A stretch of 59,266 bases of DNA, counting the filler. It is 6 parts of 6 records of this genome, joined end to end, with 100 filler letters (N's around TTAATTAATTAA, not from the genome) between each part and the next. Parts side by side here need not be neighbours in the genome. Positions count along the whole stretch, not along the records: positions 37,867 to 48,301 come from SRR22947727_2071; 5 more parts are not named here. One strand, written 5' to 3'. Shown piece by piece: positions 1 through 59,266 of the stretch; position 1 is the stretch's first letter; the number at the start of each line of letters is the position of its first letter. The notes beneath the pieces were generated by a model that ran no database searches, was not told where the DNA came from, and saw only the letters and a list, made by a program, of their open reading frames with translations. The translations under genes were made by a program, and so were the position numbers.

Positions 1-523
1 TCCTCTGCTCGTACCGGTCGGCAGCCTCCCAGCCGGCCCTGTCGCGTTCCCGTGTCGCATCCATCGAGCGTTTCTCGGACCTTCTGCGCGCCTCCATTTT
101 TTCCCGCTGTGCTGCCTCCCAACGCGAACGCTCCGCAGCCTCCCGGCGGTACTGCTCGGCTGCCTCCCGTCGCTTCCGCTCTTCTTTGTCGCGCCGCGCC
201 CGCAACTCTGCCTCCTTCCTGACTCGCTCTTTCTCGCGCCGGTGCTGCTCCCGGACCGCCGCCGCCGCTCTCTCGCGCTCCTCCGCTGCCACCCGCTCCG
301 CCTCCATCTCGATGAACTTCTGTTTCGCCCTCTCGCACGAAGCCATGCTCCCAAACGCATGGCACACCTCCTTTTCGAGCCTGAAGTCCACCACGGGCTC
401 CAGCTGCAGGGTCTCCAGGGTCTCGCTCAGGAGCACCGGCGGCTCAACTACCCGGGTCATCCTCTGCTCGGCCACGATCCGGACAGTCCCCGAAAAGAGT
501 TCCGGGTACTGGAACCCGTCCAT
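1..523 (-). CDS. Eukaryotic coiled-coil (E/R/A-rich) protein, 3' end truncated by contig edge
   Basis: Open minus-strand frame from ATG 523 (MDGFQYPELFSGTVRIVAEQRM...EAERVAAEERERAAAAVREQHRREKERVRKEAELRARR...) to position 1. It is absent from the ORF track because it has no stop. Upstream exons cannot be excluded. Confidence 0.6.
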   Translation of the reverse strand, partial: MDGFQYPELFSGTVRIVAEQRMTRVVEPPVLLSETLETLQLEPVVDFRLEKEVCHAFGSMASCERAKQKFIEMEAERVAAEERERAAAAVREQHRREKERVRKEAELRARRDKEERKRREAAEQYRREAAERSRWEAAQREKMEARRRSEKRSMDATRERDRAGWEAADRYEQR

Positions 524-712
524 TTGGGCCCAACGCCCCGTCCAACACAATCCACCGCCCCCCCTCCCACCCGCGCGGGCCGTTCTTCACGCCTTCCTTC
601 GTTGAGCACTCAGTTGACAGAACCAGGTTTGGTTTCCTTCGCGATTCTTTTCGACTGCTCTCAACGACAAGTGTTCTTGTGTGTTCGTGTGTGCTCGTGT
701 GTGTTCGTGTGT

Positions 713-774
713 GCTGACTGAAGCGCCGCGTTTATAGCGACCGTCGCTGACTGAAGCGCTGCGTTTATAGCGAC
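713..774. repeat. Tandem duplication, period 33 bp (GCTGACTGAAGCGC[C/T]GCGTTTATAGCGAC x2), preceded by a GTGTTCGTGT-type low-complexity run (~670-712)
   Basis: Copies at 713-741 and 746-774 differ at one base and lie between two divergent genes. Confidence 0.85.
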
Positions 775-789
775 TTTGAGCTGAATATT

Positions 790-3774
790 ATGGGGATATT
801 CAAAAAGAGTGTGAGCACCCGCTCTGGCAGCGAACCCCCCTCTGCCGCCTCCCGCGTCGCCGGCCACCCACTGAACTCGTGCGGCGTGCGCGCCCGCCCG
901 GCCACCACCTTATCACCGACACGCATGCGACACCGCGGCCCGCGCAGAGCAAGAAGGGGGGCAAGGATGGGTCCGGGGGGTCGGACGTCGCCGAAAAGTC
1001 GGTGAGTTTTGGAGAATACCCAACCACCACCAACCCCGCCCCCCGACCGCAACAAACCCTATAGGTAGACCGTACACCTCGTCTCGTGTCGGGCGGATGA
1101 GAGGATGAGGGGGGGTATGGGCCGACACGGGAAATCCTGAGCATCCTTGGGGGTGCGGTTCATTCTGCGTGCGCAGGCAGTCAACAAGGTCATGGAAAGA
1201 CCGCTGGTTTCCATGACGAAGGGGTTGGAGGAAGCTAACGACCAGCTTCCTTCGTTGGACCAGCCCAACTTCAAAGAGGTCCCGCAGGCGGAGCGGAAGG
1301 CGCTGATGGTCACTAAGATGCGAGCATGTCAGCGCATGTTCATTTGGCAGGATGGCATCGAGTCTACAGACGATCCACAGGTGCTCTTGGCAGCCCCGAG
1401 CCCTCGCGCCCACCATCCTCTGCTTGAAGCGATGTGGCCTGGCCACCACCGTACCACAGTCTCCAAAAACCCGCACTCTCCGTTCCTCTCCATCCGCTCG
1501 AGCCCCTATTTTCCCTATTTTCCCGTCTGTTCGTGTCTCCGTGTCACTCCACTGTGCACCCGCTCTTGGAGTGGATCCTCTGCGTTCCCGGCGCTGGGTG
1601 TTGCTCAAAAAAATGTGTGCGCCCCTCTCGCGAGCCCGTGGGCACAGACGTCTGCGCATGTGCGCGCTTGTGGTGTATGGAAGCGGCTTTTCGGCACGTA
1701 TTTGCGCCGGGGACATTTTGAGGCCCGTGTGGGCAGCTTGTGCGGGGTGCATCGCTTATGTTTTCGTGGGGAGACGAGATTGAGTGGTTGGGATCTTGGT
1801 CTGCGTCGTCCGTGGCGCCCGCATCGCAAACCCTGACCGGCAACCCCACCCTCGCGCCGCACAGTGGGACCAGAAGGAAAAGAAGCGGCATCAGCTGGTA
1901 TCACTGGTAGATTTTATCAACCAAAATTCAAAGGTGCGTCCCCAGTTTGGTGGTCCCACGAGCCACAGCCGGGAGCTGTGTGCAGAGCCTCTTTTGCAGC
2001 GGTGCTGACCAGGCACGCCCTTGTCGCGCGCGATCACTACAGGGCACCTTCGACGAACAAAACATGCCCGAGGTCATCCAGTTTGTGGCCACGAATATTT
2101 TCCGACCCTTTCTCGCCAACCCCATTCCTCCCCATGTACGTCCTCCCCTTTCCTCCCGGCGCCCCTTTCGCTTTTTTTGCCCCGTATGGTGGTGTGTCTA
2201 CCGGTGACCGCTTGCCGAGCGCAAGTTCCAGCATCATGATAATAGCTGCAACGACGACGCCCTTCACCACCGCCGCCACCGCCGCTGGTATACCGCCACT
2301 GCCACGACTCAGGTCATGTACGATCCCGAGGAAGATGAGCCGATGCTGGAGCCGTGCTGGCCACACCTGCAGTTTGTGTTAGAGTTTTTTCTTCGGTTTG
2401 TAGTGAACAGCGACGTGGACCCGAAGATAGCTAAGCGGTATATCGATCAGAAGTTCATTCTCAAGCTGATAGGGCTTTTCGATTCGGAGGATGTCCGTGA
2501 GCGTGACTTCCTCAAGACTATCTTGCATCGTATTTACGGCAAGTTTATGCAACACAGGTAAGGACTGGGCCCGTTTCTGCTCGCGACCGGTCTGATGACT
2601 GTATCCATGTGTGTCTGCGTCTGCCTGTGGGTGTCTGTGGGTGTCTGTGGGTGTCTGTGAGTGTCTGTGGTTGATGGAGGGGCTGTCTTGGAGGCCGCGC
2701 CCGGGATGCGATGCCACGCAACATGGGCAATGCGGAGCGAGAAGGAGCTCTTTCGACTGTGTGCCGTTATGTTCCTCTATTATGTGTCGCGCACTCCAGC
2801 TTCTTCTGTTCAGATTTTTTCTTGCACTGGTTTCACCCACCCATTGCCCCCCCTTTACCCGAACTTGGAACAGGTCGTTCATTCGACGGGCGATCAACAA
2901 CGTTTTTTATCAGTTTGTGTTCGTAACGGAAAGGCACAATGGAGTAGCAGAGTTGTTAGAAATTCTTGGTTCCATCATCAACGGCTTTGCCCTCCCACTC
3001 AAGGAGGAGCACAAGCAGTTCTTGAGACGGGTGTTGCTTCCTCTGCACAAGGTCAAGCACGTGTCCATGTACCACAATCAGCTGTCATACTGCGTGACGC
3101 AGTTTTGTGAGAAGGACCACACACTGTGCCCGACGATTATCTTGGCCATCTTAAAGTACTGGCCGCAAACGAACTCTCCCAAGGAGGTGCTGATGTTGCA
3201 CGAGCTGGAAGAGGTGTTGGAGCTGACGCAGCAGGAGCAGCTGCTGGAGGTGGCGCCCCAACTGTTTGTGCAGCTGAACAAATGCGTTCTGTCGTCGCAC
3301 TTCCAGGTGTCCGAGCGGGTGCTATTCTACTGGAACAACGATTACATCGTGCAGTTCATCGCCGACAACCGGGCCACGGTCCTTCCCATCGTGTTCAGCT
3401 CGCTTATGAACAACACGCAGGGCCATTGGAACCCTACAGTGAAGCATCTGACAATCAACGTTGTCAAAATGTTCAACGAGATGGACCCGGACCTGTTTGA
3501 CAAGTGTGCGGAGAACTACAAGCAGCAGCAGGAGAAGATGAAGGCGGAGGAGGAGGAGAGGATGCAGATCTGGCAGTCAGCCGAGGAGGCGGCTGTGAAG
3601 GCCGATAAGGAGAACTTTAAGCCGGTACTGGTGCGAACACCGTCGGTGCTCGACGACCAAAGTACGGACCGGGAGACAGACATCAAGGAGCTCATCAAGT
3701 TGAACGCCAAGAAGAACCACCCGCTGAAAGGCGTGGTCGGCAAGTCGATGCTCAACATTGGATACAAGGGGTGA
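790..3774 (+). CDS. Protein phosphatase 2A regulatory subunit B' (B56 family), 7 exons: 790-810, 948-1001, 1177-1380, 1865-1933, 2043-2135, 2313-2557, 2874-3774
   Basis: Joined exons stay in frame across GT-AG introns and give B56 motifs: [101 protein letters not shown] at 3771 could be another donor, so the last few residues are uncertain. Confidence 0.93.
2609..2670. repeat. Intronic decamer minisatellite (GTGTCTGTGG)n, degenerate
   Basis: About 6 degenerate copies inside PP2A B56 intron 6 (2558-2873). Confidence 0.8.
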
Positions 3775-4826
3775 GTGACGAGCGGCCGGGGCGGAAGGAA
3801 AGGGGGGCGGGGTGAGGGCCGACAACAACCGGTGCGGGCGGAGGGAAGGGGGCCGTGCGGGGCTGTTGGCTGGGCGGAGGCATCATTGGCAGCCCGTTGG
3901 CTCCATCAAATGAGATGAAGAAGAATGCCTGTGCTGGCAAAATAGGGCTGTGGGCTTAAGGGGTTCGGAACGAGGCTGCTCCTCAGATGCCGTGCATCAT
4001 GACACCCAGTCTCCACACACGCGAACCCTATGGGGAATCGATGCGGAACGCACATGTTTATGGAATGAAAACAAAAACCTTATGTGAACCAGGAGTAGCC
4101 GGTACAATTTAGTTTGTCTGTTGGGTGCTACGGCCTGGACCAAAAATGCCACTGCGCTGGGGAGGGTCGCTGCGATAGTAAATGGGGGAGGTCGTGCTGT
4201 TCTGGAGTTGCCCTCGTGAGAAGCCCCCTTCGACTAGAACCCCACGTCAACAGAATCGATCGACTTGAGTTTCCGGAAAACCCTCGAGTTCCAAGGTCCG
4301 TGGTCCGAGGTCGAGGTCCCGACCTCCACAAGTATATTGATGTCCAAGGCGTTCTGTTTACAGTAATCGATCGGCGCCAGGGTGACCGCTGCGAGGGGAG
4401 TGCTGTGTGTGTGTGATGTGCAGCTTCGTTGTTGGCAGCGTATTTTGTCGGCGGCGATGGAGTTACGGCTAGTTGGGGACGTCGTTGGAGTTACAGCTAT
4501 CGGCGTTTGTCAGTGCTCTGGCGTTGCGCGGGTATGCCACATGCCATATCTGCCCTCGCACACCCCTTCGCCACCCTTGTGTCCGGCGGTGAAGGCCTTG
4601 TGTTGTATTGCTGATGAGTCATGCATTTCCAGCAATCGGAGGCGAGTCGGACAGTCACCGCGCTCACTCCCCGTGTTTTTGCCTTCCAGCAATGTATCAG
4701 CTCAGCTCACACCATGGCCCCTGCCTAGTCGCTCTTTCTCGCTGAGAACTTTTCCTCTCCAGGCTTTCTCTGGGCCCGATGCAGGCTTGTCACGATCGCA
4801 CGCACGACGGTGGGTGGCCGTTTTTT

Positions 4827-6745
4827 TTACAGTTCTCCCCGCCTACGTGCTGTCCGCCTCTCTATCTCCTGCTTGCGCGTCGAGGCCCGTGAGTCGGCCA
4901 AGTCGCCTGTCGGTTCGGAGGCGGTGTTGTCACTGTAGTAGCACCACGGCGCGTTTGGGGACATCTTCCAGCAGCAGCCTTTCTCCTTGCACAGAGACTC
5001 AGTGATGGTGGGATGCCCGCAGTCTCTGCGCTGGGGTTCGGGAACGTGATAACACTCGCAGTCTTGCACAAGGGATGAGAACATCCGACTGCGACACGAT
5101 GTTGCCCCCGAAACGATGCCTGATTGATCAGGCGGGTGTTCCCACAGAGTTTCTAAGGCCATTGGGGACTGTTGGGTTGCCGAAGCCGCATACAAAGGCG
5201 TCCCCCACAGCATCCACCGCTCGTCCCTCTCCTCCTCGGGGTACTGGGATGCCTGGTCCACCTTGTGGCTCCTTCCTTCCCCTATGTGCCGGAACACCGC
5301 GTTGCACACGGCATCAATGGTCGTGTCGGAATCGCACCTCTGCAGGATCCGTATCACGACCGAGCAGTACCGCAGCCCGACCCTCAGGGCGTAGTTTGAC
5401 TCTGTATACTGGCGGGGGAATCTCTGGGCCACCCACTTGCCAGGCTGGGTGATGTCCATGCCTTGGTGTTGCACTTCAACACCGCTGGGATCTTGTGTAA
5501 ACTCTCCGTACATGGCCCCGATTCTGCCGAGCCGGCCACGATCCATCAAGGACGCACCGTTTGTATAGCAGCCCCAGACGTGGCCGGCCTCCAGATTGAG
5601 GCAGTGGTGGCGATACTCGGTGCCGTCTGGGAGGTACAGCTTGGACGACCTTCGCATGATATCGGTGAGGATTTCCCATTTTAGCGGCCGTGTTGGTATG
5701 TGAGTGATGGAGGGGGAGGAAGGCGGGTCGGGAGGGGAGGGAGAGGGAAGGTGGGTGAGTGACGGTGGGATGTGAGTGAACGGAATATGTGAGTGATGCG
5801 GGGCATGTGGGCGGGGAAATACACGATGGCATGTGATGAGGGCAGTGAGGGTGGGAACAGGTTGTGGCGTGTGGGGACGCATTGTGGGGGGGGGCACACC
5901 TCTTTGTGGTGGAAAACCACATCTCGTGCTCCTCGCGCAGGATCACGCTGACCACCTTGGCGTCGTGTTGCAGTATCTGGAGGGCCAACCCGATCGCGCG
6001 ATGGGGCACGTCGCCGGGCTCCAGGTGGGAAGGGGTCACCCATTCCCAGTCCTCCTCCAGGGTCAGGATGTAGGGAGCGGTACAGAGGTGGAAGAACATG
6101 TGGTTTAGCGCGTGGCTGATTCCTGCCAGTGCGGGATTCACGGTCCAAGGCAGCGGATGGCGTGGGGTTGGGTCGAGTTGAGCGCAGCACACATGGCGGG
6201 TGGGGGGGCTGTCAGGGCTGACCTGAGTTGTAGCCAAGATGGTCGACGATGTGGTTGGGGTTTTTGGTGAAGTACTCCGTTCGGAGACGCTCCAGGCTCG
6301 CCCGGTCCTCGCTGCCATTATCCACCTGGGCGTGGGCATGTGTGCAGCGCGTAACGTGTACGGGATTAGCGCGAGCGGGTGCGTTGCCGGACATTCCGTT
6401 TGTGCATGTGTTTTCTGCGAAGGTGTTGCTGTTTCCGTTATCTAACGGGAGGTTTGAGGAAGGGGCAGGAGGAAAGGTGAAGAATGCACCCATACGAAGT
6501 GATACGGGATGTGAGGCTCGTCTTCGGCCATGTGATCCCGGAATGCCTGGACCGTCCTCTCCAGCAGGTCCAGCCGATTGTAGCTCAGCAGGCTGCATGC
6601 ACAAGGTGTGGGTCGGTGAGCAGTGCCTTTGTGCAGCATAGAACCGAAAAGGATGGTAGCCATCATCTCACCAGGTGCATATCAAGGAAGGTGGTTCGGA
6701 GGTCACGACCACACAAGTCAGCACGGCCAGCGACCACCAATTCAT
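4827..6745 (-). CDS. Secreted or Golgi-type GT2/GT-A-like glycosyltransferase with C-terminal trefoil (P-type) domain; exons 6745-6672, 6592-6490, 6325-6223, 6122-5900, and ~5688 (or 5650)-4827
   Basis: Hydrophobic N-terminus MNWWSLAVLTCVVV, then CLLSYNRLDLLERTV, VDNGS, ILTLEEDWEW and FRHIG (GT-A motifs). C-terminal CYHVPEPQRRDCGHPTITESLCKEKGCCWKMSPNAPWCYY has trefoil cysteine spacing. The first three introns are GT-AG and in phase; the fourth acceptor is ambiguous. Confidence 0.78.
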
Positions 6746-6853
6746 ACACAATTTCAAAACGCATTTGTAAGCGCATTCACACGAAAAAGGAAAGGCCTCC
6801 TTCGCATCCTCCCCAAGGCCTCCTTCTCTCCTCCCCTCAAGGTTCATATAACC

Positions 6854-9443
6854 ATGGACACCAGGTACGCCCCCCGGCTTTCCAGCGGCACTGTCACGCA
6901 CGCTACCGCTCACAGCACTTCCATGCCATAGTGTGATGCCCCGGCGAGAGAGGCTTTGGTGTTGGATGTGCGTGCGGCGGATTTTCCCCCCCAAGAAGGC
7001 GGGACTTTCCAAGTCATTTCTGGTTGTTATGTGACTCCGGTGGACTGGGTGGTGTGATGTGATATGAACGCAGGACTTTTGTGGCCGTCGTTGCGACCGT
7101 GTGTGCCGTGGCGGCCAGCATGAGTGTCCCCGGGACGTCGGAATGGACTGTACGAGAGTTCGCATGGTCGCAAATGAGCGCAGCTGAAGCAGGCCTGAGG
7201 CTGACTATGTTCGCCGGCGTGCATGGCTTTGCGCAGGAGGTTGCGGTCGGCGATGAGGAAATGCCCGCGAGCACTACGGTCATGATGCAGTATGCAGACA
7301 GCCGTTGCCCTGACCGTATCCACTGCGAAACCTGCGCCGAGTCAGCGCCATTGACCGCTGTCTTCATCTACAGCGGCGCGATCACTGCCGTCCTGGCGTC
7401 GGTCCTCGCGAACCACCGCTCGGTGCAAAACGGGCCGTTCGGCAGGTGCGTCTTAGTCTCGGACCTTCCGACCGCTCGCGGGATTTCGCTGACCATCAAC
7501 GGGTCGGAACTCCACAACGCCTCCCTTGACCCTCCGAAACGCCCGCGATCACTTTGTCACGCACTCTTGATTGCAGGCGGCTCGGCGCCAGCGCCAGCCT
7601 GGCCTCGTGTCTGCTACTTGCGTCCGGGGCGTACAACTTTGCGTCCAAGTGCTACGGGACTGCGCCGTCCACCATGAACGGGCACCCGGCCGCGTACGAG
7701 ATCAGGCTGGCGGCTGGCTTCCAGCTGGCGGTCCTGGCCGCACTCCTGCAGCTCGTGGCCGCCTGCCTGCATCTCAAGGAGAGCGGGGGCGCATTGGTCC
7801 CACGGACCGCCCTTGACGAGCCATTGCAGTCCATCGCGTGCCCGTATGCCACCGTGACAGCGAGGCCACTGCGAGCGCCGCAGGTCTCCACCCAGCCGTC
7901 GTCGACTGCGCCCAAGTTCATGCAGCCGATGAAGAACCTGCCCGCTGGGGTAAAGGGCTGGACGTGGGCCGACAGCTCGGCCGGCGCCTCCCAGGTCTTC
8001 AGGCCCGTTCCCCGCGCAGTGGACGCCCGGGCACAGCGGATGCCACCACCGCTCCGTGCCGACAGGGGCGACAGCACCTCCTCCAAGAACCTGCAAATGA
8101 AGCAGGTGGGTGTGGGTGTGATCGGCGCAGGACGCATCGGATTGGTGCACCTCGAGGCCCTGGCGTCGTGCCCCGGAGCCAAAGCCATCATCATATCCAA
8201 CCCGACCGTATCGAAAGCCGAGACAGCCGCTGCACAGGTGTGGTGCACACCCTTGACGCCGTCGCCGCCGCTGCCGACCCCATCCGCTGATGCCCGACGG
8301 CAACGCCGCCATTCGCATTATCACTGCCAACACTAAGCATGCCATCGCCACGTCCCACCACCAGTTCAACGTGCCAGAGTTCTCCGGCAATGATATGGAC
8401 GTTATCAACCATCCCGATGTCGAGGCAAGAACCCACCCGTGCCTCCACGTCCTACTCCACCACGCCGCCCCACCCCCACGCGTCCGTCGCCGCCACCACA
8501 GGCTGTTTGGATCTGCTCCCCATCCTCCTTCCATGCGGACCAGATTAAAGCCTGCGCAGCTGCCGGCAAGCACGTATTCTGTGAGAAGCCAATCGCGACC
8601 GGGCTGGCAGAGACCATTGAGGCCATCAATGCATGTGAGAGCGCTGGGGTCAAGCTCATGACTGCCCTGCAGGTGATGATCCCACCAGCCACACCTGACG
8701 CCACGCTCACACGGCTCCTGGGGGCAACGATGGCTGCCGATACCAAACCGACACTGCCATCATCCTATGGTGACCGATGATTGTTGTCTCCCCTGCGGCC
8801 GTGGCTACTGCAACTACCACTAACCACCAACCACCACTAGCAACAACCACAACCACAACCACGGCCACGGCCACAGCCACAACCACAACCACAACCACAG
8901 CCACAACCACAGCCACAACCACAACCACTTCACCTACCCCTCTACACCACACAGCGCCGGTTTGACCCCAACTTTTCGCGCGTTCGTTCTTCTCTGGAGA
9001 AGGGCGACCTCGGTACCCCTATCCAGCTCAAGCTTTGCTCCCGTGACCCGGCGCCTCCGCCGGCCGAGTACGTCAAGGGCGGCGGGGGCATCTTTGCTGA
9101 CATGGCTGTGCACGACCTGGACATGGCCCGCTTCCTGATGGGAGAGGTGACCAAACCGCATCACCAGCCTGCCACCTATCCCTCTGTCACGCGTCCCAGA
9201 ACACGCCTTGGGCTAGCTTTCTGGCGTGAGCATCTCCACTAACGTCGGCCATTGCTGCGTGTGCCCCTCTATCCACGCACCTGCACAGGAGCCGGAGGAA
9301 ATACTGGCTTACGGGACGTGCAACATCGATCCGGCCATAAAAGACCTGCCCGGCGCGGAAGCGTACGATACCGCCTCCATCATGATCAAGTTCCCTGGCG
9401 GCAAGCACGCGTTCATCGATGTCTGTCGCCAGGCCCCGTACGG
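6854..9443 (+). CDS. Myo-inositol 2-dehydrogenase-like (Gfo/Idh/MocA) protein with apparent N-terminal multi-TM domain; exons 6854-6864, 7074-7445, 7577-8237, 8365-8424, 8502-8672, 8955-9146, 9289-9443, 3' truncated
   Basis: VGVIGAGRIGLVH, HPDVEAVWICSPSSFH, GKHVFCEKP, QRRFDPNF, SRDPAPP, GGIFADMAVHDLDMARFL and RQAPYG are IolG-family motifs. All junctions keep frame. The dehydrogenase part is secure; the fusion to the upstream TM exons is inferred. Confidence 0.85.
8805..8930. repeat. Intronic hexamer microsatellite (ACAACC/ACAGCC/ACGGCC)n
   Basis: Visible tandem run inside intron 8673-8954. Confidence 0.85.
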
Positions 9444-9615
9444 GTCTGTGTCATCCACATCTCCACCGCCCGCCATCAAACCTGGCCGCCCGTGGCTGAA
9501 GTTGCCCGCTCAGCCACTCTAGTTCCTTCGGAGGACTCGCGGGGGCAGGTCTTTCTCTGAGTGGCCTAGCCGATCGTGCTGCGCATCTATTAGTGATGTC
9601 TCCAGCTGCGTGCCC

Positions 9616-9715
9616 NNNNNNNNNNNNNNNNNNNNNNNNNNNNNNNNNNNNNNNNNNNNTTAATTAATTAANNNNNNNNNNNNNNNNNNNNNNNNNNNNN
9701 NNNNNNNNNNNNNNN
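9616..9715. other. Artificial contig spacer (N44-TTAATTAATTAA-N44); identical spacers at 17392-17491, 26078-26177, 37767-37866 and 48302-48401
   Basis: Six-frame stop linker between N runs. Composition and taxonomy change across every spacer. Confidence 0.98.
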
Positions 9716-10822
9716 CATTCTGGTCAAATTCGTAAAGCTGCCCGGATGCTCTTAAGCGCAAAGCGGCCCGTTATTTATGCGGGGGGTGGCGTCATACAAG
9801 GCGAGGGAACCACTCAATTAATTGCCTTAGCACAGCGACTCAATCATCCCGTGACCAATACCTTGATGGGCCTAGGGGCCTATCCTGGCAGCGATCGCCA
9901 ATTTCTAGGGATGTTGGGCATGCATGGTTTCTATGAGGCCAATATGGCAATGCACCATGCCGATGTGATCCTGGCTGTGGGCGCTCGTTTCGATGATCGT
10001 GTTACCAACACCGTCTCCAAGTTCTGTCCCGGCGCGAAGATCATTCATATCGATATTGACCCCGCGTCAATTGCCAAAATCGTGCCTGTCGACGTCCCCA
10101 TCGTCGGTCCGGTCGATACGATTCTGGCCGAGCTCGATAAACAAGTCGCCTTGCAGAGCGAGAGCGCCGATCGGCCCTTGCCTGACCCCGATTCGCTGAA
10201 TGAGTGGTGGACCCAGATTAATAGTTGGCGTGAGGCGCATGGCCTGTGGCACGGACGTCGTTACGCGGAATCTGAACTCATCATGCCTCAGGATGCGATC
10301 AAGGCGCTCTATGCGGCGACTCATGGTGAAGCGTACGTTACGTCAGACGTTGGTCAGCATCAAATGTTTGCTGCCCAGTACTATAAGTTTGATTATCCTC
10401 GACGTTGGATCAATTCTGGCGGTCTTGGCACCATGGGCTTTGGCTTGCCTGCTGCGATGGGGATAAAAATTGCCTTACCCGATGCTGACGTTGCGTGCGT
10501 GACGGGGGAGGGCAGTATCCAGATGAATATTCAGGAGTTGTCCACCTGCAGCCAATACGCCTGTCCAGTCAAAATCATCAACTTGCGTAATAACTATCTT
10601 GGCATGGTGAAGCAGTGGCAGGATATGCAGTACGACGGTCGCTATTCTGAGAGCCATTACGCGGCCTCACTACCTGATTTTGTCAAGCTCGCCGAGGCCT
10701 ATGGACATGTGGGTATGGAGGTCAAATCGCAGGCGGATTTGGAGCCGGCGATGAAAGAAGCGTTTGCTTTGAAAGATAAGCTGGTGTTCATGGACATCCA
10801 CATTGATCCTGATGAGCACGTG
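9716..10822 (+). CDS. ilvI: Acetolactate synthase large subunit, 5' truncated by contig edge and 3' end replaced at the junction with pilY1
   Basis: AKRPVIYAGGG, GMLGMHG, GARFDDRVT, SDVGQHQMFAAQ, SGGLGTMGFGLPAAMG, TGEGSIQMNIQEL. Homology stops after DIHIDPDEHV; the rest of the ORF (to 10885) is pilY1 sequence read out of frame. Confidence 0.9.
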
Positions 10823-13244
10823 TCAAAAACAGTCTTACGTCATCATCATCACGGATGGCGAACCTACTTACGACAACGACTATGATGGACTCATTCAATC
10901 GGAGCTCGCGCTCAGCAGCGGCGATCGCTTCGATAATAGCTATTTACCTGGCGTAGCAGAATGGATGCAAACTCACGACGTTAATCCGAATCTACTCGGC
11001 CAACAGAGCATCGTGACCTACACAATCGGTTTCTCGCAAGGCGCCAACGATGCCGCCGAACTGCTCGCGGAGACAGCAAATCGAGGGGGTGGCCAGTACT
11101 ATGCCGCGAGTGATGCCCTGGCTCTGCAAGGCTCCTTGCAACAAATCTTCAGCGAGATATTGGCCGTCAACGCAACCTTTACCTCCCCTGCCATTGCGGC
11201 AAACAGCTACGACCGTACACAAACGCTTGACGCCATTTACTACGCGATGTTTTTACCCTCTGATCGTCCTCGATGGACCGGCAATCTCAAAAAACTCCGC
11301 ATCAACGGTGATGGCCGAGTGATCGATAAAATTGATCGCAGCGCCATTAATCGAGAGGGCGCCATTGCCGATACCGCGTGCACTATCTGGACCTCACTCA
11401 GCACCTGTAATCGCGCCTCCAGTGGTGGAGACGGTAATGAAGTTTTACTCGGCGGCGCACTCGAGCAAACCGTCTCAGCCACTGCGCGACGTATCCTGAC
11501 TAATCCACCAAGTAACGCGGGAGCGCTTGTCGAGTTAAGCAGAAATACCCTCACCGGCGCTGTCGGTGATGAAAGCACTCTACTGGATCTCATTGATGCA
11601 CCCGACAATGAGGACTTGGCGGGCTATATCAGCTGGCTGCGCGGAGTCGATGTGGACGACGATGACGAGAATGGCGATACGACCCGTATTCGCAACGATG
11701 TTATCGGTGACCCGCTTCACTCCAAGCCTCTTGCACTGAGCTATGGCGACGGAGGGGGTACCAGAGTCCTCATGGGCACGAATCATGGTTACTTACACAT
11801 GTTTCATGACCTGGGTGAATCGGTCACCGAAAGCTGGGCTTATTACCTCCCGGAAATGCTCCCTACTCTGCGGGAGTTACGCCTCAATGCGCAAACGGGA
11901 GGACATACGGTTTATGGCGTCGATGGAGCCGTATCCGCTTGGGTGATGGATGACGACGCCGACGGCAACATTGAGACGCCGACCGATAAGGTATGGGCTT
12001 TTTTTGGACTGAGGAGAGGGGGGCGAGCGTACTTTGGGCTCGATATTTCAAATCCTGATGCACCTCAAAAAATGTGGTCCGTTAGCCATACGGATCCGGG
12101 CATGAGTGAGCTAGGCCAGAGTTGGTCGGAGCCCGTTGTCACCCAGGTACCGGGGGTCGATGCCCCCGTCATCATCATCGCCGGAGGGTATGACATCAAT
12201 AAAGATAACGCCGGAATCGGCACCCCCGATTCAATGGGCCGAGCCGTCTTTATTTTAGACGCTGAGTCAGGTGATATCGTTCATCGTTTCACCGCCAGTG
12301 ACGTAACGACGATTGGTGTGACCCAATTTCCCACCACGGACAGCCTCGCCACCAAAGTGAGCATCATGGATACCGATGGCGACGGTGTGACCGACCGTTT
12401 TTACGCGGTCGACACTGGCGGCAACGTGTGGCGGTTTGATCTGCCAGACGACGACCGTTCACACTGGTCTGTTTTTCACTTTGCCGAATTGGGCGGCGAC
12501 ACGCTCAGTGATGACAGGCGATTTTTCGGTGAGGTCAGCGTCGCCCCCTCCAGCTTCGAACGTGTCGAGGCGATCACGGTAGAACAAAATGGTGGGGATC
12601 AGATTATCACCACCTCTTCAGAGACTCCTTTTGATGCCGTGCTCGTGGGCTCGGGTAATCGCGCCTCGCCCAATGGGGGCGCGACGCAAGATTATTTATT
12701 TGTGCTGCGGGATATCCATATCAGAACACAATATTACGGCGCAGCGGGGATACCTCCCCCACCACCGATCTTGCTGACAGATTTGTTCGACGCGACAGGC
12801 GCGCTACCGGGTGAGATTGAAACCGCTGATAGCCGTTTAGCATCACAACTTTCCTTAAGTGCTGCCAAGGGCTGGCATCTCCCTTTGCGACCTACTGAGA
12901 AAGCGTTATCCGCGCCCACCCTGATCAGTGGCGTGGCTTATTTCACGACCTTCTTACCCGGCGAGTTAGCCACCGCCAACACCTGCGTGGCGGCAGGGCA
13001 AGGCTTCCTTTACGCCTTTACTTTACAAGACGGCCGCCTCCTCAAGCGAACCATCATTGGCTCAGTGCTCCCCGATACACCACAAATTGTCGTACCTCCC
13101 CCTAATGAGGGCAGCGAAGACGAGTGGAGCCCCAATCTCTATTTAGTGGGTGTGGGCGCGGGGGAGGACAGCAAGGGCACTATTGATACTAGGCAGTCAC
13201 TAACTCCAAAACGGATCTACTATCAGTATGGAGAGCGACAATGA
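10818..13244 (+). CDS. pilY1: Type IV pilus adhesin PilY1/PilC, N-terminally truncated
   Basis: End of a vWA-like region (CQKQSYVIIITDGEP, TYTIGF, TANRGGGQYY), then beta-propeller motifs RWTGNLKK, GDPLHSKP, YGVDG, GLRRGGRAYFGLDIS, LGQSWSEP and the Ca-binding-like DTDGDGVTDRFYAVDTGGNVWRFD. No signal peptide or start codon. Confidence 0.9.
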   Translation, partial: TCQKQSYVIIITDGEPTYDNDYDGLIQSELALSSGDRFDNSYLPGVAEWMQTHDVNPNLLGQQSIVTYTIGFSQGANDAAELLAETANRGGGQYYAASDALALQGSLQQIFSEILAVNATFTSPAIAANSYDRTQTLDAIYYAMFLPSDRPRWTGNLKKLRINGDGRVIDKIDRSAINREGAIADTACTIWTSLSTCNRASSGGDGNEVLLGGALEQTVSATARRILTNPPSNAGALVELSRNTLTGAVGDESTLLDLIDAPDNEDLAGYISWLRGVDVDDDDENGDTTRIRNDVIGDPLHSKPLALSYGDGGGTRVLMGTNHGYLHMFHDLGESVTESWAYYLPEMLPTLRELRLNAQTGGHTVYGVDGAVSAWVMDDDADGNIETPTDKVWAFFGLRRGGRAYFGLDISNPDAPQKMWSVSHTDPGMSELGQSWSEPVVTQVPGVDAPVIIIAGGYDINKDNAGIGTPDSMGRAVFILDAESGDIVHRFTASDVTTIGVTQFPTTDSLATKVSIMDTDGDGVTDRFYAVDTGGNVWRFDLPDDDRSHWSVFHFAELGGDTLSDDRRFFGEVSVAPSSFERVEAITVEQNGGDQIITTSSETPFDAVLVGSGNRASPNGGATQDYLFVLRDIHIRTQYYGAAGIPPPPPILLTDLFDATGALPGEIETADSRLASQLSLSAAKGWHLPLRPTEKALSAPTLISGVAYFTTFLPGELATANTCVAAGQGFLYAFTLQDGRLLKRTIIGSVLPDTPQIVVPPPNEGSEDEWSPNLYLVGVGAGEDSKGTIDTRQSLTPKRIYYQYGERQ

Positions 13245-13639
13245 GCCACCAGCTCACCCGCGGCTTCACACTACTGGAGCTCATGATCACCGTTCTCATC
13301 GTCGCGATCCTAGCCGCCATCGCGTACCCAAGCTACCAGAGTTACCTCGTGCGGGCGTACCGATCTGAGGCCTATACCGCACTCAATCAGTGGGCGAATT
13401 TGCAGGAGCAGTATTTTCTGGATCAACGCAGCTATGCCGGCGATATGACACGCTTAGGGGCAACAGAGAATCCGCTCATTACCGACGCGGGACACTATAG
13501 CGTGCAAGCAACCGTGACCTCGACTGGCTTCACGCTCACGGCGAGGGCATTAGGTAGTCAGCTGGCATTGGATAGCGCATGTACGGCGTTGACCCTTTCG
13601 AGTGATGGCGTCAAAACGCCGGAGGGCTGCTGGCGATGA
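13241..13639 (+). CDS. pilE: Type IV minor pilin PilE
   Basis: Prepilin motif RG|FTLLELMITVLIVAILAAIAYPSY, C-terminal C...CW, overlaps the pilY1 stop. Confidence 0.9.
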   Translation: MSHQLTRGFTLLELMITVLIVAILAAIAYPSYQSYLVRAYRSEAYTALNQWANLQEQYFLDQRSYAGDMTRLGATENPLITDAGHYSVQATVTSTGFTLTARALGSQLALDSACTALTLSSDGVKTPEGCWR

Positions 13640-13932
13640 GACATTGGGGATTACTTTTTTTCGTCTTTTTTTGTTCGGCGAGTGCACAGGCGCAAGTGTG
13701 GCGAGACTATAAATGCTTTGTGCGAGATACCAACAATACTGCGTGGGTCCATCTTTTTGAACTCGATGCCGCACGGGAGGAACAAGCCATCAGCGCACTG
13801 ACGGACCGCTTTATTCTAGATAGTTTTGGGCAACCACTGGCGCGCATTAAAACAGTTGTGGAATGCGTACCGCTCAGCATGGCGTTCTCATCGACAGCAG
13901 CGCGGCAACTCGACAGCGTCACGCCAAAATAA
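13636..13932 (+). CDS. TapY2-like small type IV pilus-associated exported protein
   Basis: Signal peptide, DYKCFV and VVECV...F...AARQLD pattern, directly downstream of pilE. Confidence 0.7.
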   Translation: MRHWGLLFFVFFCSASAQAQVWRDYKCFVRDTNNTAWVHLFELDAAREEQAISALTDRFILDSFGQPLARIKTVVECVPLSMAFSSTAARQLDSVTPK

Positions 13933-14138
13933 TGGGTCTAAGGGGATCTTGCGCCGCCTCAAAGGGCTCATACAGAAGCCTTCGTCAAAGCGAGCATCCG
14001 CAGCGCCGCCACTGCGCCAACGCCTATCCTTGCCCATCCGCACGCCTGGACGTCACTAAACAACGGCAAGACTCAAGTACGCAGCGCTATCATCACCTGC
14101 ACACTCACGAGCATACCGCGCGCCTCAATACCACCGCA

Positions 14139-14354
14139 TCACAATGCAGTTTGAGTCCGACTGTTGTCGCAGTGATCCTCCCAACACTGATCTAGGTCTT
14201 CAGAGGAACTGAGGGTCCGATGCGCCAACTGCCAATCAGCGAGGACATAGTGATAGGGGCCGATTATCGATAACGTTGCCAGCGAGAGTACGGTAATGAC
14301 CATCGTCGTTACAAAAAATCCCCGCCGATAAGAGGCTGGACAACCACTAACCAC
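14139..14354 (-). CDS. Short or degenerate PilX-like minor pilin
   Basis: RRG|FFVTTMVITVLSLATLSIIG prepilin-like segment following the pilW-like gene. Only about 70 aa; start uncertain. Confidence 0.45.
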   Translation of the reverse strand: MVSGCPASYRRGFFVTTMVITVLSLATLSIIGPYHYVLADWQLAHRTLSSSEDLDQCWEDHCDNSRTQTAL

Positions 14355-15303
14355 GGGTAGTGTGCCGTCCGGAAATAACCAGCCTTTCGATCGCGACAGC
14401 CGGGAGCGCTGTCTCAGAACGAGGTGGCCCAACCATTAGATTCACGCGGACAGCGTGGCCGTAGTGCGGCACTGCAAGAACTGGCTCTCTCGCAACATCC
14501 GATAATCGATCTGCGTAGTCGAGTTGCCACTCATCGATACCCAGTACTATCGTCTCCGGGTTTAACCAACGATACGTCGCATCCACACTCTGCGCGATCT
14601 GCTGTAGGCGCAGCACCGCGACGCCTTCAGTGCTCTCCTTTGCACTCCGGTGACTGAGCAACATACGCTCCACTCTTCCCCAAGGCGCCTCATCTAGGCA
14701 TCGACCGGGGCGGGCCATCGTTTTCTGCCAGCTGACCTGCCATTGGTTACTTTCGATTGAGAGCGCATCGCGGAGATGACACTGAGTCGACACAATTTGA
14801 TAGCCCGGCCCCTCTCCGCAGTGCTCTGGACAGGGGAGTACTCGCTCGACATACAAACCAGCGCCGGTATTGACGCCGCGCAAACAAGTCAGTGTGGCAA
14901 GATCTACGATGACAAAGCCTCCCCAATGCCTCTGGGTGGTAGTGGGATCAAAGGCTAAGCAGGGGTCCATTAACACGTGATGAACTGCCTCTGTCTCACT
15001 GGGTCTGCGACCTTCTCTCCACGTGTCGGGCATCTGTGCCGTGTTCACCCATGCATCGAGAAAATCAAAAACCTGCCGCGCCCGAATCGCTTGTTCACTC
15101 CGATCAGCCGCCTTGCTCGCAGTACCCATTATTTGAGCGCTGGTCACCAGCAAAATACCCAGTAGCACCAGCGCTAATGCGTTGACGATCAAGCAGTCGA
15201 TCAATGTAAAGCCCACTAAACGTTGAGTGCAGGATCGCGGCAATCGGTTGAATGTCGTCGACGTCACTGGCGAATAGTTTCCTGCACTAGTTGTTCCGAT
15301 CAC
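14347..15303 (-). CDS. PilW-like minor pilin (divergent)
   Basis: VG|FTLIDCLIVNALALVLLGILLV, multiple cysteines, C-terminal ETIVLGIDEWQLDY and AVRVNLMV resembling PilW. Confidence 0.65.
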   Translation of the reverse strand: MIGTTSAGNYSPVTSTTFNRLPRSCTQRLVGFTLIDCLIVNALALVLLGILLVTSAQIMGTASKAADRSEQAIRARQVFDFLDAWVNTAQMPDTWREGRRPSETEAVHHVLMDPCLAFDPTTTQRHWGGFVIVDLATLTCLRGVNTGAGLYVERVLPCPEHCGEGPGYQIVSTQCHLRDALSIESNQWQVSWQKTMARPGRCLDEAPWGRVERMLLSHRSAKESTEGVAVLRLQQIAQSVDATYRWLNPETIVLGIDEWQLDYADRLSDVAREPVLAVPHYGHAVRVNLMVGPPRSETALPAVAIERLVISGRHTTRG

Positions 15304-15649
15304 TACGCGTCACGGCAGTGAAGCTGCTATCCACCTGCTGCCATGTCAGCGCCAACGACCCATCAGCGGCGGCGGAAATACTTCCCTGAGGGAGAGCCGC
15401 CAGCCACTCCGCCGCCATCCCGCAATTAAGCGCCTGAACACTATTATCTAAGAGTCCGCATAATTGCGCTGCAGACAGGAGTGGCACGCCCTCCCATACC
15501 GACACCGCTGCTAATTCATCCAACAGAAAGCCCGCCAGAGTCAGCTGATACGCGGCTATCGATAGCGTCGTGATGTCGCCCGTTAGCTGCACAAGACCGA
15601 GAAGGCCTGCAAAACCAATACTCGCCGCTACTGCGTAATCAACCCACAC
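15287..15649 (-). CDS. PilV-like minor pilin (divergent, lacks a canonical prepilin site)
   Basis: Hydrophobic N-terminus, WLAALPQG and LTWQ motifs, positioned between the pilE-like and pilW-like genes. Confidence 0.55.
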   Translation of the reverse strand: MWVDYAVAASIGFAGLLGLVQLTGDITTLSIAAYQLTLAGFLLDELAAVSVWEGVPLLSAAQLCGLLDNSVQALNCGMAAEWLAALPQGSISAAADGSLALTWQQVDSSFTAVTRSDRNN

Positions 15650-15651
15650 CG

Positions 15652-16056
15652 CTAGCGTGCGCTCGATTCAGTTGTGGTCCATACACCGCGGTGATCCAGC
15701 GCTAGCGAGGGCGCCGCAGGCACTGTGCTTGCGAGGCGCAGCAAAAACCGGGTGTCGGTAGATTCCGCACTCAGCTGATAATAGTGGCCCACTGTCTCAG
15801 ATAGCACCGCTAATGGTGGCAACTCCTCAGTCGTGGCGTACCTTGCATGTTGCTGCCAAAAATGGCGCTGGTGCAGATTCAGACGTTCCAGAACGATGCG
15901 CGCTTCACGCGCGGCAGCCGCAACCCTCACGGATTGCCAAGAGGGCATCGCGATGGCCACCATAATCGACAGAATGCCCACCACCACCAGCAACTCGACC
16001 AAGGAGAATGCGCTCGTCGACACCGACCTCAATTTTACGGACCTATCCCGGGTCAC
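15652..16056 (-). CDS. Second PilE-like type IV minor pilin
   Basis: SA|FSLVELLVVVGILSIMVAIAMPSW...QRHFWQQHARY. Confidence 0.8.
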   Translation of the reverse strand: MTRDRSVKLRSVSTSAFSLVELLVVVGILSIMVAIAMPSWQSVRVAAAAREARIVLERLNLHQRHFWQQHARYATTEELPPLAVLSETVGHYYQLSAESTDTRFLLRLASTVPAAPSLALDHRGVWTTTESSAR

Positions 16057-16260
16057 CCGTCACCCCTCTACCCCACTCGCAATACTGTCGATTATCCGAG
16101 GTAGCCTGACCTACATCATCCTCCATGGGCAGATCACCGATCACAGCGGATGCGCAGTGGTGCTTTATGCCGTCCTAGTGCCGCTTTTCGGGAGAGGTAT
16201 CAGGGTGGTGCGCGACCGCTCTCTAGCGTTCCTTCGCGCCTGCACGACTTCCATTGGTGC

Positions 16261-17391
16261 TTACGCCGCCTCGCTGATAGCAGCGCCCTGAGTGAAAACG
16301 ATCTTGTCGTTCAACAGCGTCGCCTCGATCATATTTCCCGGCGCGAAATCACCCGCAAGCAACGCCTGCGCGAGCGGATTTTCAATTAACCGTTGGATCG
16401 CACGCTTCAGCGGCCTTGCGCCATACACCGGATCAAAGCCGACGTCAGCTAAGTGGTTCATTACCTCATCGCTCAACGCCAAGCGCAGCGATCTATCCGC
16501 TAGTCGCTCTGTTAATACCCCGAGTTGAATCGTTGCGATATCGCGGATGTGCTCTTTTTCAAGAGAATGAAAGACAACGGATTCATCGATTCGATTGAGA
16601 AACTCGGGCCTAAAATGCTCACTCACCCGCTCCATCACAGTGGTCTGCATGTCATCACTACTCAAGCGAGCGCCTGCATCATGAATTAGTTCGGAACCCA
16701 AATTTGACGTCATCACAACGACGGTATTGCGAAAATCAACCGTCCGACCTTGACCATCGGTTAAGCGACCGTCCTCCAATACCTGCAGCAACACGTCGAA
16801 AACCTTGGGGTGTGCTTTTTCAACTTCATCCAGTAGCAGGAGTGAATAAGGTCGTCGGCGCACTGCCTCGGTCAAATAGCCTCCTTCTTCGTAGCCGACA
16901 TAACCCGGTGGTGCACCAATCAAGCGGGCTACCGAATGCTGTTCCATAAACTCAGACATATCGATACGCACCAGCGCCTGGTCGCTATCAAACAGGTAAG
17001 TGGCCAACGCCTTGCAGAGCTCGGTCTTGCCCACCCCCGTCGGACCGAGAAATAAGAACGACCCATTAGGACGCTGCGGGTCAGCGAGCCCAGCACGCGC
17101 CCTCCGCACCGCGTTTGAGACGGCGGTCACTGCCTCGTGTTGACCCACGACACGATCATGTAACGTCGCTTCCATACGCAGCAGCTTTTCTCGATCCCCC
17201 TCAAGCATTTTCGCAACAGGAATGCCCGTCCATCGCGAAACGACTTCAGCAACCTCCTCATCGGTCACCCGAGAGCGGAGTAACGTAGGCTCAGGCGCCT
17301 CCAGGTTGGCAGCCAAAATCAGTTGGCGCTCCAGCTCGGGTAATACCCCGTGTTGGAGCTCCGACATACCGGTTAAGTCACCCGCGCGACG
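16261..17391 (-). CDS. clpB: ATP-dependent chaperone ClpB, C-terminal part
   Basis: [60 protein letters not shown]. Confidence 0.95.
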
Positions 17392-17492
17392 NNNNNNNNN
17401 NNNNNNNNNNNNNNNNNNNNNNNNNNNNNNNNNNNTTAATTAATTAANNNNNNNNNNNNNNNNNNNNNNNNNNNNNNNNNNNNNNNNNNNNT

Positions 17493-17708
17493 CAATCAGA
17501 TAAAAAAGTTTGGCAATTAATTAAAGAGTCTGTGCCACAAGATTTGAATTTTGGAGATGCTAGTATTTCAAAAAAACATTTTAATTTTTTTGTGAATAAA
17601 GGTAACGCTAGTTTCAATGATATGATTAAATTAATCAACTTTGTTCAGGAACAAGTTAAAAAAAAAACAGGAATTATACTTGAAAAAGAAATAAAAATAT
17701 TGGAATAG
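17493..17708 (+). CDS. murB: UDP-N-acetylmuramate dehydrogenase, C-terminal fragment
   Basis: FGDASISKKHFNFFVNKGNASFNDMIKLINFVQEQVKKKTGIILEKEIKILE*, directly upstream of ddl. Confidence 0.88.
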   Translation, partial: QSDKKVWQLIKESVPQDLNFGDASISKKHFNFFVNKGNASFNDMIKLINFVQEQVKKKTGIILEKEIKILE

Positions 17709-17710
17709 CT

Positions 17711-18625
17711 ATGAAAAAAAAAATCTTAGTACTTTGTGGAGGAATATCCAAAGAGCGATTAATAAGTTTAGATACTGGAAAGCAAGTTTTTAATGAGTTA
17801 AAAAAAAATGGTTATAGAACTAAAATAAGTGAACCAAATAATAATTTACTTAAAAATATAAAATCATTTAAGCCAAATATAATTTTTAATGCTTTGCACG
17901 GACAATATGGAGAAGATGGCTATATTCAATCAATTTTAGAAACACAAAAAATTCCTTATACTCATTCAGGTATACTTGCATCATCAATTGCTATGGATAA
18001 AGAATTATCAAAAAAAATTTTTCTTAAAAACAAGATTTTAACACCAAAATATATCAAGTTTGATTTTTTAAGACCAATCAAAAATATAACTAAAGAAATT
18101 GATAAAAAATTAAAATTTCCAGTTGTAATAAAGCCAATAAATGAGGGATCAAGTGTACATGTTTATATATGCACAAAAAAAGATTTCATAAAAAATTTGA
18201 AAAAATTAAACATTTATAAACAAATTTTAATTGAAGAGTTTATTGAAGGAAGAGAAATACAGGTTGCCGTAATGGGCCCAAAAGTGCTTGGCGCAATTGA
18301 ATTAAAACCAAAAAGAAAATTTTATGACTATGAAGCAAAATATAGTTCAAACGCTAAAACAAAACACATAATTCCTGTAGATTTATCTAAAAAAGATTTG
18401 AGTAAGGTTGAAAACATCGCAAATAAAGCCCATCAAATAGTTGGCTGTCGAGGAGTATCAAGATCAGATTTTAAATATCATAAAGGTAAATTTTATTTAC
18501 TAGAAATTAATACACAGCCAGGTATGACTAAACTTTCATTAGTACCAGAAATTGCTAGTTATAAAGGTATAACTTTTATCAAATTAATTGAGTGGATTTT
18601 AAAAGATGCATCAATCAATAGGTAA
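17711..18625 (+). CDS. ddl: D-alanine--D-alanine ligase
   Basis: GGISKERLISL, FNALHGQYGEDG, KPINEGSS, FYDYEAKY, LEINTQPGMT. Confidence 0.96.
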   Translation: MKKKILVLCGGISKERLISLDTGKQVFNELKKNGYRTKISEPNNNLLKNIKSFKPNIIFNALHGQYGEDGYIQSILETQKIPYTHSGILASSIAMDKELSKKIFLKNKILTPKYIKFDFLRPIKNITKEIDKKLKFPVVIKPINEGSSVHVYICTKKDFIKNLKKLNIYKQILIEEFIEGREIQVAVMGPKVLGAIELKPKRKFYDYEAKYSSNAKTKHIIPVDLSKKDLSKVENIANKAHQIVGCRGVSRSDFKYHKGKFYLLEINTQPGMTKLSLVPEIASYKGITFIKLIEWILKDASINR

Positions 18626-19280
18626 AAGAAATAAAATAGTAATTTATTTTATATTGTTAATTACATTAAGTACAATAAGTGGGAAATTTACTCTCAAAAA
18701 CAAAGAATATTTATCTACAAATAACAAGATAACAATTCAAGGTCTTTCAAATGATAATAATTTTGACATTTCAAATAGACTTAAAAGTTTAGTTAATAAA
18801 AATATTTTATTCATTAATCGTAAAGAAATTGTCGACATAATTGATGACTACAATATTATAGAAAAATATAGCGTTAAACGAATTTATCCTGGAAATATAG
18901 TGATAAATATTACACCTACCAGATATCTAGCCCGAACATCAAATGACAAAAAATTATTAGTTGGAGCAAATGGTAAACTTATTAGAGACTCAAAAAATTC
19001 AGAAAATTTACCTTTCTTGTTTGGAGATTTTAAATCAAAAAGCTTTTTAAGTTTAAAAAAAGATATTGAACAATCAAAGTTTACCTTTGATAGATTTAGG
19101 ATATTATATTTTTTTAAGTCAAATAGATGGGATATTTTAACCAATAATGATATTCTGATTAAGTTGCCTTTAGAAAATTCCTTAGTAGCTTTAAACCTTG
19201 CATATAAGATTATTGAAGACGATCAAGTTAATAAAAAAATTATAGATCTTAGGGTAAAGGATCGTTTAATAATAAATTAA
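18606..19280 (+). CDS. ftsQ: Cell division protein FtsQ (short SAR11 type)
   Basis: N-terminal TM, POTRA-like KRIYPG, NRWDI and IIDLRV motifs; lies between ddl and ftsA. Confidence 0.85.
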   Translation: MHQSIGKRNKIVIYFILLITLSTISGKFTLKNKEYLSTNNKITIQGLSNDNNFDISNRLKSLVNKNILFINRKEIVDIIDDYNIIEKYSVKRIYPGNIVINITPTRYLARTSNDKKLLVGANGKLIRDSKNSENLPFLFGDFKSKSFLSLKKDIEQSKFTFDRFRILYFFKSNRWDILTNNDILIKLPLENSLVALNLAYKIIEDDQVNKKIIDLRVKDRLIIN

Positions 19281-20389
19281 TGTCTGATAAAAATTTTCAA
19301 ACTTTTTTTGATTGTGGTTCGTCTAAAATAAGAGCAGCAACATTTAATATAGATAATTACAATGATGCATACTTTACAGAAAGTGAATTTCTTAAAGACA
19401 ATACAAGCCTAGAGTTAAAAATTAAAGAAATTGTAAATTCACTTGAGAGAGACTCAAACAAATATATCAACAGTGTAAATCTGATGATAGATAGCCCCAA
19501 GATGCTCTCAATAAGTATTTCTTTATCCAAAAAACTTGATGGATCAAAATTAAAAAAAGAAAATATAAAATTTTTAGTTCAAGAGGCAAAACAAGAAATT
19601 TTAAAATATTATAATGGCTACAATATAGCTCATATCATCATTAATAATTATAAGATTGATGGAGTTGATTACCTTTTTTTACCAGATAAAATTAATTGTA
19701 ATTTTTTTTCTTTAGATATACTTTTTATTTGTTTACCTTTAGAATTAGTTTTAAATTTTAAAGATATTTTTTCTAGATTAAATATTTTAGTTGATAGAAT
19801 TATTTGTACAAGCTACGCAAAATCCATTCATTATAAAAGTAACTTAAATCTTAGTGGGCCCGTATCATTTATTGATGTTGGATTTGATAAAACATCTATA
19901 ATTACCTATTTAAATGAAAATATAGCTATGTTAGATATTTTATCTGTTGGTGGTAATCATATTACAAAAGATCTTTCCAAGGTATTAAATATAAGTTTAC
20001 AGAAGTCTGAACAAATCAAACTGAATTTTGACCAAAATCTCAACATTTTAAGTGAAGAAATTAAATCTACAGATATGCTTCAAAAAATAATTTTGGCTAG
20101 AACAGAAGAAATTCTTGAGCTGTGTAATAAATCAATTAAATCAAATTTATTTTTAACTGAAAAATTTAAGATGGTATTAACTGGTCAAGGATCTAAAATA
20201 CTTGATAGTAAGCTCAAAGATAACATTTCTTTTGTAAATGATATTGATTTTTTAGAAGAAACTCTTGAGGATATTTGTTGGTCAGGCTTTAGATTAATTT
20301 CAAAACCAAATAAACAAGAGGTTGTAATAGTCCCAAAAAAATCAATAAAACATGGTTTTTTTGAAAAGCTTTTTCACTTATTTAGATAA
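19280..20389 (+). CDS. ftsA: Cell division protein FtsA (divergent)
   Basis: FDCGSSKIRA, FIDVGFDKT, VGGNHITKDLS, ARTEEIL, VLTGQGS, and C-terminal amphipathic helix GFFEKLFHLFR. Confidence 0.82.
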   Translation: MSDKNFQTFFDCGSSKIRAATFNIDNYNDAYFTESEFLKDNTSLELKIKEIVNSLERDSNKYINSVNLMIDSPKMLSISISLSKKLDGSKLKKENIKFLVQEAKQEILKYYNGYNIAHIIINNYKIDGVDYLFLPDKINCNFFSLDILFICLPLELVLNFKDIFSRLNILVDRIICTSYAKSIHYKSNLNLSGPVSFIDVGFDKTSIITYLNENIAMLDILSVGGNHITKDLSKVLNISLQKSEQIKLNFDQNLNILSEEIKSTDMLQKIILARTEEILELCNKSIKSNLFLTEKFKMVLTGQGSKILDSKLKDNISFVNDIDFLEETLEDICWSGFRLISKPNKQEVVIVPKKSIKHGFFEKLFHLFR

Positions 20390-20467
20390 TCTGGTTAAAA
20401 AATTCTAGTAAATTACCGTAACATTTCTTGTTTTTCTTAATTTAATCTAACTATTTATAAGACTTCA

Positions 20468-21388
20468 ATGTCTGTTTTAAATCAAAAAACTATTAATCAA
20501 GATATTACATTCAATGGTGTTGGTCTTCATAGTGGTTTAGCTGCAACTATGACAGTAAAGCCTGCCGCACCAAACACTGGAATAATTTTTAAAAGAACAG
20601 ACTTAAAAGAGAATAATGTTATTATACCAAATATATTTAATGTAAGTAGTGCAATATTTTGCACGACTATTTCAAATAAACATGGGGTAAGCGTATCAAC
20701 TATAGAACATTTAATGGGAGCGTTATATGGTTTGGGCATTGATAATGCATTAATTGAAATTGATAATCAAGAAGTGCCAATTTTAGATGGTTCAGCAAAA
20801 CTTTTTGTTGAAGCTATCTCTAAAATTGGAATTAAAAATACTGATGCTCCAATTAAAATAATAAAAATTTTAAAAAAAATAGAATTTATAGATGAAAATA
20901 AAACAATAACTATTGAACCAAGTAAAATTAGTTTAGATATAGACTTTGAACTAAAGTATACAAACGAAATTATAGGAACCCAACGAAACTCAGTTAAGGT
21001 TTTTGAATCTGACTTGAGTGATATTTATAACTCTAGAACATTTTGTCTATTTGAAGATATAGAAAAATTAAAAGAAATGGGTCTTGCAAAAGGAGGCAGT
21101 CTTGATAATGCAGTAGTTGTTAAGAATAATGCAGTATTAAATCAAAATGGACTTAGAAATCATAAAGAATTTGTTAATCATAAGATTTTAGATTGCATGG
21201 GTGATTTATACTTGGCTGGCTATAAAATAATTGGAAAAATAGTTTGTTCACAAGGTGGCCATAAGCTTACAAATCAATTACTAAGAAAAGTTTTTGAAAA
21301 TGATGAAAATTTTTCATTAATAGAAATTAAAGAAAAAAGCCTCCCACATGCTTTTGTTAACAAAACTAGTCTTAGATCTATTGCATAA
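20468..21388 (+). CDS. lpxC: UDP-3-O-acyl-N-acetylglucosamine deacetylase
   Basis: GVGLHSG, STIEHLMGAL, EVPILDGSA, SRTFC, HKILDCMGDL, GGHKL. Confidence 0.96.
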   Translation: MSVLNQKTINQDITFNGVGLHSGLAATMTVKPAAPNTGIIFKRTDLKENNVIIPNIFNVSSAIFCTTISNKHGVSVSTIEHLMGALYGLGIDNALIEIDNQEVPILDGSAKLFVEAISKIGIKNTDAPIKIIKILKKIEFIDENKTITIEPSKISLDIDFELKYTNEIIGTQRNSVKVFESDLSDIYNSRTFCLFEDIEKLKEMGLAKGGSLDNAVVVKNNAVLNQNGLRNHKEFVNHKILDCMGDLYLAGYKIIGKIVCSQGGHKLTNQLLRKVFENDENFSLIEIKEKSLPHAFVNKTSLRSIA

Positions 21389-21427
21389 AGATTAGAGTTT
21401 TTTTGTTTTTATGTTAATAGATTAAAA

Positions 21428-22285
21428 ATGAATAAACTTTTTTATATAACCTTAATAACTTTAACTATTTTTTTAACATCATGCAGTAAAGAAAAAAAAA
21501 TTACCGTCATTAATGAGACTGATATAAATTTACAAATGATTTCGCTATATGAGGAGGGCTATCAGGAATTATTAAATGGAGACACCCTGTATGCAGCAAA
21601 TAAATTTAGAGAAGCTGAATTAATTTTTCCACAATCAGAGTGGGCACCAATGGCATCTCTAATGTCAGCTTATGCCTACTATTCTGATGATTATTATTTG
21701 GAGGCAATCGATCAAATTAAAGATTATATGAGGAAATATCCAAATCATATTAATAATGACTACGCTCACTTTATTTTAGCTATGTGTTATTATGAAAATA
21801 TTGTTGATGAGAAAAGAGATTTAGAGCCATTACTTAATTCAAAAAAAGAGTTTGAGTTAATCATAAGAGAATATCCCGATACTGATTTTGCTCTTGATGC
21901 CAAATTTAAAATAGAGCTCATTAAAGATAGACTTGCTGGAAAAGAAATGTTTATAGGTAGGCACTATTTAAAAAGTAAAAAATGGATACCTGCTTTAAAT
22001 AGATTTAAAAATGTATTAGAAAATTATGAAACTACAGTTTATGTCGAAGAAGCGTTATTTAGATTAGTTGAGACAAATTACAAGATTGGTTTAGTTGAAG
22101 AGTCTAAAAAATACGCAAATTTGTTAGGATTTAATTATGGTTCCAGTGAGTGGTATAAAGCATCTTATAAAATATTTAATCAAGATTATAAATATGATGA
22201 AAAACAGCTAAAAAAAAATAAACAAAAGGATAAAAAAAAAATACTATCTAGATTTAAAGCAAAATTTAAAACAATTTTTGAATAA
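21428..22285 (+). CDS. bamD: Outer membrane protein assembly factor BamD (lipoprotein)
   Basis: Lipobox LTSC, TPR-like helices, LAGKEMFIGRHY, EEALFRLVE. Confidence 0.93.
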   Translation: MNKLFYITLITLTIFLTSCSKEKKITVINETDINLQMISLYEEGYQELLNGDTLYAANKFREAELIFPQSEWAPMASLMSAYAYYSDDYYLEAIDQIKDYMRKYPNHINNDYAHFILAMCYYENIVDEKRDLEPLLNSKKEFELIIREYPDTDFALDAKFKIELIKDRLAGKEMFIGRHYLKSKKWIPALNRFKNVLENYETTVYVEEALFRLVETNYKIGLVEESKKYANLLGFNYGSSEWYKASYKIFNQDYKYDEKQLKKNKQKDKKKILSRFKAKFKTIFE

Positions 22286-24316
22286 ATGAATGATGAATTG
22301 ATTAAGAAAGATTATTCTACAAAAATAAAAAAAATACAAAAATTAAACAAAGCTTACTATCAAGAAAACAACTCTATTGTAACCGATCAAGAATATGATC
22401 TCTTAAAAAAGCAGATAATTGATTTAGAAAAAGAATATTTATTTTTAAAAAGCAAACATTCACCTACAGTTTCAATAGGATTTAAACCATCAAAAAATTT
22501 TGAGAAGGTAAGACATAAGGTTCCAATGTTATCACTTGGAAATGCTTTTAATGAAGAAGATTTAAAAAACTTTGAAAAAAAATTATTCAATTTTTTAAGT
22601 TTAAATAAGATAAGTGTAGTGGATTATAGTGCTGAACCAAAAATTGATGGAATATCAGCATCATTAATTTATATTAATGGAAAATTTATAAAGGGACTTT
22701 CCAGAGGTGATGGAGTCGAAGGAGAGGATATTACTGAAAATTTAAAAACAATTAAGGATATCCCACAGAATATAAGTGCAAAAAATTTTCCTAATGAAAT
22801 TGATATAAGAGGCGAAGTGTTTATAGAAAATGATGACTTTAAAAAGATTAGTGAAAAATTTGCCAACCCTAGAAATGCCGCGTCAGGATCTCTAAGACAG
22901 AAAGATCACAATGTTACTGCTAAGATTCCATTAAAATTTATTGCTTATACCTTTGGTTATACATTGGAGATGAAAATTAATAATCAAACAGAATTTTTAG
23001 AAAATTTAAAAGTCTGGGGTTTTAAGACAAATCCATTTAATAAAAAAATCTCAGGCATCAAAAATTTAATGACTAATCATAAGAATTTAGAGGAAAAAAG
23101 AAAAGAAATAGCATTTGATATAGATGGTGTAGTTTATAAAGTTAATGATTTTAGTTTACAAAAAAGATTAGGATTTGCTGCTAATGCCCCAAGATGGGCC
23201 ATTGCACATAAATTTTCAGCTAATAGCTCAATTTCTGAAATAATAAATATTGAGATCCAAGTAGGAAGGACAGGCGCCCTAACACCTGTTGCAAAGATTA
23301 AGCCAGTTAATATTGGTGGTGTTATAGTTTCTAATGCCACACTTCATAATGAAGATGAGATTATCAGGAAAGATATAAGAATTGGGGATACAGTGACCGT
23401 TGAAAGAGCAGGCGATGTAATACCCCATGTTGTTTCAGTTGATATAAAAAAAAGAAATAAAAACTCTAAAAAATTTAATTTCCCTCTCATTTGTCCATCG
23501 TGTGGTAACAAAACTGTCAAAGATTATAATGAGACAACAAAAAAAAAAGATGCTGTTAGAAGATGTATTAGTGAGGGATATGAATGTGAAAAAATTGCAA
23601 TAGAAAAAATTAAACATTTTGTATCTAAAGAGGCATTTAATATCGATGGACTGGGTAAAAGGATTATCGAAAATTTTTGGAATTTAAAGCTAATAAGGTT
23701 TCCACAAGATATTTTTAATTTTAATTATGACAAAATAGAAAAATTAGAAGGATGGGGAAAATTATCTGTTAAAAATTTAAAATTTTCAATTGAAGAAAAA
23801 ATAACAATCTCTTTAGATAGGTTTATCTACGCTCTAGGAATAAGGCATATAGGACAAGAAAATGCTAAACTTATAGCAAAGCATTTAAAAACTGCTTATA
23901 ATTTTTTTAAATTATCAAAGGATAAAAATATAGAAATTTTGTCGAATATTGATGGTATTGGTAAAACTCAAATTCAGTCAATAAAAAAGTTTTTCTTAAA
24001 TAAAACAAATTTAGATGTGCTATCTGAATTGAAAAAAAAACTTAAAATACAAAATATGATTTTAATAAATGATAAAGGATTATTGAATAATAAAACTTTT
24101 ATGCTCACAGGTAAGTTAAATGGAATTAGTAGAGCAGAGGCAAAATCTTTAATTGAGCAAAATTCAGGAAAAATAATTAGCAATGTGAACAAAAAATTAA
24201 ATTATTTAATAGCAGGTGAAAAACCAACTATTAAAAAGATAAATACAGCAAGAGAATTAAATATAAAAATTATTGATCAAAAAGAATTATTAAAAATGCT
24301 AAATAAGATTGGCTAA
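22286..24316 (+). CDS. ligA: NAD-dependent DNA ligase
   Basis: EPKIDG active-site motif, FANPRNAASGSLRQ, QVGRTGALTP, zinc finger and BRCT domain. Confidence 0.97.
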   Translation: MNDELIKKDYSTKIKKIQKLNKAYYQENNSIVTDQEYDLLKKQIIDLEKEYLFLKSKHSPTVSIGFKPSKNFEKVRHKVPMLSLGNAFNEEDLKNFEKKLFNFLSLNKISVVDYSAEPKIDGISASLIYINGKFIKGLSRGDGVEGEDITENLKTIKDIPQNISAKNFPNEIDIRGEVFIENDDFKKISEKFANPRNAASGSLRQKDHNVTAKIPLKFIAYTFGYTLEMKINNQTEFLENLKVWGFKTNPFNKKISGIKNLMTNHKNLEEKRKEIAFDIDGVVYKVNDFSLQKRLGFAANAPRWAIAHKFSANSSISEIINIEIQVGRTGALTPVAKIKPVNIGGVIVSNATLHNEDEIIRKDIRIGDTVTVERAGDVIPHVVSVDIKKRNKNSKKFNFPLICPSCGNKTVKDYNETTKKKDAVRRCISEGYECEKIAIEKIKHFVSKEAFNIDGLGKRIIENFWNLKLIRFPQDIFNFNYDKIEKLEGWGKLSVKNLKFSIEEKITISLDRFIYALGIRHIGQENAKLIAKHLKTAYNFFKLSKDKNIEILSNIDGIGKTQIQSIKKFFLNKTNLDVLSELKKKLKIQNMILINDKGLLNNKTFMLTGKLNGISRAEAKSLIEQNSGKIISNVNKKLNYLIAGEKPTIKKINTARELNIKIIDQKELLKMLNKIG

Positions 24317-25993
24317 CCATCTTCTTTCATTTTTATTTAATGAAGATGAATACTCAGAGTAAATTTTTAAATGATATCTAAATAAATAATCTTTTTCAGA
24401 TTTGTTTAGTAGCTTGTAATTGATCAAATTTGTTTCTATGGGAGCAAGCGTAAAATTATTAAATAATAACTTATCTTTAAATTTTTTTACATATATCAAA
24501 TTTTCTATTCTAATTCCAAAATGACCTTTTTTGTAAAACCCAGGTTCATTACTCAAAATCATTCCTTTGGTTAATTTAATATTATTATATTTTGAAATTG
24601 ATTGTGGACCCTCATGAACATTTAAGAAAAAACCAACACCATGTCCTGTTCCATGTGCATAGTCTAAGCCTACTTTTTTTAAAAATTTTCTAGCTCTAAT
24701 ATCTATTTTTTTTCCAGTATTAATTTTATTTAAATTGGTTTGAACAACTGCAATATGTCCCTTCAAAACATTAGTATAAGCATTCATTATGGATTTTTTT
24801 TGCTTAGAAAAACAAATGGTTCTAGTAACATCTGTTGTACCAAATTTATATTGACCACCTGAATCAACTAATAAAAGGTCTTGTTTTTTAATCTTTTTAG
24901 TATTTTTAGGTGTTGCTCTATAGTGAACTATGGCCCCATTAGATCCTGCACCAGCTATTGTATTAAAACTTGGGTATAAATAGGCTGGATTTAATTTTCT
25001 AAATTTTTCCAATCTATTTTGTGCATCAACTTCTGTGATTACTTTTTTATTAACATTCTTAATCCAATAAATAAATTTTGTTAATGCCAACCCATCTTTT
25101 TTATGAGCTTCCATCATATGTTTTATCTCCTGCTCATTTTTAATAGATTTCAATTTATAAATTGGATCTTCAATTTTTAATAGTTTGAATCTTTTTTTAA
25201 TGATGTTTTCATATAAAATTGAACAAGACTTATTATCAATTATAAAATTACCTTCTTCTAACTGGTAGAATAAATTAGATAAATTATTTTCATCAACAAT
25301 ATATTTTGCATTTATTTTTTTTTCTTTAATAATAGTTTTTGTGTTAGATTTTTTAGTTATTAGATATATTTTTTTATTTTTACTAATAATCAATCTTGCA
25401 TTTGGTATTGGACTGCTAGGACTATCATAGCCTCTAATATTTAATAACCATGCAACATTTTCTGGTGCACTCACAAACAAATAATCAGCATTATTTGATT
25501 TAATAAATTTTACTACTTTAGAAATTTTTGAATAATGTGATTCGCCTACAACACTTTTATCCAAGGAAAAAAAAGGTTTTGTTTTTATCTTTTTAAATTT
25601 AAATATTTGATCGATTAAATTATGGTTTATTGCAGTTAAATTATTATTTGAAAAATATTTCTTAAGTATATTTTTTGTAAATAGACTTGGATCATAACCT
25701 AAGTTTAGATTTTTAATAATTTCATTTGGAAGTTTTTTATGAATCTCAATTATTTTATAATTATCTGAAGATTCTTGTTGAGCTTGAATAGTATATCTAC
25801 CATCAACAAATAAATAATTTTTTTTATTTAAAACAACAGCTAAGCCTGCTGAACCTGAAAATTTTGTAATCTTCTTTAATCTATCATTTATGGCGTATTC
25901 AGAAAAATAATCATCATTTTTAGGAACAATGTAACCATCAATCTTATATTTTTTGAATTTATTTCTTAAATTATTTATTTTTTTTATAATCAT
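24299..25993 (-). CDS. pepP: Aminopeptidase P (M24 family)
   Basis: FVDGRYTIQA, NGAIVHY, DSGGQYKFGTTDVTRT, HGTGHGVG, VHEGP, SNEPG, GIRIEN. Confidence 0.93.
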   Translation of the reverse strand: MIIKKINNLRNKFKKYKIDGYIVPKNDDYFSEYAINDRLKKITKFSGSAGLAVVLNKKNYLFVDGRYTIQAQQESSDNYKIIEIHKKLPNEIIKNLNLGYDPSLFTKNILKKYFSNNNLTAINHNLIDQIFKFKKIKTKPFFSLDKSVVGESHYSKISKVVKFIKSNNADYLFVSAPENVAWLLNIRGYDSPSSPIPNARLIISKNKKIYLITKKSNTKTIIKEKKINAKYIVDENNLSNLFYQLEEGNFIIDNKSCSILYENIIKKRFKLLKIEDPIYKLKSIKNEQEIKHMMEAHKKDGLALTKFIYWIKNVNKKVITEVDAQNRLEKFRKLNPAYLYPSFNTIAGAGSNGAIVHYRATPKNTKKIKKQDLLLVDSGGQYKFGTTDVTRTICFSKQKKSIMNAYTNVLKGHIAVVQTNLNKINTGKKIDIRARKFLKKVGLDYAHGTGHGVGFFLNVHEGPQSISKYNNIKLTKGMILSNEPGFYKKGHFGIRIENLIYVKKFKDKLLFNNFTLAPIETNLINYKLLNKSEKDYLFRYHLKIYSEYSSSLNKNERRWLANLI

Positions 25994-26077
25994 TTAATTC
26001 TTTTTTGATATCGTATCCAACCTGGGCTTCTTATTTCTTCATTGGCCTCAAAATCTTGATTAAATTCAAAATCATCA
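25994..26077 (-). CDS. C-terminal fragment, probably UvrD/PcrA helicase
   Basis: DDFEFNQDFEANEEIRSPGWIRYQKKN* resembles the SPGW-containing tail of alphaproteobacterial UvrD. Only 27 codons visible. Confidence 0.55.
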
Positions 26078-26177
26078 NNNNNNNNNNNNNNNNNNNNNNN
26101 NNNNNNNNNNNNNNNNNNNNNTTAATTAATTAANNNNNNNNNNNNNNNNNNNNNNNNNNNNNNNNNNNNNNNNNNNN

Positions 26178-27376
26178 CCACTCAGTTCTCCACCACCACC
26201 AAACTGAGCGGTAAAGCCGTAATGACCCTTGGTGCCACCGCTTATGGCGGTGACGAAACGAATAATCTCAGGGATGAAGATGGTAATTATGTAGGCGACA
26301 CGGGAACATCTTTCTCGTACCGCACCACCCTCAACCTCAATACGAGCTTCACCGGTAAAGATCTGCTCTACACCCGCCTTAGAACAGGTAATTTCAACAC
26401 CAACGCTTTCTCGGGTAAGGGTTACACCGGAAGTCAATCTCAAATCGAGGCCTCCAAGAGCAGTGCTAACAGCCTGAAAGTTGACAAGCTTTGGTATCAG
26501 TTCCCACTCGGAAATGATTTCCAAGTGTTTGCTGGTCCCCTGATTGAAAACTATTACATGCTGGCCGCCACACCTGGCGTCTATAAGCATGTGTTGAAAC
26601 AGTTCAAACTCGGTGGTTACTACGGTGCCTACGGCGCAAGTACCTCACCAGGTGCAGGTATCAACTGGATCGGCAACAGAAATGCTGATTACGGTGATGC
26701 CAAACTCAAAATTAGCGCCAACTATGTCGCTAAAAATGGTCCAAACAGTGACCCCAATAATGGTGGTATCGCTGGTGATCGTTCCAAAGGTAAGTTCCTA
26801 AGCCAAATCGCTTACGGATCACCTCAGTGGCAAGTATCAGCAGCCTATGCTTATTCACAGGCTGGTATGACAGTTGGTGGTGCAGGTACTCCCGCTGGTC
26901 TCAACAAAGGAGGATATTCAGACGCCAATCAGTTCAACCTGAATGCTTATTACCAGCCCCTAGATAGTGGTTGGATGCCTAGCGTTAGTGTTGGTTGGAG
27001 CATCACCAGCTTCAACGAAAAAGATGGTTTTACTGATGGTGATGTCACCCAATCACAAGGTTGGCTTGTTGGTCTGAACTGGCAAGATGCTTTCATGCGC
27101 GGTAATCGCTTAGGTTTCGCAATTGGACAACCTCAGTTTGCGACTGCTCTGAAGAATCAGGGTAAAGACGGCAATGGTTATGCAGACGATGGCAACTATG
27201 CTATGGAACTGTATTACGATTTCCAAGTCACCGATAACATCACTGTGACTCCTGCGCTGTTCTACTTGAGCCGTCCTTTCGGTCAAGAGACTGGATCTAG
27301 TTTCAAAACAGGTGGTGCAGGTGCAGACACCTTTAGTACCCTTGGTGGTCTTGTGCAGACTACATTCAAGTTCTAG
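26178..27376 (+). CDS. som: Cyanobacterial Som-type outer-membrane porin, 5' truncated
   Basis: TQFSTTTKL, LNLNTSFTGKDLLYTRLRTGN, DKLWYQFP, FQVTDNITVTPALFY, C-terminal QTTFKF. Confidence 0.93.
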
Positions 27377-27404
27377 AATCTAAATCCATTTAGGATCATG
27401 ATTG

Positions 27405-27429
27405 AGGAGGGTTTAACCCTCCTTTTTTT
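27405..27429 (+). terminator. Rho-independent terminator of the porin gene
   Basis: AGGAGGG-TTTAA-CCCTCCT hairpin followed by a T run. Confidence 0.85.
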
Positions 27430-27450
27430 ATTCTCAATTCAAATTACATT

Positions 27451-27480
27451 AAAAAAGGAGGGGCTAATAAGTCCCTCCTT
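27451..27480 (-). terminator. Rho-independent terminator of the small-protein gene
   Basis: Minus strand AAGGAGGGAC-TTATTA-GCCCCTCCTT-TTTT. Confidence 0.8.
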
Positions 27481-27504
27481 AAAAGCCTGAAAAGAGTTGT
27501 TCTC

Positions 27505-27744
27505 TTACCAGCAATTCTCACCCTCGCCAATCGGAATACAAATATCCTGCTCTGCTGCTTTTTTAGCTGCAGCCTTGGCATCAGCATCTTTCTTAGCTGC
27601 AGCATCGAGATCTTGATCTGTCGACCATTCTTGAAGGCCACCCGTCGTTGCTTGATCAGCTTGAACAGGGTCTACTATGGCTAGCTGACCTGACAATGCA
27701 GCTGCACTAGCAAGAAATATTGAAAGAGCAGATGTCTTTTTCAT
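27505..27744 (-). CDS. Small secreted hypothetical protein (79 aa) with C-terminal C-x8-C-W
   Basis: Sec signal MKKTSALSIFLASAAALSGQLAIVDPVQA|, mature part ends DICIPIGEGENCW, followed by its own terminator. Confidence 0.75.
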   Translation of the reverse strand: MKKTSALSIFLASAAALSGQLAIVDPVQADQATTGGLQEWSTDQDLDAAAKKDADAKAAAKKAAEQDICIPIGEGENCW

Positions 27745-27810
27745 GAAATTTTGAGCATACAACCTAGCTTAGTGACAACAGCGAAAGAGGCCGAATCTTT
27801 TTATACAGGC

Positions 27811-28473
27811 CTAGCCGCCTAATCGACGTAACAAGTTTGTATAAGCCAAGAAGATTAAATCAAGCTCGTCACTACGTCCATGCTTTGCCAGCATCGCTCG
27901 AGCGCCGCTTTCCAGTTGAAACAAACAAGTGCGGTCACTTTCACCCTTCACATAACTCTCAATCCAGCCCACACAGACTGTCCGAACACCCATTTTGACG
28001 TTGCAAACGCGATGCAACGATGTGCTGGGATAGATCACAATCTCACCTTGCTTAAGCTTAAAAGGGAAAGACTCAGAAAGACTATCGATTTCCAATTCAC
28101 CACCCTCATATCTTGTCTCATCAGTTAAAGATAGAGTAAAAGACAAATCACTTCTTCCACTGCTCATATAGGCATTGTCAACATGGGTGTCATACCCACC
28201 ATCCTTTTCTGTTTTAGAAATTAAGAATCGGTGGAGCTTGCGCGGAAGGCAAAATCCCTTCACGACGGGATGATTCCACATGGCACGTTCTACGAGCTCA
28301 TGAATCTCTTCTCGCAATGGAGACTCATCGTTAAGTTGTGAATTTCGTTTCCCCCCCTTAGCGTGAGCACCAGCGGTCAGCGAACCATCCTGCCATTCCG
28401 CTTCATGAGCAAGTCTCTCAAGCAAGCGTTCGCAGGTTATTGAGTCCAGTATTTGCAATTGCAAGTGATTCAT
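27811..28473 (-). CDS. piuC: Fe(II)/2-oxoglutarate-dependent PKHD-type hydroxylase (PiuC/YbiX family)
   Basis: WQDGSLTAG, YDTHVDNA (HxD), RSDLSFTL, YEGGEL, YPSTSLHRV, VGWIES, YTNLLRR. Confidence 0.9.
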   Translation of the reverse strand: MNHLQLQILDSITCERLLERLAHEAEWQDGSLTAGAHAKGGKRNSQLNDESPLREEIHELVERAMWNHPVVKGFCLPRKLHRFLISKTEKDGGYDTHVDNAYMSSGRSDLSFTLSLTDETRYEGGELEIDSLSESFPFKLKQGEIVIYPSTSLHRVCNVKMGVRTVCVGWIESYVKGESDRTCLFQLESGARAMLAKHGRSDELDLIFLAYTNLLRRLGG

Positions 28474-28580
28474 TGTTCAACCCTTGTATCTCTGGAAAAA
28501 TCGACGAAGCGTAGCCCTGTGACAAATGATTCAGTTGCGTCCCAACAGGCTTCTATAATAAAAGAAAATGCTTTATTGAG

Positions 28581-29585
28581 ATGAAACCTTTTTTGTTTCT
28601 CACATCTCTTTTGCCTCTAGCACTATTTGCGCCAGCTTTTGCGGCAGAAGAAGTCAGAGTGTACTCAGGTCGTCATTACAATACTGACCGTCAAGTTTAC
28701 AAAAAGTTTTCAGATCAAACCGGAATCAAAGTTCGCCTAGTTGAAGCCTCAGGGATTTCATTAGTTCAGAGATTAAAGAGCGAAGGTAAGAATACAAAAG
28801 CTGATGTCATTATCTTAGTTGATGCTGCACGCATCAATAATGCAGCCAATGCAGGACTCTTTGGCAATATTCAATCCTCATCTTTGGATCAATCTGTACC
28901 ATCTCGCTATCGCGATCCTAAGAAAAGGTGGTTTGGCTTAACCCGACGCGTACGCGCGATTATTGTTAATCCAGCACTCGTTTCTCCATCCTCAGTCACG
29001 TCATATTCACAACTGGCGAGCCCAGCCCTAAAGGGGAAAGTTTGTCTTAGGAAGAGAAAGAATGTCTACAATCAATCACTTGTTGCCGATCAACTAGCAC
29101 TAAAGGGAACAGCCAAGGTTAAAACCTGGCTGAAAGGTCTTACTAATAATGTAAGTCAACCCTATTTTGGTGGTGATATCGGACTCATTCGGGCTGTTGC
29201 CCAAGGCCAGTGTGGCGTTGGAGTTGTGAATCACTACTATCTAGCGCGCATGAGAGCGGGAGTCAACGGAAAAAAAGATCAGCAATTTGCTAACAAAGTA
29301 AAAATCGTGATGCCTAAGCCTGCTCACGTCAACATCAGTGCTGCAGCAGTTTCACGTTATTCTCAGAACAAGAAAAATGCAGTTAAATTGATCGAATATC
29401 TATCATCTCCTCAGGGAAGCGCTGGACTTGCAGGGCCAACCTATGAGTTCCCCTTAAAAGGAGTTGGCGGCTCAACCTACCTCAAAGGAATGACGAAATT
29501 CACTCCTGATCGAGTTACTATTTCGCAACTGAGTCGCTACAACAAAGAAGCGATTCGTCTTATGACCGAGGCTGGATGGAAATAA
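28581..29585 (+). CDS. futA: Fe(III) ABC transporter periplasmic binding protein FutA/IdiA
   Basis: Signal peptide, VYSGRHYNTD, ADVIILVDAAR, WFGLTRRVR, VYNQSL, VVNHYYLAR (Tyr iron ligands), HVNIS. Confidence 0.92.
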   Translation: MKPFLFLTSLLPLALFAPAFAAEEVRVYSGRHYNTDRQVYKKFSDQTGIKVRLVEASGISLVQRLKSEGKNTKADVIILVDAARINNAANAGLFGNIQSSSLDQSVPSRYRDPKKRWFGLTRRVRAIIVNPALVSPSSVTSYSQLASPALKGKVCLRKRKNVYNQSLVADQLALKGTAKVKTWLKGLTNNVSQPYFGGDIGLIRAVAQGQCGVGVVNHYYLARMRAGVNGKKDQQFANKVKIVMPKPAHVNISAAAVSRYSQNKKNAVKLIEYLSSPQGSAGLAGPTYEFPLKGVGGSTYLKGMTKFTPDRVTISQLSRYNKEAIRLMTEAGWK

Positions 29586-31119
29586 GCTTGTCTAAGACAT
29601 AACCAAAGAGTGCAGGATCTGGTTCAGCATCTTCCAGATCTGACAAGCCAAGCTCCTCGAGCCGGTCAGTAACTTTTTGCTCTAAGTCTGCTGGACGGCT
29701 CAGTGGCTCACCCCACTCATGATTTTTTTCTGGTCCAATTTTGGTCGTAGCATCAATGGCCATCCTTCCACCCAGGCCCAGTTGTTCGCTAGCAAAGTCA
29801 AGGGTGTCAAAGGGTGTATTTTCTAAGATAAATAGATCCCGTTGTGGATCAACTTGTGCTGCAATAGCCCAAACAACCTGACGTGGATCACGCACATTGA
29901 TGTGCTTGTCAACAACAACAACGAACTTCGTATAAGTAAACTGGGGAAGCGCACTCCAGAAAGCCATAGCAGCTCTCTTTGCCTGGCCAGGATAGGCTTT
30001 GTCGATCGAAATAACTGCTAATTTATAACTTAGTGCCTCCATTGGCAAAAAGAAATCTTTGATTTCTGGAATTTGTTGACGCAGTATTGGCGTATAAATT
30101 CTGTTTAAAGCAATGGCCAACATCGCCTCTTCTTTCGGTGGCCGGCCACTGAACGTGGTGAGAAAGATCGGCGACCGCCGTTGTGTCATGCAGTGAAAAC
30201 GCACCAAAGGTGAATCTTCCACACCACCGTAAAAACCCATGTGGTCGCCAAACGGACCGTCCGGGCCTACCTCTCCAGGGGTGATCGTTCCCTCTAACAC
30301 CACCTCACTGCAACTTGGCACCTGCAGATCAATTGTTTTGCAAGGGGTGAGACGCACACCTTCCCCTGCATAAATTCCCGCAAACAGCCATTCACTGAGT
30401 TGCACAGGGATTGGTGTTGCTGCTGCCATCACAAGCAAAGGGTGAACACCAATAGCGATGGCGACCTCCAGCTTTTTGCCCATTGCCGCCGCCTTACGTA
30501 GATGACGAGCACCTCCACGAACGCTCAACCAATGCACGGTCATGGTGTTGACCGATTGACGCTGCAACCGATAGACCCCCACGTTTGGGACTCCGGTTTC
30601 AGGATCTTTCGTGATCACAAGACCCAGCGTGATCACACCACCGGCATCACCCGGCCAAGGCCTGATCAGCGGGATTTGATCAAGATTGACGTCATCTCCC
30701 AAAAAGACCTGCTGACGGCAGGGAGGGACAAGATCGCGGTCTGGTCGTGCCTTCACCAGATCCCAAAACACCCTTGCAAATTGCTTGGTCTCCTTGAGGT
30801 CTTTTGGAGGCCTTGGTTGCTGCAGGATGGCGAGTCTGGATCCAAGCTCCTCGAGCTGTTCAGCCCGCTCCAAACCCATGCTCCAAACCACACGCTCCAC
30901 AGTGCCGAGCGTGTTGACGGCTACGGGCATGCTGGAGCCAATCACGTTCTCAAACAGCAGGGCTGGTCCACCAGCAGCAAGAACCCGATCAGCAATGGCT
31001 GCAAGCTCAAGATCTGGATCAACTGGCGCCGTAATCCGCCGCAGCTGCCCGCGCTCTTCCAGCAGCTTGAGGAAGTCCCGCAAATCTCTCGTTCCAGGGC
31101 CGGGTCCAATCAAAGCCAT
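29560..31119 (-). CDS. ubiD: UbiD-family decarboxylase (plastoquinone pathway)
   Basis: DLRDFL, GGPALLFEN, NVGVYRLQ, DGPFGDHMGFY, GRPPKEE, IDATTK. Confidence 0.94.
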   Translation of the reverse strand: MALIGPGPGTRDLRDFLKLLEERGQLRRITAPVDPDLELAAIADRVLAAGGPALLFENVIGSSMPVAVNTLGTVERVVWSMGLERAEQLEELGSRLAILQQPRPPKDLKETKQFARVFWDLVKARPDRDLVPPCRQQVFLGDDVNLDQIPLIRPWPGDAGGVITLGLVITKDPETGVPNVGVYRLQRQSVNTMTVHWLSVRGGARHLRKAAAMGKKLEVAIAIGVHPLLVMAAATPIPVQLSEWLFAGIYAGEGVRLTPCKTIDLQVPSCSEVVLEGTITPGEVGPDGPFGDHMGFYGGVEDSPLVRFHCMTQRRSPIFLTTFSGRPPKEEAMLAIALNRIYTPILRQQIPEIKDFFLPMEALSYKLAVISIDKAYPGQAKRAAMAFWSALPQFTYTKFVVVVDKHINVRDPRQVVWAIAAQVDPQRDLFILENTPFDTLDFASEQLGLGGRMAIDATTKIGPEKNHEWGEPLSRPADLEQKVTDRLEELGLSDLEDAEPDPALFGYVLDKLISIQPRS

Positions 31120-31184
31120 GGAGTCGAAAGGGTGATCAGGAAGCAATCTGGTTACTGTGACGCACGCTGATCGAGATCGTGGCC

Positions 31185-31925
31185 ATGAAGGTTTCCTATT
31201 TCCACGTTGCTGGTGACGTGCCAGACACCATCAACGGTTCAGACGGACCTGACGCCGCTGTTGTCATCGATGTCCTGCGCGCCACCACCACCATTGCCTG
31301 GGCCTTGCACAACGGAGCGGAAGCCGTTCAAACCTTTGCTGATCTCGATGAACTGCGCTCAGAAGCCAACGCCTGGCCCGAACAAAAGCGCCTATTGGTA
31401 GGCGAACGGGGAGGGGCAAAGCTCGATGGATTTGATCTCGGCAATTCCCCCGTTTCCGTGGTGCCCGAGACCGTGAAGGGCAAGCGCCTGTTCATGAGCA
31501 CCACCAATGGCACCCGCTCCTTGCACCGGGTTCGAGAGGTGGCCTGTGTGCTCACGGTGGCCTTGCCGAACCGGGAAGCGGTGGCAAAACGACTGATCCA
31601 GGATCAGCCCGAGCAGGTCTGGATGGTGGGAAGCGGCTGGGAAGGCACCTACTCCTTGGAGGATTCCTTAGCAGCTGGTGCCCTCGCCGAATCCCTCTTG
31701 GCCGCAGGGGCCAGCGTGGCTAACGACGAAATGCAAGCGGCACTCGCTCTTTGGGCTCAATGGAAAGACAATCCCGAGGCCTGTTTACGCATCGCATCCC
31801 ACGGACAGCGCTTGATTCGCCTGGGGGATCACGACGCTGATTTCCAACGCTGTGCTGGTCTTGATCAGCTCTCGGTGGTGCCAACACAGGCTGAGCCAGG
31901 CGTGCTTCGTGCCGTTTCTCGGTAG
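31185..31925 (+). CDS. comB: 2-phosphosulfolactate phosphatase family protein
   Basis: [40 protein letters not shown]. Confidence 0.92.
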
Positions 31926-31972
31926 CCGGACGGCAATAAGCCAATACCATTTGCCAATCGGAAAGGACGCAC

Positions 31973-32794
31973 GTGAGTGACTTTTTGGCTGCGGCCCTGC
32001 AACTCACCAGCACAACTGACCCTGAAAGCAATTTTGCGGCCGCTGAAGAGCAGATCGATTTGGCGGCGCGTCGTGGCGCAGAGCTGATCGCTTTGCCCGA
32101 AAACTTTGCCTTTATGGGTGACGACGCGCAGCGACTCGAACTGGCACCGGCATTGGCTGACCAGGCGGCGCGCTTTCTGGTCACTATGGCCCGTCGCTAT
32201 CAGGTCGTGATCCTGGGTGGTGGCTTCCCCGTTCCCGTCGGTGATGGCCAACGCCACTTTCAAAGGTCACAGCTGGTAGGCCGTGACGGTCAAGTGCTGG
32301 CTAGTTACGACAAGATCCACCTCTTTGATGTGGACCTCCCAGACGGGAGCTCCTACCGGGAATCAGCGAGCTTCAGCCCGGGGACATCCCCCCCACCCGT
32401 CGTGGATGTGCCTGGACTATGTCGTGTGGGGCTGTCCATTTGCTACGACGTGCGCTTTCCTGAGCTCTATCGCCACCTCGTTGGAGCCGGAGCTGAGTTG
32501 TTAATGATTCCCGCTGCCTTCACAGCCTTCACAGGGAAGGACCATTGGCAAGTTTTGCTCCAATCACGGGCGATCGAAAACACGGCCTACGTGCTGGCTC
32601 CAGCCCAGACAGGCGTGCACTACAAGCGACGACAGAGCCACGGGCATTCACTGGTGGTGGATCCTTGGGGCACGGTGTTGTCCGATGCCGGGGTGGCTCC
32701 AGGGGCCGCCATCGCTCCCATTGACCCCAGCCATCTCCAGCGCATTCGCGGGCAGATGCCGAGCCTGCAGCACCGCCAACCCTCGCTGTTCTGA
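31973..32794 (+). CDS. Carbon-nitrogen hydrolase (Nit1/deaminated glutathione amidase-like)
   Basis: LPENF, YDKIHLFDV, ICYDVRFPE catalytic triad motifs, HWQVLLQSRAIEN. Confidence 0.92.
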   Translation: MSDFLAAALQLTSTTDPESNFAAAEEQIDLAARRGAELIALPENFAFMGDDAQRLELAPALADQAARFLVTMARRYQVVILGGGFPVPVGDGQRHFQRSQLVGRDGQVLASYDKIHLFDVDLPDGSSYRESASFSPGTSPPPVVDVPGLCRVGLSICYDVRFPELYRHLVGAGAELLMIPAAFTAFTGKDHWQVLLQSRAIENTAYVLAPAQTGVHYKRRQSHGHSLVVDPWGTVLSDAGVAPGAAIAPIDPSHLQRIRGQMPSLQHRQPSLF

Positions 32795-32799
32795 AGGTC

Positions 32800-33894
32800 A
32801 TGGCCACGCTGCCCTTTCGCTTCAGTGCGCTCATCCTTGCCGCGGCTGTCCAAGCGTCATCCCTGCTTCTCAGCCTGCCGGCCCAAGCCGCCAGTGCCCT
32901 GGCAGCCTGGAAACTCAGTTCTTCAGGGGAGCTCCTGCTGCGCACCGCAGCGGGTGCGCGACTTCAAGCCTTCTTCGAAGCCGGGGATCGCACCCGCGGT
33001 CCAAGGGTGTGGATCGATTTTCCAGGTGAGCTCAGTCGATCGAGAAGCCTGCCCGGGTCCGGCCCCGTTCGCGAAATTCGGCTTGGAAAACCGAGCGCAG
33101 GTGAAACCCGATTGGTGATCGAGTTTCAGCCAGGGGTCGATCTCGATCCCAGTCAATTGAAATTGATCGGTACCGCTTCCAATCGCTGGAAGCTCAGCTT
33201 TCAAGGGCTTTCCACCACAGGGTTAAGGCCGATCGGGGAAGGAGATCTCAACCGTGCATCCTCTGGGTCCTGGGCGGGTGGCCTGCGCATCCAACCCAGC
33301 AAAACTCCAGTGAATGCGGCGGGCTTACCCACCGTGACCCGAGGAAAATACCGCGTCGTGATCGACCCAGGCCATGGTGGTCCCGATCCCGGCGCTGTGG
33401 GAATCCGAGGGATCAGGGAAAGTGAAATCGTTCTCGATATCTCCCTTCAAGTCGCTCGATTGCTGGAAGCCAAGGGGGTCCAGGTGATCATGACGCGAAC
33501 AGCTGAAGTGGATGTCGATCTTCCGCCTCGGGTTTCAATTGCCAATCGGGCTGGTGCGGATGCTTTCGTCAGCACTCATGCCAATGCAATCAGCATGGCC
33601 AGGCCTGATGTAAACGGTATCGAGACGTTTTTTTACTCCGACCGTCGTTCCGCCCGCTTAGCCGCTCACCTTCAGCAGCAAATGCTAAATGTGTCCCCCG
33701 GCAGCCCGAATCGAGGTGTTAAGCGAGGTCGATTTTTTGTGATTAGGCGCACCACAATGCCAGCAGCTCTCGTGGAGATGGGATTCGTCACGGGCAACAT
33801 TGATTCGCCTCGCCTTGCTACCTCGGCCCACCGGCAGAGGCTTGCTTTAGCGCTTGCCACCGGCATTCTTGATTTTCTGAAAGGAGTGCGTTGA
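32800..33894 (+). CDS. amiC: N-acetylmuramoyl-L-alanine amidase (AMIN + Amidase_3)
   Basis: VVIDPGHGGPDPGA, FVSTHANA, LVEMGF. Confidence 0.92.
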   Translation: MATLPFRFSALILAAAVQASSLLLSLPAQAASALAAWKLSSSGELLLRTAAGARLQAFFEAGDRTRGPRVWIDFPGELSRSRSLPGSGPVREIRLGKPSAGETRLVIEFQPGVDLDPSQLKLIGTASNRWKLSFQGLSTTGLRPIGEGDLNRASSGSWAGGLRIQPSKTPVNAAGLPTVTRGKYRVVIDPGHGGPDPGAVGIRGIRESEIVLDISLQVARLLEAKGVQVIMTRTAEVDVDLPPRVSIANRAGADAFVSTHANAISMARPDVNGIETFFYSDRRSARLAAHLQQQMLNVSPGSPNRGVKRGRFFVIRRTTMPAALVEMGFVTGNIDSPRLATSAHRQRLALALATGILDFLKGVR

Positions 33895-34682
33895 CCATTC
33901 GTCTCGGACTGTTTGACAGCGGCATTGGCGGGCTCACCGTCTTGCGCAGAATCCTCGAGCGTCACGGTGCGGTACCCGTGACCTACCTAGGCGACACCGC
34001 CCGTGTTCCTTACGGCAGTCGCTCTCCTTCAGAAATTCGTTCGATTGCGGCTGAGGTTGTGGCTTGGTTGCGAGCCCAGAAGGTCTCCACCGTCGTCATG
34101 GCTTGCAACACCACCAATGCTCTCGCCAGGGACGTCACGGAAGGACAAGCCGGCGTTCCGGTTGTAGGGCTGATTGGAGCTGCCGCTGCGTTGGTGAAAG
34201 AATCCCGCGTTGGTGTTCTTGCCACTCCTGCAACAGTTGCCTCTGGCGCCTACCGGGAGAGCATCGAAGCGCTTCATCCCGGCACCTTGGTGGTTCAACA
34301 GGCCTGTCCAGACTTTGTTCCGCTGATCGAATCCGGAGATCTCCGGTCTGATGAACTTCGTGAAGCAGCCATTCGATATTTACAACCCCTGCTTGAGGCC
34401 TCGGTCGATTCGGTGGTGCTTGGTTGCACCCATTACCCGCTGCTAGTACCACTCCTTGCGAACTTATTGCCTCCTCACATGCGTCTGATCGACCCTGCTG
34501 TCGCCGTCGCAACCCAACTCGATGCTTTTTTGGGCCAACCGTTACCCGGAAGCCAAAATCAGCCGGTATCACTGGAAGCCACCCACATTTGCGTGACGAA
34601 AGACGCCCAAGGGTTTGCGGAGAGAGCCACGGCTTGGCTGGGCCAAAGGCCTTGCGTTGATCTCGTGAATCTGCAGCCATAG
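33891..34682 (+). CDS. murI: Glutamate racemase
   Basis: GLFDSGIGGLTV, DTARVPYG, MACNT, LGCTHYP. Confidence 0.96.
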   Translation: MTIRLGLFDSGIGGLTVLRRILERHGAVPVTYLGDTARVPYGSRSPSEIRSIAAEVVAWLRAQKVSTVVMACNTTNALARDVTEGQAGVPVVGLIGAAAALVKESRVGVLATPATVASGAYRESIEALHPGTLVVQQACPDFVPLIESGDLRSDELREAAIRYLQPLLEASVDSVVLGCTHYPLLVPLLANLLPPHMRLIDPAVAVATQLDAFLGQPLPGSQNQPVSLEATHICVTKDAQGFAERATAWLGQRPCVDLVNLQP

Positions 34683-34719
34683 GTCTGCGTTTCCTAGGAT
34701 CTTTGTACCGAGGGGATTC

Positions 34720-35691
34720 ATGGCCACCGTCACCGAGTTGCTGCAGCCGGTCGAGGCGGATCTTGAGATCCTGCTAAGCGACCTTCGCAGCCTGATAGGA
34801 GCCGGTCACCCGATTCTCCAAGCGGCTGCTGAACACCTCTTCAGTGCAGGTGGGAAGCGGCTTAGGCCTGGAATCGTATTACTGATTTCAAGGGCGCTTT
34901 CTGCAGACGGAGAGTTGAGTTCACGGCATCGACGCCTGGCTGAGATCACTGAGATGATCCACACCGCATCGCTTGTCCACGACGATGTTGTTGATGAAGC
35001 GTCAACACGTCGGGGCGTTGAGACCGTTCACAGCCGTTTTAATTACAGAGTTGCCGTTCTCGCCGGTGACTTTTTGTTTGCTCAAGCGAGTTGGCACCTC
35101 GCAAATCTCGACAATCTCGATGTCGTGAAATTGCTTAGCCGCGTGATCATGGATCTCGCTGATGGAGAAGTTAAACAAGGCTTGTTTCGCTTCGATACAG
35201 GCCAATCATTCGAGACCTATTTCGAAAAGAGTTACTGCAAAACAGCATCTTTAATTGCCAATAGTGCAAAAGCAGCAGGTGTTTTAAGCGACTTGTCAGA
35301 GCCACAACTTGAATCGCTTTATCACTACGGCCGTCAGCTCGGCTTGGCTTTCCAAGTTGTTGATGACATCCTCGATTTCACTGGCAGTGATCAACAGCTC
35401 GGAAAACCGGCAGCTAGTGATCTATCCAGCGGCTACCTCACAGCTCCTGCTCTCTACGCCCTTGAGGAGCGCCCTGCTCTGTCGGGTTTGATTGAACGCG
35501 AGTTCAGTGGAGAGGGTGACCTTGCAACCGCTTTGGCTTTCGTTCGTGAGTCAGAAGCAATCCCCCGCACCCGCGAACTCGCCAAAACATTCGCTCGAGA
35601 AGCAAGAGAATCCTTGGATTGGATGCCCGAATCCCCATCACGCACTGCCTTGCTCGAATTACCAGACTTCGTTCTTAGTCGTTTGTACTAA
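34720..35691 (+). CDS. sds: Solanesyl diphosphate synthase
   Basis: GGKRLRP, LVHDDVVD, KTASL, FQVVDDILD. Confidence 0.94.
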   Translation: MATVTELLQPVEADLEILLSDLRSLIGAGHPILQAAAEHLFSAGGKRLRPGIVLLISRALSADGELSSRHRRLAEITEMIHTASLVHDDVVDEASTRRGVETVHSRFNYRVAVLAGDFLFAQASWHLANLDNLDVVKLLSRVIMDLADGEVKQGLFRFDTGQSFETYFEKSYCKTASLIANSAKAAGVLSDLSEPQLESLYHYGRQLGLAFQVVDDILDFTGSDQQLGKPAASDLSSGYLTAPALYALEERPALSGLIEREFSGEGDLATALAFVRESEAIPRTRELAKTFAREARESLDWMPESPSRTALLELPDFVLSRLY

Positions 35692-36364
35692 GGCTGTTCC
35701 GGAGTTGTTGCTCCCCTTCGCCCAAGCTGGTGATGAAGGTGATCTGGGAATGGTGAATTGCAGCGGGTTCGCTGAGCGCATCGACCAACTGCCAGACCCA
35801 GCAGCCTGCCTCTAAAGCCGACTGACAGCCAGCCTCGGAATCCTCAAACACCCAACATTCCCCTGGCGACAACCCCAGCCTTTGGGTCGCTAAGAGGTAG
35901 GGATCAGGAGCTGGTTTTCCCGCACGAAGTTCAGAGTCATCGCCCAACACACGGCTTTGAATTAAATCCAGCCATGGATGACCGGAGATTTTGTAGAGCA
36001 GAGACGCCTTTTTACTGCTGGTGACTAGAACCATGGGCAATGTCTTAGAGCTGCAAAATCGGATCAGTTGCTCCGCACCAGGAACGGCTGGAGCCTCAGC
36101 CACTAAACGCCTGGCTATCGGCTCCCGCGCCTTCAGGAGTTGTTCCGCTGAAACGGACTGCTGCAACCATGAGCACACCAAGTTGGCATTGTCCTCCCGG
36201 CGACGTCCCTTGAGTTGTTGCAGTTGCTGACGCGACAAGGATCCGTTGAAGCATGCTGCCGCTTCCTTCCAAGCCTTTGCCTGTAAAGGTTCGGTATCAA
36301 GCAGGAGACCATCAAGATCAAACAGGCATGCTTTTGGCGCTGACAAGGATCCTGCCTTTGGCAT
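35675..36364 (-). CDS. HAD-superfamily phosphatase
   Basis: CLFDLDGLLLDTE, LVTSS, GKPAPDPY, VFEDS. Start taken at MPKAG (36364). Confidence 0.9.
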   Translation of the reverse strand: MPKAGSLSAPKACLFDLDGLLLDTEPLQAKAWKEAAACFNGSLSRQQLQQLKGRRREDNANLVCSWLQQSVSAEQLLKAREPIARRLVAEAPAVPGAEQLIRFCSSKTLPMVLVTSSKKASLLYKISGHPWLDLIQSRVLGDDSELRAGKPAPDPYLLATQRLGLSPGECWVFEDSEAGCQSALEAGCWVWQLVDALSEPAAIHHSQITFITSLGEGEQQLRNSLSTND

Positions 36365-36464
36365 CGTTGCCGCATCACTCTTCTGTGGATTCTGACAACG
36401 CGACTGGTCAGGATGCTGAAAGCATCGATAGTGTTGTCCTGTCAGTGCATTTGAGCAGCAAGCG

Positions 36465-37766
36465 ATGAGTGAGGGTTCCACCATTGAGAGCGTGCTTCAA
36501 GAACAGCGTGTCTTTGATCCACCAGCGGACCTCGCCAGGGATGCGCGTATTTCTGGGATGGAGTCTTATCGCGCTCTAGCTGAAGCAGCGAAATCCGATC
36601 CAGATACGTTCTGGGGAGAAGCAGCCCGTCGTGAATTGCATTGGTTCGAACCGTTTCACACCGTTCTCGACTGGGACAACCCACCCTTTGCGCGCTGGTT
36701 TGAAGGGGGAACAACCAACCTCTCCTACAACTGTCTTGACCGTCATCTGAATGGCCCCAAGGCCAACAAGACAGCCCTGATCTGGGAGGGAGAGCCCGGG
36801 GATGTGCGCACCTTCACCTACCAAGAGCTGCATGCCGAGGTGTGCCGTGCCGCCAACGCCCTCAAGGCCATCGGAATTGGCAAAGGTGACCTTGTCGCTC
36901 TGTACATGCCGATGGTGCCTGAGGCCGCCATCGCGATGCTCGCCTGTGCGCGCATTGGCGCTCCTCACTCTGTGGTGTTTGGTGGGTTCTCTGCAGAAGC
37001 CCTGCGTGATCGCCTGATCGACGGTGAAGTGAAAGCGGTGATCACCGCCGATGGCGGTTTCCGCAAGGACAAACCTGTGTCACTTAAGCCGGCTGTAAAT
37101 GCAGCGCTTGCCGATGGTGCATGCCCAACGGTGCACTCCGTGCTGGTTGTGAAGCGCACCGATCAACCGGTGGAGATGGTGGAGGGGAGAGATCAGTGGT
37201 GGCATGACCTGGTCGCCAATCAAGAGGATGAATGCGTCGCTGAGCCCATGGCGAGCGAAGACCGCTTGTTTGTGCTTTACACCTCTGGATCAACAGGAAA
37301 ACCCAAAGGTGTGGTCCACACCACCGCGGGGTACAACCTCTGGGCCCATTTGACCTTTCAATGGATCTTCGACATCCGTGACGACGATGTGTTTTGGTGC
37401 ACGGCCGATGTGGGCTGGATCACCGGACACAGCTACATCGTCTACGGACCGCTATCAAACGGCGCCACCACGGTGATGTACGAGGGTGCTCCTCGACCCT
37501 CCAAGCCAGGGGCGTTCTGGGAAATGATCCAGAAGCACAAAGTGAGCATTTTCTACACCGCTCCTACCGCCATTCGCGCCTTTATGAGGAGTGGCCGTGC
37601 TGTTCCTGATCAGTACGACATGAGCAGCCTGCGCCTGCTCGGCACCGTCGGTGAGCCGATCAACCCTGAAGCCTGGATGTGGTATCGCGATGTGGTGGGC
37701 GGTGAACGCTGCCCAATCGTTGACACCTGGTGGCAAACCGAAACCGGTGGCGTGATGATCAGCCCC
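36465..37766 (+). CDS. acs: Acetyl-CoA synthetase, 3' truncated
   Basis: [44 protein letters not shown]. Confidence 0.96.
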
Positions 37767-37866
37767 NNNNNNNNNNNNNNNNNNNNNNNNNNNNNNNNNN
37801 NNNNNNNNNNTTAATTAATTAANNNNNNNNNNNNNNNNNNNNNNNNNNNNNNNNNNNNNNNNNNNN

Positions 37867-37896
37867 CTGCCAGCGACTTTCTAGTAGTTCTGACAT
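37867..37896 (-). CDS. First 10 codons of the probable major capsid protein
   Basis: AAGGAG RBS then MSELLESRWQ, directly after the scaffold gene, matching T4-like gene order protease-scaffold-MCP. Confidence 0.6.
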
Positions 37897-37906
37897 CATT
37901 ATCTCC

Positions 37907-38998
37907 TTAATTTAATCCAGCAAGACGACGAATGTCTACTACATTACCGTCCTCTGCTTCTCTACTAACGTTAGATGTTTCTCGGTTGCCTGTGATTTCT
38001 TTGCCTTCTGTTATTTGCGCCTTTTTGGCTGGAGTATTCCCGTCTATTACTGCCGGTAGGTACTTGTCAAACTGAGTACGTAACTTTGCAGTTTGGACAG
38101 ATTCCAGTAAGTCTGTCATAATTTCACGTTGATCTTTACTTAATGGTGTAATTAACTCATTAAGTACGTCTTTTCTTTGTGCTTCTTCAGCAATACGTCT
38201 AATCTCTGCTTCTCTTGTTTCGACTAAACGTGTTTGTTCTTCAGCGTCTGCTTTTGCTTCTGCAAGTTGCTTTTCTTTTACGTCAACAACTTTCATTAGT
38301 TTGGCAGTTTCTGATTTTTCATTCAGGTAGCTGTTAGAATATTCTGCTGCGAAAGCTTCAAACAATTTACGACCAAAATCATTTCTACGTGCTGCTTCAA
38401 TATCTTCTTTTAGTTGAGTCATTTCTCCCTTAAGAGCTTTATCAACTGTTTCTGATACTGCTTTAGCACTTCTTTCAACAAAAGTTTTCTTAACTTTTGC
38501 GAAGTGTGTCTTAGCTTCACGCACAAGTTTAACCTTGGTTTCTGCTAAGTCTTTTTTGTCTTCGTAAAACTCTGCTATTTCTTTAGCAAGTGCTTCTACA
38601 ATAAATTCCTCAAGATGTGCAAATTTCTCTGCCATTGCTTTTTGGTCTTCATGTAATTCAGAAACTTCATTTGTTAACTGATCAAATACAAAACCTTTCA
38701 TTAGATCTGCGTTTTCACGCATTGCTATTGCATATTTTGCTTTTGCTTCAGCTAATTGTTTGCGGTCTTCTGCAAACTCTGAAATTTCTGCTTGAAGGCG
38801 TTCCTCAAGTAAAGCATCAATTGATTCAACCATAGCGGCTTTGTCATGTTCATACTTTTGAGCAAATTCTTCGCGGAGTTCAGCAGTCACTGACTGTTTG
38901 TTCTCTTTGATTTTTGAATTCCACGCATCTTCAATTTCGGCACGTACTTCTTCTGAAACTACATCGTTCTCGAAAAGTGTTTTTAGTGCTTCCAACAT
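37907..38998 (-). CDS. Phage prohead core/scaffold protein (gp22 position)
   Basis: Helical E/K/A-rich coiled coil between the prohead protease and the putative MCP. Confidence 0.75.
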   Translation of the reverse strand: MLEALKTLFENDVVSEEVRAEIEDAWNSKIKENKQSVTAELREEFAQKYEHDKAAMVESIDALLEERLQAEISEFAEDRKQLAEAKAKYAIAMRENADLMKGFVFDQLTNEVSELHEDQKAMAEKFAHLEEFIVEALAKEIAEFYEDKKDLAETKVKLVREAKTHFAKVKKTFVERSAKAVSETVDKALKGEMTQLKEDIEAARRNDFGRKLFEAFAAEYSNSYLNEKSETAKLMKVVDVKEKQLAEAKADAEEQTRLVETREAEIRRIAEEAQRKDVLNELITPLSKDQREIMTDLLESVQTAKLRTQFDKYLPAVIDGNTPAKKAQITEGKEITGNRETSNVSREAEDGNVVDIRRLAGLN

Positions 38999-39015
38999 AT
39001 TATTCTCCTCAAATT

Positions 39016-39639
39016 TTATCGGAGCTTGCTGATTAAATTAATCAGCGATTCCTTAAGATACTTTTGTGCCTTGTCGTCGTGCTTTGTTGCCTGTGCTAAT
39101 TCGTATGCCTTATACCCACCACGTGCATTCATTAAATGCTCGTAGATAGGCGTTGGATACGCCCCCGGAGCACTAGGCTGTGCAACGACATCCACGGTGA
39201 TTATTTCAAAACCTGAAACTTCACCGCTTCCGTCTTCTGACACATTGCCCGATCCCCTTGACGAGACACCTAATTTAACTCCGCTTTCCAGCATTGTTTT
39301 TACTAGGTTTCCCATCGGGGTTGGTAGGATTTTCATTTTTCCGTAACCATTTGGTCCATCCATCCAACATGATTCAATCATATGGGATACGCGGTCCAAA
39401 TTAATGTTAAGTCCTTCTGGATGATCAACTTCTCCGAGAACACTGTAGCCTCCTTCAATTTGATCGTTGAGAGTTTTGACAGCCCTACCAATTTCATTTA
39501 CAGGATATACACGTTGATTCGCATTGCGAACCCCGCCCTGTATGCAAATCCCCTTCATATAAAGGTCTTTGCCTTCATTAGCAGATTCAACGACTATTTG
39601 TGCTTGGTCAAATGTCAAATGCTCTCGTAGATTAATCAT
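39016..39639 (-). CDS. Prohead maturation protease (T4 gp21-like)
   Basis: KGICIQ, NANQRVYP, LGEVDHP, INLDRVSH, ILPTPMG, LGVSSRGSG, DVVAQPSAPGA. Confidence 0.93.
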   Translation of the reverse strand: MINLREHLTFDQAQIVVESANEGKDLYMKGICIQGGVRNANQRVYPVNEIGRAVKTLNDQIEGGYSVLGEVDHPEGLNINLDRVSHMIESCWMDGPNGYGKMKILPTPMGNLVKTMLESGVKLGVSSRGSGNVSEDGSGEVSGFEIITVDVVAQPSAPGAYPTPIYEHLMNARGGYKAYELAQATKHDDKAQKYLKESLINLISKLR

Positions 39640-39655
39640 CTATAAGTCCTCTTTC

Positions 39656-40654
39656 TTAGGAGCCAATTGTTGATTTCTTATTGGCTGCTGTTTCGCCTGC
39701 GCCTTTTTTCTCTGCGCCGTGGCCTTTTGGTTGAGCTTTCATTGATTTTGAAGCCTTTCCACCTGGTACATTAACGTTTCCTGCATTTTCTTCACTTTCT
39801 GAAGGATTTGCTAATCCGCCTGCTGTACCTTTAGTGTCAGCTTCGCCGCCTTGAACTAAGTTAGACGTTGTTCCGCCCATATCGTTCTTACCAGCTACAG
39901 TTGACTTGGTGTTTGTGCCTGACTCTTCTGACTTGTTAGAGCTAGAAGCTTCTAAACCGCCTTTGCCAGCAACTTTTTCTACGTATTCACGCATTTGTTC
40001 TGTTGCTGATTTTTCAGTTTCGTCTACTTCTTCGTCTGACTCATCAACTTCTTCGTCGTCTGACTCATCTACTTCTTCATCACTTGCTTCACCAAAGTTA
40101 AAGGCTTCTTCTTCCGAATCACCTTCTTCTTCATCTCCCATGTCAGCAACATCATCTTCGTCGCCTTCATCGGACATCATTTTTTCAAATTCTGCTTTAA
40201 GGTCATCTAGTGCATCTTCAAGATCAACTACGCGATCTTCTATTTCACCTTCTTCACCTTCTTCACCTTCTTCGCCGTCGCCTTCGTCGCCCATGGCATC
40301 TTCAATGTCACCCATCATGTCATCTGCTGGATCACCACCCATGTCGTCGTCTGCTTCGACTTCAAATTCGTCTAAATCAAAACCTTCATCGACGTCATCG
40401 TCTGACTCATCAACTTCTTCATCAGTTGCTTCGTCGACTTCTTCGTCTGCTTTTGCTTCGTCAACTTCTTCCTCTGAAGCTTCATCAACTTCTTCATCGG
40501 ATTCTTCATCAACTTCGATATCGTCTTCTAAAAGATTTTCATAAATCTCTCTAGATTTTTCTACAACGATTTCGTGAAATAATTCTTGTGCTGCTTCTTT
40601 GTTCTCGTTTACGAGAAGTTCAAGCATTTCTTCAAACTTATTACGATCTGCCAT
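39656..40654 (-). CDS. Highly acidic prohead core/internal protein
   Basis: D/E-rich 332 aa protein with repeated EEVDE units, in the head module, with its own late promoter. Confidence 0.75.
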   Translation of the reverse strand: MADRNKFEEMLELLVNENKEAAQELFHEIVVEKSREIYENLLEDDIEVDEESDEEVDEASEEEVDEAKADEEVDEATDEEVDESDDDVDEGFDLDEFEVEADDDMGGDPADDMMGDIEDAMGDEGDGEEGEEGEEGEIEDRVVDLEDALDDLKAEFEKMMSDEGDEDDVADMGDEEEGDSEEEAFNFGEASDEEVDESDDEEVDESDEEVDETEKSATEQMREYVEKVAGKGGLEASSSNKSEESGTNTKSTVAGKNDMGGTTSNLVQGGEADTKGTAGGLANPSESEENAGNVNVPGGKASKSMKAQPKGHGAEKKGAGETAANKKSTIGS

Positions 40655-40703
40655 TTTTTTTCTCCTATTATTGAAATATTACCTATGGAAAGGCTGTCAC
40701 TAT

Positions 40704-40711
40704 TATTTATA
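40704..40711 (-). promoter_or_regulatory. T4-type late promoter TATAAATA
   Basis: Exact consensus 50 nt upstream of the 40654 start. Confidence 0.8.
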
Positions 40712-40737
40712 TAATGTGTAGATATACGAGTGGAAAT

Positions 40738-40759
40738 AGGCCAAAAAGCGGCCTTTTTT
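40738..40759. terminator. Small hairpin, possible terminator
   Basis: AGGCC-AAAAAGC-GGCCT with a T run on the + strand and ATTT on the - strand, intergenic. Confidence 0.4.
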
Positions 40760-40770
40760 GACAGATCTTA

Positions 40771-41595
40771 TTAAATTTCGTATAATTCTTGAAATTCTTC
40801 AATCATTATGTTTTTAAAGTTGTCAAATTTATTTAGTTCTTCAGGACAATAGTTATCTGATGTTATTACTCTAATATAGTTAATGTGTGGATGATTTTTA
40901 ACTACATTTGTGGTTTGTCGCATCCAGTTACCAAAAAATGTAGCGCCATCGGCTGCTTTTTTATAATTTGGTGTGTCTGCGTATATATTATTAAACCGCT
41001 TTCCGTCTTCTAACCCCTTATAATCAAATCCTAAAATATAAATGGTACCGTAACCGTGCTGACTTGCTAGCCACAATGCTGTAGGTCCGCTTGACCAACC
41101 CTTAGACGGATTAAAAAAATTAAACTCTTTGTATCTAGTTAAAGTGCGTTGAGGATTGGTCCATACATTAGGATTTTTCTTATGATATCCTTCTCTATGC
41201 AGTTCTAAGCACATTTTTACATCAACTGCAACTAGATAATCTGGGTCAAATGATCTATAAATTGCATTACAACCATATATTGTGCCATGCTGTTTTAGAT
41301 TTTGCGGATCAATAGTACGTCTACTTGTGCCGTTGCCTAAAACAAATCCTACAGACGATGCTTGTTTTTCTGATAATCCTACTTTAGTTTGCACTACTGG
41401 TTTTTCTTTTTTAATTATTTTTGATGCATCTTGTTCTTGTACAGGTGCTGTTTGAGTTGGTATTGATTTTATTCTTTCTTTGTATTGAGTGTTACGCTCT
41501 TGTGCAAATTTTTTAAGTTCTTTTTCACGACGGCGCCAGGCCATCAATTTTTTAGCTTCTTGTTTAGAAAGATTTTCTTTTGATACTTTTGGCAA
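40771..41595 (-). CDS. Phage protein with Maf/DUF115/CstII-like glycosyltransferase-type domain
   Basis: FVLGNGTSR, YGCNAIYR, PDYLVAVD, SSGPTALWLA, GYGTIYILGFDY motif series; TTG start. Confidence 0.65.
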   Translation of the reverse strand: MPKVSKENLSKQEAKKLMAWRRREKELKKFAQERNTQYKERIKSIPTQTAPVQEQDASKIIKKEKPVVQTKVGLSEKQASSVGFVLGNGTSRRTIDPQNLKQHGTIYGCNAIYRSFDPDYLVAVDVKMCLELHREGYHKKNPNVWTNPQRTLTRYKEFNFFNPSKGWSSGPTALWLASQHGYGTIYILGFDYKGLEDGKRFNNIYADTPNYKKAADGATFFGNWMRQTTNVVKNHPHINYIRVITSDNYCPEELNKFDNFKNIMIEEFQELYEI

Positions 41596-41598
41596 TTA

Positions 41599-41844
41599 TT
41601 AAATCCCGCCTTCAGCATTTGCAGCAATACCGTACATTTGACGGATAAAGTCAAGTTCTTTAACTTGCTCTTCTTTATGCTGCTCACTTGCTTTCCTGGC
41701 GCGATTTATTTGACGTAGTGTTAATCTTGTTTTGCGTGTGTCGTCATAATTAACCGGAGACTCATCCTCAGATGGCTCATAACGATCATCCTCGATAGGT
41801 TCTAAAGTTTCTTTATCGTAATAAAATAATTCACGCAATATCAT
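41599..41844 (-). CDS. Small phage hypothetical protein (81 aa) downstream of the portal gene
   Basis: MILRELFY...RKTRLTLRQINRARK; fills the gap between genes and has a late promoter. Confidence 0.75.
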   Translation of the reverse strand: MILRELFYYDKETLEPIEDDRYEPSEDESPVNYDDTRKTRLTLRQINRARKASEQHKEEQVKELDFIRQMYGIAANAEGGI

Positions 41845-41849
41845 AATTG

Positions 41850-41857
41850 TATTTATA
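41850..41857 (-). promoter_or_regulatory. T4-type late promoter TATAAATA overlapping the portal stop codon
   Basis: Exact consensus only 5 nt before ATG 41844, implying a leaderless or near-leaderless transcript if used. Confidence 0.65.
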
Positions 41858-43598
41858 CCGTTTGGTCAGTTGCCGGTGGCGTTGCGCCAGGCTCAGTGCC
41901 TGTAGCAGATTCTGGGCTTGTGCCTTCACCGCCGTCTATTGGAGCTTCTCCTCCAGCAACAGTGTCTTCCATGTCACCCATGTCTGCATCTATACCTGCT
42001 CCACTTATGCCAGCGCCTCTCATTTCGCCTGCTGCATCTGTGGGTGGCGGAGTAAGATTTTCATCATTTTCTTCTCGCCATAATCTTTCATTTTGTGCTA
42101 TTTCTTCTTCACTTAAACCAAGATAGCGCATCATTGCAAATCTATTTGAAATATACGGCACTTGGCTCATTTGTGTATAAGTTGGAACTCTAGCATTATC
42201 CATTTCAGCTTGTCTGTAACTTGCAAAGTTTTGTGGTGGTTCCATTTTTAGATCAAACATAGCAGTGTCTATGTTTACACCTTTTTCCAGCAAATAGCGT
42301 TTGAATTCTTGATTAAATTCTTCAACTACTAAATTTTGCAAACGTTCACAATATGTATTAAATCTTAATTCTTGAATATATGCTGTACCAACTCGTCCGT
42401 CGTTGTACTGACTTGCACTATCGTCTGCACCAGTAGGAAGATAGGATGAAGGGATACGGAGACCGCGCACTAGTTTGTTAGTAAAATAACGTAAGTCGTC
42501 AATTTCACCTAAGTTAGTACCGCCTGGTAGTGTTTCAACTTTTGATCCTCTCCCTTCAGCAGTTTGTGGGAAGAAGTAGTCTTCGTTGATGCTCAACGGA
42601 TTGTAGGAACTGTCTATGACGTTCGTGCCACCTCCTGTCGAACTCGGTATGCGTCTCTGATGTATCTCAGTTTTTACCCTTTCGACAAACTGCATTGCCA
42701 AGTGACTTGGCATATTACCAACGTCTACATAAAACACTCTACGTTCAGGTGCTCTTTGTACACGATAGATAATAATTGCATCTTCAAGCAATTCTTTTTG
42801 CTTGTAGACTTTGAATATAGTTTCTAATAATGAATTACCAAATGGATAGTTTGTATCTAAGCCTTCTGATAGACTTAAATGTACAACGTGTTCTGCATCG
42901 ACTGCTATTTCACGATCTTCTGTCATGAATCTGCCACCGCCCATTGATTGTTGCGGTTTTCCGACCATTCCTCGAACACCACCTGTTAAATATCCGCTGC
43001 CACCGCCGGTGACATTTCCGTTTGTTTCGAAAGGTGTTGTTGCTACTAGTTCTCCAAAGTTTAAATTGAAGTTTCTAACAACATATTGTTCTGGTCGTTT
43101 GCCTTCGCTTTCGTTGACAATAATTTTTGTTACATTTGCAGGATCTACATGATACCATTTTTTAGTTTCAGGATCTCTTATAAAAAACGCATCGCCGTAC
43201 TTAAACGTATTTCGCAAAGTGCGGAACATACGTGTTTCAAATCTTTGCAACTTGCACCACTGTTGTAAGTATTGCTGTAATATTGTTGCTTCTGAATTTG
43301 TTGCTTTTTGCTTGAAGTTAATTTGAAATGGTGTTTTATTTTGTTTGTTTTGTTGAGTACAAAATTCTGCTAAAATATCTAGTGCTGCATTTACTTCAGA
43401 ATCTAAATCCATTGTGTTATAATGACCGTATCTTTCAACACGATTTGGACTTCCAACGTATACATCTGGTAAGTACGAACTATAGTTCGCTTTTGCAGGA
43501 CCTACTCCATTGCCGCCATTTTTGCTTCCAAGAGGTCCATAATTTCCGCTCGGGTTATTTGACGTAGGTATCGGTTCAAAATATTTTTTCCAACTCAT
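41853..43598 (-). CDS. Portal vertex protein (T4 gp20-like)
   Basis: LLEDAIIIYRVQRAPERRVFYVDVGNMP, EDYFFP, GRGSKVETLPGG, LRIPSSYL. Confidence 0.94.
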   Translation of the reverse strand: MSWKKYFEPIPTSNNPSGNYGPLGSKNGGNGVGPAKANYSSYLPDVYVGSPNRVERYGHYNTMDLDSEVNAALDILAEFCTQQNKQNKTPFQINFKQKATNSEATILQQYLQQWCKLQRFETRMFRTLRNTFKYGDAFFIRDPETKKWYHVDPANVTKIIVNESEGKRPEQYVVRNFNLNFGELVATTPFETNGNVTGGGSGYLTGGVRGMVGKPQQSMGGGRFMTEDREIAVDAEHVVHLSLSEGLDTNYPFGNSLLETIFKVYKQKELLEDAIIIYRVQRAPERRVFYVDVGNMPSHLAMQFVERVKTEIHQRRIPSSTGGGTNVIDSSYNPLSINEDYFFPQTAEGRGSKVETLPGGTNLGEIDDLRYFTNKLVRGLRIPSSYLPTGADDSASQYNDGRVGTAYIQELRFNTYCERLQNLVVEEFNQEFKRYLLEKGVNIDTAMFDLKMEPPQNFASYRQAEMDNARVPTYTQMSQVPYISNRFAMMRYLGLSEEEIAQNERLWREENDENLTPPPTDAAGEMRGAGISGAGIDADMGDMEDTVAGGEAPIDGGEGTSPESATGTEPGATPPATDQTV

Positions 43599-43608
43599 TT
43601 TTTATTCT

Positions 43609-46600
43609 CTATCCAAAAAGGTTATCGCTGTTCTTTTTAGTAACTTCAACAGTTTTCTTTGTATTGTTTGCAATCTGCACATTTGCTGCCAACATAGCCT
43701 GCATAGTTGTATTTAACTGATCTAGCTTATCTGCACCACCAGTGCCGGCTCCTTGAGCCGCTCCAATAGCATCTTGTACAGCAGTTTGGGCTTCGCCATT
43801 TGTTTCACCGTTTGCACCCATTGTTTCATTTAGTTTTTCTAAACTTGCAATTAAATCATTTAACGCTTTATTATAGTTGATTATTCCGTCTGTGTCAAGT
43901 CCTTCGGTAAACAATTTAAGATTTTCGCTAGATACTTGTCCAAAACTATTAAAAGTATTACCTAGTCCATTCATTATTGCGGCATTTTCACGAATTTTGT
44001 CTAAATCAAAGTCCATGTTTTCAAATGATTCTATGTCAGTTACTAACTTAGGAATGTTACCAAAGTCTAGTTTTGCTACTTCTACGCCGCTGAGTCCTGA
44101 CATTGCTTCGCCAAATAATTTTAATGCTTCTGCATTTATTTTTATTTGCTCGACGTTCTCAATTTTAGTTTTGCCAAATTCATTTAAGTCTGACAATACT
44201 GTCATTCCACCTTCTTCGCCATTAAAGAATGCACTAACGCCACCTAACAATCCGCCGCTTGAATCTCTATCTACATTTGCCGGGGCTGCTGCCATTGCTT
44301 CGCCGAATAATTTTAATGCTTCTGCGTTTGCTATTACATTTTCTATATTAGCAACTTTTACTGCTCCAAACTCTGCTACATCTTTTAAAACAGATATGCC
44401 GCCTTCTTCGCCATTAAAGAATGCACCAATGCCTCCTAACAGTCCGCCAACTTTTTCTCTTTCTACTGCGGGGACGCTTGTCATTGCTTCGCCAAATGCT
44501 TTTACAGCTTCGGAGTTTTTCTTAATTGTTTCTTGATTAAATTCTACTGCGCCAAATAATAATATTTCGTTAATTGGCAATTTTGTTTTAGAGCCAAAGA
44601 AGCTTGCTACGCCGCCTAAAAGCCCGCCTACTGCTTGTTGTGTTACTCCGCCGCCAAATGCTGCCATTGCATCACCAAATGCTACTACAGCTTCTGAATT
44701 TCGTTTGATTGCTTCTGCTGGCAAAACATACGATCCAAATTTAGATATTTCATCGTACGGTATATCTGTGTCTGCTCCAAAGAACCCTGCAATACCGGAT
44801 ACTAATCCACCAATGCCGGTCATTGCTGCGCCGGCACCTTGCTTAGCCATTGCATCACTAAATGCTACTAGTGCTTGAGCGTTTCTTTCAACTGCTGCGC
44901 CGTCAATGTTAGCTTCACTAAATTTCTTTAGTTTTGTAAGAGGATCGTCTCCTCCAAACAGTCCAGTAATGCCTTCAGCAATTCCGCCAACTAAATTTCC
45001 TAATCCGGATACTGCTGATCCTGCTCCGAACGCTGCCAAACCTAATCCGATAGCTCCCATTCCTTTACCAGTATCTATAAGAGCTCTACCGTCTAACTCT
45101 TCAAAAGATTTCATTCCTTCGGCTAATGTAGGTAACGCTTTACCTACAAGGAACGTAGCGCCGGCAATACCTGCGCCTATAGCAGCAATAGCAGTACCAA
45201 ACACTACAGCACCAATAGCAACTGCTGGATTAGCAAAGGCTGCTATGCCTGATGCTAGTCCTTTCATACCTGCTCCGGCACCTTTACCTATAGCAGAACC
45301 TGCTCCGCCTGCGGCTTTTCCAGCGCCGCCCATCATGCCGCCAACGCCTTTGGCTGCTTTCATTGCAAGAAATGCTGCTGCTACTGCTCCTAACACTTTA
45401 GGATTAGTAAGCATACTGACAAATGCATTGCCCATCATACCGCCAAGTGCTCCAAATGCATCGCCAATATATTTCTTTAAAGTAGCGCCTAAGCCGAACT
45501 CTTTAATGTCTTCTATAAATCCTTTTATACCTTGGGCAACATTGTCAACTGCTTCTTTCATAGAATTTAAGCCGTCGTCACTAGTAAAGTAATCTATTAC
45601 TCCTGCAAATGCTTTTTCAATTTCTTGAAATACGCCGCTTTGTATTAATGCGCCAAATATTATGTTTCTTGCTTCAGTAATTCTTCTTTCAAAGTCAAGC
45701 AATCCTTTGTTACCAGCATTCATTTGTTTTTGTTGATCTGATAACGCTTCAGCTGAATTTAATCCAGCTTTACTCATACCCATTAATGCAAGATCTGCAT
45801 CAAACGCAGTGTTTCCTAATGCTTGTGTTAATCCGATAGTTTTACGTTGCTCTTCGCTCATGCCTTCTAGGCCTTGTGCGGTTTTGCGTACTTCGGCCAT
45901 GTATTCTTCTTGTGTTACACTTCCGTCTGCAAGGCCAGCAGCCATTGTGCCTAAGTTAGGATTAAGACGTACTAAACTTTTGCCAAAGTCTGATACTGGT
46001 ACTCCGCCGGTGGCAACCATGTTTTTAACAGCGTCGGCCATTTCAGGACTTGAGCTTTCGATAATACTTAATGTACTTGTAAGATTTTCTCTTATACCGG
46101 CATCCATAGTGCCCATCATTGCTTTAAGTCGCTTATCAAGTGTTGCTGTTTTTAATTCTTGAGCTATCTGTTCTCTTTGTTTGCCTGTAACTTTTGCAAG
46201 ATAATCTAATTGTTTTACATAGTTGCCAGTTCCGTTTGCAAGTTGCTGGTCGCTCATTTTCTGACTTCTACCTAGTTTTGTTTGTAATTCTAGATAATCT
46301 GCTGTGAATTGAGCAGTTTCTTCCATTTGCAAACCTAATGCACTAAACTGCGGTCCAAATTGTTTTTGTACAATGCCACTTACATTTTTAAATGTTCTAG
46401 CACCTTCAGCTGCTCCGCCTCCTAGTAATGCTAAACTTTCAGCATTTTGAGAAATTGTGTTTGCAAATGTTGACATACTAAGTCCGGCTTGTGTTGCAGC
46501 ATTTTTAGCATCAAATAAACTTGAGCCAAATGATACACCACTACTAGATAGTTGTCTAAAAGTATCAATCTGAGAATCGATAACTCCTACAAATAATTGA

Positions 46601-46998
46601 GCCGCACCGCCTAATACTCCGCCTATAACAGGTATTTCTTTCATTGCTCCTGTTACATGACTAGTAAAATCACTAAGTCGGTCACCGCCTATTAAAAATT
46701 CTTCTGCCAGACCAGTAAACATTTTAGATACTGTGCCAAACGCATTTTTCATTGTCTCAGCTGTTGTTTGCGATGCTTCGCCTAATTCTTCAACTTGTTC
46801 TTTGCTTATGTCAGCGTTGTCGCCTAACTGTTTAACTGCTTTAGAAGTTTCTTCAGAGGTAGAGGCAGATCCTGAACCACCTTGACCTTTGCCCATCTTT
46901 TCGACTGCTTTGAGCAAAAGTAATAATGTAGTTTCGGTCGCGGCATCATTAAGCTCAATGTCTTCGCCGCCCCATGTTCCTTTTACAGGTCCTGCCAT
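43609..46998 (-). CDS. Probable tail tape measure protein (1129 aa)
   Basis: Long A/G-rich helical protein with a central hydrophobic stretch and five ~60-aa repeats, next to a putative tail assembly chaperone. Confidence 0.72.
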   Translation of the reverse strand: MAGPVKGTWGGEDIELNDAATETTLLLLLKAVEKMGKGQGGSGSASTSEETSKAVKQLGDNADISKEQVEELGEASQTTAETMKNAFGTVSKMFTGLAEEFLIGGDRLSDFTSHVTGAMKEIPVIGGVLGGAAQLFVGVIDSQIDTFRQLSSSGVSFGSSLFDAKNAATQAGLSMSTFANTISQNAESLALLGGGAAEGARTFKNVSGIVQKQFGPQFSALGLQMEETAQFTADYLELQTKLGRSQKMSDQQLANGTGNYVKQLDYLAKVTGKQREQIAQELKTATLDKRLKAMMGTMDAGIRENLTSTLSIIESSSPEMADAVKNMVATGGVPVSDFGKSLVRLNPNLGTMAAGLADGSVTQEEYMAEVRKTAQGLEGMSEEQRKTIGLTQALGNTAFDADLALMGMSKAGLNSAEALSDQQKQMNAGNKGLLDFERRITEARNIIFGALIQSGVFQEIEKAFAGVIDYFTSDDGLNSMKEAVDNVAQGIKGFIEDIKEFGLGATLKKYIGDAFGALGGMMGNAFVSMLTNPKVLGAVAAAFLAMKAAKGVGGMMGGAGKAAGGAGSAIGKGAGAGMKGLASGIAAFANPAVAIGAVVFGTAIAAIGAGIAGATFLVGKALPTLAEGMKSFEELDGRALIDTGKGMGAIGLGLAAFGAGSAVSGLGNLVGGIAEGITGLFGGDDPLTKLKKFSEANIDGAAVERNAQALVAFSDAMAKQGAGAAMTGIGGLVSGIAGFFGADTDIPYDEISKFGSYVLPAEAIKRNSEAVVAFGDAMAAFGGGVTQQAVGGLLGGVASFFGSKTKLPINEILLFGAVEFNQETIKKNSEAVKAFGEAMTSVPAVEREKVGGLLGGIGAFFNGEEGGISVLKDVAEFGAVKVANIENVIANAEALKLFGEAMAAAPANVDRDSSGGLLGGVSAFFNGEEGGMTVLSDLNEFGKTKIENVEQIKINAEALKLFGEAMSGLSGVEVAKLDFGNIPKLVTDIESFENMDFDLDKIRENAAIMNGLGNTFNSFGQVSSENLKLFTEGLDTDGIINYNKALNDLIASLEKLNETMGANGETNGEAQTAVQDAIGAAQGAGTGGADKLDQLNTTMQAMLAANVQIANNTKKTVEVTKKNSDNLFG

Positions 46999-47024
46999 AT
47001 TTTTATTATCCTATAATATACGCA

Positions 47025-47064
47025 TATAAATACAAGAGATACATATGTGTATATTGTATTTATA
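47025..47064. promoter_or_regulatory. Pair of opposed T4-type late promoters (TATAAATA + at 47025-47032, - at 47057-47064) in a 40-bp imperfect palindrome
   Basis: TATAAATACAAGAGATACAT|ATGTGTATATTGTATTTATA, 17 of 20 positions symmetric. Confidence 0.82.
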
Positions 47065-47075
47065 CGGAGAACGAT

Positions 47076-47939
47076 ATGGCAGAAATTACTTCACAGGGAT
47101 CTAACCCTTTACAGAAATATTTTAGACAACCTAAGTTGTACTTAACTTTACCTAGTAACGGAAAGTATTACCCACCAGGAGTATTAGAGCAATCAGAAAC
47201 AGGAGAATATGCTGTATTTTCTATGACTGCAAAAGATGAGCTGGCGTTTAAAACACCAGATGCACTTATTAACGGACAGTCTACCGTTGATGTAATAGAA
47301 AGTTGCATACCTAATATTAAAAATGCATGGCTAATGCCAAGTTTAGATTTAGACGCTGCGTTAATTGCGATTAGAATAGCAACTTACGGTGAAATGATGA
47401 ACGTTTCTACAACTATTCCAAATATTGATGAAGAACGTGAATTTCAAATGGATTTAAGACCGTTGTTAGAAAAGTTTAATACTATTCAGTTTGACGATGC
47501 TGTTTATATTGACGATCTTGTTATTACAATCAAACCTATGAACTACAAAGAGTTCACACAAAACGCATTAAAGACATTTGAAGAACAACGTGTGTTTGCT
47601 CTTGTAAATGACGACTCGTTTACTGAAGAAGAAAAAATTGAAAGATTTAATGTTAGTTTTAAAAAATTAACAGAATTAACTGTTGGAATGATTATTTCTA
47701 GCGTAGTATCAATCCAAGTCGGTGAAGAAACTGTTACAGATAAAAATCAAATAAAAGAATTTATTGAAAATGCTGATAAAAAGTTTTATAACATTATTAC
47801 CGATCACATTACTAGCCAAAAAGACAAATACACCTTAGAACCAATGAAAGTTATGTCTGACAAAGAAGACCAAGACAAAGGTGCGCCGGCAGAATTTGAA
47901 GTTCCAATTACATTTGACCAAGCAAATTTTTTCGGATAA
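47076..47939 (+). CDS. T4 gp26-like baseplate hub / tail assembly chaperone (287 aa)
   Basis: GGAG RBS before ATG 47076. NPLQKYFRQPK, LPSNGKYY, MTAKDE, DLDAALIAIRIATYGE, and terminal FDQANFFG. Confidence 0.8.
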   Translation: MAEITSQGSNPLQKYFRQPKLYLTLPSNGKYYPPGVLEQSETGEYAVFSMTAKDELAFKTPDALINGQSTVDVIESCIPNIKNAWLMPSLDLDAALIAIRIATYGEMMNVSTTIPNIDEEREFQMDLRPLLEKFNTIQFDDAVYIDDLVITIKPMNYKEFTQNALKTFEEQRVFALVNDDSFTEEEKIERFNVSFKKLTELTVGMIISSVVSIQVGEETVTDKNQIKEFIENADKKFYNIITDHITSQKDKYTLEPMKVMSDKEDQDKGAPAEFEVPITFDQANFFG

Positions 47940-47988
47940 GGATCTTAACCTGGCCTACTGACAAAATTTTAAACGAGGTTAAGGTCCT
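47924..47988 (+). promoter_or_regulatory. Candidate -1 programmed ribosomal frameshift signal (slippery heptamer plus 13-bp stem-loop)
   Basis: A_AAT_TTT (47924-47930) and T_TTT_TTC (47927-47933), both in the reading frame. Stem 47939-47951 pairs with 47976-47988. Confidence 0.78.
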
Positions 47989-48163
47989 AGAACGGCAACA
48001 AAAACAGTTTAAATTAGACCTAATGAGAATTTCTTGGTTTATGCGCGGAAGCGTTACGTTAGAAGATGTTTATTGCATGGGTCCAGATGACCGTGAAATT
48101 TGTTCTACTCTTATCCAAGACAATCTTGAAACAACTAAAAAATCAGGAATGCCTTTCTTTTAA
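47930..48163 (+). CDS. -1 frame extension (77 aa) of the gp26-like chaperone, GT/gp51-like
   Basis: FRIRILTWPTDKILNEVKVLERQQKQFKLDLMRISWFMRGSVTLEDVYCMGPDDREICSTLIQDNLETTKKSGMPFF*. The frame opens at 47918 and its stop overlaps the stop of the convergent gene. Confidence 0.72.
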   Translation, partial: FRIRILTWPTDKILNEVKVLERQQKQFKLDLMRISWFMRGSVTLEDVYCMGPDDREICSTLIQDNLETTKKSGMPFF

Positions 48164-48301
48164 GCAGTATTTTTAGTTAATTCTTTTTGCAATGCTGCTT
48201 TTATTTCGCTAGCCGCTTCAGGCGGTAACTTTTTAATTTCTGCTGCAAGTGTTTGAATATCAATATCAGTTCCTGCTTGTGGCTCTTGTGCTGCCGCAGT
48301 G
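48160..48301 (-). CDS. C-terminal fragment of a phage hypothetical protein
   Basis: TAAAQEPQAGTDIDIQTLAAEIKKLPPEAASEIKAALQKELTKNTA*. Confidence 0.6.
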
Positions 48302-48401
48302 NNNNNNNNNNNNNNNNNNNNNNNNNNNNNNNNNNNNNNNNNNNNTTAATTAATTAANNNNNNNNNNNNNNNNNNNNNNNNNNNNNNNNNNNNNNNNNNN
48401 N

Positions 48402-48448
<47 letters not shown>

Positions 48449-48514
48449 GTTTAAAACGGAAACGCATTTTAACTTTTATCTATCAAAGATAAAAGAGATA
48501 AGAAGACCTAATTT

Positions 48515-49186
48515 TTATTGATTTTTTTGAGATTGATAGAGACTGTAATAAACGTAAACCCAGGGAATAATTATTATGTATTCAAAAATACCCAAAATTA
48601 TTAACTGAACAATACTTTGATCTAACAAATAAGAAAAGATTGAGGATGGTACTGCGGTTATCAATATAAAAAGTAACGTTAAGCCAAATAATGTTCCGCC
48701 GTGCTCATCAGTCTTTTCCCAAGATAATTTTAAAGAGTCAATAACACCTTTTCCTTCAAGCATAATAAAAGACGGAAACAGAGCCAATCTCGCACCAATA
48801 TAGATTCCCGGCAAAATTAATAATAAAAGACCAAAAACTACAGCAATAATACTTAAAATATATGCACCAAATAGTGGAAAGAATTTTTGTATTCCGCCAA
48901 GTAAAGCACTCATCGGTTCTAATTCATAACTAGAACTTTTAGCATTAAAGGCTAAATAAAGACCGCCCAGAAAAGCAACGCTTAAAACTGTACCGACTGC
49001 ACTTAGAATTCCAACAAAAAATACATTATCTCCAAAAAAATCACCAATATCTTCAGGTGAAATATTTTCAAGAGGCATTAAAAGGTATGCAATTGAAATT
49101 TCAATAGCGCAAACAGGCGCAGCAAGAACAGCAAAATACTGCCAGTTATTAGAATAAAAACTCCATGCATTTTTAAATTGGTTCAT
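48515..49186 (-). CDS. Integral membrane protein (YciC/UPF0259-like)
   Basis: Multiple TM segments, GLLLLILPGIYIGARL and SLKLSW motifs. Confidence 0.7.
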   Translation of the reverse strand: MNQFKNAWSFYSNNWQYFAVLAAPVCAIEISIAYLLMPLENISPEDIGDFFGDNVFFVGILSAVGTVLSVAFLGGLYLAFNAKSSSYELEPMSALLGGIQKFFPLFGAYILSIIAVVFGLLLLILPGIYIGARLALFPSFIMLEGKGVIDSLKLSWEKTDEHGGTLFGLTLLFILITAVPSSIFSYLLDQSIVQLIILGIFEYIIIIPWVYVYYSLYQSQKNQ

Positions 49187-49214
49187 ATGCTCATTGTAAA
49201 GTATTATTAAGTTT

Positions 49215-51320
49215 ATGAATAATCAAATACTTGCATATGTGACGATAATTTTTTTACTAGCTAGTTGTTCTAATGAAGTGTCAGATTTCTCGTATCCTGA
49301 TTCAAAGAAAGTCGAATTTAGTGAAACAATTCATGGTTATGAGGTTAAAGACTCTTACAGATGGCTCGAAGATTTTACAAGTGAAGAATCTAAGGACTGG
49401 GTTAAGAGACAAAATCAATTTACTCAACAATTTATTGGCAAAGATAAATATAAAAAATCAATTAACAATCATCTCAGTAAAACTTGGGAAACTGAATCTT
49501 TAAGCATCCCATATAAAATTAAGGGGAAAACTTTTTACTATTTTAATGACGGTACCTGGCAACAAAGCAAGTTAATGGTAAAAGATTGTGAAGATTGTGA
49601 AGAACGCGTTCTCTTAGACCCTAATAAGTTTTCTAATGATGGAACTATATCACTTGGCGGCACAAGTGTTAGCAATGATGCATCATTGCTGGCTTATTCC
49701 ATTTCTGACGGGGGCTCTGATTGGAGAACTTGGAGGGTTCTAAATATTAATTCAGGTGAAATCCTTTCAGATAAAATTAATTGGGCAAAATTCTCAAATG
49801 CTTCATGGGAAAATGATAATTCTGGATTTTATTACCAAAAATATGAGGAACCCAAGGATGAGCTTTTAAGAGAGGTTAATACAGCACCAAAATTAATGTT
49901 TCATAAGTTAGGAACACCGCAGTCAGAAGACCAAATAATATATGAGAATCAAGATAAACCAAGGTGGGGTTGGGGAATTAATGTCTTAAAAGATACAGAG
50001 GTTAGATTCCTATCTATTTCTAATGGAACAGATGAAAGAAATAGACTATATGTTCAATTAAAAAGAGGTGAAGAATTTTTGCCGCTAGTAGATGAGCTCA
50101 TTGGAGCATATCAATATCTGGATCATAAAGATGATACCTATTGGTTTTATTCAACAGAAAATGCAAAAAATGGAAAAGTTGCTTCTCTGCAAATTAAAAA
50201 TGGTTCTTTTGTTTGGAATGACTTGGTTAAAGAAACTTCTAACTCAATAAGAAGTGTAAATTTAATTAATGGCTCCATTGCGATTACATACTTAATAGAT
50301 ACATTTTCAGAAGTTCATTTCTATTCATTGGATGGAACATTCTTGAAAACACTTGCCATGAAAGAAAAAGGAACTATCTCAGGTTTTGGCGGTGGCCTGG
50401 AAGATACTTCAACATATTTTTCTTATACCAATTTTACAACGCCAAAAAAGATATATGAACTAGATCTAGTTAGCATGTCTAAGAAAATATTTTGGGAAGA
50501 AACGCTAAAGGGTTTTAATGCAAATAATTACATTTCTGATTTTAGATTTTATGAATCTAAAGATGGCACCAAAATACCGATTCATATAAGTTATAAAAAA
50601 TCATTAACTATTAATGAAACTACTCCCGTTCTAATTTATGGGTATGGGGGTTTTAATATTTCAATTCTTCCTGGCTTTAGTAAAAGGTTCTTATCTTGGA
50701 TGAATGAAGGCGGCGTTGTTGCTGTTGCCAATCTAAGAGGCGGAGGAGAATATGGCGATATATGGCATGAAGATGGAATGCTTTTTAATAAACAAAATGT
50801 CTTTGATGATTTTGCATATGCTGCAAAATATCTCCATAAAAAACAAATTGGATCTCCAGAGTCAACAGCCATTCAGGGTGGATCAAACGGAGGGCTTTTA
50901 GTTGCAGCTACAATGCTACAAAACCCCTCTTTATTTAAGGTTGCTATCCCTCAGGTTGGTGTACTAGATATGCTTAGATTTCATAAATTTACTATTGGTT
51001 GGGCATGGGAAAGTGATTATGGATCGCCAGATAATAAAAAAGAATTTGAAAATCTCCTAAGTTATTCCCCTCTGCATAACATTAAAAAAGGTGAGTGCTA
51101 TCCAGCTACGTTAATAACAACTGCGGAAAGAGATGATAGGGTTGTGCCCTCTCACTCTTTTAAGTTTGCGGCCAAACTTCAAGAGTATCAAGGATGTAAG
51201 AAACCAATATTAATTAGAGTTGAGGATAGAGCGGGTCATGGAGCAGGCACACCAAAAAATAAGCAAATAAATCAAATAGCTGAAATATATGGGTATGCGT
51301 TTTCTGTAATTAATAATTAA
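49215..51320 (+). CDS. Prolyl oligopeptidase (S9A), lipoprotein
   Basis: Lipobox LASC, DSYRWLED, YGYGGF, NLRGGGEYG, GGSNGGLL, DDRVVP, AGHG. Confidence 0.95.
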   Translation: MNNQILAYVTIIFLLASCSNEVSDFSYPDSKKVEFSETIHGYEVKDSYRWLEDFTSEESKDWVKRQNQFTQQFIGKDKYKKSINNHLSKTWETESLSIPYKIKGKTFYYFNDGTWQQSKLMVKDCEDCEERVLLDPNKFSNDGTISLGGTSVSNDASLLAYSISDGGSDWRTWRVLNINSGEILSDKINWAKFSNASWENDNSGFYYQKYEEPKDELLREVNTAPKLMFHKLGTPQSEDQIIYENQDKPRWGWGINVLKDTEVRFLSISNGTDERNRLYVQLKRGEEFLPLVDELIGAYQYLDHKDDTYWFYSTENAKNGKVASLQIKNGSFVWNDLVKETSNSIRSVNLINGSIAITYLIDTFSEVHFYSLDGTFLKTLAMKEKGTISGFGGGLEDTSTYFSYTNFTTPKKIYELDLVSMSKKIFWEETLKGFNANNYISDFRFYESKDGTKIPIHISYKKSLTINETTPVLIYGYGGFNISILPGFSKRFLSWMNEGGVVAVANLRGGGEYGDIWHEDGMLFNKQNVFDDFAYAAKYLHKKQIGSPESTAIQGGSNGGLLVAATMLQNPSLFKVAIPQVGVLDMLRFHKFTIGWAWESDYGSPDNKKEFENLLSYSPLHNIKKGECYPATLITTAERDDRVVPSHSFKFAAKLQEYQGCKKPILIRVEDRAGHGAGTPKNKQINQIAEIYGYAFSVINN

Positions 51321-51779
51321 TTATTGGATATCTAATAATTCTATATCAAAGATTAGTATTGAATTTGGGGGAATGCCCGGCCTGCCCTCATCGCCATATG
51401 CCATACTTGGATCAATATATACACGCCACTTATCATTCTTTTTCATCAAAGAAATAACTTTTTGGCACCCTTCTATAAGTCCAGATAGTTGAACTGTTAA
51501 TGGCTCATTAGATTCTACAGAGCTCCAAAATACAGTTCCGTCTGTTAGTGTTCCATGAAAATGTGCGGTAATAGTATCTGATAGTTGAGGTGATTTAGAA
51601 TTATTATCTCCACTATTTAAAACGGCGTATTGAAGGCCTTTCTCAATAATATTGATACTCTCGTATCCTTGATTTTCAATAAAAAATTTTAAATTTGATA
51701 TCTGTTTTACATTTGGACTATCTTGAACACAGCCAACTAAGATAAATAGAATTGAAGCAGTAATTAACTTATTCATCAT
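51321..51779 (-). CDS. FKBP-type peptidyl-prolyl isomerase, lipoprotein
   Basis: Lipobox [40 protein letters not shown]. Confidence 0.92.
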
Positions 51780-52966
51780 AAAGTCCTTATTTTTAAAAAC
51801 TTTCTTTTGCCAACCTGGTAAACTGCCTCAGAACCTTTTTGTATTTCTTTTTTTGGATCTAATACTTTTTCTGAATCTATTTTTACACCACCTTGTTTTA
51901 TTAGTCTCATAGCCTCAGAGGTGCTTGAAGTCATGTCAGTATTTTTCAATAAATTTGTTAAGGGAATGGAATCTGATTCTATGGTTAGTGAAATTTCTTT
52001 AATATCATCTGGCAAGCTACCTTTTTGAAATCTTTGTAAAAATGATTCTCTGCATGATGCTCCTTGGCCTGTCTCATGAAATCTATCAACAAGCTCTTCA
52101 GCAAGGAGAAATTTTATATCTCTAGGGTTGGTGCCTTCATCTACTTGTTTTCTTAAGTTGTTTACTTCTTTCTGAGATATGAAACTTAATAATTCAAACC
52201 ATCTCCACATCAATTCATCTGAAATAGACATAATCTTTCCAAACATTTCTTCTGGCCTTTCATCAATACCAATAAAATTATCTAAAGATTTAGACATTTT
52301 ATTTTTGCCATCTAGTCCCTCTAATATAGGCACAGTTAATACAACCTGAGGCTCTTGATCATAAGCTCTTTGAAGCTCTCTTCCAACCAGCAAGTTAAAT
52401 TTTTGATCGGTTCCGCCACACTCGACATCAGCATTTAAAGCAACCGAATCATAACCCTGAACCAACGGATATAAGAACTCGTGAAGTGCAATACTTTGAT
52501 TAGCGTTATAACGCTTATTAAAGTCATCACGCTCCAACATTCTTGCTACATTATATTTTGAAGCTAAGTCTATTAGGCCCGCCGCCCCTAGATCATTGCA
52601 CCACTCTGAGTTGAATCTTACTTCAGTTAACTCTTTCTTAAGAATTTTAAAAACTTGCTTCTCATATGTTTTTGCATTTTCTGTAAGCTCATCAGAGCCA
52701 AGCGTTGGTCTTGTTTTATTTTTTCCTGATGGATCACCTATTTGTCCAGTGAAATCACCAATTAGAAATATGACCTTATGTCCTAAATCTTGGAAATGTC
52801 TGAGCTTATTTAAAAGTACGGTATGGCCTAGATGCAAATCTGGAGCAGTCGGATCAAACCCGGCTTTTATAACTAACTGTTTGCCGGATTCTAGTTTCTT
52901 TTTAAGATCAGCTTCTGTAAGAATCTCATCTGTTCCTCTTTTGATTATTGATAGGGCTTCCTTCAT
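51776..52966 (-). CDS. tyrS: Tyrosine--tRNA ligase
   Basis: [35 protein letters not shown]4 domain. Confidence 0.97.
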
Positions 52967-53043
52967 ATGCCTATCATAGTATTTTTAATCAATTAATAGA
53001 ATGAGTAAGTTGATACTTAGTGCTATAAGACTAAAATACACAT

Positions 53044-56000
53044 ATGTCAGTGTTCAAAAGTAAATTTATATCTGAGGCAGTAATTGTCCCTAAACTTATA
53101 AAAGAGACAGAGTTCTTAAATGATCCATCTATTTCTATTAATGCAAAAAAAATAATTGATGCATGCAGAGAAAATAAAAAAGAAAGAACTAAATTAGATG
53201 CTTTTTTAAGCGAATACGGACTAGACAACCAAGAAGGTGTTGCTTTAATGTGTCTTGCTGAATCAATTCTCAGAATACCAGATAGCAAAACAAGAGACTT
53301 AATAATTTCAGAAAGGTTGTCTGAAGGCAGATGGATAGAACATTTAAATAAAGCTGACAGCTTGTTTGTAAATGCTTCTACTTGGGGTCTCTTATTGGCG
53401 GGCAAAGTTGTAAAAACACCATCCGAATGGTCTCAAAATCCAAATAAATTTTTGCGATCATTAATTTCAAAATCTGGAGAATTTCCAATTAGAAATGCTG
53501 TAGTTGCTGCAATGCATATCCTAAGTCAAGAATTTGTTATGGGTAGAGATTTTAAAGATATTAATAAAATACCCAACATAAATGAATCCATTTATTCATT
53601 TGATATGCTTGGCGAGGCTGCAAGAAATAAAAAACAGGCAGATATTTATTATTCTTCTTATGAAAATGCTATCGAAGAGGTTGGCAAAATAAATCTTACA
53701 CAAGATACCAATAATGGAGTTTCAATCAAAATTTCTGCTCTTTGCCCTAGTTATGAAATGAGAAAATATGAAGATATTAAAAGCAAACTTATTCCAAAAC
53801 TTATATCGCTAACTGAACTTGGAAGATCTAAAGATGTGGAGATTACTATTGATGCCGAAGAACAAGACAGGCTTAGTATAAGCTTAGAGATAATTAAAAT
53901 TATGGCTCAATCAAAACAAATAAAAGATTGGCCTGGGTTTGGTATTGCGCTTCAGGCATACGGCAAAAGATCTATGGATTCAGTTAACTGGCTTGAGGAG
54001 CTTCTTAAAACAAGATCTCCGATGCATCTTAGGCTTGTAAAGGGAGCATATTGGGACTTCGAAATAAAACATTCCCAAGTTTATTCTCATGACGATTATT
54101 CTGTATTTACTAAAAAATCAATTACTGATCTGTCTTATCTTGCATGTGCGAAAAAAATCTTTGAAATTAGCTCAATTTATCCAAAATTTGCTACTCATAA
54201 TGCTCATACAGTTTCTGCTATAAACTATTTGGGTAAAGATAAAGATTATGAGTTTCAAAGACTTTTTGGAATGGGAGAGCTTTTATATAAATGTGCTGAT
54301 AAAGTTTTAGATCAATCTAATACAACATCTATTTATGCACCTATTGGGAAATATAAAGACCTGTTACCATATCTTGTAAGAAGACTTCTTGAGAATGGTG
54401 CTAATAGTTCTTTTATTAATAGGTTGCTTGACCCAGAAACAGATTCTTCATGGCTGGCTGCAGGACCGCATCTAAAAATTGAAAGTGAAAAAAAAGATAT
54501 ACCTCTGCCAAAGGACATTTTTAGGAATAGGAAAAACTCAAAAGGGATAGATATATCAGAAATGGAAAACCTTGAATTAATTAATAAAAAAATTAATGAG
54601 TATAGAAATAAAAGTATTCATGCTGTATCAATTTATAACAATAGGTCTGAAGATAAAGCATCCAAACGTGTAATTACCTCCATTGCAGACAATTCAGAAA
54701 TTGGATCTGTAGCTTTTGATGATATTGATATGCTTTTAAAAAATATTGACTCTAATTGTAGTTCTGATTGGAAAAATATTAGTGTAAAAAATAGAGCTGA
54801 TATCTTAATTAATATTTCTAATCAAATTGAATCAGATCCCTATGAACTAATATACTACTTGATGAATGAGGCCGGTAAAACAATCCAAAACTCTATTGAT
54901 GAAATTAGGGAAGCTATTGATTTTTTGAGGTATTACTCCAACCAAATGATTGGCATAGAAGAAAGTGAATGTGAATTAGAAGGACCGACAGGCGAATCAA
55001 ATAAACTTTCCTATTCAGCTAAGGGACATTTTTTGTGCATAAGTCCATGGAACTTTCCTGTTGCAATATTAATAGGCCAAATAAGTGCTGCGCTAATAAC
55101 AGGAAATAAAGTAACTGTTAAGCCGTCTGAACATACTTCTATATTAGGCTATATCATAGTTAAAAAATTTCATGAAAATGGTACACCTTTAGATGCTCTT
55201 CAGTTGGTTCTTGGTGATGGCAAATATGGAGATGCTCTTTCTCGGATTAGGCATCTTAATGGTGTAGCATTTACAGGCTCTTTACCTACAGCAAAAAAAA
55301 TACAAAATAATCTTAATCAAAACCAAAAAGAAATTCTTCCGCTAATAGCAGAAACTGGTGGAATTAATGCAATGATTGTTGATTCAAGTGCGCTTTTAGA
55401 ACAGGCTACTGATGATATTGTTAGATCTGCATTTGATAGCTCGGGTCAAAGATGCTCAGCCTTAAGAGTTCTTTGCATTCAGGATGAGATTTATGATGAC
55501 TTACTTGAAATGATAAAAGGCAATATGGAAGAGCTTAAAATTGGTAATCCTGAAAATCTTGATACAGATATTGGCCCAATAATTAATATAGCATCTAAAA
55601 CTAAGCTTGATAAATATATTAAAGATAGTGTTGATAAAGGTTTCGGTGTTTATCAATCCGAACCCAGTATTCTCGAAAGTGTTGTATCTCCAACTATAAT
55701 TGAAATTAATAAATTAAATGATTTAAGTGAAGAGCAATTTGGTCCAATATTGCATGTTCTAAAATTTAAATCTTCAGAAATTAGTAATCTCATTTCAGAG
55801 ATTAATGATACTGGATATGGTTTAACAATGGGTATTCATACAAGAATTGAATCAAGAGCAGATCTATTTAGTCAAAAGTGCAATGTTGGTAATGTTTATA
55901 TAAATAGAGATATGGTGGGAGCAGTTGTTGGTTCTCAACCTTTTGGTGGTCGTGGTCTTTCTGGAAGTGGTTATAAGGCGGGAGGACCAAACTACTTAAT

Positions 56001-56085
56001 ACAATTTTTAAATGAAAAAGTTATCTCAAAAAATTCTGTTGCATTCGGTGGGAATGCAGAATTGCTAAATATCCAAGAAGAGTAA
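53044..56085 (+). CDS. putA: Bifunctional proline dehydrogenase / P5C dehydrogenase (no N-terminal RHH domain)
   Basis: EGVALMCLAE, SFDMLGE, RLVKGAYWD, FATHNAHT, YLVRRLLENGAN, ETGGINAM, GQRCSALR, QPFGG. Confidence 0.96.
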   Translation: MSVFKSKFISEAVIVPKLIKETEFLNDPSISINAKKIIDACRENKKERTKLDAFLSEYGLDNQEGVALMCLAESILRIPDSKTRDLIISERLSEGRWIEHLNKADSLFVNASTWGLLLAGKVVKTPSEWSQNPNKFLRSLISKSGEFPIRNAVVAAMHILSQEFVMGRDFKDINKIPNINESIYSFDMLGEAARNKKQADIYYSSYENAIEEVGKINLTQDTNNGVSIKISALCPSYEMRKYEDIKSKLIPKLISLTELGRSKDVEITIDAEEQDRLSISLEIIKIMAQSKQIKDWPGFGIALQAYGKRSMDSVNWLEELLKTRSPMHLRLVKGAYWDFEIKHSQVYSHDDYSVFTKKSITDLSYLACAKKIFEISSIYPKFATHNAHTVSAINYLGKDKDYEFQRLFGMGELLYKCADKVLDQSNTTSIYAPIGKYKDLLPYLVRRLLENGANSSFINRLLDPETDSSWLAAGPHLKIESEKKDIPLPKDIFRNRKNSKGIDISEMENLELINKKINEYRNKSIHAVSIYNNRSEDKASKRVITSIADNSEIGSVAFDDIDMLLKNIDSNCSSDWKNISVKNRADILINISNQIESDPYELIYYLMNEAGKTIQNSIDEIREAIDFLRYYSNQMIGIEESECELEGPTGESNKLSYSAKGHFLCISPWNFPVAILIGQISAALITGNKVTVKPSEHTSILGYIIVKKFHENGTPLDALQLVLGDGKYGDALSRIRHLNGVAFTGSLPTAKKIQNNLNQNQKEILPLIAETGGINAMIVDSSALLEQATDDIVRSAFDSSGQRCSALRVLCIQDEIYDDLLEMIKGNMEELKIGNPENLDTDIGPIINIASKTKLDKYIKDSVDKGFGVYQSEPSILESVVSPTIIEINKLNDLSEEQFGPILHVLKFKSSEISNLISEINDTGYGLTMGIHTRIESRADLFSQKCNVGNVYINRDMVGAVVGSQPFGGRGLSGSGYKAGGPNYLIQFLNEKVISKNSVAFGGNAELLNIQEE

Positions 56086-57338
56086 TGGTTGGATTTAAAA
56101 AAGTTCCAACAAAAAGTGTTCTGATTATATTTTTTTTGTCTATTTTTTTAATTATGCTTTTGTATGCCGATTTTGTTACTGATGATTCCTTGCCTGAAGA
56201 GAGAATTGAAATAAGTGAGAAATTAAATGAACAAGTTTCTGACCTTTTCTCTTACAGAATCCATGAGGTTTTAAATGGTGAGAATCTATCAATTATATTT
56301 GAAGAGTTCCGATTGCCTTTAAATACTGCATATAAAATTTTTAGGCTTGATAAAAACAATCTTCTCTCTAAGATAAAGCCAGGTGATGAGATGAAGTTCA
56401 GCTACCTTGGCGACGACATTACAAGCATCGAGATTACTAAGGACAGTACAAACTCCATACTTATTGAAATCTCAAATGACATATCTATAAAAAAAATATC
56501 TAAAGATGTTGAGCTAATTAAATCATTTAAAAGTGGCATAATAAAAACATCATTTTATGAAGCTGCCCTTGATGCCGATATCCCAGATTCAATTATTATG
56601 GATTTTGCATATATTCTTGGGTGGGATATTGATTTTGTCTTTGATATTCGTAAAGGGGATTCCTTCTATGTGATATATGAAACTCCATATTCTAGTGGAG
56701 AACAAATTCAAAATGGCGATATAGTTACTGCAAAATTTATAAACAAAGGAAAAACTTATTCAGCTAACAGACTCTTTACAGATAAAAATAAAAAAGAGTT
56801 TTTTGATAATGATGGTAACAATATGCAAAAAGCTTTCTTAAGAGCGCCTTTAGATTTTGCTTATATTAGTTCGCATTTTAATCCTAATAGAATGCATCCT
56901 GTTCTGCACACTATTAGAGCTCATAATGGAGTTGATTATGCGGCCAAAAGAGGTTCGCCGGTCAGAAGCACCGGAGATGGCTCCGTTCAGTTTGTTGGTA
57001 GAAAAAATGGTTGTGGTAATGAGATAGTTATAAAACATTCAAATGATATTTCTACAAGATATTGTCACTTAGAGGGTTTTGCATCTAACATTAGAAAAGC
57101 AAAAAAAGTTAATCAAGGCGATACCATAGGTTTCGTTGGCAGTACTGGTCTTGCAACAGGCCCACATCTTCACTACGAATTTAAAATTGGAGGCAAAAAT
57201 ATTGATCCGATAAAAGTTAAACTCCCGTCTGCGGAACCAATTTCTAAAGAGTTTAAGTCGAGCTTTGATACACTAGTGGAAGATAATAAATTGTTACTAT
57301 CCAGGTTTGAATACCTTTACCCTAACGAATATGATTAA
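56085..57338 (+). CDS. M23 family peptidoglycan DD-endopeptidase (MepM/OapA-like)
   Basis: N-terminal TM, ISSHF, HNGVDYAA, YCHL, GLATGPHLHYE. Confidence 0.93.
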   Translation: MVGFKKVPTKSVLIIFFLSIFLIMLLYADFVTDDSLPEERIEISEKLNEQVSDLFSYRIHEVLNGENLSIIFEEFRLPLNTAYKIFRLDKNNLLSKIKPGDEMKFSYLGDDITSIEITKDSTNSILIEISNDISIKKISKDVELIKSFKSGIIKTSFYEAALDADIPDSIIMDFAYILGWDIDFVFDIRKGDSFYVIYETPYSSGEQIQNGDIVTAKFINKGKTYSANRLFTDKNKKEFFDNDGNNMQKAFLRAPLDFAYISSHFNPNRMHPVLHTIRAHNGVDYAAKRGSPVRSTGDGSVQFVGRKNGCGNEIVIKHSNDISTRYCHLEGFASNIRKAKKVNQGDTIGFVGSTGLATGPHLHYEFKIGGKNIDPIKVKLPSAEPISKEFKSSFDTLVEDNKLLLSRFEYLYPNEYD

Positions 57339-58428
57339 AAAATATTATATCGGAGCAATGTCAGGCACAAGTTTTGACGCTATTGATGTTTCTGTTATTA
57401 GATTAAAAAATGGTATTACTCTTGAGTGTTTTCATTCAAAAAAAATTCCAAGTTCGTTAAAGTCAAAAATTCGAACTCTGATAGATGGAAAGAATGTCAC
57501 TTTGTCTGAGCTAGGTATCCTCGATAAACAAATTGGCTCCTTGTTCTCAACATCAGTGCAAGAGTGTATTAATAAAAATAAATTACATAAATCTAATATT
57601 GGTGGTATTGCAGTCTCAGGACAGACTATTCTTCATGAAGTTAATAAAAAAAATTCATTTTCTATGCAAATTGGCGATCCAAATATAATAGCAACTGAAA
57701 CTCAGCTTCCTGTAATTTATGATTTTAGAAATATGCATATTGCTTTAGGTGGAGAAGGTGCCCCTCTTGTACCTGAGTTTCATAATGAACTTTTTTATAA
57801 AAAAGGAAGCCCTAGAATTATTCTCAACCTTGGAGGCATAGCTAATTATACCTATGTTTCAAATAGAAAAAATTTATGGGGTTCCGACGTCGGTCCTGGT
57901 AATGCCCTTCTAGATGCATATTGTCAAAAATTTCTTGATAAGTCATTTGATAAAGATGGGAGGATTGCTTCAAAGGGAAAAATTTATAAGCCTGAATTGC
58001 AAAAACTTTTATCAAATAAATTTTTTAAAAAATCATTCCCAAAATCTACTGGAAAAGAATTATTTAATTTAAGCATGCTATCAAGAAAATTCATTAAAGA
58101 ATCATCTGAAGATGTTCTTGCGACTCTCACCGAATTTTCAGCCTTATGTGTGGCTAATGCAATTAAACAAAATAATCATAAATTTGATGAAATAATCATT
58201 TGTGGCGGTGGCGGAAATAATAAGTTTCTTTTAAAAAGAATTTCAAATTTAATTCAAAGAGACGCTGCACTTTCATCTAACCTTGGTTACAACATTCAAG
58301 CCATTGAATCTATGGCATTTGCTTGGCTAGGATTTAAAAGATTAGCCAACCAGCCTTTAAAAATTCAATTAGGTAAAGATAAGTTTAATAGAGGGTTATT
58401 GGGATCTATAGCTAAGTCTAAACCGTAA
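57331..58428 (+). CDS. anmK: Anhydro-N-acetylmuramic acid kinase
   Basis: GAMSGTSFDAID, GGEGAPLVP, NLGGIAN, DVGPGN, PKSTGKE, CGGG, IESMAFAWL. Confidence 0.94.
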   Translation: MIKKYYIGAMSGTSFDAIDVSVIRLKNGITLECFHSKKIPSSLKSKIRTLIDGKNVTLSELGILDKQIGSLFSTSVQECINKNKLHKSNIGGIAVSGQTILHEVNKKNSFSMQIGDPNIIATETQLPVIYDFRNMHIALGGEGAPLVPEFHNELFYKKGSPRIILNLGGIANYTYVSNRKNLWGSDVGPGNALLDAYCQKFLDKSFDKDGRIASKGKIYKPELQKLLSNKFFKKSFPKSTGKELFNLSMLSRKFIKESSEDVLATLTEFSALCVANAIKQNNHKFDEIIICGGGGNNKFLLKRISNLIQRDAALSSNLGYNIQAIESMAFAWLGFKRLANQPLKIQLGKDKFNRGLLGSIAKSKP

Positions 58429-58756
58429 ACGACTCACCACAACCACATGTGGTCTTTGCATTAGGATTTTCAATAACAAATTTTGCTCCAGAAAGGTCCT
58501 CAACAAAATCAAGGGTTGATCCATACAGATATGGATATGACATAGAATCAATTAGAACTTTAAATTCTCCAAAATCAATCACATCATCATCAAATGCCTC
58601 GACATCATCAAATTTAAAGCCGTATTGAAAACCTGAACAGCCTCCTCCAGTTACATATACTCTGAATTTTGAGCGCTCACCTTCTTTTAAAACATTAGTA
58701 ATTCTTCCTAATGCAGAATTAGTAAGTTCAATTGAGCGGTCTTGATTGGTTTCCAT
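58418..58756 (-). CDS. erpA: Fe-S cluster insertion protein ErpA
   Basis: RVYVTGGGCSGFQYGF, NPNAKTTCGCGESF. Confidence 0.95.
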   Translation of the reverse strand: METNQDRSIELTNSALGRITNVLKEGERSKFRVYVTGGGCSGFQYGFKFDDVEAFDDDVIDFGEFKVLIDSMSYPYLYGSTLDFVEDLSGAKFVIENPNAKTTCGCGESFTV

Positions 58757-58952
58757 AATTATTTAATTTTGATTCTAATATTATTTTTTTTCAATTAATC
58801 ATTATATAACTATTCTAATAGCCATATGTAAGTTGTTAAATCGGTATTTATTCAAATTTTCTAAATATACTAGATAAAAAATTAGAGCTGCTATCAATTA
58901 TTATCAATAACAATATAAAATATAAAGATTCATTCTAAAAAATTATGCACTA

Positions 58953-59266
58953 ATGAAATCAACACTTATTATATTTTCTTCAACTGATGGACAGACACAA
59001 AAAATTTGCAAAAGAATAATGGAATTCGAAAAAAATAAAAATGACTCTCAAATAGTATCAATTTCTGAGGCTCGAAATACTGATTTATCTCAATTCCAAA
59101 GAATAATCATTGGTGCTAGCATAAGATATGGGAAACATAAACCTGATCTGTATAACTTCATAGAATCTAATATTGACGAAATTTCTAATAAAGAAAATGC
59201 TTTTTTTTCAGTTAATGTTGTAGCAAGAAAGCCTGAAAAAAATACACCTAATACGAACCCTTATAT
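58953..59266 (+). CDS. hemG: Flavodoxin-type protoporphyrinogen IX dehydrogenase, 3' truncated
   Basis: MKSTLIIFSSTDGQTQKIC, IIGASIRYGKH, AFFSVNVVARKPEKNTPNTNPY. Confidence 0.92.
   Translation, partial: MKSTLIIFSSTDGQTQKICKRIMEFEKNKNDSQIVSISEARNTDLSQFQRIIIGASIRYGKHKPDLYNFIESNIDEISNKENAFFSVNVVARKPEKNTPNTNPY

Follow-up and report, generated by a model that had tools for sequence, protein, structure and literature searches.

A gp26-like late gene of a T4-superfamily phage is probably a frameshifted tape measure chaperone gene of the G/GT kind, with T4 gp26 and gp51 as its likely duplicated equivalents

Xu, Hendrix and Duda reportedly described in 2004 a -1 frameshift that is conserved among tail assembly chaperone genes. 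In an excerpt of a 2016 review (PMC5009743) the G-T frameshift is given as conserved in these genes "except T4", and in lambda many short chains are said to coat the tape measure protein, with a few long ones recruiting the tail tube. An excerpt of PMC3004832 lists T4 gp26 and gp51 as hub assembly chaperones, gp51 being essential and of unknown function, and mentions some genetics that places gp26 in the hub. Proposed chaperone roles for both proteins are mentioned in a passage of PMC9024508, and GenBank record MN662249 already names both gp26 and gp51 "tape measure protein assembly chaperone". The authors of a study on a Vi01-like phage found no tape measure chaperone in it, according to an excerpt (PMC6509524). 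A search of titles, abstracts and passages of openly available papers found no report of a frameshift in gp26-like genes.

The window analysed here is a stretch of 59,266 nucleotides (1-59266) composed of six unrelated fragments with GC contents of 23-62%, separated by spacers of N44, 12 bases and N44, so that gene adjacency across spacers carries no meaning. The phage fragment occupies 37867-48301, and the other fragments are unrelated to it. It holds a T4-type prohead protease, a T4-type portal, a gene for 1129 aa on the minus strand and, divergent from the latter, the 287-aa ORF under study. The features needed below are the following.

41853..43598, minus strand: T4 gp20-like portal gene (PF07230, E 5e-112), in a gene order as in RaK2, 121Q and PA5oct
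43609..46998, minus strand: gene of an Ala/Gly-rich virion protein of 1129 aa, presumed tape measure, divergent neighbour (phrog_14121, E 9e-11)
47025..47032, plus strand: TATAAATA, T4-type late promoter motif 5' of the chaperone-like gene
47057..47064, minus strand: TATAAATA, the same motif directed toward the 1129-aa gene
47076..47939, plus strand: gp26-like gene, zero frame, with a 287-aa short (G-like) product (PF12322, E 5e-9; phrog_150, E 8e-11; model pLDDT 95)
47103..47393, plus strand: N-terminal domain, residues 10-106, with a predicted tail-assembly-chaperone-like fold
47924..47930, plus strand: overlapping second heptamer A_AAT_TTT, dispensable, from which the same 362-aa product is expected
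47927..47933, plus strand: slippery heptamer T_TTT_TTC at Phe285-Phe286, the conserved candidate shift site
47933..48163, plus strand: -1 frame extension of 76 codons and stop, a T-like tail
47939..47988, plus strand: hairpin, candidate stimulator, starting 5 nt 3' of the heptamer
47968..48013, plus strand: proposed pseudoknot stem, 47968-47974 with 48007-48013
48160..48301, minus strand: 3' end of a convergent gene, truncated by the fragment end

A sequence-only reading of this locus had given the extents of the ORF, both in-register heptamers, the stem arms, the loop complementarity and the limits of the -1 frame, and all were confirmed. Contigs of two public runs, one of them possibly the source sample, agree with the window over 47747-48300 without a difference or gap, and a third run covers 47829-48006; the frame change is therefore not an assembly indel, and this trivial origin of the -1 frame was ruled out. 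The contig of one RNA run covers 47547-47723 only and is uninformative on expression.

At least half of the words of the window occur in 5 of the 21 public runs listed, four of these five being labelled marine or seawater. Of 50,697 phage records 93 match the 287-aa ORF; Atu_ph07, Phosso and PA5oct come first, with 30-34% identity, and RaK2-like phages next. In a 28-row tree the 287-aa protein groups with the jumbo phages at 100/100. The order of portal, long gene and divergent hub gene is common to RaK2, 121Q, PA5oct and Phosso and is not found in Atu_ph07. The fragment comes from an uncultured marine giant phage, whose 287-aa ORF is closest to those of the RaK2-like jumbo phages. Between portal and protease lies a 274-aa ORF (40771-41595, minus strand) with a strong match to phrog_30607 and a weak one to the sialyltransferase-like phrog_4603 (E 1.6e-5). 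The ORF adjoining the prohead protease (39656-40654, minus strand; 332 aa) is very acidic and repetitive and has no family match; a virion protein is found at this place in relatives.

The motifs in the gap between the divergent genes were labelled by what we take to be the T4-type late promoter consensus. A motif like that at 47025-47032 is found on the plus strand in 42/44 distinct upstream regions, and one like that at 47057-47064 on the minus strand in 19/44. The two face each other within the 77-nt gap (47025-47064), both being present in 18 of the 44 distinct relatives, so that late transcripts of the two genes would overlap at their 5' ends. Matches to sigma-70 promoters were near chance level (8 vs 5.1).

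The zero-frame protein matches the PF12322 T4_baseplate profile with 36.6 bits against a cut-off of 24.5. Its whole model resembles predicted structures of gp26-like proteins of CP220, Aeromonas phage 25 and others; against the PDB, Foldseek gave no match at E 0.001 and VIA-align gave helical hairpins only. Whole-protein fold searches were thus uninformative, and a single-domain search was needed. Compared with 48,161 chains, the model of the N-terminal domain (pLDDT 88) matched 13 at Z >= 2, headed by YqbN (3KLU; Z 5.8, rmsd 4.2, 86 aligned), the HK97 tail assembly chaperone gp13 (2OB9; Z 5.4, rmsd 4.7, 83 aligned) and Rbstp2171 (3FGX; Z 4.8, rmsd 4.2, 81 aligned), before a drop to Z 3.0 in the fourth row. 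All three are named tail assembly chaperones in an excerpt of PMC9603447, which gives Z 4.4-4.5 for another member. The model hence points, with modest scores (Z < 8) whose rank order carries the weight, to a tail assembly chaperone fold in this domain. The secondary structure of the model hints at an internal repeat, and BLASTP found none in the short protein. Most of the distant relatives in our alignment have two Cys-x-x-Cys motifs, neither of which is present in the 287-aa protein. The homologue in Yersinia phage fHe-Yen9-04 (L183:689-1564) is labelled a heavy-metal-transporting ATPase, evidently wrongly.

Both overlapping heptamers had been put forward as slip sites, and only T_TTT_TTC proved invariant. 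In the close set of 80 IMG/VR loci (the best 80 of 338 confirmed) it is found in all 78 that reach the stop (42 distinct over 90 nt), while A_AAT_TTT is found in 68 of these. All 80 cyanophage loci (52 distinct; the best 80 of 565) have T_TTT_TTC, and none has A_AAT_TTT. Of 59 loci in a third set of greater diversity, 17 were duplicates and 3 lacked a part; among the other 39, all distinct, 38 combine the heptamer with a tail in the -1 frame and one is fused; the seeds Atu_ph07 and T4 returned near-identical loci only. The second Phe codon at the site is always TTC, whereas upstream Phe codons of the same genes are TTT in 72% (close) and 85% (cyanophage) of cases. The control consisted of the 225 Phe-Phe pairs in another 306 long ORFs (counting shadow ORFs) from the close loci; 13 of these pairs have T_TTT_TTC. 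The heptamer and the -1 ORF exceed chance expectation.

Of 18 cultured phages, hand-picked for spread over many families, 16 have T_TTT_TTY; the two others, Vi01 and Vibrio D493 (L188:1435-2400, L189:983-1900), lack the full heptamer and keep the -1 tail behind sites relaxed to A_ATT_TTC and A_CTT_TTC, which would let just one tRNA re-pair well. Heptamer and -1 tail are present in all eight RaK2-like jumbo phages, and the heptamer is retained across proteins down to about 25% identity, these being related and not independent sequences. No Shine-Dalgarno-like motif precedes the slip site in any of 36 distinct loci, so that a 5' stimulator of such kind is absent.

In place of ribosomal slippage, RNA polymerase might add one U within the T run and so give the long form, an explanation to which we attach hardly any probability. 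The site is a homopolymer run, longer still in Melnitz-2. A run of six T is short for polymerase slippage in bacteria; it is moreover fixed in the X_XXY_YYZ register, and the hairpin follows at ribosome spacing. That bacteria use polymerase slippage is stated in an excerpt of PMC5009743.

The -1 frame opens after the TGA at 47915-47917, has its first ATG at 48023 and ends in a stop at 48161-48163 that overlaps the stop of the convergent gene. By a -1 slip on T_TTT_TTC after Phe286 its 76 codons would be joined to 286 residues, giving a long product of 362 aa. The length is 76 codons in all 73 complete close loci. Over 44 rows the -1 frame has zero stops, where the other frames have 6-7 in each row. 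A coding pattern, with the second position least and the third most variable, is seen as early as codons 1-15, within which the -1 ORF is thus already constrained as a coding sequence. The proposal that a -1 shift yields products of 287 and 362 aa is thus borne out as far as conservation of heptamer and -1 ORF can do so, and we regard it as very likely that the frameshift at T_TTT_TTC operates.

The -1 ORF could instead be a second gene translated alone, by restart at a codon overlapping the zero-frame stop or from an internal Met, with the T run conserved merely as a Phe-Phe end. In the 78 close loci the codon on the zero-frame stop is ATA in 58, ATG in 16, CTA in 3 and GTA in 1; the resulting ATGA overlap, found also in several cultured phages, would permit a restart, and many records annotate a separate gp51, but in 62/78 the overlapping codon is ATA, CTA or GTA. 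The first ATG, GTG or TTG falls anywhere in codons 0-35 (73 close loci), PA5oct has no start codon in 73 codons of the -1 frame, and the invariant Met of the frame lacks a preceding Shine-Dalgarno-like motif in all 43 rows. The earlier statement that the downstream ORF has no independent start or ribosome binding site thus agrees with these data; there is no conserved start in the clade of the window. The cyanophages do keep a possible start, within three codons in 77/77 complete loci and as an ATG two codons on in 72, which favours separate translation there, and restart may add free tail in these phages. Against separate genes, Phe-Phe does not call for T_TTT_TTC, as the control pairs show, and natural fused forms join the two parts at the slip-site point. 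In RaK2, PA5oct, Yen9-04, XaC1 and Munch, moreover, the zero frame extends 3-11 codons beyond the site while the -1 frame is open from there on. Separate translation as the whole explanation therefore appears very improbable to us, and we retain the frameshift.

The hairpin downstream of the site has long-register arms at 47939-47951 and 47976-47988 that form 13 pairs with one G-U, and it is the minimum-energy fold (z -2.34; 4/200 shuffles as good). The mean z of 39 distinct close rows is -1.2 to -1.3 for the 60 nt after the site and lies between -0.4 and +0.2 at six other offsets; for 45 cyanophage rows it is -2.2 to -2.9 after the site, compared with -1.4 and -0.9 at two other offsets. The stem proposed earlier stands in so far as a hairpin is common among relatives, but its register shifts: the 5' arm is fixed and the partner varies, with at least 7/8 pairs in the near register (5' arm with 47963-47970) in 28/40 rows, in the far register in 12/40 and in either in 31/40. 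Most relatives thus use the near register and the window belongs to a minority with the far one. The covariation that had been called for is seen in the near register, where 85.6% of cells are paired and 25 two-sided changes compare with 10.7 in shuffles, a control that ignores kinship. The hairpin is weak in RaK2 and LPCS28. Overall it exceeds chance moderately and is a probable helper of the frameshift.

An H-type pseudoknot had also been proposed and was rejected as a conserved feature: the two stems co-occur in 1/40 aligned rows, which is the window itself. Its second stem is a weak duplex (-2.6 kcal/mol) that reaches 7/7 pairs in none of 39 relatives, with 56.8% of its cells paired. The mean of 3.9/7 pairs in relatives, compared with 2.0 for slid registers, may be explained by shared coding letters.

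Scans of 39 tails against Pfam and PHROGs gave no family at E < 0.01. In hhalign comparisons the tails of the jumbo clade match those of other T4-like phages (E 2.7e-5), and the latter match residues 206-247 of T4-type gp51 (E 1.8e-7, probability 94); neither group matches gp26. Compared directly with T4 gp51, the jumbo-clade tails give a weak match (E 0.0027, probability 11); the close-clade tails alone aligned to a wrong region of gp51, which was corrected once more diverse tails were added. The -1 tail, akin to the small "gp51" ORFs, thus appears related to the gp51 C-terminus through a two-step profile link. A lead on tail identity is an Atlas cluster at 0.92 that holds PF28602 Gp51_C on 35% of its 55 members.

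T4 gp51 spans positions 13-280 of phrog_150 and gp26 just 14-235, and gp51 is a paralogue of gp26 with an added tail. T_TTT_TTY is absent from the end of gene 26 in all four two-gene phages examined (T4, avDM4, RB16 and Stupor); in RB16 another in-frame heptamer is found toward the end of gene 26. Five frameshift-type cultured genomes and three contigs of the window's clade have one family copy each, and T4 and RB16 have two each. In the 28-row tree nine gp26 and gp51 rows make up one side of a branch at 79/89, by which a single clade of T4-type gp26/gp51 pairs is neither shown nor rejected.

In-frame fusions of both parts were found in 4 proteins of 335-352 aa among 7,996 longer candidates scored; P0151 and P0152, each known from one record, may be erroneous, and the DNA context was checked for one of the four. 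This one, on a 260-kb jumbo-phage contig (L194:5001-6923; same sequence in L195), is a 350-aa fused gene followed by a tailless copy of 272 aa, 42% identical to it. Both copies lack the heptamer at junction or end, and they adjoin a long divergent gene related to the 1129-aa gene of the window. As judged from these sequences, L194 has reached separately, in a jumbo lineage, the T4 solution of a short copy and a fused long copy, and loss of the slip site appears to go with such a duplication in both cases. Seven representatives of 269-276 aa (P0054, P0055, P0068, P0081, P0093, P0135 and P0145) are without terminal Phe-Phe; P0145 is 64% identical to the short copy of L194 and the other six about 32-33%. 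These proteins may represent the short copy in other lineages where the gene was duplicated.

The earlier suggestion that the gene lies beside a tape measure gene stands in part. The neighbouring 1129-aa protein has 28% Ala+Gly, 1.4% Pro and hydrophobic segments, and phrog_14121 is the family of RaK2 ORF088, whose record notes similarity to tape measure protein. A homologue of it lies divergently within 400 nt of the chaperone-like gene in 61/71 loci. Composition, record note and linkage make it the presumed tape measure gene. The two genes are head-to-head, not in one operon with the chaperone upstream, and no tube gene adjoins, which differs from the G/GT order; in P-SSM2, AsFcp_4 and LPCS28 the gp26-like gene is on the same strand as long genes and upstream of them. 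To our knowledge G-type chaperones are absent from virions. One peptide of a gp26 homologue was detected in LIMEstone1 virions, as given in an excerpt of PMC3296691. The Atu_ph07 paper, in the passage concerned, assigns the tape measure to another gene (PMC6102473).

Both observations speak against the G/GT reading. The frameshift may be real and both forms may yet be baseplate-hub assembly factors with gp27, gp5 and gp28 as clients, the likeness to G/GT being confined to the recoding. The published listing of T4 gp26 and gp51 and the genetics on gp26 (PMC3004832, in excerpt) agree with this, the 287-aa protein is more than twice as long as the three matched chaperone structures, and linkage to the tape measure is loose, there being no tape-measure-like gene adjoining the gp26-like gene in Atu_ph07, PhiW-14 and Vi01. 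However, the best structure matches of the N-terminal domain are tape measure chaperones, and the divergent linkage in most loci points the same way. The tape measure gp29 of T4 is itself counted as a hub protein in the same excerpt (PMC3004832), so that hub and tape measure readings overlap. A purely hub-directed function is in our view improbable, and a G/GT-like tape measure chaperone role of the short and long pair is probable by analogy.

The scheme that we infer, including slippage by the ribosome, the role of the hairpin, the product ratio and the binding partners, would be as follows. The gene would be transcribed late from the TATAAATA motif at 47025-47032, and most ribosomes would stop one codon after Phe-Phe to give the 287-aa protein. 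In a minority the tRNA-Phe pair on UUU and UUC would slip back one base together on U_UUU_UUC to UUU UUU, probably aided by the hairpin 5 nt downstream, and these ribosomes would add the 76-residue tail to make 362 aa. The shared part would most likely coat the tape measure protein and the tail, like lambda T, would most likely connect the chaperone-tape measure complex with the tail tube or hub, with both forms presumably needed in a set ratio. Lineages that lose the slip site would come to have two genes by duplication, as gp26 (short) and gp51 (long) in T4 and separately in the L194 jumbo phage. We consider it likely that this is one late gene read in two ways as a frameshifted G/GT-like tape measure chaperone, with the T4 pair as its duplicated equivalents.

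The earlier idea that pairs of gp26-like and small gp51-like genes form one recoded G/GT-type gene is in line with the conservation of heptamer and tail and with the chaperone-like fold. It is tempting to go further, and we lean, somewhat less firmly, toward a G/GT principle without the T4 exception. Gene "26" would be a recoded G/GT gene across the T4 superfamily, by which we mean Kyanoviridae, Ackermannviridae, Pootjesviridae, part of Straboviridae and the RaK2-like jumbo phages, and the small "gp51" ORFs would be its -1 tails. On at least two occasions a duplication, giving a short gene and a fused long one, would have taken the place of the frameshift, so that T4 gp26 would be G and gp51 GT, a tape measure chaperone recruiting the tail tube. 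If true, this would remove the exception stated, in the excerpt of PMC5009743, for a very widespread phage recoding event, give T4 gp51 and gp26 a role that can be tested, and put right how a core gene is annotated in many phage genomes, which now list the tail as a separate gp51, as a hypothetical protein or not at all. The two duplications, in which a gene pair replaces the frameshift, would be a natural test of why both forms persist. The gene would also be a predicted target in T4-like phages for the chaperone-sensing defence protein Avs17 (PMC13581612, in excerpt).

Compared with known systems, the locus shares with lambda gpG/gpGT the use of one gene for a short and a -1 extended product with a slip site just before the stop, and with lambda-type chaperones a predicted N-terminal fold like that of HK97 gp13, YqbN and Rbstp2171. 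It differs in belonging to the T4 superfamily, the review's named exception, in the greater length of its short product relative to those three structures, and in being divergent from the presumed tape measure gene, not upstream of it. Recoding and fold thus agree with G/GT and gene order does not, so the 287-aa gene is not a plain member of that group. The comparison with P2 gpE/E' that had been suggested gave no match for either part: the short protein has no profile match to gpE, and the -1 tails do not match the single E' sequence, the one G/T pair compared (E 0.12 and 0.047). P2 E / E+E' (NC_001895) nevertheless resembles the present gene in contractile tail, -1 shift at a T run near the end of the chaperone gene and short tail; it differs in that gpE has 91 aa and that the tape measure gene directly follows E. 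The "baseplate hub" genes of the RaK2-like phages Atu_ph07, Phosso, PA5oct, RaK2, 121Q, fHe-Yen9-04, XaC1 and Munch are 27-34% identical to that of the window; none of the eight records annotates a frameshift; six give the tail as a hypothetical gene of its own, and those of PA5oct and RaK2 leave it without annotation. The comparison with T4, also suggested earlier, did yield a family and a tail link. T4 gp26 (208 aa) would correspond to the short form and gp51 (249 aa) to the short form plus a related tail, both in the same family (PF12322, phrog_150); the two are separate genes without T_TTT_TTY at the end of gene 26, whereas the phage of the window has one recoded gene.
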